The position numbers and the translations under genes were made by a program. From sequence record MZ375356.1: DNA of 64,000 bases; one strand, given 5' to 3'. This DNA is from Escherichia phage T4. Positions 1-64,000 of the stretch are shown in pieces. How positions within the stretch are numbered: position 1 is the first letter of the stretch; each line of letters begins with the position of its first letter. Below the pieces are notes generated by a model that saw only the letters and a program-made list of their open reading frames with translations, did not search any database and was not told where the DNA came from.

Positions 1-1
1 T

Positions 2-1570
2 TCTGTTAATCCATATAACTTCGTTTCTACCGAAGACGTTATTGCTATTCGTGATAAAAATAACCAATATTTTCCGCGTTTAAAATTGGCCCAGGGACGT
101 ATAGTAAGAACTGAAATCATTTATGATAAATTAACACCTATTATCATTTATGATAAAAATATTGATAGAAACCAGGTTAAATTATACGTTGATGGAGCGG
201 AATGGATTAACTGGACGAGAAAGTCAATGGTTCATGCTGGTTCAACATCAACGATTTACTATATGCGTGAAACTATTGATGGAAACACTGAATTCTATTT
301 TGGTGAAGGTGAAATTTCTGTTAATGCTTCTGAAGGAGCTTTGACCGCTAATTATATCGGAGGTATTAAACCTACTCAGAACTCTACGATTGTTATTGAG
401 TACATTAGTACTAATGGTGCTGACGCGAACGGAGCAGTCGGATTTTCATACGCAGATACATTAACAAATATAACTGTCATCAATATTAATGAAAATCCAA
501 ACGATGATCCAGATTTTGTTGGGGCAGATGGAGGCGGTGATCCAGAAGATATTGAGCGTATTCGCGAATTGGGTACTATTAAACGCGAAACCCAACAACG
601 ATGCGTAACTGCGACTGACTATGATACATTCGTTTCAGAGAGATTTGGTTCTATTATTCAAGCTGTTCAGACTTTCACTGATTCTACTAAACCTGGGTAT
701 GCATTTATTGCTGCTAAACCTAAATCAGGATTGTATTTAACTACCGTACAGCGTGAAGATATTAAAAATTATCTCAAAGACTATAATTTAGCTCCTATTA
801 CGCCATCAATTATTTCTCCTAATTATCTTTTTATTAAGACTAATTTAAAAGTCACATATGCTTTAAATAAACTGCAAGAATCCGAACAGTGGCTTGAAGG
901 TCAAATAATTGATAAAATTGATCGCTATTATACCGAAGATGTAGAAATTTTTAACTCGTCTTTCGCTAAATCTAAGATGTTGACATATGTAGATGATGCA
1001 GATCATTCTGTCATTGGTTCATCAGCGACTATTCAAATGGTTCGTGAAGTACAAAACTTCTATAAAACGCCTGAAGCGGGTATTAAATACAATAATCAAA
1101 TAAAAGATCGTTCTATGGAATCTAATACGTTTTCATTTAATTCTGGACGAAAGGTTGTAAATCCTGATACTGGTTTAGAAGAAGATGTATTATATGACGT
1201 TCGTATAGTATCAACAGACCGAGATTCTAAAGGAATTGGTAAAGTTATTATTGGTCCATTTGCTTCTGGCGATGTTACAGAAAATGAAAACATTCAGCCG
1301 TATACAGGCAACGATTTTAACAAATTAGCAAATTCTGATGGACGCGACAAATACTATGTTATCGGTGAAATAAATTATCCAGCTGATGTGATTTATTGGA
1401 ATATCGCTAAAATTAATTTAACATCTGAAAAATTTGAAGTTCAGACCATTGAATTATATTCTGACCCAACCGATGATGTTATCTTTACTCGCGATGGTTC
1501 ACTGATTGTATTTGAAAATGACTTACGTCCACAATACTTAACTATCGATTTGGAGCCTATATCACAATGA
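2..1570 (+). CDS. 6: baseplate wedge protein gp6, C-terminal ~522 codons (5' end lies upstream of the window)
   Basis: Frame open from nt 2 with no stop; ATGA overlap with the next gene at 1567-1570; position immediately before gp7 in the T4 late order. Confidence 0.8.
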   Translation, partial: SVNPYNFVSTEDVIAIRDKNNQYFPRLKLAQGRIVRTEIIYDKLTPIIIYDKNIDRNQVKLYVDGAEWINWTRKSMVHAGSTSTIYYMRETIDGNTEFYFGEGEISVNASEGALTANYIGGIKPTQNSTIVIEYISTNGADANGAVGFSYADTLTNITVININENPNDDPDFVGADGGGDPEDIERIRELGTIKRETQQRCVTATDYDTFVSERFGSIIQAVQTFTDSTKPGYAFIAAKPKSGLYLTTVQREDIKNYLKDYNLAPITPSIISPNYLFIKTNLKVTYALNKLQESEQWLEGQIIDKIDRYYTEDVEIFNSSFAKSKMLTYVDDADHSVIGSSATIQMVREVQNFYKTPEAGIKYNNQIKDRSMESNTFSFNSGRKVVNPDTGLEEDVLYDVRIVSTDRDSKGIGKVIIGPFASGDVTENENIQPYTGNDFNKLANSDGRDKYYVIGEINYPADVIYWNIAKINLTSEKFEVQTIELYSDPTDDVIFTRDGSLIVFENDLRPQYLTIDLEPISQ

Positions 1571-4500
1571 CAGTAAAAGCACCTTCAGTCACTAGTCTCA
1601 GAATTTCCAAGTTATCCGCAAATCAGGTGCAAGTACGCTGGGATGACGTTGGTGCTAATTTCTACAAAATAGTAGAAATCGCTGAGACAAAAACAAACTC
1701 GGGGGAAAATCTCCCGAGTAATCAATATCGTTGGATTAATTTAGGATATACAGCAAATAATAGTTTCTTTTTTGATGATGCTGATCCATTAACAACATAC
1801 ATTATTAGAGTAGCCACAGCTGCGCAAGATTTTGAGCAGTCTGATTGGATTTATACCGAAGAGTTTGAAACTTTTGCTACAAATGCTTATACATTTCAAA
1901 ACATGATTGAAATGCAATTAGCCAATAAATTCATTCAGGAAAAATTTACTCTTAATAATTCTGATTATGTTAATTTTAATAATGATACTATAATGGCTGC
2001 ATTGATGAATGAATCATTCCAATTCAGCCCATCGTATGTTGATGTTTCATCAATAAGTAATTTTATTATTGGTGAAAATGAGTATCATGAAATACAAGGT
2101 TCTATTCAGCAAGTATGTAAGGATATTAACCGAGTTTATTTGATGGAATCAGAAGGAATTCTATATCTTTTTGAGCGCTATCAACCTGTAGTTAAAGTAT
2201 CCAATGATAAAGGACAAACCTGGAAAGCTGTAAAGCTCTTCAATGACCGTGTAGGATATCCTTTATCTAAGACAGTATATTACCAATCTGCGAACACAAC
2301 ATACGTTCTAGGATACGACAAGATTTTCTATGGCCGCAAATCTACTGATGTTAGATGGTCAGCCGATGATGTCAGATTTAGTTCTCAGGATATAACATTT
2401 GCTAAACTTGGCGACCAATTACATCTAGGATTTGATGTAGAAATTTTTGCCACTTACGCGACTTTACCAGCGAATGTATACCGCATTGCAGAAGCTATTA
2501 CTTGCACCGATGATTACATTTACGTTGTCGCCAGAGACAAAGTTAGATACATAAAAACGAGTAATGCACCTATAGATTCTGATCCATTATCTCCAACATA
2601 TTCGGAAAGACTTTTTGAACCTGATACCATGACTATAACCGGAAATCCTAAAGCAGTATGCTATAAAATGGATTCTATCTGTGATAAAGTTTTTGCTCTT
2701 ATTATTGGTGAAGTTGAAACATTAAATGCTAATCCTAGAACATCAAAAATAATTGATTCCACTGATAAAGGAATATATGTTTTAAATCATGACGAAAAAA
2801 CATGGAAAAGAGTTTTTGGTAATACCGAAGAAGAAAGAAGACGTATTCAACCCGGATATGCGAATATGTCAACTGACGGTAAATTAGTTTCTCTGTCTTC
2901 GAGTAATTTTAAATTTTTAAGTGATAATGTTGTTAATGACCCTGAAACTGCAGCAAAATATCAGTTAATTGGCGCTGTTAAATATGAATTTCCTCGTGAA
3001 TGGTTAGCTGATAAGCATTATCATATGATGGCATTTATAGCGGATGAAACATCTGATTGGGAGACTTTTACTCCTCAACCAATGAAATACTACGCAGAAC
3101 CATTCTTTAACTGGTCTAAAAAATCTAACACACGTTGTTGGATAAACAACTCTGATAGAGCTGTGGTAGTTTATGCTGATTTAAAATACACTAAAGTTAT
3201 AGAAAATATTCCGGAAACATCACCAGATAGATTAGTTCATGAATACTGGGATGATGGTGATTGCACTATAGTAATGCCAAATGTCAAATTCACTGGATTT
3301 AAAAAATACGCATCAGGAATGCTTTTCTATAAAGCCTCCGGTGAAATAATTTCTTACTATGATTTTAACTATCGTGTGAGAGATACAGTAGAAATTATTT
3401 GGAAGCCAACTGAAGTATTTTTAAAAGCATTTTTACAAAACCAAGAGCATGAGACTCCTTGGTCACCAGAAGAAGAGCGTGGATTAGCTGACCCTGATTT
3501 AAGACCATTAATTGGCACAATGATGCCTGATTCTTATTTGTTACAGGATTCGAATTTTGAGGCATTTTGCGAAGCATATATTCAGTATCTTTCTGATGGA
3601 TATGGAACTCAATACAATAATTTACGAAATTTAATTCGTAACCAATATCCACGAGAAGAGCACGCATGGGAATATTTGTGGTCAGAGATATATAAAAGAA
3701 ACATTTATTTAAATGCTGATAAACGCGATGCTGTTGCGAGATTCTTTGAATCACGTAGCTATGATTTTTATTCTACTAAAGGAATTGAAGCATCATACAA
3801 GTTTCTTTTTAAAGTTCTTTATAATGAAGAAGTTGAAATTGAAATTGAATCTGGGGCTGGTACTGAATATGATATAATCGTTCAATCTGATTCTTTGACT
3901 GAAGATTTAGTAGGACAAACGATTTATACGGCAACAGGAAGATGTAATGTTACTTATATAGAAAGAAGCTATTCTAATGGTAAATTGCAATGGACCGTAA
4001 CTATTCATAATCTTTTGGGACGATTAATTGCTGGTCAAGAAGTTAAAGCAGAAAGACTCCCTAGTTTTGAAGGCGAAATTATTCGTGGGGTTAAAGGAAA
4101 GGATTTGCTTCAAAACAATATAGACTATATTAATAGAAGTAGATCATACTATGTAATGAAAATTAAATCCAATTTACCTTCTTCCCGCTGGAAATCTGAC
4201 GTTATTCGTTTTGTTCATCCAGTAGGATTTGGATTTATAGCAATTACCCTTTTAACAATGTTTATTAATGTTGGTTTAACTCTTAAACATACAGAGACTA
4301 TAATTAATAAATACAAAAACTATAAATGGGATTCTGGATTGCCTACTGAATATGCCGACAGAATAGCTAAATTAACTCCAACCGGTGAAATTGAGCATGA
4401 TTCAGTAACAGGCGAAGCAATTTATGAGCCTGGCCCAATGGCTGATGTAAAATATCCTCTTCCTGATGACTATAATGCTGAAAATAATAATTCAATATTT

Positions 4501-4665
4501 CAAGGTCAATTGCCGTCTGAACGACGTAAATTAATGAGTCCTTTATTTGATGCATCTGGAACAACATTTGCGCAATTTAGAGATTTAGTTAATAAACGTC
4601 TAAAAGATAATATAGGAAATCCAAGAGACCCTGAAAATCCAACACAGGTTAAAATAGATGAATGA
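1567..4665 (+). CDS. 7: baseplate wedge protein gp7
   Basis: 1032-aa ORF, the length of T4 gp7; conserved position 6-7-8. Confidence 0.9.
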   Translation: MTVKAPSVTSLRISKLSANQVQVRWDDVGANFYKIVEIAETKTNSGENLPSNQYRWINLGYTANNSFFFDDADPLTTYIIRVATAAQDFEQSDWIYTEEFETFATNAYTFQNMIEMQLANKFIQEKFTLNNSDYVNFNNDTIMAALMNESFQFSPSYVDVSSISNFIIGENEYHEIQGSIQQVCKDINRVYLMESEGILYLFERYQPVVKVSNDKGQTWKAVKLFNDRVGYPLSKTVYYQSANTTYVLGYDKIFYGRKSTDVRWSADDVRFSSQDITFAKLGDQLHLGFDVEIFATYATLPANVYRIAEAITCTDDYIYVVARDKVRYIKTSNAPIDSDPLSPTYSERLFEPDTMTITGNPKAVCYKMDSICDKVFALIIGEVETLNANPRTSKIIDSTDKGIYVLNHDEKTWKRVFGNTEEERRRIQPGYANMSTDGKLVSLSSSNFKFLSDNVVNDPETAAKYQLIGAVKYEFPREWLADKHYHMMAFIADETSDWETFTPQPMKYYAEPFFNWSKKSNTRCWINNSDRAVVVYADLKYTKVIENIPETSPDRLVHEYWDDGDCTIVMPNVKFTGFKKYASGMLFYKASGEIISYYDFNYRVRDTVEIIWKPTEVFLKAFLQNQEHETPWSPEEERGLADPDLRPLIGTMMPDSYLLQDSNFEAFCEAYIQYLSDGYGTQYNNLRNLIRNQYPREEHAWEYLWSEIYKRNIYLNADKRDAVARFFESRSYDFYSTKGIEASYKFLFKVLYNEEVEIEIESGAGTEYDIIVQSDSLTEDLVGQTIYTATGRCNVTYIERSYSNGKLQWTVTIHNLLGRLIAGQEVKAERLPSFEGEIIRGVKGKDLLQNNIDYINRSRSYYVMKIKSNLPSSRWKSDVIRFVHPVGFGFIAITLLTMFINVGLTLKHTETIINKYKNYKWDSGLPTEYADRIAKLTPTGEIEHDSVTGEAIYEPGPMADVKYPLPDDYNAENNNSIFQGQLPSERRKLMSPLFDASGTTFAQFRDLVNKRLKDNIGNPRDPENPTQVKIDE

Positions 4666-5662
4666 TTCAAGTGTTATCTATCGTGCGATAGTTACTTCAA
4701 AATTTAGAACAGAAAAAATGTTGAATTTTTATAATTCAATTGGAAGTGGTCCGGATAAAAACACTATCTTTATCACATTTGGAAGATCAGAACCGTGGTC
4801 ATCAAATGAAAATGAGGTGGGCTTTGCCCCACCTTATCCAACCGATTCTGTATTAGGCGTAACTGACATGTGGACGCATATGATGGGAACAGTAAAAGTT
4901 CTTCCATCAATGCTTGATGCTGTTATTCCTCGCAGAGATTGGGGAGATACTAGATATCCGGATCCATACACATTTAGAATTAACGATATTGTAGTGTGTA
5001 ACTCAGCTCCTTACAACGCTACTGAATCAGGCGCTGGTTGGTTAGTGTATCGTTGTTTAGATGTTCCTGATACCGGAATGTGTTCAATAGCATCTTTAAC
5101 TGATAAAGATGAATGCCTTAAGTTAGGTGGAAAATGGACTCCTTCTGCTAGGTCAATGACTCCGCCTGAAGGTCGAGGAGATGCTGAAGGAACAATTGAA
5201 CCCGGAGACGGGTATGTGTGGGAATATCTATTTGAGATTCCGCCTGATGTATCTATAAATAGATGCACGAATGAATATATCGTGGTTCCTTGGCCTGAGG
5301 AATTAAAAGAAGACCCGACTAGATGGGGATATGAAGATAATCTCACTTGGCAACAAGATGATTTTGGATTAATTTACCGTGTTAAGGCAAATACTATCCG
5401 TTTTAAAGCATATTTAGATTCAGTTTATTTTCCTGAAGCTGCATTGCCAGGAAATAAAGGATTTAGACAAATATCAATAATCACGAATCCTCTTGAAGCT
5501 AAAGCTCATCCAAATGACCCAAACGTTAAAGCTGAAAAGGATTATTATGACCCAGAAGATTTAATGAGGCATTCGGGTGAAATGATTTATATGGAAAATA
5601 GGCCACCTATTATTATGGCAATGGATCAAACAGAAGAAATCAATATTCTGTTTACATTTTAA
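4658..5662 (+). CDS. 8: baseplate wedge protein gp8
   Basis: 334-aa ORF matching T4 gp8 length; ATGAATGA overlap with gp7. Confidence 0.9.
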   Translation: MNDSSVIYRAIVTSKFRTEKMLNFYNSIGSGPDKNTIFITFGRSEPWSSNENEVGFAPPYPTDSVLGVTDMWTHMMGTVKVLPSMLDAVIPRRDWGDTRYPDPYTFRINDIVVCNSAPYNATESGAGWLVYRCLDVPDTGMCSIASLTDKDECLKLGGKWTPSARSMTPPEGRGDAEGTIEPGDGYVWEYLFEIPPDVSINRCTNEYIVVPWPEELKEDPTRWGYEDNLTWQQDDFGLIYRVKANTIRFKAYLDSVYFPEAALPGNKGFRQISIITNPLEAKAHPNDPNVKAEKDYYDPEDLMRHSGEMIYMENRPPIIMAMDQTEEINILFTF

Positions 5663-5667
5663 ATTAA

Positions 5668-5690
5668 GGGAGCCCATGGGCTCCCTTTTT
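5668..5690 (+). terminator. rho-independent terminator after gene 8
   Basis: Perfect 18-nt palindrome gggagcccatgggctccc followed by TTTTT. Confidence 0.7.
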
Positions 5691-5693
5691 CTT

Positions 5694-5701
5694 TATAAAT
5701 A
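5694..5701 (+). promoter_or_regulatory. T4 late promoter (TATAAATA) for gene 9
   Basis: Exact TATAAATA about 25 nt upstream of the gp9 ATG. Confidence 0.7.
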
Positions 5702-5725
5702 CTATAAACTCATAAGGAAACCGCT

Positions 5726-6592
5726 ATGTTCATTCAAGAACCAAAGAAATTGATTGATACCGGCGAAATTGGTAACGCTTCTACTGGTGATATCTTATTC
5801 GACGGTGGTAATAAAATTAATAGTGATTTTAACGCAATTTATAATGCGTTTGGCGATCAGCGTAAAATGGCAGTAGCAAATGGCACTGGAGCAGATGGTC
5901 AAATTATCCATGCTACTGGATATTATCAAAAACACTCTATTACAGAGTACGCAACTCCAGTGAAAGTTGGCACTAGACATGATATTGATACCTCTACTGT
6001 AGGTGTTAAAGTTATCATTGAAAGAGGCGAACTCGGCGATTGTGTTGAATTCATTAACTCTAATGGATCAATATCAGTTACTAATCCTTTGACAATTCAA
6101 GCTATTGATTCAATTAAAGGTGTTTCAGGTAATTTAGTAGTAACTAGCCCATATAGTAAAGTTACTTTACGCTGTATTTCATCTGATAATTCTACGTCGG
6201 TTTGGAATTATTCTATTGAAAGTATGTTTGGACAAAAGGAATCACCAGCTGAAGGTACATGGAATATTTCTACATCTGGATCAGTTGACATTCCATTATT
6301 TCATCGTACTGAATACAATATGGCTAAATTGCTAGTTACGTGCCAATCGGTAGATGGAAGAAAAATTAAAACAGCAGAAATAAATATTCTTGTGGATACT
6401 GTTAATTCAGAGGTAATTTCTTCTGAATATGCTGTCATGCGAGTTGGGAATGAAACCGAAGAAGACGAAATCGCTAATATTGCATTTAGTATTAAAGAAA
6501 ATTATGTAACGGCGACTATAAGTTCTTCAACTGTCGGTATGAGAGCAGCAGTTAAAGTTATCGCTACGCAGAAAATCGGGGTGGCTCAATAA
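5726..6592 (+). CDS. 9: baseplate wedge / long tail fibre socket protein gp9
   Basis: 288-aa ORF matching T4 gp9 length and position. Confidence 0.9.
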   Translation: MFIQEPKKLIDTGEIGNASTGDILFDGGNKINSDFNAIYNAFGDQRKMAVANGTGADGQIIHATGYYQKHSITEYATPVKVGTRHDIDTSTVGVKVIIERGELGDCVEFINSNGSISVTNPLTIQAIDSIKGVSGNLVVTSPYSKVTLRCISSDNSTSVWNYSIESMFGQKESPAEGTWNISTSGSVDIPLFHRTEYNMAKLLVTCQSVDGRKIKTAEINILVDTVNSEVISSEYAVMRVGNETEEDEIANIAFSIKENYVTATISSSTVGMRAAVKVIATQKIGVAQ

Positions 6593-8400
6593 TGAAACAA
6601 AATATTAATATCGGTAATGTTGTAGATGATGGTACCGGTGACTACCTGCGTAAAGGTGGTATAAAAATAAATGAAAACTTTGATGAGCTTTATTATGAAC
6701 TCGGTGATGGTGATGTTCCATATTCAGCCGGTGCCTGGAAAACTTATAATGCTTCATCAGGACAAACATTAACAGCAGAATGGGGAAAATCATACGCTAT
6801 TAATACATCTTCTGGAAGAGTGACTATAAATCTTCCAAAGGGTACAGTTAATGATTACAACAAGGTAATTAGAGCTAGAGACGTATTTGCTACATGGAAC
6901 GTCAACCCAGTTACACTAGTAGCTGCTTCCGGCGATACGATTAAAGGGTCTGCAGTACCAGTTGAAATTAATGTTCAATTCAGCGATTTAGAACTAGTGT
7001 ATTGTGCCCCAGGACGTTGGGAATATGTCAAAAATAAACAAATTGACAAAATTACCAGTTCAGACATTAGTAATGTAGCTCGCAAAGAATTTTTAGTTGA
7101 AGTTCAAGGACAAACAGACTTTTTAGATGTTTTCCGTGGAACTAGTTATAATGTAAATAACATCAGAGTAAAACATCGTGGTAACGAATTGTATTACGGC
7201 GATGTGTTTAGCGAAAACAGCGATTTTGGCTCTCCAGGCGAAAATGAAGGAGAACTGGTTCCTCTTGATGGATTTAACATTCGATTAAGACAGCCTTGTA
7301 ATATTGGTGACACTGTTCAAATTGAAACATTTATGGATGGTGTATCACAGTGGAGAAGTTCATATACAAGACGTCAAATTAGATTGTTAGATTCAAAATT
7401 AACGTCAAAAACTTCTTTAGAAGGAAGCATTTACGTTACTGATTTATCAACAATGAAATCAATTCCATTTTCTGCTTTTGGATTAATTCCAGGAGAACCT
7501 ATTAATCCTAACTCTCTTGAGGTTCGTTTTAACGGGATTTTACAGGAATTGGCTGGCACAGTTGGAATGCCATTATTTCATTGTGTTGGTGCCGATTCAG
7601 ACGATGAAGTAGAATGCTCTGTTTTAGGTGGAACTTGGGAACAATCTCATACCGATTATTCAGTTGAAACTGATGAAAACGGCATACCAGAAATTTTACA
7701 TTTCGATAGAGTATTTGAGCATGGTGACATTATCAATATCACCTGGTTTAATAATGATTTGGGTACATTATTAACAAAAGATGAGATTATTGATGAAACT
7801 GATAATCTCTATGTATCGCAAGGACCTGGAGTAGATATTTCTGGTGATGTAAATTTAACAGACTTCGATAAAATTGGTTGGCCAAATGTAGAAGCAGTTC
7901 AATCTTATCAACGCGAATTTAATGCTGTTTCAAATATCTTTGATACGATTTATCCTATTGGAACTATATATGAAAACGCTGTTAATCCAAATAACCCTGT
8001 TACATATATGGGATTCGGCTCATGGAAATTATTTGGGCAAGGAAAAGTTTTAGTTGGATGGAATGAAGATATTTCGGACCCTAACTTTGCTCTAAATAAC
8101 AACGATTTAGATTCGGGTGGAAATCCTTCACATACCGCAGGTGGAACAGGTGGTTCTACTTCTGTTACATTGGAAAATGCTAATCTTCCTGCAACTGAAA
8201 CAGATGAAGAAGTTCTAATAGTTGATGAAAATGGATCAGTCATTGTTGGTGGGTGTCAATACGATCCAGATGAATCCGGTCCAATTTACACTAAATACCG
8301 TGAAGCTAAAGCATCTACTAACTCTACTCACACTCCGCCAACATCAATAACTAACATTCAACCATATATTACAGTTTATCGTTGGATAAGGATTGCATAA
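6592..8400 (+). CDS. 10: baseplate wedge protein gp10
   Basis: 602-aa ORF matching T4 gp10; start overlaps gp9 stop. Confidence 0.9.
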
Positions 8401-9059
8401 TGAGTTTACTTAATAATAAAGCGGGAGTTATTTCCCGCTTAGCCGATTTTCTTGGTTTTAGACCTAAAACTGGCGACATTGATGTAATGAATCGTCAATC
8501 AGTCGGGTCAGTGACAATATCTCAATTAGCGAAAGGATTTTATGAACCAAACATAGAATCAGCTATTAATGACGTTCATAATTTTTCTATAAAAGACGTT
8601 GGCACAATTATTACTAATAAAACTGGTGTTTCTCCTGAGGGTGTTTCTCAAACTGATTATTGGGCATTTTCTGGAACTGTAACAGACGATTCTCTTCCTC
8701 CGGGTTCTCCTATTACGGTATTAGTATTTGGTCTTCCAGTTTCAGCAACAACTGGAATGACGGCAATTGAGTTTGTTGCAAAAGTTCGCGTTGCACTACA
8801 AGAAGCTATTGCGTCATTTACTGCTATCAATTCATATAAAGACCATCCAACTGATGGTAGTAAATTAGAAGTTACTTATTTAGATAATCAAAAACATGTA
8901 TTAAGCACATATTCTACATATGGAATAACTATTTCCCAAGAAATTATATCTGAGTCTAAGCCTGGCTATGGTACATGGAATTTATTGGGCGCACAAACTG
9001 TAACTTTAGATAATCAGCAGACTCCTACAGTATTTTATCATTTTGAGAGAACAGCATGA
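8400..9059 (+). CDS. 11: baseplate wedge protein gp11 (short tail fibre attachment)
   Basis: ATG at 8400 overlapping the gp10 stop gives 219 aa beginning MSLLNNKAG, as in T4 gp11; the ORF track start at 8382 is a non-ATG upstream codon. Confidence 0.88.
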
Positions 9060-10639
9060 GTAATAATACATATCAACACGTTTCTAATGAATCTCGTTAT
9101 GTAAAATTTGATCCTACCGATACGAATTTTCCACCGGAGATTACTGATGTTCAGGCTGCTATAGCAGCCATTTCTCCTGCTGGAGTAAATGGAGTTCCTG
9201 ATGCATCGTCAACAACAAAGGGAATTCTATTTCTTGCCACTGAACAGGAAGTTATAGATGGAACTAATAATACCAAAGCAGTTACACCAGCAACGTTGGC
9301 AACAAGATTATCTTATCCAAATGCAACTGAAACTGTTTACGGATTAACAAGATATTCAACCAATGATGAAGCCATTGCCGGAGTTAATAATGAATCTTCT
9401 ATAACTCCAGCTAAATTTACTGTCGCCCTTAATAATGCGTTTGAAACGCGAGTTTCAACTGAATCCTCAAATGGTGTTATTAAAATTTCATCTCTACCGC
9501 AAGCATTAGCTGGTGCAGATGATACTACTGCAATGACTCCATTAAAAACACAGCAGTTAGCTATTAAATTAATTGCGCAAATTGCTCCTTCTGAAACCAC
9601 AGCTACCGAATCGGACCAAGGTGTTGTTCAATTAGCAACAGTAGCGCAGGTTCGTCAGGGAACTTTAAGAGAAGGCTATGCAATTTCTCCTTATACGTTT
9701 ATGAATTCATCTGCTACTGAAGAATATAAAGGCGTAATTAAATTAGGAACACAATCAGAAGTTAACTCGAATAATGCTTCTGTTGCGGTTACTGGCGCAA
9801 CTCTTAATGGTCGTGGTTCTACGACGTCAATGAGAGGCGTAGTTAAATTAACTACAACCGCCGGTTCACAGAGTGGAGGCGATGCTTCATCAGCCTTAGC
9901 TTGGAATGCTGACGTTATCCACCAAAGAGGTGGTCAAATTATCTATGGAACACTCCGCATTGAAGACACATTTACAATAGCTAATGGTGGAGCAAATATT
10001 ACGGGTACCGTCAGAATGACTGGCGGTTATATTCAAGGTAACCGCATCGTAACACAAAATGAAATTGATAGAACTATTCCTGTCGGAGCTATTATGATGT
10101 GGGCCGCTGATAGTCTTCCTAGTGATGCTTGGCGCTTCTGCCATGGTGGAACTGTTTCAGCGTCAGATTGTCCATTATATGCTTCTAGAATTGGAACAAG
10201 ATATGGCGGAAACCCATCAAATCCTGGATTGCCTGACATGCGTGGTCTTTTTGTTCGTGGTTCTGGTCGTGGTTCTCACTTAACAAATCCAAATGTTAAT
10301 GGTAATGACCAATTTGGTAAACCTAGATTAGGTGTAGGTTGTACCGGTGGATATGTTGGTGAAGTACAGAAACAACAGATGTCTTATCATAAACATGCTG
10401 GCGGATTTGGTGAGTATAATGATTCTGGGGCATTCGGTAATACCCGTAGATCAAATTTTGTTGGTACACGTAAAGGACTTGACTGGGATAACCGTTCATA
10501 CTTCACCAATGACGGATATGAAATTGACCCAGAATCACAACGAAATTCCAAATATACATTAAATCGTCCTGAATTAATTGGAAATGAAACACGTCCATGG
10601 AACATTTCTTTAAACTACATAATTAAGGTAAAAGAATGA
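9056..10639 (+). CDS. 12: short tail fibre protein gp12
   Basis: 527-aa ORF matching T4 gp12; ATGA overlaps at both ends. Confidence 0.9.
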
Positions 10640-12099
10640 CAGATATTGTACTGAATGACTTACCATTCGTTGACGGCCCTCCTGCAGAGGGCCAGAGCCG
10701 CATTTCCTGGATTAAAAACGGCGAAGAAATATTAGGAGCTGACACACAGTATGGAAGTGAAGGCTCAATGAATAGACCTACGGTTTCTGTACTAAGAAAT
10801 GTTGAAGTTCTTGATAAAAACATTGGAATACTTAAAACATCTTTAGAAACCGCAAATAGTGATATTAAAACAATTCAGGGCATCTTAGATGTATCTGGTG
10901 ATATTGAAGCTTTGGCCCAAATAGGTATCAATAAAAAGGATATTTCTGACCTCAAAACGCTAACCAGTGAACACACAGAAATATTAAATGGAACTAATAA
11001 TACGGTTGACAGTATTCTTGCTGATATTGGTCCATTTAACGCCGAGGCCAACTCTGTATACAGAACGATCAGAAATGATTTACTGTGGATAAAGCGTGAA
11101 CTTGGACAATACACTGGTCAAGATATTAATGGTCTTCCTGTTGTAGGAAATCCTAGTAGTGGAATGAAGCATCGCATTATTAATAATACTGATGTCATCA
11201 CTTCGCAGGGAATACGTTTAAGCAAATTAGAAACAAAATTTATTGAATCTGATGTAGGTTCTTTGACCATTGAAGTTGGTAATCTTCGTGAAGAGCTTGG
11301 ACCGAAACCACCATCATTTTCACAGAACGTTTATAGTCGTTTAAATGAAATTGACACTAAACAGACAACAGTTGAGTCTGACATTAGTGCTATTAAGACC
11401 TCAATAGGATATCCAGGAAATAATTCGATTATCACGAGTGTTAATACAAACACTGATAATATTGCATCTATTAATTTAGAGCTAAATCAAAGTGGAGGTA
11501 TTAAACAGCGTTTAACCGTTATTGAAACTTCCATTGGTTCAGATGATATTCCTTCGAGTATTAAAGGTCAAATCAAAGATAATACAACTTCAATCGAATC
11601 TCTAAATGGAATCGTCGGTGAAAACACTTCATCTGGCTTAAGAGCGAATGTTTCATGGTTAAACCAAATTGTTGGAACTGATTCTAGCGGTGGACAACCT
11701 TCTCCTCCTGGGTCTCTTTTAAACCGAGTTTCTACAATTGAAACTTCTGTTTCAGGCTTGAATAACGATGTTCAAAACCTACAAGTAGAGATTGGTAATA
11801 ACAGCACAGGAATTAAAGGGCAAGTTGTAGCGTTAAATACTTTAGTAAATGGAACTAATCCAAACGGTTCAACTGTTGAAGAGCGCGGATTAACCAATTC
11901 AATAAAAGCTAACGAAACTAACATTGCATCAGTTACACAAGAAGTGAATACAGCTAAAGGCAATATATCTTCTTTACAAGGTGATGTTCAAGCTCTCCAA
12001 GAAGCCGGTTATATTCCTGAAGCTCCAAGAGATGGGCAAGCTTACGTTCGTAAAGATGGCGAATGGGTATTGCTTTCTACCTTTTTATCACCAGCATAA
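10636..12099 (+). CDS. wac: fibritin (whisker) Wac
   Basis: 487-aa ORF; C-terminal foldon-like motif [27 protein letters not shown]; heptad-rich middle region. Confidence 0.92.
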
Positions 12100-12102
12100 C
12101 AT

Positions 12103-12118
12103 GGGGCCGCAAGGCCCC
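12103..12118 (+). other. GC stem-loop with GNRA-type loop (ggggcc-GCAA-ggcccc) between wac and gene 13
   Basis: Inverted repeat read directly; no strong U tract, so more likely a processing or stability hairpin than a terminator. Confidence 0.5.
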
Positions 12119-12130
12119 AAAGGATTTTAA

Positions 12131-13832
<1,702 letters not shown>

Positions 13833-13873
13833 TAAATATTATAAACTAATTAAAGCCCGGATTAGGAGAAGTC

Positions 13874-17011
<3,138 letters not shown>

Positions 17012-17042
17012 ATATATTAAAGCATATTAAAGAGGATTAAAA

Positions 17043-19022
17043 ATGACTTTATTATCTCCGGGCATTGAGCTCAAAGAAACTACGGTTCAAAGCACCGTAG
17101 TTAATAACTCTACTGGTACAGCAGCTTTGGCCGGTAAATTCCAGTGGGGTCCTGCTTTTCAGATTAAACAGGTTACAAATGAAGTAGATTTAGTTAATAC
17201 TTTTGGTCAACCAACCGCTGAAACTGCTGACTATTTTATGTCTGCGATGAATTTCTTGCAGTACGGAAATGACTTACGAGTAGTTCGTGCTGTTGATAGA
17301 GATACCGCTAAAAACTCATCGCCAATTGCTGGTAATATTGAATACACAATTTCTACCCCAGGTAGTAGCTATGCGGTTGGAGATAAAATCACGGTCAAAT
17401 ATGTTTCAGATGATATTGAAACTGAAGGTAAAATTACTGAAGTAGACGCAGATGGAAAAATTAAGAAAATTAATATTCCTACTGCAAAAATTATCGCTAA
17501 AGCGAAAGAAGTCGGTGAATATCCAACACTAGGTTCTAACTGGACTGCGGAAATTTCTTCATCTTCCTCTGGTTTAGCTGCAGTAATAACTCTTGGAAAA
17601 ATTATTACTGATTCTGGTATTTTATTAGCTGAAATTGAAAATGCTGAAGCTGCTATGACAGCGGTTGACTTTCAAGCAAATCTTAAAAAATATGGAATTC
17701 CAGGAGTAGTAGCGCTTTATCCAGGCGAATTAGGCGATAAAATTGAAATTGAAATCGTATCTAAAGCTGACTATGCAAAAGGAGCTTCTGCATTACTCCC
17801 AATTTATCCAGGTGGTGGTACTCGTGCATCTACTGCTAAAGCAGTGTTTGGATATGGACCGCAAACTGATTCACAGTACGCTATTATAGTTCGTCGTAAT
17901 GATGCTATTGTTCAAAGCGTTGTTCTTTCAACTAAGCGTGGTGAAAAAGATATTTACGATAGTAACATCTATATCGATGACTTTTTCGCAAAAGGTGGTT
18001 CAGAATATATTTTTGCAACTGCACAAAACTGGCCAGAAGGCTTCTCTGGAATTTTAACTCTGTCTGGTGGATTATCATCAAATGCTGAAGTAACAGCAGG
18101 AGATTTGATGGAAGCTTGGGACTTCTTTGCTGACCGTGAATCTGTTGACGTTCAACTGTTTATTGCAGGTTCTTGTGCCGGTGAATCTTTAGAAACAGCA
18201 TCTACTGTCCAAAAACACGTCGTTTCAATTGGGGATGCTCGCCAAAATTGCTTAGTATTGTGCTCTCCTCCGCGTGAAACTGTAGTTGGAATTCCTGTAA
18301 CCCGTGCTGTTGATAACTTAGTCAATTGGAGAACTGCGGCAGGTTCATACACTGATAATAACTTTAATATCAGTTCAACCTATGCAGCAATTGATGGTAA
18401 CTATAAGTATCAGTATGACAAATATAATGATGTGAATCGTTGGGTTCCATTAGCAGCTGATATTGCTGGTTTATGCGCAAGAACTGATAACGTATCTCAG
18501 ACTTGGATGTCTCCAGCTGGTTATAATCGTGGTCAGATTCTTAACGTTATTAAACTTGCTATTGAAACTCGCCAGGCTCAGCGCGACCGTTTATACCAAG
18601 AAGCTATCAACCCGGTAACCGGTACAGGTGGTGATGGTTACGTATTGTATGGTGATAAAACAGCTACTTCTGTTCCTTCTCCATTTGATCGTATTAACGT
18701 TCGTCGTCTGTTTAATATGTTGAAAACGAATATCGGACGTAGTTCAAAATATCGTTTGTTCGAATTAAACAACGCGTTTACTCGTTCATCATTCCGCACA
18801 GAAACTGCCCAGTACTTACAGGGAATTAAAGCTCTCGGTGGAATTTATGAATATCGTGTAGTTTGCGATACAACAAATAACACTCCGTCAGTAATTGATA
18901 GAAATGAGTTTGTTGCAACATTCTACATCCAACCGGCTAGAAGCATTAACTACATTACCTTAAACTTCGTAGCAACTGCTACTGGTGCAGATTTCGATGA
19001 GTTAACTGGTCTTGCTGGTTAA
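17043..19022 (+). CDS. 18: tail sheath protein gp18
   Basis: 659-aa ORF matching T4 gp18. Confidence 0.92.
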   Translation: MTLLSPGIELKETTVQSTVVNNSTGTAALAGKFQWGPAFQIKQVTNEVDLVNTFGQPTAETADYFMSAMNFLQYGNDLRVVRAVDRDTAKNSSPIAGNIEYTISTPGSSYAVGDKITVKYVSDDIETEGKITEVDADGKIKKINIPTAKIIAKAKEVGEYPTLGSNWTAEISSSSSGLAAVITLGKIITDSGILLAEIENAEAAMTAVDFQANLKKYGIPGVVALYPGELGDKIEIEIVSKADYAKGASALLPIYPGGGTRASTAKAVFGYGPQTDSQYAIIVRRNDAIVQSVVLSTKRGEKDIYDSNIYIDDFFAKGGSEYIFATAQNWPEGFSGILTLSGGLSSNAEVTAGDLMEAWDFFADRESVDVQLFIAGSCAGESLETASTVQKHVVSIGDARQNCLVLCSPPRETVVGIPVTRAVDNLVNWRTAAGSYTDNNFNISSTYAAIDGNYKYQYDKYNDVNRWVPLAADIAGLCARTDNVSQTWMSPAGYNRGQILNVIKLAIETRQAQRDRLYQEAINPVTGTGGDGYVLYGDKTATSVPSPFDRINVRRLFNMLKTNIGRSSKYRLFELNNAFTRSSFRTETAQYLQGIKALGGIYEYRVVCDTTNNTPSVIDRNEFVATFYIQPARSINYITLNFVATATGADFDELTGLAG

Positions 19023-19038
19023 TACGGTGCATTCTAAA

Positions 19039-19056
19039 GGCCTGTTTCGGCAGGCC
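19039..19056 (+). other. stem-loop downstream of gene 18 (ggcctg...caggcc)
   Basis: Inverted repeat read directly. Confidence 0.45.
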
Positions 19057-19057
19057 A

Positions 19058-19065
19058 TATAAATA
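19058..19065 (+). promoter_or_regulatory. T4 late promoter (TATAAATA), distal copy upstream of gene 19
   Basis: Exact TATAAATA. Confidence 0.6.
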
Positions 19066-19116
19066 CACTATATCCTTAATTCTTTAATTCTATATGCCCT
19101 AGGTTAAACATAGGGA

Positions 19117-19124
19117 TATAAATA
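19117..19124 (+). promoter_or_regulatory. T4 late promoter (TATAAATA), proximal copy upstream of gene 19
   Basis: Exact TATAAATA 15 nt before the gp19 ATG region. Confidence 0.65.
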
Positions 19125-19138
19125 CTACAGAGGCTAAT

Positions 19139-19630
19139 ATGTTTGTAGATGATGTAACACGAGCGTTTGAATCTGGTGATTTTGCTCGACCTAACTTATT
19201 CCAAGTAGAAATTTCTTATCTTGGACAAAATTTTACGTTCCAATGTAAAGCTACTGCTCTACCAGCTGGTATTGTAGAAAAAATTCCAGTCGGATTTATG
19301 AACCGTAAAATTAACGTAGCAGGCGATCGTACATTCGATGACTGGACTGTTACAGTAATGAACGATGAAGCTCATGATGCTCGTCAGAAGTTCGTTGATT
19401 GGCAAAGCATTGCTGCGGGGCAAGGAAACGAAATTACTGGTGGAAAACCTGCAGAGTATAAAAAGAGCGCTATCGTTCGTCAATATGCTCGTGACGCTAA
19501 AACAGTAACAAAAGAAATTGAAATTAAAGGTCTGTGGCCTACTAACGTGGGTGAACTTCAATTAGATTGGGATTCAAACAATGAAATCCAAACTTTTGAA
19601 GTAACTCTTGCTCTCGATTATTGGGAATAA
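19139..19630 (+). CDS. 19: tail tube protein gp19
   Basis: 163-aa ORF matching T4 gp19. Confidence 0.92.
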   Translation: MFVDDVTRAFESGDFARPNLFQVEISYLGQNFTFQCKATALPAGIVEKIPVGFMNRKINVAGDRTFDDWTVTVMNDEAHDARQKFVDWQSIAAGQGNEITGGKPAEYKKSAIVRQYARDAKTVTKEIEIKGLWPTNVGELQLDWDSNNEIQTFEVTLALDYWE

Positions 19631-19662
19631 AATGAATGGGGAGAAATCCCCATCCTGCTTAA

Positions 19663-21287
<1,625 letters not shown>

Positions 21288-21288
<1 letters not shown>

Positions 21289-21530
21289 TGGAAGGTTTAA
21301 TTGAAGCTATTAAATCAAACGACCTCGTAGCCGCTCGTAAATTATTTGCTGAAGCCATGGCTGCAAGAACGATTGATTTAATTAAAGAAGAAAAAATCGC
21401 TATCGCTCGCAATTTCTTAATCGAAGGTGAAGAACCTGAAGACGAGGATGAAGATGAAGATGACGAAGATAGTGATGATAAAGACGACAAAAAAGACGAA
21501 GACTCTGACGAAGACGAGGATGATGAATAA
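21288..21530 (+). CDS. 67: prohead core protein gp67 with poly-acidic C-terminal tail
   Basis: 80-aa ORF; C-terminal run [30 protein letters not shown]. Confidence 0.85.
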
Positions 21531-21955
21531 TGCTTCTGATCCCTGAAACTCATGAATTAGTTCTCGAGAATGTCGAAGCACTTATTCCTGAAGCACAGGG
21601 TCGCTTTGACGAATTGTCTTCTGCTTTAAATAAAGACGATATAAATACAATTGTCGAGAATATGCTTGATGATGAAACTGATTTAGCGGTTGCATTAGCT
21701 TCTATTAATGAAAATATGCCGTTAAATGAATTCATCGTTAAACATGTTTCTGCCCGTGGTGAAATTACTCGCACTAAAGACCGCAAAACGCGTGAACGAA
21801 ATGCATTTCAAACCACTGGGCTGTCTAAAGCAAAACGTAGACAAATTGCTCGTAAAGCTACCAAAACGAAGATTGCCAATCCAGCAGGTCAATCTCGTGC
21901 TCAGCGTAAGCGTAAAAAAGCTCTTAAACGCCGTAAAGCATTAGGATTAAGCTAA
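21530..21955 (+). CDS. 68: prohead core protein gp68
   Basis: 141-aa ORF with basic C-terminus; conserved position between 67 and 21. Confidence 0.85.
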
Positions 21956-22593
21956 TGAATGAACCCCAATTACTAATTGAAACTTGGGGTCAACCTGGCG
22001 AAATTATTGATGGCGTACCAATGCTTGAATCTCATGATGGAAAAGACTTAGGTTTAAAACCGGGTTTATACATCGAAGGAATATTCATGCAAGCGGAAGT
22101 CGTCAATAGAAATAAACGTCTTTATCCAAAACGTATATTAGAAAAAGCGGTAAAAGACTATATTAATGAGCAAGTTTTAACTAAACAAGCTCTCGGAGAA
22201 TTAAATCATCCTCCACGCGCTAATGTTGACCCGATGCAAGCCGCTATCATTATAGAAGATATGTGGTGGAAAGGAAATGACGTATACGGACGAGCTCGTG
22301 TTATTGAAGGTGACCATGGTCCTGGAGATAAATTAGCAGCTAATATTCGTGCCGGATGGATTCCAGGAGTTTCTTCTCGTGGATTAGGTTCATTGACTGA
22401 CACAAATAAAGGTTATCGTATCGTAAACGAAGGATTCAAATTAACTGTAGGTGTTGATGCAGTATGGGGTCCAAGTGCTCCAGATGCATGGGTAACTCCT
22501 AAGGAAATTACCGAATCACAGACGGCGGAAGCCGATACAAGTGCCGATGACGCCTATATGGCTCTCGCAGAGGCCATGAAAAAAGCGTTATAA
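21955..22593 (+). CDS. 21: prohead core protease gp21
   Basis: 212-aa ORF matching T4 gp21. Confidence 0.9.
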   Translation: MNEPQLLIETWGQPGEIIDGVPMLESHDGKDLGLKPGLYIEGIFMQAEVVNRNKRLYPKRILEKAVKDYINEQVLTKQALGELNHPPRANVDPMQAAIIIEDMWWKGNDVYGRARVIEGDHGPGDKLAANIRAGWIPGVSSRGLGSLTDTNKGYRIVNEGFKLTVGVDAVWGPSAPDAWVTPKEITESQTAEADTSADDAYMALAEAMKKAL

Positions 22594-22596
22594 ATA
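22589..22596 (+). promoter_or_regulatory. T4 late promoter (TATAAATA) for gene 22
   Basis: Exact TATAAATA overlapping the gp21 stop codon. Confidence 0.6.
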
Positions 22597-22623
22597 TTAT
22601 TATCTAAACAACAGGACTACAAA

Positions 22624-23433
22624 ATGCTTAAAGAACAACTGATTGCCGAAGCGCAGAAAATTGATGCTTCCGTTGCTCTTGATAGTATTTTCGAATCAGT
22701 TAATATTTCTCCGGAAGCAAAAGAAACTTTCGGCACTGTATTCGAAGCTACCGTCAAGCAGCACGCCGTTAAATTAGCTGAATCTCATATCGCTAAAATT
22801 GCTGAAAAAGCAGAAGAAGAAGTAGAAAAAAATAAAGAAGAAGCCGAAGAAAAAGCTGAGAAGAAAATCGCTGAGCAAGCTTCTAAATTCATTGACCATC
22901 TTGCAAAAGAATGGCTCGCTGAAAATAAATTAGCAGTTGATAAAGGCATCAAAGCCGAACTGTTTGAATCCATGCTTGGTGGATTAAAAGAGCTCTTTGT
23001 TGAACACAACGTTGTTGTTCCAGAAGAATCAGTTGATGTTGTAGCTGAAATGGAAGAAGAGCTGCAAGAACATAAAGAAGAATCAGCTCGTCTGTTCGAA
23101 GAACTCAATATGCGCGACGCATATATCAATTATGTGCAGCGTGAAGTGGCATTGAGCGAAAGTACTAAAGATCTGACTGAGTCTCAAAAAGAAAAAGTCT
23201 CTGCTCTGGTCGAAGGTATGGATTATTCAGATGCATTCTCAAGTAAATTGAGTGCAATCGTAGAAATGGTGAAGAAATCTAATAAAGATGAAAGCACTAT
23301 TACTGAGAGTATAAATACTCCTGATACTGAAGCAGCCGGACTGAATTTCGTCACTGAAGCTGTAGAAGATAAAGCTGCACAGGGTGCAGAAGATATTGTA
23401 AGTGTATATGCGAAAGTCGCATCTCGTTTCTAA
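22624..23433 (+). CDS. 22: prohead core scaffold protein gp22
   Basis: 269-aa Glu/Lys-rich helical ORF matching T4 gp22. Confidence 0.9.
   Translation: MLKEQLIAEAQKIDASVALDSIFESVNISPEAKETFGTVFEATVKQHAVKLAESHIAKIAEKAEEEVEKNKEEAEEKAEKKIAEQASKFIDHLAKEWLAENKLAVDKGIKAELFESMLGGLKELFVEHNVVVPEESVDVVAEMEEELQEHKEESARLFEELNMRDAYINYVQREVALSESTKDLTESQKEKVSALVEGMDYSDAFSSKLSAIVEMVKKSNKDESTITESINTPDTEAAGLNFVTEAVEDKAAQGAEDIVSVYAKVASRF
23310..23317 (+). promoter_or_regulatory. T4 late promoter (TATAAATA) inside the 3' end of gene 22, candidate P23
   Basis: Exact TATAAATA about 135 nt upstream of the gp23 ATG; T4 late promoters are known to lie within upstream genes. Confidence 0.5.
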
Positions 23434-23451
23434 TTTTAAAGGTTAACACAA

Positions 23452-25017
23452 ATGACTATCAAAACTAAAGCTGAACTTTTGAACAAATGGAAGCCATTAC
23501 TGGAAGGTGAAGGTTTACCGGAAATTGCTAATAGCAAACAAGCGATTATCGCTAAAATCTTTGAAAACCAGGAAAAAGATTTCCAGACAGCTCCGGAATA
23601 TAAAGACGAAAAAATTGCTCAGGCATTCGGTTCTTTCTTAACAGAAGCTGAAATCGGTGGTGACCACGGTTACAATGCTACCAACATCGCTGCAGGTCAG
23701 ACTTCTGGCGCAGTAACTCAGATTGGCCCAGCTGTTATGGGTATGGTACGTCGTGCTATTCCTAACCTGATTGCTTTCGATATTTGTGGTGTTCAGCCGA
23801 TGAACAGCCCGACTGGCCAGGTATTCGCACTGCGCGCAGTATATGGTAAAGACCCAGTGGCTGCCGGTGCTAAAGAAGCATTCCACCCAATGTATGGTCC
23901 AGATGCAATGTTCTCTGGTCAGGGTGCTGCTAAGAAATTCCCAGCTCTGGCTGCTAGCACACAAACCACAGTAGGTGATATCTATACTCACTTCTTCCAG
24001 GAAACTGGTACTGTATATCTGCAAGCTTCTGTTCAAGTAACAATCGATGCTGGTGCGACTGATGCTGCTAAATTAGATGCTGAAATTAAGAAACAAATGG
24101 AAGCTGGTGCACTGGTAGAAATCGCTGAAGGTATGGCTACTTCTATCGCTGAACTCCAGGAAGGTTTCAATGGTTCTACCGATAACCCATGGAATGAAAT
24201 GGGCTTCCGTATCGATAAGCAAGTTATCGAAGCTAAATCTCGTCAGCTGAAAGCTGCTTACTCTATTGAATTAGCACAAGACCTCCGCGCTGTTCACGGT
24301 ATGGATGCTGATGCTGAACTGTCTGGTATTCTGGCTACAGAAATTATGCTGGAAATCAACCGTGAAGTTGTTGATTGGATTAACTACTCAGCTCAGGTTG
24401 GTAAATCTGGTATGACCCTGACTCCGGGTTCTAAAGCTGGTGTATTTGACTTCCAGGACCCAATTGATATTCGTGGTGCTCGCTGGGCGGGTGAATCCTT
24501 TAAAGCTCTGTTGTTCCAGATTGACAAAGAAGCAGTTGAAATTGCTCGTCAGACCGGTCGTGGTGAAGGTAACTTCATTATCGCTTCCCGTAACGTAGTT
24601 AACGTTCTGGCTTCAGTTGATACCGGCATTTCTTATGCTGCACAGGGTCTGGCTACCGGCTTTAACACTGATACTACCAAGTCAGTATTTGCTGGTGTTC
24701 TGGGTGGTAAATACCGCGTATATATCGACCAGTATGCTAAACAGGATTATTTCACTGTAGGTTATAAAGGTCCGAACGAAATGGATGCTGGTATTTACTA
24801 TGCTCCATATGTAGCTCTGACTCCGCTGCGTGGTTCCGATCCGAAGAACTTCCAACCGGTAATGGGATTCAAAACTCGTTACGGTATCGGTATCAACCCA
24901 TTTGCAGAATCCGCTGCTCAGGCTCCGGCTTCTCGCATCCAGAGCGGTATGCCTTCTATTCTGAATAGCCTTGGTAAAAACGCTTACTTTAGACGTGTAT
25001 ATGTTAAAGGTATCTAA
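23452..25017 (+). CDS. 23: major capsid protein gp23
   Basis: 521-aa ORF; N-terminal propeptide and body sequence recognised as T4 gp23. Confidence 0.96.
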   Translation: MTIKTKAELLNKWKPLLEGEGLPEIANSKQAIIAKIFENQEKDFQTAPEYKDEKIAQAFGSFLTEAEIGGDHGYNATNIAAGQTSGAVTQIGPAVMGMVRRAIPNLIAFDICGVQPMNSPTGQVFALRAVYGKDPVAAGAKEAFHPMYGPDAMFSGQGAAKKFPALAASTQTTVGDIYTHFFQETGTVYLQASVQVTIDAGATDAAKLDAEIKKQMEAGALVEIAEGMATSIAELQEGFNGSTDNPWNEMGFRIDKQVIEAKSRQLKAAYSIELAQDLRAVHGMDADAELSGILATEIMLEINREVVDWINYSAQVGKSGMTLTPGSKAGVFDFQDPIDIRGARWAGESFKALLFQIDKEAVEIARQTGRGEGNFIIASRNVVNVLASVDTGISYAAQGLATGFNTDTTKSVFAGVLGGKYRVYIDQYAKQDYFTVGYKGPNEMDAGIYYAPYVALTPLRGSDPKNFQPVMGFKTRYGIGINPFAESAAQAPASRIQSGMPSILNSLGKNAYFRRVYVKGI

Positions 25018-25043
25018 TCTCTAACGATAGAAACACAATTTTA

Positions 25044-25066
25044 GGGAACCTTCGGGTTCCCTTTTT
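25044..25066 (+). terminator. rho-independent terminator after gene 23
   Basis: gggaacc-TTCG-ggttccc hairpin followed by TTTTT. Confidence 0.75.
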
Positions 25067-25739
25067 CTATTTTATACGATAGCAATCAGGCATATCATCC
25101 GCATTTATCCAATTGCGAATAGTTTTAGGACTAACTTTAAAATGCTCCGCTGCGTAATCAGGATTATCAAATTTAACGCCCTTTATACATATTGGAATAA
25201 ATTTTTTAATACCACCAAGTTTTTCAGAAATAGCTTTACGATGTGAAATCGATATAGGTTTGTTTTTTCGTGGATGAACATGTGTTTTATAATATTCATT
25301 GCGCCCTTTAACTCGCTTCGCAATAGTTTCATCAGATTGCTTAACGCCTGTTTTTGCCTTTGATATTTTTCGTTTAGCTTCCACAGTCATTCCTTCTTTT
25401 GTTCGTATTGATAACATATTACGATATGAAGGATCTTGCAAATGAACTAACTGGATTTCCTCTGCCACCAATAGCAGCATTATAGGTATCAGTTCTCATA
25501 ACGAATTCCTCATTAACTAGTAAAGCTTCCATTTTATACATCTCCTCAGATGAGGAGAAAGAATAAAGAATTTCTTTTTTAAAGTTATGAATACCATATT
25601 TTTTGATGGATTTTTTGATGTTTACGCCAGAACCCATATAACCATCGTTTTCGTCAAGAGTAGCATGAGCTCCGATGTAAATTTTTCCATTGATGATATT
25701 AGTAATTTGATATATTAAATATTTCATTTTAAACATCAC
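25067..25739 (-). pseudogene. segD: GIY-YIG homing endonuclease SegD, split into two overlapping reading frames
   Basis: N-terminal ORF (25419-25739) carries the GIY-YIG motif ([10 protein letters not shown]...GYMGSG); C-terminal ORF (25067-25480) carries the basic linker/DNA-binding repeats; 673 nt total is not a multiple of 3. Confidence 0.75.
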
Positions 25740-25789
25740 TCCGTTTGTATATGATTATAATCATATTACTTTGGTCTTGTAAATAACTT

Positions 25790-25797
25790 TATAAATA
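25790..25797 (+). promoter_or_regulatory. T4 late promoter (TATAAATA) for gene 24
   Basis: Exact TATAAATA about 28 nt upstream of the gp24 ATG. Confidence 0.65.
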
Positions 25798-25824
25798 GTA
25801 TTATATTTCAACAAGGAAAATACA

Positions 25825-27108
25825 ATGGCTAAAATCAACGAACTTCTGCGCGAATCAACCACAACGAATAGCAACTCAATCGGTCGCCCAAATCTCGTTG
25901 CTTTGACTCGCGCTACCACTAAATTAATATATTCTGACATTGTAGCAACGCAAAGAACTAATCAACCTGTTGCTGCTTTTTATGGTATCAAATACCTTAA
26001 CCCAGACAACGAATTTACATTTAAAACTGGTGCTACTTACGCTGGCGAAGCTGGATATGTAGACCGAGAACAAATCACAGAATTAACAGAAGAGTCTAAA
26101 TTAACTCTCAATAAAGGCGATTTATTCAAATATAATAATATCGTTTATAAAGTATTAGAAGATACTCCATTTGCTACTATCGAAGAAAGTGATTTAGAAT
26201 TAGCTCTTCAGATTGCAATCGTTCTTTTAAAGGTTCGTCTATTTTCTGACGCAGCGTCAACAAGCAAATTTGAAAGCTCTGATAGTGAAATTGCGGATGC
26301 TAGATTCCAGATTAATAAATGGCAAACTGCAGTTAAATCTCGTAAACTTAAAACTGGCATCACAGTTGAATTAGCGCAAGATTTAGAAGCAAATGGATTC
26401 GATGCTCCTAATTTCTTGGAAGATTTGCTTGCAACTGAAATGGCAGATGAAATCAATAAAGACATTCTGCAGTCTTTGATTACAGTGTCAAAACGCTATA
26501 AAGTTACAGGAATTACTGATAGTGGATTCATCGATTTGAGTTATGCATCTGCTCCTGAAGCTGGTCGTTCATTATACCGAATGGTATGTGAAATGGTTTC
26601 GCATATCCAAAAAGAATCAACTTATACAGCAACGTTCTGTGTTGCTTCAGCTCGTGCCGCTGCGATTCTTGCTGCATCAGGCTGGTTAAAACATAAACCA
26701 GAAGATGACAAATATCTTTCACAAAATGCCTACGGGTTCTTAGCTAATGGTTTACCGCTTTATTGCGATACTAACAGCCCATTAGATTATGTAATCGTTG
26801 GCGTAGTAGAAAATATCGGTGAAAAAGAAATTGTTGGATCAATTTTCTATGCTCCGTATACAGAAGGTCTCGACTTAGATGACCCTGAACATGTAGGTGC
26901 ATTTAAAGTTGTTGTTGATCCAGAAAGCTTACAACCATCTATCGGTTTATTAGTTAGATATGCTTTATCAGCAAATCCTTATACTGTAGCAAAAGATGAA
27001 AAAGAAGCAAGAATAATTGACGGTGGAGACATGGATAAAATGGCAGGTCGTTCAGATTTGTCTGTTTTATTAGGTGTTAAGCTACCAAAAATTATCATTG
27101 ATGAATAA
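25825..27108 (+). CDS. 24: capsid vertex protein gp24
   Basis: 427-aa ORF, a gp23 paralogue, matching T4 gp24. Confidence 0.92.
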   Translation: MAKINELLRESTTTNSNSIGRPNLVALTRATTKLIYSDIVATQRTNQPVAAFYGIKYLNPDNEFTFKTGATYAGEAGYVDREQITELTEESKLTLNKGDLFKYNNIVYKVLEDTPFATIEESDLELALQIAIVLLKVRLFSDAASTSKFESSDSEIADARFQINKWQTAVKSRKLKTGITVELAQDLEANGFDAPNFLEDLLATEMADEINKDILQSLITVSKRYKVTGITDSGFIDLSYASAPEAGRSLYRMVCEMVSHIQKESTYTATFCVASARAAAILAASGWLKHKPEDDKYLSQNAYGFLANGLPLYCDTNSPLDYVIVGVVENIGEKEIVGSIFYAPYTEGLDLDDPEHVGAFKVVVDPESLQPSIGLLVRYALSANPYTVAKDEKEARIIDGGDMDKMAGRSDLSVLLGVKLPKIIIDE

Positions 27109-27114
27109 AACAAA

Positions 27115-27135
27115 GGGACCTTTCGGTCCCTTTTT
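27115..27135. terminator. hairpin terminator between convergent genes 24 and rnlB
   Basis: gggacc-TTTC-ggtccc followed by TTTTT; flanked by an A-run on the other side. Confidence 0.7.
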
Positions 27136-27137
27136 AT

Positions 27138-28142
27138 TTAACTTACCAACTCAATCCAAGCTGGACGAAGTACATCTTGTACCATTTTAACTAATTCCTT
27201 TTTAATCAAAGAAGGATTATCTGCTTGAGTTAGAGTAATACCTTCACGAGAAGTTTCTTCCAAAATATCTTGAACAGTTAGCCCCATCACCTTTCCAAAA
27301 TCCTTTGGACCAATTTCGCCAATTTTAGAAATAACGTTATTTACGCGGTTCAGTGTAACGTAACAAGCTAAAATTCCCACCAATTTGTTATCAGCTTCTG
27401 ATAGCTCAACTTTAGCTTTAATAGGCTTATCAGACTTTTTCTTTTCACTAAATTTAGAGTTCTTGCATTTAATCGCTACACGATTTCCATTACGAAGCCA
27501 AGAAGGATAACAAGGTTTCAATACATATCCTTCAGCAGTAAATACTTCGCCTTTTGCTTCGGCATTCCAAACGCATTTATTTGCATCAACTAATCCAGCA
27601 TGGTCTACTGTAAAATTATAATCTTGGACGACAGAATCTAAATCATTTGGCAATTTAATAAGCTCTTCAAATTTACCGCGACCTAAAAGTGGAGCCATTT
27701 TAAATTTAAATGTATTACAGAATGATTCCATCATATAATCATCTACATAAGTCACATCACCGCTTTCTGTAGTAACAATAATGTCAAATACATAAAAATC
27801 TTTATCACCATAATCAACATTCTTCTGAATGCCAGGTCCAGCGAATTCGCCAAAGACTTGATAAGATACAACCGCTGAGGTTTCCATAATATCTTGTACA
27901 GCTTTAATGGAATCAGCATAATTCTTCAAAATAATTTCATACCCAAAGAAATCTTCAGCAGGAAGAATCGGTCCAGTGCGTTTAGCGCAAGTCACTTTAT
28001 CACGCTCAATAATCAATGAGAAATTTGTGCCGTGAATCTTTTCACGAGCTACCCACTCCCCACCAGTCAATCCCAAGCTATAAAGTTTTTCAATAAATTT
28101 AGAGTTGTAATGATTTTCAAGACTGCTATACTTTTTAAACAT
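27138..28142 (-). CDS. rnlB: RNA ligase 2 (Rnl2)
   Basis: 334-aa ORF starting [12 protein letters not shown]; lysine nucleotidyltransferase motif region IHGTNFSL. Confidence 0.9.
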
Positions 28143-28151
28143 AATTAATCC

Positions 28152-28430
28152 TCAAAATGTAATTTCTAACCAATCACCATCACGCTGATCACTATTGACT
28201 TTAAAGCTGAATCCTTCTTTTCTCAGCCAATCACCAATTTCTTCTGTAATCAATTTATCACGAGCAATACAATAATAATTAAAATGTGTTTTACCTTGTT
28301 CAGCTGCTTTATTAGCAAGTTCTGAAAAATCTTTAATAAAACACTCTAGCTTAAACTGTTTACTTTTTAATGCTTTTTCGCGTAATTGATTAGCAAAAGA
28401 TTCATTTTCATAAAGATCATACTGTTCCAT
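28152..28430 (-). CDS. hypothetical protein (positional equivalent of T4 24.2)
   Basis: 92-aa ORF; position only. Confidence 0.6.
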   Translation of the reverse strand: MEQYDLYENESFANQLREKALKSKQFKLECFIKDFSELANKAAEQGKTHFNYYCIARDKLITEEIGDWLRKEGFSFKVNSDQRDGDWLEITF

Positions 28431-28632
28431 TTTTCACCTTTTTATTGATATGTCTTTTTCTATAGACAACTTTTTCTCGAGTTTCAAATTTATTCTTAGC
28501 AGTCATAGCTCGAGCCCATAATACAGCCACTTCTTTTGCCTGTAAGTTTAATTCACGAGCAATTTCAATGAATGACTTTCCAGACTCATGAAGAGTAAAC
28601 ACCACAACCTCAGTTCTCATAATCAATCTCAT
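28417..28632 (-). CDS. hypothetical small protein with helix-turn-helix-like segment (positional equivalent of T4 24.3)
   Basis: 71-aa ORF; SGKSFIEIARELNL resembles an HTH. Confidence 0.55.
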   Translation of the reverse strand: MRLIMRTEVVVFTLHESGKSFIEIARELNLQAKEVAVLWARAMTAKNKFETREKVVYRKRHINKKVKNGTV

Positions 28633-28700
28633 GTTATCGAGTTGGTGCCATTATATACATCATTTTCTGATTGTGTTTTGTGTGCTTTCAAAATGAAGAA

Positions 28701-28716
28701 AGGGGCCGAAGCCCCT
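28701..28716 (-). terminator. hairpin immediately downstream of the hoc remnant (minus strand)
   Basis: Minus strand reads aggggc-TTCG-gcccct followed by TTCTTCATTTTG. Confidence 0.55.
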
Positions 28717-29271
28717 TATGATAATGATACTTCATTAGAAGTAACGCTTAGTGCATCATAATCTGTCGCGGTTACTTGGGCTACGCATTTAATTCTTTTT
28801 ACTCCACTTGTAGTTGGAGTATAGCTAAATGTAGAGTTAGTTTCTCCACCAACTTGTGAATCATCTACATACCACTGATACGTAGCAGATGCTCCATCAG
28901 GTTGAGAAGCTAAGGCAGCAGTAAATTGAACTGGGGTTCCAATCACTCCAGCCGCAGGACTAGCAGGAGTTACGGCTAAGGTAGTCGTCTGTGTCTTATT
29001 TTTAACTGTGATAGTTGTTGTCGCTTCAGCCGTTTCCGGGCCTCCTTCAGAAAGTGTATTTGTTGCAACTACTTTAATAGTCTTTTGACCGGCAGGTCCT
29101 TTTAGCATAACTAAAAGTTGCTTCAGCTCCATCTTGTGGAACATTATCTACGCTCCAAGCATATGTAATAGTTCCGCCTCCAGTTTGACCACTGGGTGTA
29201 GCAGTAAACTGCTTAGTTTCATCAATAACCCCTGTAGGTGTTTTAGGAGTTATATCAACTGTAAAAGTCAT
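28716..29271 (-). pseudogene. hoc: outer capsid protein Hoc, frame-disrupted and lacking the C-terminal half
   Basis: Ig-like N-terminal ORF (29074-29271, MTFTVDITPKTPTG...) and a second Ig-like ORF (28716-29144) in another frame; 556 nt covers about 185 codons, versus about 376 aa for T4 Hoc. Confidence 0.8.
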
Positions 29272-29280
29272 AAGTTATCC

Positions 29281-29961
29281 TTATTTTAATGTTACGAAAG
29301 AAGAGTTGCGTGTTTCACGAATTAAAACTGATCCATCGCGATTAATGTAATAAATTAAGCTAAATAAAGTTTGGTGTGCTGACGCATGTTCAAAACTAGT
29401 TGGGTGAGATTTCCAATCAGGAGTTTCAGCAATCCATTGATAAATCCACCAAGGAACAGTACAGAATCCTGGATTTTTTCCAATCAGTTGAAGATTCGGA
29501 CTAAAGTTTTCCGGAAGAGTAAATACAGACGGCTTTTCAGATTCAATAATCTCAGCTACAGCCTGTTCGAATTTTTCTTCAACAAAAGGAGTATCTTCAA
29601 TCAAAACATCGGTATTTTCAGGAATTTTATCCGTTTCTACTACTTCAATTTTAATGTCAGATTTAATCGGAGAATCAATCAGAAGTGCTGCTTCTGGATT
29701 GACTTCTTCATCGTCATATTTTAATCCCTCTGCGGCATCAGCAGCATCAATTAAGTCTTTAATAGATAACCCATCAGTCTCTGGCATAGGTTCACTAGCG
29801 AGCTTCTGGAGGGCTTCTTCAATATCAACAACGATATTATCAAAAGATTTATTCTTTTTGACCTTTATACCAAACTGTTCAGCATATTCAGCTAATTTAG
29901 CTTTAGCTTCTTTGTTATCATCAAGAGCCTTCAGCTCTGCAATATAATCTTTATCTATCAT
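29281..29961 (-). CDS. inh: acidic 226-aa protein at the T4 inh position (inhibitor of prohead protease)
   Basis: Position between hoc and segE; identity rests on synteny and partial recall. Confidence 0.55.
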   Translation of the reverse strand: MIDKDYIAELKALDDNKEAKAKLAEYAEQFGIKVKKNKSFDNIVVDIEEALQKLASEPMPETDGLSIKDLIDAADAAEGLKYDDEEVNPEAALLIDSPIKSDIKIEVVETDKIPENTDVLIEDTPFVEEKFEQAVAEIIESEKPSVFTLPENFSPNLQLIGKNPGFCTVPWWIYQWIAETPDWKSHPTSFEHASAHQTLFSLIYYINRDGSVLIRETRNSSFVTLK

Positions 29962-29974
29962 AATATTTCCTCAG

Positions 29975-29982
29975 TATAAATA
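29975..29982 (+). promoter_or_regulatory. T4 late promoter (TATAAATA) for segE
   Basis: Exact TATAAATA 28 nt upstream of the segE ATG. Confidence 0.6.
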
Positions 29983-30009
29983 TAGATTATTTATTACTCG
30001 GAAAATAGT

Positions 30010-30538
30010 ATGTACCACTTTGTATATGAAACAACAAATCTAATAAATGGTAAAAAGTATATAGGAAAGCACTCTACTGATGACTTGAATGATGGTTACC
30101 TTGGTTCCGGTAAGGCAATTCAGCAGGCTATAAAGAAATATGGTGAAAACAATTTCTCTAGAACAATACTAAAAGAGTTTAAAACTTCCGAAGAAGCGTA
30201 CATGTATGAAGAAGAAATTATAACTCCTGAACTAATAAAAAGCAAAAATTATAATATGAAACCTGGTGGAATTGGTGGAATTGGTGGAATTGTTATGACT
30301 ACAGATGTTATAGCAAAGATGAAAGAATCTTCCGCTAAAAGATTTGAAAACTCACCGGGCACGGTATTAGGTAAAACTTGTTACTAATGGAACTAAAAAT
30401 ATTTTTATTAAACCTGGAGAACTTGTTCCAGAAGGATTTGTAAAAGGGATGGTTCATCCTAATAGAAAGTCCAGAAAAGGATGTAAAGTCAAACCGACTA
30501 CCACAGGAACTTTTTGGGTCAATAATGGCGCAAAATAA
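30010..30538 (+). pseudogene. segE: GIY-YIG homing endonuclease SegE, frame-disrupted
   Basis: 125-aa ORF with GIY-YIG motif (KKYIGKHSTD...GYLGSG) stops at 30387; the C-terminal continuation (TNGTKNIFIKPGELVPEGFVKG...) runs in the +1 frame to 30538; 529 nt is not a multiple of 3. Confidence 0.75.
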
Positions 30539-30629
30539 ATTAATACAACCAGACGGTATTATTCCCGACGGATTTATTAAAGGTCGTCTCATGAAAAGAG
30601 ATTCTAAAGGCAAATTTAGTAAGGCAATT

Positions 30630-32138
30630 ATGGATATTAAAGTACATTTTCACGACTTCAGTCATGTACGCATCGATTGTGAAGAGAGCACGTTCCACGA
30701 ATTAAGAGATTTCTTTTCGTTTGAGGCCGATGGATATAGATTTAATCCTCGCTTCAGATATGGCAACTGGGATGGACGAATCCGTCTTTTAGATTATAAT
30801 CGTCTTCTTCCATTCGGCTTAGTCGGGCAAATTAAAAAATTCTGTGATAATTTTGGCTATAAAGCCTGGATTGACCCACAAATTAACGAAAAAGAAGAAT
30901 TATCAAGAAAAGATTTTGATGAATGGCTTTCTAAATTAGAAATCTATTCAGGAAATAAAAGAATTGAACCGCACTGGTATCAAAAAGATGCAGTGTTCGA
31001 AGGATTAGTTAATCGTCGTAGAATTCTTAATCTTCCAACATCTGCAGGTAAATCTTTAATTCAAGCTTTGCTTGCGCGATATTATTTGGAAAATTATGAA
31101 GGTAAAATTCTTATCATTGTTCCAACAACTGCTCTGACAACTCAGATGGCTGATGACTTCGTCGACTATCGTTTATTCAGCCATGCAATGATAAAGAAAA
31201 TTGGTGGCGGAGCATCAAAAGATGATAAATATAAAAATGATGCACCAGTCGTTGTTGGTACATGGCAAACTGTAGTAAAACAACCGAAAGAATGGTTCTC
31301 ACAGTTTGGAATGATGATGAATGATGAATGCCATCTTGCTACAGGAAAAAGTATTTCATCTATCATATCAGGTTTAAATAACTGCATGTTCAAATTCGGT
31401 TTGTCTGGTTCATTACGTGATGGCAAAGCCAATATCATGCAGTATGTTGGAATGTTTGGTGAAATATTTAAACCAGTAACGACTTCTAAATTAATGGAAG
31501 ATGGACAAGTAACTGAGCTAAAAATTAATAGTATTTTTCTTCGCTATCCCGATGAGTTCACTACTAAATTAAAGGGAAAAACTTACCAAGAAGAAATAAA
31601 AATTATTACTGGGCTTAGTAAAAGAAATAAATGGATCGCTAAATTAGCTATTAAGCTTGCGCAAAAAGATGAAAACGCTTTTGTCATGTTTAAACATGTA
31701 TCGCATGGTAAAGCTATTTTCGATTTAATTAAAAATGAATACGATAAAGTTTATTACGTATCAGGGGAAGTTGATACCGAAACCCGCAATATAATGAAAA
31801 CCTTAGCTGAAAATGGTAAAGGAATAATTATAGTAGCTAGTTATGGTGTATTTTCTACTGGTATTTCAGTTAAAAATCTGCATCACGTTGTTTTAGCGCA
31901 CGGTGTTAAATCAAAAATCATTGTATTACAAACAATCGGTCGTGTATTACGTAAGCATGGTTCTAAGACAATAGCAACAGTCTGGGACCTCATAGATGAC
32001 GCAGGCGTCAAGCCAAAATCTGCTAATACGAAAAAGAAATATGTTCATTTGAACTATCTTTTAAAACACGGCATTGATCGTATTCAGCGCTACGCAGATG
32101 AAAAATTTAATTACGTAATGAAAACAGTTAATTTATAA
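30630..32138 (+). CDS. uvsW: UvsW helicase (SF2, recombination/repair)
   Basis: 502 aa from MDIKVHFHDF; Walker A (PTSAGKS) and DEAH-like (MNDECH) motifs; the ORF is open 35 codons further upstream (30525). Confidence 0.92.
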   Translation: MDIKVHFHDFSHVRIDCEESTFHELRDFFSFEADGYRFNPRFRYGNWDGRIRLLDYNRLLPFGLVGQIKKFCDNFGYKAWIDPQINEKEELSRKDFDEWLSKLEIYSGNKRIEPHWYQKDAVFEGLVNRRRILNLPTSAGKSLIQALLARYYLENYEGKILIIVPTTALTTQMADDFVDYRLFSHAMIKKIGGGASKDDKYKNDAPVVVGTWQTVVKQPKEWFSQFGMMMNDECHLATGKSISSIISGLNNCMFKFGLSGSLRDGKANIMQYVGMFGEIFKPVTTSKLMEDGQVTELKINSIFLRYPDEFTTKLKGKTYQEEIKIITGLSKRNKWIAKLAIKLAQKDENAFVMFKHVSHGKAIFDLIKNEYDKVYYVSGEVDTETRNIMKTLAENGKGIIIVASYGVFSTGISVKNLHHVVLAHGVKSKIIVLQTIGRVLRKHGSKTIATVWDLIDDAGVKPKSANTKKKYVHLNYLLKHGIDRIQRYADEKFNYVMKTVNL

Positions 32139-32140
32139 GG

Positions 32141-32152
32141 GCTTCGGCCCTT
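32141..32152 (+). other. short hairpin (gggc-TTCG-gccc) between uvsW and uvsW.1
   Basis: Inverted repeat read directly. Confidence 0.45.
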
Positions 32153-32394
32153 TGGAGAAAAAGATGTTACTAGAATTTAAACAATTTCTTTATGAAGCTT
32201 CTATTGATGAATTTATGGGTAAAATTGCCTCTTGTCAAACATTAGAAGGTTTAGAAGAACTTGAAGCTTATTATAAGAAAAGAGTCAAAGAAACTGAATT
32301 AAAAGATACTGATGACATCTCTGTGAGAGATGCTTTGGCAGGAAAAAGAGCTGAATTAGAAGATTCAGACGATGAAGTAGAAGAAAGCTTTTAA
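32152..32394 (+). CDS. uvsW.1: UvsW.1-like small acidic protein
   Basis: 80-aa ORF directly after uvsW; the start may be the internal Met at 32164. Confidence 0.7.
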   Translation: MEKKMLLEFKQFLYEASIDEFMGKIASCQTLEGLEELEAYYKKRVKETELKDTDDISVRDALAGKRAELEDSDDEVEESF

Positions 32395-32449
32395 ATTAAA
32401 AAAGGCCCAACCAAAAAGGAAGGGCCAAAACTATAGACTAAAGGTCACA

Positions 32450-32617
32450 CTATAGCAAAAGTTGTGTTTCATTTAATTGTTCTTCCGAACTTTCTGAAAC
32501 TGGTAGTTCTTTAATGTAATTATAGCAAGGCCCAGGATGTACAGGACCTTTGTCTGTTTCAACAACCAATGCAGAATCGATTGGAGTTTTACAGACAACA
32601 CAAATCTTATCTGACAT
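32450..32617 (-). CDS. 55-aa CxxC...C small protein (positional equivalent of T4 uvsY.-2)
   Basis: Manually translated: MSDKICVVCKTPIDSALVVETDKGPVHPGPCYNY...; below the ORF-track length cutoff. Confidence 0.5.
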   Translation of the reverse strand: MSDKICVVCKTPIDSALVVETDKGPVHPGPCYNYIKELPVSESSEEQLNETQLLL

Positions 32618-32643
32618 GATTGTCTCCTCTGAATTATATCTAT

Positions 32644-32802
32644 TTATACAACTCTCATATGCATATCAATGCCCATATCTTTAGAATAAAAATATTCATC
32701 AAGATATCCGGCAAATTTTCCTTTAATATAAAGGACATCTTCACCACACGGGTGGTCGGCCAGGATACGAATATCCTGACGCTTAAGATTATGCTTTTTC
32801 AT
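32644..32802 (-). CDS. 52-aa small protein (positional equivalent of T4 uvsY.-1); start uncertain
   Basis: Manually translated MKKHNLKRQDIRILADHPCGEDVLYIKGKFAGYLDEYFYSKDMGIDMHMRVV; the frame is open further upstream without an ATG. Confidence 0.4.
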   Translation of the reverse strand: MKKHNLKRQDIRILADHPCGEDVLYIKGKFAGYLDEYFYSKDMGIDMHMRVV

Positions 32803-32865
32803 TAAGAATTGAATTTCCGTTTCAAATTCTTCTTCATAATTAAAAGCATCATCAATGCTATCTCA

Positions 32866-33279
32866 TTATTTTCCAGCCTCAAATGCTCGCATGTCTTGAA
32901 TATGCTTAATAGCAAATCCACGTGATTTAATAGCATCAAGAGCTCCGCTACAGAAATCTAATAAAATCCCCCAATACTGCAACGAGGTATCAACCTTTAA
33001 AACATCCTTATCCGCTGATAGAACTGTCTTCATTTCTGATTTCTCGTAACGATCCATACTAAATTCATCACCATCTCCTCGTCCCGAGTAGTAGTCTAAT
33101 CTAGCTTTAAGAGCAACTTTTTTCTGTGCTTCAATTCTAAGCATTTCCTTTTTAATACTTGAATGCTTATTAAGCCATTTACTATATAACATCACATTAT
33201 TAGCTGCTTCATACTGTAATTTAGTCGAATCTATAAACACATCTTTCTTCAATTCTTCTTGAAGATCTTCTAATCTCAT
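32866..33279 (-). CDS. uvsY: recombination mediator UvsY
   Basis: 137-aa ORF starting MRLEDLQEELKKDVF. Confidence 0.92.
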   Translation of the reverse strand: MRLEDLQEELKKDVFIDSTKLQYEAANNVMLYSKWLNKHSSIKKEMLRIEAQKKVALKARLDYYSGRGDGDEFSMDRYEKSEMKTVLSADKDVLKVDTSLQYWGILLDFCSGALDAIKSRGFAIKHIQDMRAFEAGK

Positions 33280-33296
33280 ATTGTTCTCTATTCAAT

Positions 33297-33335
33297 TGTT
33301 ATTGGTTGTTATTGGATGTTATTGGATGTTATTGG
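33297..33335. repeat. four tandem 10-bp repeats (t/a)TGTTATTGG in the uvsY leader
   Basis: Direct reading: ttgttattgg ttgttattgg atgttattgg atgttattgg. Confidence 0.9.
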
Positions 33336-33349
33336 ATGGACTTAGATTC

Positions 33350-33376
33350 ATTATACCACGTTTTAACGTGAAGCAT
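33350..33376 (-). promoter_or_regulatory. MotA-dependent middle promoter for uvsY (MotA box ATGCTTCA, -10 TATAAT)
   Basis: Minus strand reads AATGCTTCA-N13-TATAAT; MotA box at 33369-33376 and -10 at 33350-33355; overlaps the 3' end of gene 25. Confidence 0.65.
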
Positions 33377-33774
33377 TATACTCTATTACTGGAAGCCAGC
33401 TGCAGTTTTATCTGCTCAATATCATCAGGATTATCGATGACCGAAAAGCGTATTTCTACTATCAGAGTATAATCGTCATAAACGGGTATCACATTAACTG
33501 CTAATTTATCAATACGTGGCTCATAGTTTCTTACTGCGCTTTCGATATTGCGTTCAACCGTGTCAGCAGTAAGAGGAGTCATATTTTCAAAAAGCTGGTC
33601 TGATAAATCACATCCAAATTCAGGGTCAAACGGTCTTGAACCTTTTCTTGTTGTAATAATTCCCAAAAGACTGTTTTTAATTGACCTTAATCCAAGCGAT
33701 CTGGAAACGTCTTTGTTCCAATCCATTTTCATTTCCGGGTCAATATCAGAATAAAGCTTATTAATATTTGCCAT
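33376..33774 (-). CDS. 25: baseplate wedge protein gp25
   Basis: 132-aa ORF starting [22 protein letters not shown]. Confidence 0.92.
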   Translation of the reverse strand: MANINKLYSDIDPEMKMDWNKDVSRSLGLRSIKNSLLGIITTRKGSRPFDPEFGCDLSDQLFENMTPLTADTVERNIESAVRNYEPRIDKLAVNVIPVYDDYTLIVEIRFSVIDNPDDIEQIKLQLASSNRV

Positions 33775-34400
33775 TATAGTAACTCAAAGAACTCTTTGAG
33801 GCCTCTTATTACGTGAGCATGGGTTTTTCCACACTCTGGACACTTAATTGGAACAGCCAAATAAACGGTAGGCTTTAAAAGCATATCTTTTATAGCTACA
33901 ATATCTGACTCTGTGATGATAGAATATAAATCTTCTAGTTCCTTTTCATTTAAGTCTTCAACTGGAATGCTTTCCCCGTTAGCATGAATCGTTTCTATAC
34001 ATGATACTATCATGTGGGCTATATTTTTATCATCAAAAATTTTAGGGTATCGGAATTTAATTTTAATGTCACCTAGTGTATACCAGAGGTCTTCTGGTGC
34101 ATCTATTTGTGTATGTAATAGATTTATATGGGTTGGTATTTCAGTTCCACAGGTGCACTTCCAGGAGTTTTCGTGATTAACTTCACCGAGAGAATGTGCC
34201 CATAAATGAATCAACAATAGTTCTGATTCTTGGCGGTTTAAATCTTTTGCATTTGTGCAGTCTTTGATTAGCTTTTTAACAATTACTTCTACGGAACCAT
34301 TATTTTTGGCAGTAATAAGTTCTAGATATTCTTTAAGCGTGAATGCGCGACAATTGATTATTTTAGAACCAACTCTCACATCAAATTTGTATTCATACAT
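33774..34400 (-). CDS. 26: baseplate hub protein gp26
   Basis: 208-aa ORF matching T4 gp26 position and length. Confidence 0.88.
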
Positions 34401-34421
34401 ATTTAGCTCCTTTATTTATCA

Positions 34422-34433
34422 TATTTATAAATA
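34422..34433. promoter_or_regulatory. divergent, overlapping late promoters (TATTTATAAATA) for gene 26 (-) and gene 51 (+)
   Basis: Forward TATAAATA at 34426-34433; reverse-complement TATAAATA at 34422-34429. Confidence 0.65.
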
Positions 34434-34450
34434 GAATAAAAGGAGCATCT

Positions 34451-35200
34451 ATGGCAAACATTATTCGTTGTAAATTACCAGATGGTGTTCATCGTTTTAA
34501 ACCATTTACGGTAGAAGATTATCGAGATTTTTTGTTAGTTCGAAACGATATAGAACATCGGTCACCACAAGAACAAAAAGAAATAATTACTGATTTAATT
34601 GATGATTATTTTGGAGACTATCCGAAGACTTGGCAACCATTTATATTTTTGCAGGTATTTGTAGGGTCAATAGGTAAAACTAAAGTACCGGTCACATTTA
34701 TATGTCCAAAATGTAAAAAAGAAAAGACAGTTCCATTTGAAATATATCAAAAAGAATTAAAGGAACCTGTTTTTGATGTAGCTAATGTTAAAATTAAATT
34801 AAAGTTTCCTTCTGAGTTTTATGAAAATAAAGCAAAGATGATTACTGAAAATATTCATTCTGTTCAAGTAGATGAAATATGGTATGATTGGAAGGAAATT
34901 AGCGAGTCCAGTCAAATAGAACTAGTTGACGCCATCGAGATAGAAACATTAGAAAAAATTCTCGATGCAATGAATCCTATTAATTTAACTCTACACATGT
35001 CATGCTGTAATAAGTACATTAAAAAATACACTGATATAGTAGACGTGTTTAAGCTATTAGTTAACCCAGATGAGATATTTACTTTTTATCAAATTAATCA
35101 CACACTCGTAAAAAGTAATTATAGCTTAAATTCAATAATGAAAATGATTCCTGCCGAGCGCGGATTCGTATTAAAACTGATTGAGAAGGATAAACAATAA
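34451..35200 (+). CDS. 51: baseplate hub assembly protein gp51
   Basis: 249-aa ORF matching T4 gp51. Confidence 0.88.
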
Positions 35201-36375
35201 TGAGTATGTTGCAACGCCCCGGATATCCAAATCTCAGCGTTAAATTATTTGATAGCTACGACGCTTGGAGTAATAATAGATTTGTTGAATTAGCTGCTAC
35301 TATTACCACATTAACTATGCGGGATTCTCTTTATGGCCGAAATGAAGGAATGCTGCAGTTTTATGATTCTAAAAACATCCATACAAAAATGGATGGAAAT
35401 GAAATAATTCAGATTTCTGTAGCTAATGCAAATGATATTAATAATGTTAAAACACGAATTTATGGATGTAAGCATTTTTCCGTGTCAGTAGATTCAAAAG
35501 GTGATAACATCATTGCTATTGAATTGGGAACTATTCATTCTATAGAAAATCTTAAATTTGGTAGACCATTTTTCCCTGATGCAGGTGAATCTATAAAAGA
35601 AATGCTTGGTGTCATTTATCAGGATCGCACATTATTAACTCCAGCAATAAATGCTATAAATGCTTATGTTCCTGATATTCCATGGACTAGCACATTTGAA
35701 AACTATTTGTCATATGTAAGAGAAGTTGCTCTAGCTGTAGGAAGCGACAAATTTGTATTTGTATGGCAAGACATCATGGGCGTTAACATGATGGACTATG
35801 ATATGATGATAAATCAAGAACCATATCCAATGATTGTCGGTGAGCCATCTTTAATAGGTCAATTCATCCAAGAATTAAAATATCCATTAGCATATGATTT
35901 CGTTTGGTTGACTAAATCGAATCCTCACAAACGTGACCCAATGAAAAACGCTACTATCTATGCGCATTCATTTTTAGATTCTTCAATACCAATGATTACT
36001 ACAGGAAAGGGTGAAAACTCTATTGTGGTGTCAAGGTCAGGTGCTTATTCTGAAATGACTTATAGGAATGGATATGAAGAAGCTATTCGTCTTCAAACTA
36101 TGGCACAATATGACGGCTATGCTAAATGTTCTACTATCGGTAATTTTAACTTGACTCCTGGTGTTAAAATTATTTTTAATGATAGTAAAAACCAATTTAA
36201 AACAGAATTTTACGTTGATGAAGTTATCCATGAATTATCCAATAATAATTCAGTAACTCATCTATATATGTTCACTAATGCAACGAAACTGGAAACAATA
36301 GACCCAGTTAAGGTTAAAAATGAATTTAAATCTGATACTACCACTGAAGAAAGTAGTTCTTCCAATAAGCAATAA
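35200..36375 (+). CDS. 27: baseplate hub protein gp27
   Basis: 391-aa ORF matching T4 gp27. Confidence 0.9.
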
Positions 36376-36853
36376 AGAAGTTTCTATTCCTAAAATGGGT
36401 CTTAAACATTATAACATTTTAAAAGATGTTAAAGGTCCTGATGAAAATTTAAAACTTCTCATTGATTCTATTTGTCCGAATTTATCACCGGCAGAAGTTG
36501 ATTTCGTTTCTATTCATTTATTGGAATTTAATGGAAAGATTAAATCTCGTAAAGAAATAGATGGTTATACTTATGACATTAATGATGTTTATGTATGCCA
36601 AAGATTGGAATTTCAATACCAAGGAAATACATTTTATTTTAGACCTCCTGGAAAATTTGAACAATTTTTAACGGTGAGCGATATGTTATCTAAATGCTTA
36701 CTTAGGGTCAACGATGAAGTTAAAGAAATTAATTTTCTTGAGATGCCAGCATTCGTTTTAAAATGGGCAAATGATATTTTTACAACTTTAGCAATTCCTG
36801 GCCCTAATGGTCCAATAACTGGAATTGGCAATATTATTGGATTATTTGAATGA
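36320..36853 (+). CDS. 28: baseplate hub distal protein gp28
   Basis: 177-aa ORF overlapping the end of gp27 by 56 nt; the start may be further downstream. Confidence 0.8.
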
Positions 36854-38619
36854 AAAAGCCACAAGAAATGCAAACGATGCGTAGAAAAGTTATTTCAGAT
36901 AATAAACCAACACAGGAAGCGGCTAAATCCGCTTCTAATACTTTATCTGGGCTTAATGACATATCTACGAAATTGGATGATGCTCAAGCTGCTTCTGAAT
37001 TAATAGCTCAAACTGTCGAAGAAAAATCGAATGAAATAATTGGAGCAATTGACAATGTAGAAAGCGCAGTGAGTGATACTACTGCCGGTTCTGAGTTAAT
37101 TGCTGAAACTGTCGAAATTGGCAACAATATTAATAAAGAAATCGGTGAATCGCTCGGAAGCAAATTAGATAAATTAACAAGTTTACTAGAGCAAAAAATC
37201 CAGACAGCTGGAATTCAACAGACTGGAACTAGTTTAGCTACGGTTGAAAGCGCTATTCCTGTTAAAGTCGTTGAGGATGATACTGCTGAATCTGTGGGTC
37301 CTTTATTACCAGCTCCTGAAGCAGTTAATAATGATCCTGACGCTGATTTTTTCCCTACCCCTCAGCCAGTTGAGCCAAAGCAAGAATCACCAGAAGAAAA
37401 ACAGAAAAAAGAAGCATTTAACTTAAAATTATCTCAAGCTTTAGATAAATTAACGAAGACTGTTGATTTTGGATTTAAAAAATCCATTTCAATTACTGAT
37501 AAAATATCAAGCATGCTATTTAAGTACACCGTCAGTGCTGCTATTGAAGCTGCTAAAATGACTGCAATGATATTGGCTGTTGTTGTTGGAATAGACCTTT
37601 TGATGATTCACTTTAAATACTGGTCAGATAAATTTTCAAAAGCCTGGGATTTGTTTAGTACAGACTTTACCAAATTCTCTAGCGAAACCGGAACTTGGGG
37701 TCCTTTATTACAGAGCATCTTTGATTCTATTGATAAAATTAAACAACTTTGGGAAGCGGGAGATTGGGGTGGATTGACAGTAGCTATTGTTGAAGGGCTT
37801 GGAAAGGTTCTTTTTAATTTAGGTGAACTTATTCAATTAGGTATGGCTAAATTATCTGCAGCAATTCTTCGAGTCATTCCTGGTATGAAGGATACTGCTG
37901 ATGAAGTAGAAGGAAGAGCATTAGAAAATTTCCAAAATTCTACTGGAGCATCTCTCAATAAAGAAGACCAAGAAAAAGTAGCAAATTATCAAGATAAACG
38001 AATGAATGGAGACCTTGGCCCAATAGCAGAAGGACTAGACAAAATCTCTAACTGGAAAACTCGTGCATCTAACTGGATTCGTGGTGTAGATAATAAAGAA
38101 GCGCTGACTACCGACGAAGAGCGTGCGGCAGAAGAAGAAAAATTAAAGCAACTTTCACCGGAAGAAAGAAAAAATGCTTTAATGAAGGCTAATGAAGCTC
38201 GTGCTGCGATGATTCGTTTTGAAAAATATGCCGATTCAGCTGATATGAGTAAAGACTCAACGGTTAAATCAGTTGAAGCTGCCTATGAAGACCTTAAAAA
38301 ACGGATGGATGACCCGGATAATAATTCACCGGCAGTTAAAAAAGAACTTGCTGCTAGATTTTCTAAAATTGATGCTACTTATCAAGAGCTCAAGAAAAAT
38401 CAGCCTAATGCCAAACCTGAAACTTCTGCTAAATCACCAGAAGCGAAACAAGTCCAGGTGATTGAAAAGAACAAAGCACAGCAAGCTCCTGTTCAACAAG
38501 CATCTCCTTCGATCAATAATACTAATAATGTTATTAAGAAAAATACTGTCGTTCATAATATGACACCTGTAACGAGCACGACTGCTCCTGGTGTATTTGA
38601 TGCGACTGGAGTTAATTAA
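36850..38619 (+). CDS. 29: tail length tape-measure / hub protein gp29
   Basis: 589-aa ORF at the T4 gp29 position. Confidence 0.9.
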   Translation: MKKPQEMQTMRRKVISDNKPTQEAAKSASNTLSGLNDISTKLDDAQAASELIAQTVEEKSNEIIGAIDNVESAVSDTTAGSELIAETVEIGNNINKEIGESLGSKLDKLTSLLEQKIQTAGIQQTGTSLATVESAIPVKVVEDDTAESVGPLLPAPEAVNNDPDADFFPTPQPVEPKQESPEEKQKKEAFNLKLSQALDKLTKTVDFGFKKSISITDKISSMLFKYTVSAAIEAAKMTAMILAVVVGIDLLMIHFKYWSDKFSKAWDLFSTDFTKFSSETGTWGPLLQSIFDSIDKIKQLWEAGDWGGLTVAIVEGLGKVLFNLGELIQLGMAKLSAAILRVIPGMKDTADEVEGRALENFQNSTGASLNKEDQEKVANYQDKRMNGDLGPIAEGLDKISNWKTRASNWIRGVDNKEALTTDEERAAEEEKLKQLSPEERKNALMKANEARAAMIRFEKYADSADMSKDSTVKSVEAAYEDLKKRMDDPDNNSPAVKKELAARFSKIDATYQELKKNQPNAKPETSAKSPEAKQVQVIEKNKAQQAPVQQASPSINNTNNVIKKNTVVHNMTPVTSTTAPGVFDATGVN

Positions 38620-38627
38620 GGAATAAT

Positions 38628-39722
38628 ATGGCAATTGTTAAAGAAATAACTGCTGATTTAATTAAAAAGTCCGGTGAGAAAATTTCAGCCGGACAGAGTA
38701 CTAAATCAGAAGTAGGAACTAAAACATACACAGCCCAGTTTCCAACTGGGCGTGCTAGTGGTAATGACATTACAGAGGACTTCCAGGTAACAGATCTATA
38801 TAAGAATGGATTATTATTTACTGCATACAATATGTCATCTAGGGATTCTGGAAGTCTTAGATCGATGAGATCTAACTACTCTTCTTCATCTTCGAGTATT
38901 TTACGTACAGCTAGAAACACTATTAGTAGTACAGTATCAAAACTATCAAATGGATTAATATCAAATAATAATTCAGGAACAATAAGTAAATCTCCTATCG
39001 CAAACATTCTTTTACCGAGATCTAAATCTGATGTTGATACATCATCACATAGATTTAATGATGTTCAAGAAAGCCTTATCAGTAGAGGCGGAGGTACTGC
39101 TACTGGTGTGCTAAGTAATATTGCTTCAACCGCAGTATTTGGGGCACTGGAAAGTATAACACAAGGTATAATGGCTGATAATAATGAACAGATTTATACG
39201 ACAGCCAGAAGTATGTATGGTGGTGCTGAAAATAGAACTAAAGTGTTTACATGGGATTTGACTCCACGTTCAACAGAAGATTTAATGGCTATTATTAATA
39301 TCTATCAATATTTTAACTATTTTTCTTATGGTGAAACGGGTAAATCTCAATATGCTGCTGAAATAAAGGGGTATTTAGATGATTGGTATCGTTCTACGTT
39401 AATTGAACCTTTATCTCCGGAAGACGCAGCTAAAAATAAAACACTATTTGAGAAAATGACATCGAGTTTAACTAACGTTCTAGTAGTTTCAAACCCGACA
39501 GTTTGGATGGTGAAAAACTTTGGCGCAACATCTAAGTTTGATGGAAAAACGGAAATATTTGGTCCATGTCAAATACAGAGCATTAGATTTGATAAAACAC
39601 CTAATGGTAACTTTAACGGATTAGCTATTGCTCCAAACCTCCCTAGTACATTTACTCTCGAGATTACTATGAGAGAAATTATCACGTTAAACCGTGCTTC
39701 TTTATATGCGGGGACTTTTTAA
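38628..39722 (+). CDS. 48: baseplate tail-tube junction protein gp48
   Basis: 364-aa ORF matching T4 gp48. Confidence 0.9.
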   Translation: MAIVKEITADLIKKSGEKISAGQSTKSEVGTKTYTAQFPTGRASGNDITEDFQVTDLYKNGLLFTAYNMSSRDSGSLRSMRSNYSSSSSSILRTARNTISSTVSKLSNGLISNNNSGTISKSPIANILLPRSKSDVDTSSHRFNDVQESLISRGGGTATGVLSNIASTAVFGALESITQGIMADNNEQIYTTARSMYGGAENRTKVFTWDLTPRSTEDLMAIINIYQYFNYFSYGETGKSQYAAEIKGYLDDWYRSTLIEPLSPEDAAKNKTLFEKMTSSLTNVLVVSNPTVWMVKNFGATSKFDGKTEIFGPCQIQSIRFDKTPNGNFNGLAIAPNLPSTFTLEITMREIITLNRASLYAGTF

Positions 39723-40687
39723 TGTATTCTTTAGAGGAATTTAATAATCAAGCAATAAACGCAGATTTCCAACGTAATAATATGTTTAGCTGCGTTTTTG
39801 CGACAACTCCATCAACTAAAAGCTCTTCGTTGATAAGTTCAATTAGCAACTTTTCTTATAATAACTTGGGCCTAAATTCAGATTGGTTAGGATTAACTCA
39901 AGGTGATATTAATCAGGGAATTACCACGCTAATTACAGCTGGCACACAAAAACTGATAAGAAAATCAGGAGTCAGTAAATATCTTATTGGTGCCATGAGT
40001 CAACGTACAGTTCAAAGTTTATTAGGCTCATTTACAGTTGGTACATATTTAATTGACTTCTTTAACATGGCATATAACTCATCTGGATTGATGATATACT
40101 CTGTAAAAATGCCAGAGAATAGATTATCCTATGAAACTGACTGGAACTATAATTCTCCTAATATTCGTATAACCGGAAGAGAATTAGACCCTTTGGTTAT
40201 TTCATTTAGAATGGATTCAGAAGCTTGTAACTATCGTGCAATGCAAGACTGGGTTAACTCCGTTCAAGACCCAGTAACTGGACTGCGTGCTTTGCCACAA
40301 GATGTCGAGGCAGATATTCAGGTTAATCTTCATTCTCGCAATGGATTACCTCATACTGCGGTGATGTTCACCGGATGCATTCCAATATCAGTGAGCGCTC
40401 CTGAGTTATCATATGATGGAGATAACCAAATAACTACATTTGATGTTACTTTTGCGTACAGAGTGATGCAGGCTGGAGCAGTTGATAGGCAAGCTGCGCT
40501 TGAATGGCTTGAATCTGCTGCTATAAATGGTATTCAAAGCGTTCTCGGAAATAGTGGAGGTGTTACTGGACTATCTAATTCGCTTTCACGACTTAGTAGA
40601 TTAGGGGGAACTGCAGGAAGCATTTCAAACATTAATACTATGACAGGAATTGTCAATTCGCAGAGTAAAATATTAGGAGCAATATAA
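39722..40687 (+). CDS. 54: baseplate tail-tube initiator gp54
   Basis: 321-aa ORF at the T4 gp54 position. Confidence 0.9.
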   Translation: MYSLEEFNNQAINADFQRNNMFSCVFATTPSTKSSSLISSISNFSYNNLGLNSDWLGLTQGDINQGITTLITAGTQKLIRKSGVSKYLIGAMSQRTVQSLLGSFTVGTYLIDFFNMAYNSSGLMIYSVKMPENRLSYETDWNYNSPNIRITGRELDPLVISFRMDSEACNYRAMQDWVNSVQDPVTGLRALPQDVEADIQVNLHSRNGLPHTAVMFTGCIPISVSAPELSYDGDNQITTFDVTFAYRVMQAGAVDRQAALEWLESAAINGIQSVLGNSGGVTGLSNSLSRLSRLGGTAGSISNINTMTGIVNSQSKILGAI

Positions 40688-40690
40688 CAA

Positions 40691-40716
40691 TGGGGACCGA
40701 AAGGTCCCCATATTTT
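40691..40716. terminator. hairpin terminator between convergent genes 54 and the alt-upstream ORF
   Basis: tggggacc-GAAA-ggtcccca followed by TATTTTTATTT. Confidence 0.7.
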
Positions 40717-41006
40717 TATTTACGGAATGAAATGAAAGCAGCAACTGAAGCAACTAAACTGTCTTCAATATAAACTTCAATTTTTACAGGAGCTTCTGAC
40801 TCAAATTTACCTGTTACTACACCCTGAAAAATACTTTCAGTCTGTTCTGGCTTTGAAAAATTTTCAGAAGGAAAAATTCCGAACTTTTTATCTGTTCCAA
40901 AAATTTTGATAAATTCATCGTAAACCGCTTCGTTAAAAGCATTATCAGCAGGAATAACGCCTTCAACTACAAGTTCTTGACCTAAAAAGCGTAAAGAAGA
41001 TTTCAT
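40716..41006 (-). CDS. hypothetical 96-aa protein (positional equivalent of T4 alt.-3)
   Basis: ORF with a Shine-Dalgarno GAGGAA upstream; directly downstream of an early promoter. Confidence 0.65.
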   Translation of the reverse strand: MKSSLRFLGQELVVEGVIPADNAFNEAVYDEFIKIFGTDKKFGIFPSENFSKPEQTESIFQGVVTGKFESEAPVKIEVYIEDSLVASVAAFISFRK

Positions 41007-41037
41007 TTTGTGTTCCTCATGTTATGTTAGTAAGACT

Positions 41038-41067
41038 ACTATAACACAACACGAGGGACTTGTAAAC
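41038..41067 (-). promoter_or_regulatory. T4 early promoter (GTTTAC-N18-TATAGT)
   Basis: Minus strand reads GTTTACAAGTCCCTCGTGTTGTGTTATAGT; part of a 53-bp block duplicated at 54227-54279. Confidence 0.7.
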
Positions 41068-41424
41068 TACATTTTGAACTTTTTAGTACGCGTAATAGGC
41101 ATGCGTCGATTTTATACTGTTTCATTGTTTGAAGAGCAGTATCAAAAACAGCATTAATGACACCAATTGGATTTCCACCCAAGTTTTTAAGCTTAACTAA
41201 TGATAGTTTCTCATTAACACCTATCATTACGATATGCATCATTTTATCGCCTGGTTTAACGTTTTATTTGTATCACCGCCAGAGGTGTATGTACAAAATC
41301 TAAATCCAGGAAGTACACTTTCTTCACCGGCTTGAATAGCAAAAATTTGTGGTATTTTATGCTTAGGATTTAAGTTAACAACCGGCGCCGAAGCGCCGTC
41401 AAATAATTCTGTAATAAGTTCCAT
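41039..41424 (-). pseudogene. tandem paralogue of the Alt N-terminus split across two frames (T4 alt.-2/alt.-1 equivalents)
   Basis: ORF 41239-41424 (MELITELFDGASAPV...CTYTSGGDTN) and ORF 41039-41242 (MMHIV...QYKIDACLLRVLKS) are collinear with Alt residues 1-125 but in different frames. Confidence 0.7.
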
Positions 41425-41427
41425 GAT

Positions 41428-43476
41428 TTATCCTTGAACGAACTTGTAAGGCATGTTTGCAATATCTATGCAAGACGCAATAATTCCAAGAGATGATTCT
41501 ACTTTCTGTTTAACATTTGATGAAACAAATGATGCAAAGTCAACTCTATCTTCTATATCACCTGTCATTGTAACCAATTCACCAGTTTCCATTAAATGGT
41601 CTCCGTCATAGATTACCGATTCGGTGAGTTCTTCTGTGGTCATAACTTCAGCTTGAATAAGCTTGTTGTTAGTTTTAACTGTTCCATCATTGTAAGATGC
41701 ATCGGTTATTTTATTAACTTTGACCATTAATCCACGTGGCAAAATGACTTCCATTTCATTTGAAGGCGCTAAACTTCCACCGGGTAAAACAACATTGACC
41801 TTATCAGCCCCAGTAATAACCCATCCAATTCCAACTAAATTATCGCTAGAATTTACAAGTCCTTCATCAGTTTTATCAATAGAAACGCTTAAACGCTTTT
41901 CGTCTGGTAAAACACCTATAGATGAATCAGTCATCCAAGTACCAAAAATATTTGGATATAATGATGTTGACACAAAGTTTCTAAAATAAAAAACTCGATT
42001 TTTTACCATTGCTTCGTATATTGAAGGTAACATTCGTTGTGAACGATACAAAGTAATACCTTTTGGTAATCGTTCACCATTTTTAAAGGCTGAATCTAAA
42101 TTATCAATAGCTTTTTCTATGTCAGATGCTGTCAAAATACTTGTACGCTCATCTGGATTATATAATCCCAAAAGAGCATTATTTATGTCTACATATCCTG
42201 AACCTACGTATTCACGAATTCCGCGTTTTTGCGCTGGTGTGTATTTAGATGAATCTTTATTTTCGACTATAGGATGTAATGACCATCCAGCGGTAAGAGC
42301 ATATCCACGTAATTCTCTTCGAATAATCTTTGTTTTTATTGCATTCCAAGAATTTTGTACTAACTCATTTGCAGCATCTTGGTTTAAATGCGAATGTTTG
42401 TTAATATTTCTTTCAAACCAAGCACCCTTATATTTTTCTAAAGTATCATCGACGATAGAAGCAATAGTTTCTAAGGTTTTTATTGAAGTAATAGATTCTT
42501 TTCGTAATCTTTCTAAAGCTTTATTTTTTATTTCTGCGTTAATAATGGATTCTTTATCTTCAGGAATTATAGAAGCTTCTCTGAATGCCATCCCAGCTGT
42601 AACACTGCTAAGAGCATTCTCTAGTGCAAATCCTGAAGTAGAAATTACCGTTAATTCATTAGAATCAGAAATTAAAGGCGCGTCCGCTGGTTTATTTAAT
42701 TCGGCCGCTGAAGCCTCAAATTTTTGAAACATTGGTGTTTCAAATCTAGAAGATTCCAATGACTGACTTTGCGCAATTGCTCTACGGGAAATTTTAACTT
42801 TAACGATTACAGCTTGGTCAGAACGTTTATCATTTTCTTGCGCAATAGATGCTGCAATTGCCTCATTTTTAGTTACTTGAGCCCCAGTATCTTTATTGAT
42901 ATAAACATCACCGACCTTCGATTCAACTTTAGTAAAGAGCTCGGTACTAATTTCCGGAACTCCTGGAATGTCTTCTAGTGATACATTTTTGCGATGTATA
43001 AGAATATATGCATACTTTTTATCGTAATCCCAGAGTTCCTTAAGAAGGACGTATCTACCACCTGAACGACTACGGATAAGTCTATCAGCAATAACTTGAA
43101 TTTGTCGAGCTTGGCCAGCAGTTTTAGACTTAAGAATACGGAGCATACAGGCATCAATTTTATACTGGCGCATTGTTTGCATTGCAACAGTAAAAACTGA
43201 ATTGATATAATTAATTGGGCTTGGACCAAGACCTTTTAATTTAGCAATTGAACCTTTAGCAGTTAATGTAAAAGGAACAATATGCATCATTTTATCGCCC
43301 ATCTTTAAATCACGATTAGTATCACCTCCAGATGTATAGGTACATAAACGAAAGCCTGGTTGTTCAATTGCATCATCAACATGAACTGAAAAAATTTGCG
43401 GTATTTTCTTCTTTGGATATAAGTTTGTAATTGGAAGAGTAGTATCTTCGTCAAATAATTCTGTAATAAGTTCCAT
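41428..43476 (-). CDS. alt: Alt ADP-ribosyltransferase (capsid-packaged, modifies host RNA polymerase)
   Basis: 682 aa from MELITELFDEDTTLPITNLYPKK. Confidence 0.9.
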   Translation of the reverse strand: MELITELFDEDTTLPITNLYPKKKIPQIFSVHVDDAIEQPGFRLCTYTSGGDTNRDLKMGDKMMHIVPFTLTAKGSIAKLKGLGPSPINYINSVFTVAMQTMRQYKIDACMLRILKSKTAGQARQIQVIADRLIRSRSGGRYVLLKELWDYDKKYAYILIHRKNVSLEDIPGVPEISTELFTKVESKVGDVYINKDTGAQVTKNEAIAASIAQENDKRSDQAVIVKVKISRRAIAQSQSLESSRFETPMFQKFEASAAELNKPADAPLISDSNELTVISTSGFALENALSSVTAGMAFREASIIPEDKESIINAEIKNKALERLRKESITSIKTLETIASIVDDTLEKYKGAWFERNINKHSHLNQDAANELVQNSWNAIKTKIIRRELRGYALTAGWSLHPIVENKDSSKYTPAQKRGIREYVGSGYVDINNALLGLYNPDERTSILTASDIEKAIDNLDSAFKNGERLPKGITLYRSQRMLPSIYEAMVKNRVFYFRNFVSTSLYPNIFGTWMTDSSIGVLPDEKRLSVSIDKTDEGLVNSSDNLVGIGWVITGADKVNVVLPGGSLAPSNEMEVILPRGLMVKVNKITDASYNDGTVKTNNKLIQAEVMTTEELTESVIYDGDHLMETGELVTMTGDIEDRVDFASFVSSNVKQKVESSLGIIASCIDIANMPYKFVQG

Positions 43477-43504
43477 CATATCCTCTCTAGTGTTTATTCT
43501 ATTC

Positions 43505-43512
43505 TATTTATA
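43505..43512 (-). promoter_or_regulatory. T4 late promoter (TATAAATA, minus strand) upstream of alt
   Basis: Reverse complement of forward tatttata; about 30 nt upstream of the alt ATG. Confidence 0.55.
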
Positions 43513-43517
43513 AAATT

Positions 43518-43534
43518 AAAGGCCCGAAGGCCTT
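43518..43534 (-). other. hairpin (aaaggcc-CGAA-ggccttt) between alt and the upstream small ORF
   Basis: Inverted repeat read directly. Confidence 0.5.
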
Positions 43535-43722
43535 TAATAATCTATTGGTAAGAGAGTACGATATATTTCAAACTTTGGACCTTTTTCATAAGCATCAAAT
43601 GTTTCTGTGAATTTATTATAAGCATATGCATCTATAAATTCAATCATGATTTGTGATACAGAAGTAGAAACATCTCCACCTTCTTTTTGAGCCACGACAA
43701 TTGTTTCTAAGTAAGCTTTCAT
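43534..43722 (-). CDS. hypothetical 62-aa protein (positional equivalent of T4 alt.1)
   Basis: ORF between alt and the ligase gene; ATGA overlap with the ligase stop. Confidence 0.6.
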   Translation of the reverse strand: MKAYLETIVVAQKEGGDVSTSVSQIMIEFIDAYAYNKFTETFDAYEKGPKFEIYRTLLPIDY

Positions 43723-45182
43723 AGACCAGTTACCTCATGAAAATCACCAAATACATCTTCGAATGTATTAGCTTTAGTTTTATCTTCACGTAAACGAATC
43801 GCAATCGGAAGAAATAATTTAACGTAATCAGTGCGGCCATCAGATTTTAACCAACCGTTGCATTCGCACTCTAGAATTTTTCCAATATAATAATTTTGGT
43901 TTTCCATAATGCGAGTACGGTCAAGTTCATGCGATTTTACACCGGCTTTATCTTTTAAGCCTGAACCAGCATTTACCTTAATTTTTCCACACTCTGACTC
44001 AAGAATAAATCCACCCGCTTTAGTAGGGTCTTTACGGTGAGGATAAATTCCTACAATTTTTAAATCAACATCAATTACTTCTTTAAATTTATAAAGATTT
44101 TTTGAACGAGCATTTTCCCATAATCCATCGATATTTTTGAGAATAATACCTTCAAGACCTTGGTCAATATACTTTTTATAAATTACCTTAGCTTCATCTA
44201 GGTTATTTACTACCTGGTTTTCAATTAAAATTACTTTATCATATCCAGATGTCATTTGTTCTAGTTTAGAAAAACGTACATCATATTTCAAACGAAATGC
44301 AGGAAGACTGTATATTTCTACCAACGGGACATAATCCCAGACCTGAAACTTCATGCATTGTGCTTCTTTTTCAGAAATGGTTCCCTTTAAAGATTTATTG
44401 GCGATTCCATTAGAAGCAGTACGTGATTCAGCTACTTCGGCGAATTCTTTAGCTTTACTGTTTTCAGGATAAGCATCAAAAAGAAAATCTAGGCCTTCTG
44501 GCTCCTTTTTAACTTGCTCATGGTATACCAATTCGCCATCAATCAACACACCTTCTGGATGAATCTGGCGGGCTTCAGCGGTCATTTTAATTAACTCTTC
44601 CTTAAGAAGATCTAATCCTAGATATTCATTACCAGCTCGTGATAAAAGACGAACATCATCTAATTCATCACCTCTAACTTCAGCAAAACACCGAGCTCCA
44701 TCAGCTTTTAACTGAGCAAAGGCTGGAAATTTGATATTCTTATTAATGCCTTTTTCATCATAAGAACTTGCGAGCATTTGAGGTTGTTCAGGAATTAAAC
44801 CTGGCCAAACTTTGTTTGCAATAGATACTGAAGCACCACATTCAAGGTCTCGCATCATCACTCGACGCAAAACTTCAACATCATCTTTTTTACCATCGGT
44901 GATATATCCAGTTAATTCCTCAATTGCTGCATTTCCAGTCAATTTCCGAGTAGCTAATGTGAATTCAATGAAGTCAAGCATATCGGTAAGAGTCAACATT
45001 CCAAAACTCTGGGTAGCAATACCAGGTTTAGGCCATTTCTTGATATAATACTGTAACCCACGAGAATAAGTCAGACGATATACTCGTTTAAGCAATTCAT
45101 TATCTTTATTCTTTTCAAGAATTGCTTGCTTCTGTTTAGTTGAACCAATAGATGCTATTTCGTTCAGAATTTTAAGAATCAT
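43719..45182 (-). CDS. 30: ATP-dependent DNA ligase
   Basis: 487-aa ORF starting MILKILNEIASIGSTKQKQ; adenylation motif KADGAR. Confidence 0.95.
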   Translation of the reverse strand: MILKILNEIASIGSTKQKQAILEKNKDNELLKRVYRLTYSRGLQYYIKKWPKPGIATQSFGMLTLTDMLDFIEFTLATRKLTGNAAIEELTGYITDGKKDDVEVLRRVMMRDLECGASVSIANKVWPGLIPEQPQMLASSYDEKGINKNIKFPAFAQLKADGARCFAEVRGDELDDVRLLSRAGNEYLGLDLLKEELIKMTAEARQIHPEGVLIDGELVYHEQVKKEPEGLDFLFDAYPENSKAKEFAEVAESRTASNGIANKSLKGTISEKEAQCMKFQVWDYVPLVEIYSLPAFRLKYDVRFSKLEQMTSGYDKVILIENQVVNNLDEAKVIYKKYIDQGLEGIILKNIDGLWENARSKNLYKFKEVIDVDLKIVGIYPHRKDPTKAGGFILESECGKIKVNAGSGLKDKAGVKSHELDRTRIMENQNYYIGKILECECNGWLKSDGRTDYVKLFLPIAIRLREDKTKANTFEDVFGDFHEVTGL

Positions 45183-45448
45183 TGTTCATCCTTTAGAGTT
45201 TGGTTTACAGCTCTATTATAAATCAATTCATCATTAAGCTCAGTCAAAGACCTGTGGTACGTGGTTCTAACTTTATTTCCTTGCATCCAGTGCTTGATAT
45301 AAATGAAACCTTGCTCTACACATTTTTTAAAAATTCGTTCGTCTTTTTGAGCTCGGAATTCTGGATTGCATCTAAAAAATTGATTTACGTGACCGTAATC
45401 ACGTGTAGTATTACCTTCATTTTCATAAATAGTGTGAACAACAAACAT
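45179..45448 (-). CDS. hypothetical 89-aa protein (30.1 position)
   Basis: ORF with ATGA overlap to the ligase gene. Confidence 0.6.
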   Translation of the reverse strand: MFVVHTIYENEGNTTRDYGHVNQFFRCNPEFRAQKDERIFKKCVEQGFIYIKHWMQGNKVRTTYHRSLTELNDELIYNRAVNQTLKDEQ

Positions 45449-45786
45449 TAGAATGCTCCTTGGAAAATATTATCACCACAAGTAGGTCTATTATACAAAT
45501 ACTCTATACCGCCGGGCTTAATATAGTTCCATGTCTGAAACGGATGCGTCTGATATGGATGATATGGATTATAAGGATTAAATCCAGGAGTTCTCCAGGT
45601 AGTGTTCCAAGGAAAAGAATCGTTTTTAATCATCTTTTCAATTACATCTTTTATAGCTTTTTCACTATCAAAACTTTCTTTATTTTCCTTTGGTGAAAAA
45701 AGCTTATTCTCTACATCGTTCCATGTATAAACTCGCTGAGCAGTTTTTGGAATATTGTCACGCTCTCCTCGAGCCATCCAATACAC
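45448..45786 (-). CDS. hypothetical 112-aa protein (30.2 position)
   Basis: ORF; position only. Confidence 0.6.
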   Translation of the reverse strand: MYWMARGERDNIPKTAQRVYTWNDVENKLFSPKENKESFDSEKAIKDVIEKMIKNDSFPWNTTWRTPGFNPYNPYHPYQTHPFQTWNYIKPGGIEYLYNRPTCGDNIFQGAF

Positions 45787-45851
45787 AGGAACACGTAATA
45801 TTTCACTCGCGTGATCGCAGTGGTGAGCGAGATCGTCAATAACAAATTACG

Positions 45852-46097
45852 TTATTTCTCTTTTGCTTTTTTGAACAACTCTTCTTTTGAAGAATCATGA
45901 CTACACATCAGTACTTCTGAGAAAGCACCAGGAAAAAGAGCATTCAAATTAAATTGACGATTTAATAGAGCGTCAATAGAATCACCCAATGCTGTAACAG
46001 CAACAAAATTATAATCTTCTTTTAATTTGTTAATTACACAGAGCATCTTTATATGGAGACAAGTAACGAATAAAATCCGAACGATTGTATTTTTCAA
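45852..46097 (-). CDS. hypothetical 81-codon ORF with a non-ATG (TTG) start; may be spurious or an alternate-frame ORF
   Basis: Overlaps the tail of a longer open frame (46030-46272) in another phase. Confidence 0.3.
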   Translation of the reverse strand: MKNTIVRILFVTCLHIKMLCVINKLKEDYNFVAVTALGDSIDALLNRQFNLNALFPGAFSEVLMCSHDSSKEELFKKAKEK

Positions 46098-46272
46098 TTA
46101 ACTTGACGCCAAGTTCTTCATCACAGTTAAAGAGTTTACCAGGAGAAATAAATTTCTCATCTTGGATCATTTTTAAAATATGTTCTAACGGAAGATTATA
46201 TTTCTGAGCAAAATAAGGAAGGCCTGATTGCCAGCTTAAACATACTCCATCAATATCAGTTAATAGTAGGCT

Positions 46273-46734
46273 TCATAGAGAGTCTCTTAATAGGTTTAAC
46301 ACATCAATAAATTCAGCTTCGGTTAGTATTGTATCATCTTTTGTTAGACCACTAGCAATGCTGTGCTTCAAAACTTTTCCTTTCGAGGCTTGTAATGCAT
46401 CACGAAAGCCCTTGTTTTGAATCGCTGCTTCAAAATATGCATTTGTGTATAATTCTTTCCACGCCGGGGAGTATCTTGAAAACGGAACTCCAAGCCAAAA
46501 GAGGGTCCCACGGTCCTGAGCTCTAGCATAAGACCTTCCAGCTTGTTGGGCGGCAAGCCCGGATAACCCAAATATACGTTGTTGTTCAACATTTTTCACC
46601 TTACACCCTTGGAGGAATCCTTCAAGACCTCCAAATTGAATACCATCCATAACGAAAGGCCATTGGGCGAAATTACTTAATGCACATGATGGCCACCTAA
46701 AATTGCTTCTAATCTCTAACTCAGACATTTTCAA
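46273..46734 (-). CDS. NADAR/YbiA-like (DUF1768) domain protein
   Basis: 153-aa ORF; LSNFAQWPFVMDGIQFGGLEGFLQGCKV resembles the N-terminal NADAR signature (E. coli YbiA FSNFAAWPIKVDGKTW...EHYFQAQKF); assignment is by eye, not by search. Confidence 0.5.
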   Translation of the reverse strand: MKMSELEIRSNFRWPSCALSNFAQWPFVMDGIQFGGLEGFLQGCKVKNVEQQRIFGLSGLAAQQAGRSYARAQDRGTLFWLGVPFSRYSPAWKELYTNAYFEAAIQNKGFRDALQASKGKVLKHSIASGLTKDDTILTEAEFIDVLNLLRDSL

Positions 46735-46927
46735 TGCTTATAATTTCAACATCAGCCCAATGACCATAGCAAGGAAGACGAAATTCAACTGGCCAGTTAG
46801 GGTCCTTTTCTAATATAATAGACTCAACTTGTGGTTCTTCGTGTTCATCAGTATACGGATTTTTATCTGTTACTTTATATGTGACCTTAATGTACTGAAT
46901 TCCAAAAATCTTATTAATTATATTCAT
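46721..46927 (-). CDS. hypothetical 68-aa protein
   Basis: ORF; translationally coupled to neighbours. Confidence 0.55.
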   Translation of the reverse strand: MNIINKIFGIQYIKVTYKVTDKNPYTDEHEEPQVESIILEKDPNWPVEFRLPCYGHWADVEIISIENV

Positions 46928-47121
46928 ACTAATTCCTTTAATCCGTAGATAGGAGATAATTCATCACCCATACGAAGGTCTTCATTTCCATCTACCCAGG
47001 AAACAATATAAGCCTCTTTTATTTGAATACCACTCCATTTAAATGGAGGTAGAACCTTAGAAATTAATCCAGGTATACCAACTCCCTTTAATTCAACAGT
47101 TTGACCTAAAAAGAATTTCAT
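46924..47121 (-). CDS. hypothetical 65-aa protein
   Basis: ORF; TAATG overlap with the upstream gene. Confidence 0.55.
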   Translation of the reverse strand: MKFFLGQTVELKGVGIPGLISKVLPPFKWSGIQIKEAYIVSWVDGNEDLRMGDELSPIYGLKELV

Positions 47122-47401
47122 TAGAACCTCATCTGAAAACCGTGCGATTTAACATTACCGCCGCCAATATCAGAAATGTTAATTTCACGCGCAATTGAAG
47201 GGTCAATGTCAATTTCACGATTGAGTTTAGTGATAGCTAAAGTATCACGCCCATTTACAGTACGGAACTCTAAAGGACAAACCACATCAACGTAGTTTTA
47301 ATCGATTCGCTAGTAAGTTGCAAATGTGCAGGAAGGTCTTTAGGTGCCTTTGAGAAAACCACTTCACAGAAATTTTTGCGGGTATCAAAATAAGTAGTCA
47401 T
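47121..47401 (-). pseudogene. hypothetical ~93-codon gene split across two frames
   Basis: ATG at 47401 gives MTTYFDTRKNFCEVVF...SIKTT then a stop; a second frame continues ...VVCPLEFRTVNGRDTLAITKLNREIDIDPS... to the stop at 47121; the junction lies in an A-run. Confidence 0.45.
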
Positions 47402-47422
47402 AAACATAATATTTTCCTCAGT

Positions 47423-47438
47423 AAGGGGCTGAAGCCCC
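47423..47438 (-). other. hairpin (aggggc-TGAA-gcccct)
   Basis: Inverted repeat read directly. Confidence 0.5.
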
Positions 47439-47448
47439 TCATTTTATT

Positions 47449-47812
47449 TTAAATATCAAATTCATTAAGAACTACATCAAAGATTGCTTCAAGATGCTCA
47501 GGTAGCTCTGTTACTCAGAATATGACGAATCCAAGTTTTAACTAAGAGTTTACGATTAGCACCATTCCAGCAAGGATGAGTCCCTAAATCGCGTTGGCGG
47601 AAATCATCATCCAGAGCGATTTTGAAGTTGGAACCTTTCATCGTGATTGAAACCGTGATACCGTTTTCAAATCGCATATAAACGTAGTTAGGAGTCATAT
47701 ACTGTTCAATTTCGCATACTGATCCATTTTGATGTTTCCAGAGGCAAATAGTATCAATAGAACCTGCAATACCATTAGAAACATATTTACGTTCAAAGTT
47801 AATGTAGTTCAT
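47449..47812 (-). CDS. hypothetical protein; 104-aa ORF (47498-47812) with a possible out-of-frame C-terminal continuation
   Basis: After the stop at 47498 the +1 frame reads VTELPEHLEAIFDVVLNEFDI to a stop at 47449. Confidence 0.45.
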
Positions 47813-47994
47813 TTTTATTCTCCGAGATGTTTAATTGCGGTACAGGTATAATATCATATCCTGTACCAAAGTAAACAATTATTTTACTACTTTCCAATGC
47901 TGCATGTCAAGTTTACCAACTTTTTTCATCTTCTCAATTAAGCGTTCTGCACGTTGGCGAGCTAACATAATGCCATTCGCCTAATTCATTTTGT

Positions 47995-48207
47995 TCAATT
48001 TTTCCAACGAACTGTATTCAATTCATAAATCCAACCAGTAAAGAAATTATGAACTTGAATTGTAAAGGTGAAATCTGTTCCCATACCTTCTGTTGTTTCT
48101 ACTTCAATAATATCACCTTCAACTGCCATTAAGAACCACATAGTTTCATCATATTTACCATTGAAGCATTTAGTTTTAACTGCAGCGTTCAGATTAATCG
48201 TTTTCAT
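47995..48207 (-). CDS. hypothetical 70-aa protein
   Basis: ORF; position only. Confidence 0.55.
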   Translation of the reverse strand: MKTINLNAAVKTKCFNGKYDETMWFLMAVEGDIIEVETTEGMGTDFTFTIQVHNFFTGWIYELNTVRWKN

Positions 48208-48282
48208 TTTATTCTCCTTTGTTTGTGTAAGATAATACTATCACAAAGGAACTATACTGTAAACAACTTTGTGCAATCTTTG

Positions 48283-48310
48283 GAAAATAAAAAAGGACTC
48301 CCGAAGGAGT
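48283..48310 (-). terminator. rho-independent terminator after the 30.9-position gene
   Basis: Minus strand reads ggactcc-TTCG-ggagtcc followed by TTTTTATTTT. Confidence 0.75.
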
Positions 48311-48317
48311 CCTCAAC

Positions 48318-48494
48318 TTATGCTTTCTGCTTACCAAAACGAGAAGCATCATCTCGAAGAACCGCACGTGCTCGGCGCATGATCTTCTCAACAGTTTGAT
48401 TGATACGAGAGTTCGACCCACGCTTGTAGCCAGCGCGTTTAGAATCACCAACTTTCTTTTCAACTGCTTTCTTTGCTTTAGCTTGTTTTGCCAT
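48318..48494 (-). CDS. small Lys/Arg-rich protein (30.9 position)
   Basis: ATG-initiated MAKQAKAKKAVEKKVGDSKRAGYKRG...; the track extends to 48536 using a non-ATG start. Confidence 0.55.
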   Translation of the reverse strand: MAKQAKAKKAVEKKVGDSKRAGYKRGSNSRINQTVEKIMRRARAVLRDDASRFGKQKA

Positions 48495-48738
48495 TATAAA
48501 TTCTCTTTTAAATGAAAATGCAGGACTTATTGGCATTGCCTGCGCAAGCCCTCAAGGGGAACATAGGTTTTTGGATATTTAACGACCAGGATAACCATAA
48601 ACCCGTCATCATTCACATTCAAGAGGTACACCGTAAAACTGTCGGGGTCTTAAAACTATAATGATTCGCAAATCATTAATCAGACAGTTCGACGGCTCCT
48701 CGATTTAGCTCACACTAAGGCAGTGAATCTCCAATAAA

Positions 48739-48987
48739 TTACTTCAGTGTTACCACAAAGTGACGAACTGCTTTTCGTGCAGCAGAAGCCAGAGGCTTAG
48801 CATATTTAAGTTCATCTTTTTCCTGAAGCTCAGCAGCTAATGCAGTTTGAGCAGGATTCAGATGTTTGAAATAACGCAGGATTTCAAGAGCTTCGGCTTC
48901 AACATCAATAGATGCGCCATAGTTTTCGTGACCATTATTCCATGCGTTTCGTTGCAGTTCAAGAGCGTGTTGTAATTGTTTAATCAT
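48739..48987 (-). CDS. rIII: rIII lysis-inhibition accessory protein
   Basis: 82-aa ORF starting MIKQLQHALELQRNAWNNGHENYG. Confidence 0.88.
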   Translation of the reverse strand: MIKQLQHALELQRNAWNNGHENYGASIDVEAEALEILRYFKHLNPAQTALAAELQEKDELKYAKPLASAARKAVRHFVVTLK

Positions 48988-49134
48988 TTAAAAATTCTCG
49001 TTAGAGATTAAAACTCGGTAGTCACGTTCTTCTGAATTTCATCTTCTTTCGACAGATCTCTCAGTTGTAGACTACCACATAGAATTGTTCGGTTAACTTA
49101 TTATTCCGACACCCAATTCATATTATTATTTATA

Positions 49135-49470
49135 TCACTTATAAAGACACGGAATAGCTTTATAGTGACAGGTAACGAATTTTTGTTTAATTTCTTTTGG
49201 CTGCTTAAGACCCAGAGCTACAAAAGGATGCGGAACATTTCGAATTTGACCAACTGGAAGAGAAGTCAAATCACCAACTTCGCAGAAACCTTCAGGAACA
49301 TCAGGACCGACAGAGTGAACTACACACAGTTCAGGAACTTCACCTTGAACACGTTTACCGATAATAAGTCCTGATTCTGTAACTTCTTCATCACCGGCTT
49401 GTGCAGGTTCAGAAACTAAAATAACATATTCACCGACAGCACGAATTGGTAGCTGTTGTACTTCAGACAT
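49135..49470 (-). CDS. 31: co-chaperonin gp31 (GroES analogue for capsid folding)
   Basis: 111-aa ORF starting [19 protein letters not shown]. Confidence 0.92.
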
Positions 49471-49523
49471 CGTTTTTCCTTTTTGTTAACAGATGAATTA
49501 ATAACAAATAGTTCTTAAAGCAT

Positions 49524-49832
49524 TTATTTACCAATAAATTGAAGCAAATGCTCAACTTTCATACCATTAACGGAAATCAATTTGTCAATAGAAAAACCTC
49601 GCCACGCACCAAGCTCAACATCAAATACTGGAATCATGTCAGTAGATTCTTTCCGAGTAGATTCAGTCAATTTGCCAGTTTGCATGGTTGGCATAAAGTC
49701 TGCATCACGAGTACCTTTCATAGTACGAATAGTACCATCAGACTTTTCAAAAACTACGTTTGAAACACCCATGGACAATTTAGTTTTCAAAATTTCACGA
49801 ATTGCTACTTTCTGCTCAGTTGTCAGTTTCAT
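49524..49832 (-). CDS. hypothetical 102-aa protein (31.1 position)
   Basis: ORF; position only. Confidence 0.6.
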   Translation of the reverse strand: MKLTTEQKVAIREILKTKLSMGVSNVVFEKSDGTIRTMKGTRDADFMPTMQTGKLTESTRKESTDMIPVFDVELGAWRGFSIDKLISVNGMKVEHLLQFIGK

Positions 49833-50078
49833 TTATTTACCTATTACAGTTTTAATATGAGTTGTTCCACGTTCTTTAAGGGTGGAAAGTAATTTTTGGC
49901 ATTTTTCTAAATCAGATTTCCAACTATATGGTCTATCAATACAAACCCAATTTGTCTTATAATACTGTTTCCATTTAGAGAAAAAATATTTCTTATACTC
50001 TACAGCAAATGAGATGTTCTCGTTAGAATAAGAACTAATTGCTGTGAGTTTACCAAACGAAATTTCATTATTCACCAC
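49833..50078 (-). CDS. hypothetical 81-aa protein (31.2 position)
   Basis: ORF; position only. Confidence 0.55.
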   Translation of the reverse strand: MVNNEISFGKLTAISSYSNENISFAVEYKKYFFSKWKQYYKTNWVCIDRPYSWKSDLEKCQKLLSTLKERGTTHIKTVIGK

Positions 50079-50649
50079 AGAATTCGTTGATATTTTCCCA
50101 GTTTAACTTATTCAAGTTTTTCTTAGGAACATTAAACACTTCAATACCTGCATTTCGCAGAATATCATCCCAACCGGGTTTATTTTTGTCGTATGTTTCA
50201 CAATAAACCAGCTTTTTAATACCAGATTGAGCTATCGCTTTTGCGCAATCTGGACAAGGAGAAAGTGTTACATACATAGTAGCACCTTCAATAGAAGAAC
50301 CATTTCGTGCAGCAAACAAAATTGCATTTAGTTCAGCATGAATTTCATTTTTAGATGACCATTCCGAGTGAGCACTACGATGTTCTTTCGCCAAAACAAA
50401 ACGATCAGTTGAACCAAATGATACGCATTCAGGCTTATGACCTTGAATGATAGCATGTTTAGGCTTATTCAACAACCATCCTTGCTCAGCAGCATAATCA
50501 CAACAGTTCACACCCCCTGCGGGTGAACCATTATACCCAGTAGAAATAATACGTCCATTCTTTTCAATTACTGCTCCTACCTTCCAGGAGCAACATTTTG
50601 ATTCCTGCGATACTAAATATGCAATTTGAAGTACTGTACTCGCTTTCAT
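50068..50649 (-). CDS. cd: dCMP deaminase
   Basis: 193-aa ORF; zinc-binding deaminase motifs HAELNAI and PCPDCAKAI. Confidence 0.92.
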   Translation of the reverse strand: MKASTVLQIAYLVSQESKCCSWKVGAVIEKNGRIISTGYNGSPAGGVNCCDYAAEQGWLLNKPKHAIIQGHKPECVSFGSTDRFVLAKEHRSAHSEWSSKNEIHAELNAILFAARNGSSIEGATMYVTLSPCPDCAKAIAQSGIKKLVYCETYDKNKPGWDDILRNAGIEVFNVPKKNLNKLNWENINEFCGE

Positions 50650-50984
50650 TTCATAATCACCAGATAAGCAGATTTAGCAGTTTCAACACGATAAATTTCG
50701 TGACGAAGTTTAGTTATACTTTTAATAACAGAACTAATTATATTCTGCCCATCTTTAAAGCGGTTTTTCTTATCAATAAAAACTGCGCCAGTCATCTTTT
50801 TGTGAAGCTCAACTGGATACTTCGTCACAATAATAGCATCATACACAGAAGGATGAATACTATTCACCAGAGTATCATTCATTAAAGTTATTCTAATGAA
50901 CTGTGCTGTTTCAGAATCAAGCGCTCTATGATCGCCAGTATCATTTTCAAGACAATTATCAATTATATCAGTTAAATTCATCAT
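50646..50984 (-). CDS. hypothetical 112-aa protein (cd.1 position)
   Basis: ORF; ATGA coupling. Confidence 0.55.
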   Translation of the reverse strand: MMNLTDIIDNCLENDTGDHRALDSETAQFIRITLMNDTLVNSIHPSVYDAIIVTKYPVELHKKMTGAVFIDKKNRFKDGQNIISSVIKSITKLRHEIYRVETAKSAYLVIMK

Positions 50985-51220
50985 AGTACGCCATACACCC
51001 TTTGTGCTTCAACTAATCCATCAAAATCCAGTTTAAGATGCGATATTTGATCGCCATCACCTGGATTCACAATTACTAATACTGAACGAGGAGTTTCGGT
51101 AATAACACGAACCGATGTTTCAGGAAATCGTTCAGAAACCTTATTTACTAATTCCTGCGCAAATAGTTTAACTTTTTCTTGGAATTCTTTAACAGTAATC
51201 GGTTTTTCACTTAGCAACAT
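50981..51220 (-). CDS. hypothetical 79-aa protein (cd.2 position)
   Basis: ORF; position only. Confidence 0.55.
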   Translation of the reverse strand: MLLSEKPITVKEFQEKVKLFAQELVNKVSERFPETSVRVITETPRSVLVIVNPGDGDQISHLKLDFDGLVEAQRVYGVL

Positions 51221-51282
51221 TTTGTTTTCCTCATTTGTTTTGGTAGAGCTATAATATCACAACTCTACCGTAAAGTAAACCA

Positions 51283-51498
51283 TTAAATCGCTTTGAATTC
51301 CGCAGTTTGAGATTCAAAGCGAATATCGCCTTTGATAACAAGCTCAGCATCAAGACCAAATACGACAATGATATGCGCGGAACCTGGATACAGTGTAATG
51401 GCAATAGAATCCACCTGGTCTGGAAGCAAAGTGTTCAATACATGAGTCACTTGAGCATGGATTCGAAGCTCAGCTGCGTTATCAAGTTTTTCAAACAT
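51283..51498 (-). CDS. hypothetical 71-aa protein (cd.3 position)
   Basis: ORF; position only. Confidence 0.5.
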   Translation of the reverse strand: MFEKLDNAAELRIHAQVTHVLNTLLPDQVDSIAITLYPGSAHIIVVFGLDAELVIKGDIRFESQTAEFKAI

Positions 51499-51556
51499 AT
51501 TATTAGCGATTTTGGCTACACTACTTCTACGATTTTAGAGTAAGTCGGAAACATAT

Positions 51557-51747
51557 TTACCTCACATAATTTTCTTCAAGCCAATCAATAACATCCAACG
51601 CATTATCAAAAGTTGAACCATCTACTCTGTCTTCTGTTTCATAATCAAGAACATCTGCCTACTCTTCCGTCAACAATAGGCCATAGACAAAATAGATATT
51701 TCTTTTCTTTTTCAATTTTATCACAAAGACGATAAATCTTTTCTAGG

Positions 51748-51755
<8 letters not shown>
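51557..51755 (-). pseudogene. hypothetical ~66-codon gene split across two frames
   Basis: ATG at 51755 gives MNNLEKIYRLCDKIEKEKKYLFCLWPIVDGRVG... then a stop; the +1 frame continues DVLDYETEDRVDGSTFDNALDVIDWLEENYVR to 51557. Confidence 0.4.
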
Positions 51756-53074
<1,319 letters not shown>

Positions 53075-53078
<4 letters not shown>

Positions 53079-53374
53079 TTACATTTATCCTCTTTTAGCT
53101 CTTGACGATAATAACATATCATAGTTTTCTGGTCATGTACATATCGTTTTACATCATTAAGCCAAATACGAAATTCCTGAGAATCTTCAAATGGCATACC
53201 GACCCAGGCTTTACCATCAATAACTTTAACTTGCCAAGATAGTTTAGCTTCATCATATGACTTTATTTGCACAGGCCAATTAGGATGAACTGTTTCTTTC
53301 TTTACTTCTAGAGGCTTTGTCGAACAACCAACTAGAAGACCAATAGATAATATTACTGCTGATAGTTTAATCAT
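53075..53374 (-). CDS. pseT.2: outer-membrane lipoprotein, o-spanin (Rz1 equivalent)
   Basis: Signal peptide plus lipobox MIKLSAVILSIGLLVGC; ATGA-coupled downstream of a TM/coiled-coil partner. Confidence 0.75.
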
Positions 53375-53724
53375 TTAGAAAGGTCCTGGATGTCTTCTGC
53401 GAACTTGTTGAAGGAGTTGTTGATTTGTTTTTCAACCAATCCTGGCTTATGAGCCACCACATCCGCCTTCTTTGCATCTTTGCGCAGTTTTTCATTTTCA
53501 CGCTCAATAGCAGCAATTGCCTCACGATTTTTATTATTCATCGCATCAATATAATTATACTGAATTCGCAAATTATTTAATGCTAAGGCGTTTTCATTGG
53601 CCGTTTTTGTAATTTCAGTAACTGATGTTTCTAATCTTTCTACCTTATGTTTTAAAATAATAGATGTTCCGCCAAATGCTATTACAAGTAATAGCAATCC
53701 AGCTGTAAAATTACTTACATGCAT
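53371..53724 (-). CDS. pseT.3: inner-membrane i-spanin (Rz equivalent)
   Basis: N-terminal TM helix (AGLLLLVIAFGGTSIIL) followed by a coiled-coil-like periplasmic domain. Confidence 0.75.
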   Translation of the reverse strand: MHVSNFTAGLLLLVIAFGGTSIILKHKVERLETSVTEITKTANENALALNNLRIQYNYIDAMNNKNREAIAAIERENEKLRKDAKKADVVAHKPGLVEKQINNSFNKFAEDIQDLSK

Positions 53725-54221
53725 AAAGTTTTAATAACCTCTACAATATCGTCTTGAGAAAGACCGTTAATTAAAATATGATGTTCAGCTGGAGATTTAG
53801 AAATTTTAAAGCATGCCTCAACATCTTCTGCCATATCCGATGCACTACGATTTGGATTACTAATACCAAGGCGATGTTTTCCCGTCAAAGGATTAACGAT
53901 GATATAGCATTTGCAGCTATTGATATGAACATTGGGTTGAGTCTGATTAATGAACACTTCACAATCATACTTAGCAAGTTGATTTTCTAAAAAGACTTTC
54001 ATCTCTTCAACCGCATCAGGAAGCATATCACGGGCTTGCTCAAGACGACGATTTCGATATTCTTTAATGGTCGTTTTCCGCTTGACTTGCTTAGCTAAAT
54101 CTTTCTTAAGATCAGTGATATATCCAACTCGACGATTTCCTTTGAATACAGAAATCCCATCTGTAGTATCACCGTATGCTTCAACGACCATTTCAGTAGT
54201 AATAAGTTGTAAATCCATCAT
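53715..54221 (-). CDS. alc: Alc (blocks host transcription elongation on cytosine-containing DNA)
   Basis: 168-codon ORF beginning MMDLQLITTEMVVEAYGD (167 aa from the second Met); directly downstream of an early promoter. Confidence 0.85.
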   Translation of the reverse strand: MMDLQLITTEMVVEAYGDTTDGISVFKGNRRVGYITDLKKDLAKQVKRKTTIKEYRNRRLEQARDMLPDAVEEMKVFLENQLAKYDCEVFINQTQPNVHINSCKCYIIVNPLTGKHRLGISNPNRSASDMAEDVEACFKISKSPAEHHILINGLSQDDIVEVIKTLCM

Positions 54222-54249
54222 AAAGTCCTCATGTTATGTCAGTAAGACT

Positions 54250-54279
54250 ACTATAACACAACACGAGGGACTTGTAAAC
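54250..54279 (-). promoter_or_regulatory. T4 early promoter (GTTTAC-N18-TATAGT) for alc
   Basis: Identical in sequence to the promoter at 41038-41067. Confidence 0.7.
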
Positions 54280-54282
54280 AAC

Positions 54283-55870
<1,588 letters not shown>

Positions 55871-55897
55871 AATAAAATGGGCCTTGCGGCCCACTCC

Positions 55898-56400
55898 TTA
55901 AAAGTATTTTTTAAAACTCATCATAACTTTATCATCAACATCATTATCAATCTGTGCAACAAGGTAAGATGACAGTTCTACTTCTTGCGGCGCGGATTGA
56001 ACATTATCAGAATTAAGATATTCACGAATCCAAGGATATGGATGTTTAACCGGAGCATCGGTAATTGGGCATGGAAGACCGCACTGTTTCATACGAGATA
56101 CAGTTAAGTAATCAATAAAGCTCCACATGCTATTTGTATTTAATCCAGGAACATCACCATCTTTAAATAAATGAACTGCCCAGTCTTTTTCCTGGCGGTT
56201 AACTTCCATGAAAATATCAACTGCTTCTTGTTCACACTCTTGGGCAATTTTAACCCATTCATCACCATCAGTACCGGATTGAAGTTGACGAATAATATAT
56301 TGGGTGCCTTTAAGGTGAAGCTGTTCATCACGTGCAATGAACTTCATAATCTTGGCATTACCTTCCATGATTTCCATGTTCTTATGGAAGTTAAAGGTAC
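55898..56400 (-). CDS. nrdB: ribonucleotide reductase small subunit NrdB, exon 2
   Basis: In-frame continuation ...TFNFHKNMEIMEGNAKIMKFIARDEQLH...; splice junction inferred to give SFA-C-TFNF; exon 1 + exon 2 = 1167 nt (388 aa). Confidence 0.85.
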
Positions 56401-56996
56401 CGTATGTTCGATTGAGCTCGCTAATTCTCAACCCGTTCTCTTATGAACTGCTGCATGTTACCATGCAGTCCAGACTATATCACAATCCCGGAGGGATTCT
56501 CCCCATTTCGAGTCGCTTGACCCTACGTCCGAAGACTAGTCGTTGAACCTTGTTTTGCAATTGTCGCCGTGCCATCGTTTATATGTTGATGGTGATAAAT
56601 CTTTCTTATCACAATATGGACAATTCAATTGAATTCTATTTGGATTTAATTTACATCTGTCATTATGTTTTAGATAAAATCCAGGACCTTTACCAATGTG
56701 ACCACAGAAATCACATGTGATTTCTTTTTGTGCAGGATGGGTCCCGTTCTTAACCATTTCTAATGTTTTTGCTGATGTTCTTTTCTTATGTTCTTCCATC
56801 AGAATCTTTAGGTAGGTCCGTTAGCATCTATCCAAATTTTTCTATAGTTCAATTGTGCATCCTCTTAAAAGTATAATCATATTTATATTATACTAATTAA
56901 AGGTGCAAGCAAAACCTTGGCTGCTAGTTTTCCATAAAGGACTTTCCAGCAATTAAAGGAGTTTTCGATAAACGTTACCGTTTAAAGGCGCATTTT
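56401..56996 (-). mobile_element. group I self-splicing intron in nrdB (about 596 nt)
   Basis: Interrupts the conserved R2 motif FYVSFAC; 5' exon ends in U, intron ends in G; shares core sequence blocks with the td intron. Confidence 0.8.
56536..56799 (-). CDS. I-TevIII: I-TevIII remnant (intron ORF, C-terminal zinc-finger/DNA-binding part only)
   Basis: 87-aa ORF with CDFCGH...CPYC motifs and no catalytic domain. Confidence 0.6.
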   Translation of the reverse strand: MEEHKKRTSAKTLEMVKNGTHPAQKEITCDFCGHIGKGPGFYLKHNDRCKLNPNRIQLNCPYCDKKDLSPSTYKRWHGDNCKTRFND

Positions 56997-57660
56997 ACGC
57001 AAAAGATACATAAAAACGAATAGCTTCTAAGGCATTAATAACGTGCAAACAGAGGTAAAGAGATTTCATCAGATCTCGTTTAGCTCTTTGCTCAACGTCT
57101 TTATCAGCTAGAATTAGACCTTGGTCTTTATAATATTCAACCATGTCTTTAGCATTTTCCCATTCACGGGTTTTAACCAAGACATCATCGTAATATCGCC
57201 CAATGGACTCAGCACGTTTCATAATAGCTTCATCTAATACAATCTCATCAAACACCTTCGATGGATCAGTATAAAGATTTCGCATGATATGAGTATATGA
57301 ACGACTGTGAATAGTTTCACTAAAAGTCCATGTAGCAACCCATGTATCAAGGCTTGGGTCTGAAATTAATGACATAAGTACAGCAGATGGCGCACGACCC
57401 TGAATGCTATCCAAAAGTGATTGATACTTCAGGTTGTTAGTAAAAATATTTTGCTGATACTGAGGAAGCTTATTAAATTGCGCAGCATCCATCATTAAGT
57501 TTACTTCTTCAGAACGCCAAAAAAAACTGATCTGCCGCTCAATGAGTTCTTCAAATACTCGATGTCGTTGAATATCATATCGAGCTAAACCTAATCCAGA
57601 ACCAAAGAACATCGGTTCATTCAAAACATCAACTGGATTTGTATTAAAAACTGTACTCAT
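56997..57660 (-). CDS. nrdB: ribonucleotide reductase small subunit NrdB, exon 1
   Basis: MSTVFNTNPVDVLNEPMFFG...LEAIRFYVSFA followed by an in-frame stop at the start of the intron. Confidence 0.88.
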
Positions 57661-58355
57661 TTAGAATCCTTAAATTTACATTTATCATAATGCCATCTTA
57701 AAGCATTGCCTTTATTAACTTTCTTACCACAGTGCGGGCAAGGTGGATACTCTGCTCCTTGTTTAGTTCTCAAAGAAATCAAATCACGGGTTTCTTTAGT
57801 ATGAGGAACATCTCTTGTCGGAGAAATTGTACCATACATCGGATTAAGCACGCCGACTTTAGCAGCAGCTATATTCTTTTTAGCTTCTTCAGTTTTAGGC
57901 TTTCTCATCTTTTTCTTAGTTTCTTCGCTTTTAGCCCTTCCTTTGGTTGCCGCCGATATTTTGTGTTTGGTTTCTTCTGTTAAACGCAGACCTGTTTTCG
58001 CTTTTGACATTTTCAGTCTCGTTTCTTCAGAAATGACCGTACCTTTGCGAAATTGCGAATTTAACTTCTTTGCATGGGCATATATTTTAGAATGAACTTT
58101 ATAATGACGTTTCTTAGTTCCTTTCATATTGCACATCATGAAAAATGCGAATATAACAGATTTTACCGGATAAATCTTTGATAAAATAGCATGCGCTATA
58201 AAATGCTCTCTAGCTGTTAATTCAACTAAATTTTCTTTATCATCAGAACCTCCCATGCATCTAGGGATTATATGATGTGTCTCTTTATATTCGGATAAAG
58301 GTTCCCGAGCCTGAGCTCGGGAAATTAGGTCGTTATAGATTTTTTGATAATTCAT
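57657..58355 (-). CDS. mobE: HNH homing endonuclease MobE (free-standing)
   Basis: 232-aa ORF between nrdA and nrdB; HNH motif HHIIPRCMGGSDDKENLVELTAREHFIAH; C-terminal zinc-finger-like CPHCGK. Confidence 0.8.
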   Translation of the reverse strand: MNYQKIYNDLISRAQAREPLSEYKETHHIIPRCMGGSDDKENLVELTAREHFIAHAILSKIYPVKSVIFAFFMMCNMKGTKKRHYKVHSKIYAHAKKLNSQFRKGTVISEETRLKMSKAKTGLRLTEETKHKISAATKGRAKSEETKKKMRKPKTEEAKKNIAAAKVGVLNPMYGTISPTRDVPHTKETRDLISLRTKQGAEYPPCPHCGKKVNKGNALRWHYDKCKFKDSK

Positions 58356-60619
58356 TACAATTTACACGCTGCACAATCATCGGCTTTAGGAGTTTCTATT
58401 TCATAATCATCAGTACCAGAACCATCACGGGTATTATGATAATAGAAATTTTTAATGCCATAATACCATCCGTATAGCATGTCATCAATCATTATTGACA
58501 TTGGAACCTTTCCTTTTGGAAAAATCTGCGGGTCATAATATGTATTCGCTGAAGCTGATTGACATACCCATTTCAGCATAATAGCTACCTGCGTAAGATA
58601 AGGTTTATTACCTTTCTTAGCTAATTTCCATGTATAATCATAGAGGTCTATGTTATGCTCAATATTGGGCACGACTTGATTAAAGGAACCCTCTTTTGAT
58701 TCTTTAACACTTACCGGTCCACGTGGAGGCTCGATGCCGTTTGTACTGTTAGAAACTTGGGAAGATGACTCACATGGCATAAGTGCTGATAATGTGCTAT
58801 TACGGATGCCAAATAGCTTAAGGTCTTCCCGCAGCGCCGACCAGTCACAAACGTATTTTGGAGCTGCGATTTGGTCAATCTTTTTATTGTACCAGTCGAT
58901 AGGTAATTCGCCTCGAGACCAACGAGTGTCTGAATAATATTCGCAAGGTCCTTTTTCTTTGGCGAGCTTAATGGATGCTTTAATGAGTCCATACTGTAAT
59001 CTCTCAAATAGTTCATGTGTTAAATCGTTAGCATCTTCATAAGAAGCAAAGTTACTTGCCAGCCAAGCTGCATAGTTGGTAACACCTACACCGAGGTTAC
59101 GACGCTTTTTAGCTTTTTCTGCTTCAGGAACCGGATATCCTTGGTAATCCAACAGATTATCAAGAGCACGAACTTGAACTTCTGCCAATTCATTAATTTT
59201 ATCTTGGTCTTGCCAGTCAAAATTATCTAATACGAATGCAGAGAGAGTACACAATCCAATTTCAGCATCAGGGCTATTCACATCATTTGTTGGAATAGCA
59301 ATTTCACAGCACAAGTTACTCTGACGAATAGGTGCCTTTTCACGAATAAACGGAGTATAGTTATTCGTATTATCAATGAACTGCACATAAATCCTTGCTG
59401 TTCCTGAACGTTCAGTCATGAGCAATTCAAATAGTTCACGGGCTTTAATACGCTTTTTACGAATATTAGGGTCTTTTTCTGCTGCTTCGTATAATTCACG
59501 GAAACGGTCTTGGTCTTTAAAATAAGAATAATAAAGCTCGCCACCCATTTCATGCGGACTGAACAAAGTAATGTAATCGTTTTTTCCAAAACGTTCCATC
59601 ATCAAATCATTCAGTTGAACACCATAATCCATATGACGAATGCGGTTTTCTTCTACGCCTTTGTTATTTTTCAAAACGAGAAGATTTTCAACTTCCAAAT
59701 GCCAAATAGGATAATAAGCAGTAGCAGCGCCGCCACGAATTCCACCCTGTGAACATGATTTAACTGCAGTCTGAAAATGTTTCCAAAAAGGAATAACACC
59801 AGTATGGCGTACTTCACCCATGCCAATCTTAGAACCTTCGGCACGAATCATACCAACGTTAATACCAATTCCAGCGCGTTTAGAGATATATTCAACAATT
59901 GAAGCAGAAGCCTTATTGATAGACTTCAATGAATCTCCTGCCTCAATAACAACACATGAACTAAACTGTCGAGTCGGAGTACGACAACCAGCCATAATAG
60001 GAGTTGGCAATGAAATCTGTCGAGTAGATACTGCTTCATAAAAACGGATAACATGTTTTAATCTATCAACAGGTTCATCTTGATGCAGTGCCATTCCAAT
60101 AGTCATAAATGCAAACTGTGGAGTTTCATAAATTTGACCAGTGGTTTTATCTTTAACTAGATATTTTTCTTTTAATTGCATTGCCCCGGAATAAGTAAAT
60201 TCCATATCCCGTTCGTGCTTAATTTTTGATTCTAAAAATGTAATTTCTTCTGCTGAATATTTTGACAATAATTCAGGGTCGTATTTACCTGCATTTACAC
60301 AATAAGAAATATGGTCAATAAATGAACGTGGTTCATACTGCCCATAAACATGCTTACGAAGAGCAAACATTAAACAGCGTGCAGCTACATATTGATAATC
60401 AGGTTCTTCAACCGAAATAGAATTCGCAGCAGCCTTAATGACAATAGTCTGAATATCATCAGTTGTCATTCCATCACGGAGATAAGATTTAATATTTTCA
60501 TATAATTCATAAGGATCTACTGATGTTCCTTCAGCTGCCCAAGATAAAACTTTAATAATTTTTTGTGGGTCAAAGCTCTGAGAAACACCACTACTTTTGA
60601 TAACATTAATTAATTGCAT
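58355..60619 (-). CDS. nrdA: ribonucleotide reductase large subunit NrdA
   Basis: 754-aa ORF; ATP-cone N-terminus and catalytic Cys-containing segments (SNLCCEI, CESSSQVSN). Confidence 0.95.
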   Translation of the reverse strand: MQLINVIKSSGVSQSFDPQKIIKVLSWAAEGTSVDPYELYENIKSYLRDGMTTDDIQTIVIKAAANSISVEEPDYQYVAARCLMFALRKHVYGQYEPRSFIDHISYCVNAGKYDPELLSKYSAEEITFLESKIKHERDMEFTYSGAMQLKEKYLVKDKTTGQIYETPQFAFMTIGMALHQDEPVDRLKHVIRFYEAVSTRQISLPTPIMAGCRTPTRQFSSCVVIEAGDSLKSINKASASIVEYISKRAGIGINVGMIRAEGSKIGMGEVRHTGVIPFWKHFQTAVKSCSQGGIRGGAATAYYPIWHLEVENLLVLKNNKGVEENRIRHMDYGVQLNDLMMERFGKNDYITLFSPHEMGGELYYSYFKDQDRFRELYEAAEKDPNIRKKRIKARELFELLMTERSGTARIYVQFIDNTNNYTPFIREKAPIRQSNLCCEIAIPTNDVNSPDAEIGLCTLSAFVLDNFDWQDQDKINELAEVQVRALDNLLDYQGYPVPEAEKAKKRRNLGVGVTNYAAWLASNFASYEDANDLTHELFERLQYGLIKASIKLAKEKGPCEYYSDTRWSRGELPIDWYNKKIDQIAAPKYVCDWSALREDLKLFGIRNSTLSALMPCESSSQVSNSTNGIEPPRGPVSVKESKEGSFNQVVPNIEHNIDLYDYTWKLAKKGNKPYLTQVAIMLKWVCQSASANTYYDPQIFPKGKVPMSIMIDDMLYGWYYGIKNFYYHNTRDGSGTDDYEIETPKADDCAACKL

Positions 60620-60936
60620 AAGTCCTCAACTTGAAAATCGTCTTTAAACAATCGGTTAACTATATGAGCTATTATATCACCATGACACGGCTTTGGTTTA
60701 CATGTGCATCCTAGCCTCATTCCACGTAAAGGCTCTAAATGTGCTTTAGTTATTTCTCCGGATTTAATTCGACGTATAAAATCTTTTTTGAATAATTCAA
60801 TGGCAGCCTCCCGGCTGCCAGCATCTTTACCGACGTAATTTCCCCAAAATGTACCGCGGTGAATATTAACATCAAAGTCGGATTTATATTTATTCACTAC
60901 CCGGCATAGACGGCCCACGCTGGAATAATTCGTCAT
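60610..60936 (-). CDS. hypothetical 108-aa protein (nrdA.1 position)
   Basis: ORF; C-x-C...C-H cluster near the C-terminus. Confidence 0.55.
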
Positions 60937-61165
60937 ATTGTTTTTCCGTTAAAACAGTAATATCGTAGTAACAGTCAGAAGAAGTTTTAACTGTGGAAAT
61001 TTTATTATCAAAATACTCACGAGTCATTTTATGAGTATAGTATTTTTTACCATAAATGGTAATAGGCTGTTCTGGTCCTGGAACTTCTAACTCGCTTGGG
61101 TTAGGAAGTGTAAAAAGAACTACACCAGAAGTATCTTTAAATCGTAAAATCATATATCCTCGCAA
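60890..61165 (-). CDS. hypothetical 91-aa protein (nrdA.2 position)
   Basis: ORF overlapping the next gene by 47 nt. Confidence 0.5.
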
Positions 61166-61173
61166 TAATAAAA

Positions 61174-61485
61174 TTACACCGCCATCTTTCCTTTAATAGG
61201 AGGGTGTGATACATAGTTGTTAAGAACGAAATCTTTAGGCCTAAGTTTAAGAACATATTTTAATTGTTCTTTAGTAGAAAGATATCGGAATTTATAAGGT
61301 AGACCACTTATTACCAGCTCACAAAGCTCTTTAGGTTCACGCCTCAAAATTTCTTTACATTGTTCTACGTGATTCATATAGATATGAGTATTACCACCAG
61401 AAAATATCAAATCCCCTGGAATAAGATTACACATCTTAGCTACAATATGAACTAACGTAGCATATGACGCAATATTAAACGGTAG
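61174..61485 (-). CDS. td: thymidylate synthase, exon 2
   Basis: Begins [16 protein letters not shown]..., completing the conserved DVFLG|LPFNIASYA motif; exons total 861 nt (286 aa). Confidence 0.92.
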
Positions 61486-62493
61486 CATTATGTTCAGATA
61501 AGGTCGTTAATCTTACCCCGGAATTATATCCAGCTGCATGTCACCATGCAGAGCAGACTATATCTCCAACTTGTTAAAGCAAGTTGTCTATCGTTTCGAG
61601 TCACTTGACCCTACTCCCCAAAGGGATAGTCGTTAGGCATTTATGTAGAACCAATTCCATTTATCAGATTTTACACGATAAGTAACTAATCCAGACGAAA
61701 TTTTAAAATGTCTAGCTGCATCTGCTGCACAATCAAAAATAACCCCATCACATGAAATCTTTTTAATATTACTAGGCTTTTTACCTTTCATCTTTTCTGA
61801 TATTTTAGATTTAGTTATGTCTGAATGCTTATGATTAAAGAATGAATTATTTTCACCTGAACGATTTCTGCATTTACTACAAGTATAAGCAGAAGTTTGT
61901 ATGCGAACACCGCACTTACAAAACTTATGGGTTTCTGGATTCCAACGCCCGTTTTTACTTCCGGGTTTACTGTAAAGAGCTTTCCGACCATCAGGTCCAA
62001 GTTTAAGCATCTTAGCTTTAACAGTTTCAGAACGTTTCTTAATAATTTCTTCTTTTAATGGATGCGTAGAACATGTATCACCAAACGTTGCATCAATATT
62101 GTATCCATTAATTTTAGAAAGCTCTTTAATCCAAAAATTTTCTCGTTCAATAATCAAATCTTTCTCATATGGAATTTCTTCCAAAATAGAACATAAACAC
62201 ATTACCATGTTTGTTAAAAGACCTCTGAAGTTTTATAGAAGAATGGCATCCTTTTTCTAAATCTTTAAAATGCCTCTTCCATCTCTTTTCAAAATCTTTA
62301 GCACTTCCTACATATACTTTATTGTTTAAAGTATTTTTAATCTGATAAATTCCGCTTTTCATAAATACCTCTTTAAATATAGAAGTATTTATTAAAGGGC
62401 AGTCCTACAATTTAGCACGGGATTGTCTACTAGAGAGGTTCCCCGTTTAGATAGATTACAAGTATAAGTCACCTTATACTCAGGCCTCAATTA
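61486..62493 (-). mobile_element. group I self-splicing intron in td (1008 nt here) carrying I-TevI
   Basis: Minus strand: exon ...CTTGGGT | TAATTGAGGCCTGAGTATAAGGTGAC... to ...ACATAATG | CTACCG; the 5' sequence is recognised as the td intron. Confidence 0.9.
61633..62362 (-). pseudogene. I-TevI: GIY-YIG homing endonuclease I-TevI, frame-disrupted
   Basis: N-terminal ORF MKSGIYQIKNTLNNKVYVGSAKDFEKRWKRH...NKHGNVF then a frame change; the C-terminal ORF carries the zinc finger CKCGVRIQTSAYTCSKC and DNA-binding domain; 730 nt is not a multiple of 3. Confidence 0.8.
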
Positions 62494-63663
<1,170 letters not shown>

Positions 63664-63685
63664 TCAATGACACATAATATTTTCC

Positions 63686-63928
63686 TCAAACAGACTTTTT
63701 CACAATTTTCCAATCAGCTTTAAACTGCTCGACGTCAGAATGGTAAATCCAAAATCCTGCGCTTTCTCCGTCTTCATAAAGAGGACATCCATCGCATTCA
63801 TCTTCCCATCCCATATCACGTAAAAGATGTTCAGCTTTTTCAACAAGTTCAGAATCTTTACCGATGATATTAAAATACCATTTACCTCTAACTTCTGAAT
63901 CTTTGATGCTCTGGCGTTGTAATCTCAT
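63686..63928 (-). CDS. hypothetical 80-aa protein (frd.1 position)
   Basis: ORF; position only. Confidence 0.5.
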   Translation of the reverse strand: MRLQRQSIKDSEVRGKWYFNIIGKDSELVEKAEHLLRDMGWEDECDGCPLYEDGESAGFWIYHSDVEQFKADWKIVKKSV

Positions 63929-64000
63929 TTTATTCTCCTTAGCAAGCTTTAATCAAAAGATATAAACAGACCAACATAACTGCTGCCATAATATAAGGTG

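Follow-up and report, generated by a model that had tools for sequence, protein, structure and literature searches.

The open reading frame (ORF) of the homing endonuclease I-TevI lies within the td group I intron of phage T4 and is flanked, in the stretch of DNA considered here (64,000 nucleotides, referred to as the window), by td exons identical to those of T4. The frame itself is damaged, which raises the question of how this gene came to be broken, and of what its breakage means for the enzyme and for the intron that carries it. An original prediction, made from the letters alone, had proposed a frameshift and two single-codon deletions, and had taken them as a sign that the gene of the homing endonuclease was genuinely diverging or decaying. 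The lesions are indeed present, but their interpretation has to be changed: the breakage of I-TevI in this genome is an unplanned by-product of CRISPR genome reduction in the laboratory, a phenomenon that has already been published (PMC9825161).

The three deletion junctions were called by alignment to NC_000866.4, to the resequenced T4 genome MT984581.1 and to OL964745.1, and their coordinates are collected in Table 1 with those of the surrounding features. Within the I-TevI ORF exactly three differences from wild-type T4 were found, all of them indels at the places foreseen, and the wild-type sequence and intron length that the prediction used for comparison are correct. The first lesion changes the + strand from ACATTCAAAC to ACATAAAC and the coding strand from GTGTTTGAATGT to GTGTTTATGT. 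Alignment of the whole intron to that of T4 bears out the indels and leaves the splicing elements untouched; its length is 1008 nt, compared with 1016 nt in MT984581.1, and all 8 missing bases (2 + 3 + 3, as had been reckoned) fall within the ORF. NC_000866.4 has one additional A in the td intron (window position 62400), which is absent from every resequenced T4 examined.

Table 1. Layout of the td locus and of the interrupted I-TevI frame in the window, with the candidate SpCas9 protospacers that overlap the three deletions.
Feature	Position in window	Strand	Remarks
td exon 2, including stop codon	61174..61485	-	identical to MT984581.1
td group I intron, 1008 nt	61486..62493	-	splice junctions read from sequence
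Intron 3' part, downstream of the ORF, structured ribozyme region	61486..61632	-	147 nt identical to wild type
Predicted I-TevI pseudogene, ATG (62362) to original stop (61633), 730 nt	61633..62362	-	wild type 738 nt
Out-of-frame 191-aa ORF, I-TevI residues 58-245 minus N83 and A92	61633..62208	-	putative
3-bp deletion junction, Ala92 lost, NIADA to NIDA	62093/62094	-	alignment; position ambiguous by 1-2 bp
3-bp deletion junction, Asn83 lost, ELNSKI to ELSKI	62118/62119	-	alignment
N-terminal 65-aa ORF, I-TevI residues 1-56 plus 9 out-of-frame residues	62165..62362	-	ORF list, alignment
2-bp deletion junction, codon E57 loses GA, frame shifted beyond residue 56	62194/62195	-	alignment
Intron 5' part, upstream of the ORF	62363..62493	-	131 nt identical to wild type
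td exon 1	62494..63042	-	identical to MT984581.1
Candidate protospacer TGTGTTTGAATGTTCTATTT, PAM TGG	overlaps 62194/62195		2-bp deletion at protospacer positions 12-13
Candidate protospacer GAGCTTAATTCTAAAATTAA, PAM TGG	overlaps 62118/62119		Asn83 deletion at protospacer positions 12-15
Candidate protospacer AATATTGCTGATGCAACGTT, PAM TGG	overlaps 62093/62094		Ala92 deletion at protospacer positions 11-15

In wild-type I-TevI (245 aa), Pfam assigns residues 3-90 to the GIY-YIG domain, 149-179 to a zinc finger and 192-242 to the DNA-binding domain, with NUMOD3 at 179-201 just under its cutoff; in the PDB, residues 1-97 are covered by 1MK0 and 1LN0, and residues 130-245 by 1I3J. The GIY-YIG module has been described as a unit of 92 amino acids with a catalytic Arg in motif B, Glu in motif D and Asn in motif E, and the DNA-binding domain also drives autorepression, its operator overlapping a late promoter (PMC2988022). 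In the allele of the window no single polypeptide holds the complete module with these three residues, nor is the nuclease domain in frame with the linker, the zinc finger and the DNA-binding domain, since they occupy separate frames. A proper start is found only for the product of 65 residues, which matches positions 2-43 of the 78 in the GIY-YIG profile and lacks the catalytic Glu75 and Asn90, as well as the linker, the zinc finger and the DNA-binding domain. The 191-aa ORF spans the linker and matches I-TevI_ZnF, I-TevI_DNA-bd and, just under the cutoff, NUMOD3, with no GIY-YIG match in Pfam. Since the 65-residue peptide is devoid of motifs D and E and of the DNA-binding parts, both cleavage and autorepression would be lost, and I-TevI is here predicted to be a pseudogene. 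An exact look-up of the two fragments in a protein collection gave no match, possibly because other start codons were chosen by the annotators.

As regards the intron, the td splice sites, the exon junction sequences and both the 5' and the 3' ribozyme segments are identical to those of wild-type T4, and the spliced frame (exon 1 plus exon 2) encodes an intact Td of 286 aa. The segment upstream of the ORF is known to hold the 5' ribozyme elements. To the same segment the promoter/operator and the translational control region of I-TevI have been assigned (PMC2988022). A search of 61000-63000 against Rfam gave no match at the gathering threshold; a permissive search returned Intron_gpI at 61534-61764 below it (40.3 bits, the gathering score being 50; E=1.5e-8), for which reason the integrity of the intron was judged through its identity to wild type. 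The shortfall in score is most likely due to the roughly 730-nt ORF insertion. Given that the lesions are confined to codons 57-92, and that ribozyme parts, splice sites and exons are unchanged, splicing should be unaffected; on the strength of the DNA, the td intron of this clone should still splice but would no longer home.

The I-TevI region was compared with the best 40 of 624 matching phage records. Among these, a shortened I-TevI region was found only in OL964745.1 ("Mutant Escherichia phage T4 clone T4_7t1"), which is also the closest of the records listed for the region. The window and OL964745.1 have in common the three I-TevI deletions, the frd frameshift, an identical 579-bp hoc deletion and most of the other lesions, and each of them carries private ones as well; from this combination it follows that they are sister clones and not the same genome. 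Another clone of the same deposit series, T4_3t3 (OL964735.1), retains an intact I-TevI of 738 nt and has no small deletions in this region. For OL964745 no citing paper was found, and the sole citation of OL964735 is in an unrelated preprint, which used it as a mapping reference.

Protein matches narrow the assignment further. The gp7, gp12 and gp29 proteins of the window match accessions of the QZB897xx and UJD20xxx series exactly, and its exact gp48 has one protein accession only, QZB89801.1, which belongs to a 151,790-bp T4 record. The only other place on record for this gp48 variant is a short Logan contig assembled from run SRR22215992, which has the gp48 T48I variant together with a wild-type gp29 site and comes from a further member of the lineage. 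In the annotation notes, the mutant clones bear the locus-tag prefix T4583L, which occurs in one paper only in the literature (PMC9825161). That paper describes T4_583L as the smallest T4 mutant of the study, with 151,790 bp (Yuan, Shi, Jiang and Ma, Nucleic Acids Research 2022; PMC9825161). The window has private lesions and protein variants in common with the deposited clones of this experiment, known as CiPGr, and is most likely, to judge by its protein matches, clone T4_583L or a close sibling. The split frd products are on record only under T4_7t1 accessions, and the missing QZB counterpart may be an annotation difference only.

Two differences from MT984581.1 are common to all three CiPGr clones and are therefore taken as polymorphisms of the parental stock. 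These are a 6-nt hairpin-loop inversion in gene 7 (window 1666-1671, CTAC-TATTTT-GTAG to CTAC-AAAATA-GTAG, changing YYFV to YKIV) and a 12-bp insert, AAGCTTTGGCCC, in wac (window 10907).

In CiPGr, phage is passaged 300-600 times on E. coli with SpCas9 and a pooled plasmid library, the SpCas9 plasmid also carrying lambda-Red (PMC9825161). Each cassette of the library consists of one 20-nt spacer and two 50-bp homology arms and is designed for the removal of 100 bp or of an entire gene; a non-essential gene had up to eight spacers, and genes that are structural or known to be essential were left out of the targeting (PMC9825161). In addition to the planned deletions, 1322 unplanned deletions of one or two bases were scored as gene disruptions in the population read data for T4, the only phage in which they were seen, and the authors ascribe "some" of them probably to CRISPR escape (PMC9825161).

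The lesions of I-TevI are part of a wider pattern, for which all counts refer to the comparison of the window with MT984581.1. The rest of the window is close to T4 (about 99.8% identity over 24 kb) and the differences are nearly all small deletions: 32 of 1-3 bp (23 of 2 bp, six of 3 bp and three of 1 bp), spanning window positions 25447-63671, which are accompanied by the 579-bp hoc deletion, two tandem-repeat expansions and 12 substitutions. With the exception of one in-frame codon loss in the essential gp29, all of the small deletions fall in dispensable genes (segD, hoc, segE, uvsY.-1, 30.2, 30.3, 30.6, 30.7, 30.8, 31.2, cd.3, cd.4, I-TevIII, I-TevI and frd) or in intergenic DNA (six of the 32), at a density of about 2 per kb of dispensable DNA. 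No small deletion occurs in the first 25 kb of the window (structural genes 6-23), and of the 26 frameshifting deletions not one lies in a gene of known function, a class that makes up 75% of the sequence (P about 2e-16, or about 1e-9 if only the classical essential genes are considered).

The three deletions in the 738-bp I-TevI ORF fit the background density (Poisson P=0.18), and a clustering test within accessory DNA gave no excess over chance. A process aimed specifically at the homing endonuclease is ruled out by this even spread, and the notion of a decay peculiar to I-TevI fails with it, the same type of lesion being found at background density in about 15 accessory genes. As to their composition, 83% of the 2-bp deletions consist of A/T only (43% expected), and 48% drop one unit of a tandem dinucleotide repeat, often of TATA type (18% expected); A/T bias and repeat-unit loss together point to replication or repair slippage. 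Base substitutions are absent from the same 15.5 kb of dispensable DNA.

Several of these genes deserve a description of their own. Among the free-standing GIY-YIG endonuclease genes, segD is broken by one 2-bp deletion (window 25447), and segE (window 30253-30625) by one 3-bp and three 2-bp deletions; the latter gene also contains a 9-bp tandem repeat, TGGTGGAAT, which has grown from two to three copies in the window only. T4_7t1 has four small deletions in segG and one in mobE. The 579-bp deletion in hoc (junction at window 28725-28726, MT984581.1 110188-110766) removes the C-terminal half and the stop codon, has the same junction in T4_7t1 and belongs to neither of the designed deletion types (100 bp or whole gene); an additional 2-bp deletion lies further upstream in the gene (window 29105). 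The dihydrofolate reductase gene frd (window 63039-63618) is divided into ORFs of 109 and 87 aa by a 2-bp TA deletion in TATATA (about 63329), a lesion also present in OL964745.1, where alone both fragments are on record. The I-TevIII ORF of the nrdB intron, already defective, has lost a further 2 bp close to its start (window about 56812, MT984581.1 position 138875), a lesion common to T4_7t1, as is the in-frame 3-bp deletion in gp29, the tail length determinator, at about codon 491 (window 38319). Finally, in the intergenic DNA between uvsY and gene 25 (window 33307), the 10-bp unit TGTTATTGGA has gained two copies, and three in T4_7t1; this gain is slippage in the insertion direction.

The substitutions have a different distribution, since accessory DNA holds none of the 12. 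The nine that were checked (window 365-18246, 38770 and 54516) are all missense and all in structural or known-function genes: gp6 L260I, gp7 F259S, A399T and G960D, gp12 H454Y and D455N, gp18 D402N, gp48 T48I and rnlA Y298H. This set suggests adaptive change in baseplate and tail, in line with the Ka/Ks values above 1 reported for T7 and seszw (PMC9825161).

Two other ideas on the origin of the differences were abandoned. A lineage treated with a chemical frameshift mutagen, such as an acridine, was dropped on finding the CiPGr paper. In T4_7t1, ac and gp52 are the same as in MT984581.1, and the DNA polymerase, gp32 and clamp match known T4 proteins according to the annotation; literature searches found no such study. 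Furthermore, dinucleotide swaps relative to NC_000866.4 had been considered as a mutational signature, but they disappear when MT984581.1 is used and are therefore old reference errors, as is the additional A at window 62400; at the sites concerned (window 58734-5, 58943-4, 62949-50 and 63599-600), the window, MT984581.1 and the mutant clones all disagree with NC_000866.4.

CRISPR escape could account for the I-TevI lesions in the following way. As T4 was passaged hundreds of times under SpCas9 and pooled guides, up to eight per non-essential gene, the dispensable I-TevI would have gained three independent deletions (2, 3 and 3 bp), each in a different candidate SpCas9 protospacer. A loss of 2-3 bp at protospacer positions 11-15 would shift the PAM-distal third out of register, plausibly blocking cleavage, and the use of several guides per gene would explain why lesions were repeated in an I-TevI that was already dead (five in T4_7t1). 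These lesions would persist owing to the lack of selection for I-TevI in single-phage culture. The first of them breaks the frame after residue 56, so that nuclease and autorepression would be lost, and the intron would presumably still splice without homing.

The match between lesions and protospacers is of uneven value. In I-TevI, candidate NGG protospacers are overlapped by all three lesions of the window and by four of the five known in the lineage, and this overlap makes escape plausible. Moreover, for each of the three lesions of the window there is a separate coding-strand protospacer, followed by a TGG PAM, whose positions 11-15 contain the entire deletion, an arrangement with a post hoc P of about 0.002, the position window having been picked after the data were seen. 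Nevertheless, 73% of random sites in the I-TevI gene also overlap some NGG protospacer, and over the whole window 22 of the 32 small deletions overlap an NGG protospacer or its PAM, compared with 78% for random sites; overlap alone is thus weak evidence, and another process must also make such deletions. Neither a generic PAM-proximity test, for Cas9 and Cas12a, nor a refined one detected enrichment, the power of both being low; they neither establish escape nor dismiss it. Cas9 escapes usually map to the PAM or seed region, and positions 11-15 correspond neither to these nor to the cut site. Taken together, an escape origin of the three I-TevI lesions is likely, and we hold it probable that the window derives from T4 of the CiPGr experiment, that its I-TevI lesions are CRISPR escapes, and that the activity of the enzyme has been lost with splicing kept. 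CRISPR escape alone does not account for the deletion pattern of the whole window, and the process is only partly explained.

The most serious alternative accepts the laboratory origin and holds that the deletions are untargeted: collateral slippage events, arising for example in the recombination-dependent repair of Cas9 breaks in T4 or through lambda-Red expression, would have drifted neutrally in dispensable DNA without being escapes. The ten small deletions that touch neither an NGG protospacer nor its PAM, an overall overlap not above random, the six intergenic deletions and the excess of A/T-only and repeat-unit losses all agree with it. So do the expansion of the 9- and 10-bp tandem repeats, the fact that one of the two extra I-TevI lesions of T4_7t1 overlaps no protospacer, the presence of lambda-Red on the spCas9 plasmid and the authors' own crediting of escape with only "some" deletions (PMC9825161). 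Against this stand the three separate TGG-PAM protospacers of I-TevI, hit at a similar position, and the up to eight guides per gene, which naturally explain multiple independent lesions in a dead gene; in addition, the lack of substitutions in the same 15.5 kb of neutral DNA speaks against general mutagenesis. As an account of I-TevI, untargeted slippage is in our judgement unlikely.

A bolder proposal concerns the deletions as a whole, those of I-TevI included, which might not be simple protospacer escapes and might instead record a mutational process peculiar to T4 and set off by persistent Cas9 cutting, namely error-prone, slippage-biased synthesis in the course of recombination-dependent break repair. 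We put it forward tentatively, as a possibility with the balance still against it. If it were true, mostly A/T dinucleotides would be lost in and around the targeted genes, at about 2 per kb and with substitutions not raised, and CRISPR pressure on a phage with modified DNA would cause collateral mutagenesis, which T4 shows and T7, seszw and selz do not.

Escape in I-TevI, which remains the preferred reading, presupposes that the deletions are real. A sequencing or assembly artefact, favoured for example by AT-rich low-complexity or hydroxymethylcytosine-modified DNA and leaving a gene that is in truth intact, might be suspected because A/T-only dinucleotides and short tandem repeats are error-prone contexts on some platforms, and because both genomes with the lesions come from one laboratory and one pipeline. 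The distribution of the deletions tells another story: their avoidance of known-function genes and of the first 25 kb rules out random consensus error, and the sole one to touch an essential gene preserves the frame. T4_3t3, a clone of that series, is free of such deletions in this region, the lesions shared by the window and T4_7t1 and those private to each are arranged as in a genealogy, and the authors found deletions of this kind in their population read data (PMC9825161). An artefact is accordingly very improbable, and the original prediction was right to set random read error aside.

Natural degeneration, which the same prediction favoured, can be given even less credit. In the cycle of Goddard and Burt, the fixation of an intron is followed by loss of selection on its homing endonuclease, which decays; I-TevI would have decayed in this way in a wild T4-like phage. 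A frameshift with in-frame codon losses is typical of a decaying homing endonuclease gene, and T4 already offers a natural example in the truncated I-TevIII (PMC2988022). However, the rest of the window is T4 itself, the shortened I-TevI was found among the 40 best records only in a laboratory clone, the gene is intact in T4_3t3, the other accessory genes and the intergenic DNA carry the same type of lesion at equal density, and the lineage has a documented history of passage under Cas9 (PMC9825161), so that divergence or decay in nature seems scarcely tenable. That the three deletions are designed edits is hardly credible at all: although I-TevI is non-essential and was probably in the target set, the design removes 100 bp or a whole gene by means of 50-bp homology arms (PMC9825161), and a deletion of the designed 100-bp type in T4_3t3 (MT984581.1 133375-133474) looks quite different.

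In practical terms, the window should be treated as an engineered and heavily passaged T4, in which broken accessory genes reflect laboratory history and not natural evolution; I-TevI, I-TevIII, segD, segE, hoc, frd and the 30.x and cd.x genes are to be read as laboratory-broken. The allele also confirms in a concrete case that I-TevI is dispensable for T4 growth. A wider interest lies in why T4 under Cas9 pressure gains almost only A/T-biased deletions of 2-3 bp, a third of them off NGG sites.

Compared with wild-type T4 I-TevI (NP_049849.3; structures 1MK0/1LN0 and 1I3J), the gene of the window occupies the same locus and intron, is identical in nucleotides save for the 8 missing bases and has all domains still recognisable in its DNA; it differs in that the frame is broken after residue 56, N83 and A92 are gone and no ORF joins the domains. 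The I-TevI of T4_7t1 (OL964745.1) has the same three deletions but two further ones of 2 bp (MT984581.1 144132 and 144384), and its genome is without about a dozen lesions private to the window. The unplanned deletions of CiPGr (Yuan et al. 2022, PMC9825161) come from the same phage and the same experiment, belong to the same class of lesion and likewise produce premature stops; they were described, however, as deletions of one or two bases, whereas the window also has six of 3 bp, including the pair in I-TevI, and one third of its lesions lie outside any NGG protospacer. Finally, I-TevIII of the T4 nrdB intron provides the closest natural parallel, as an inactive intron-encoded endonuclease ORF whose intron still splices (PMC2988022, PMC2790892), with the difference that the truncation of I-TevIII arose naturally and is fixed in T4 stocks, whereas the I-TevI lesions described here come from documented laboratory passage.
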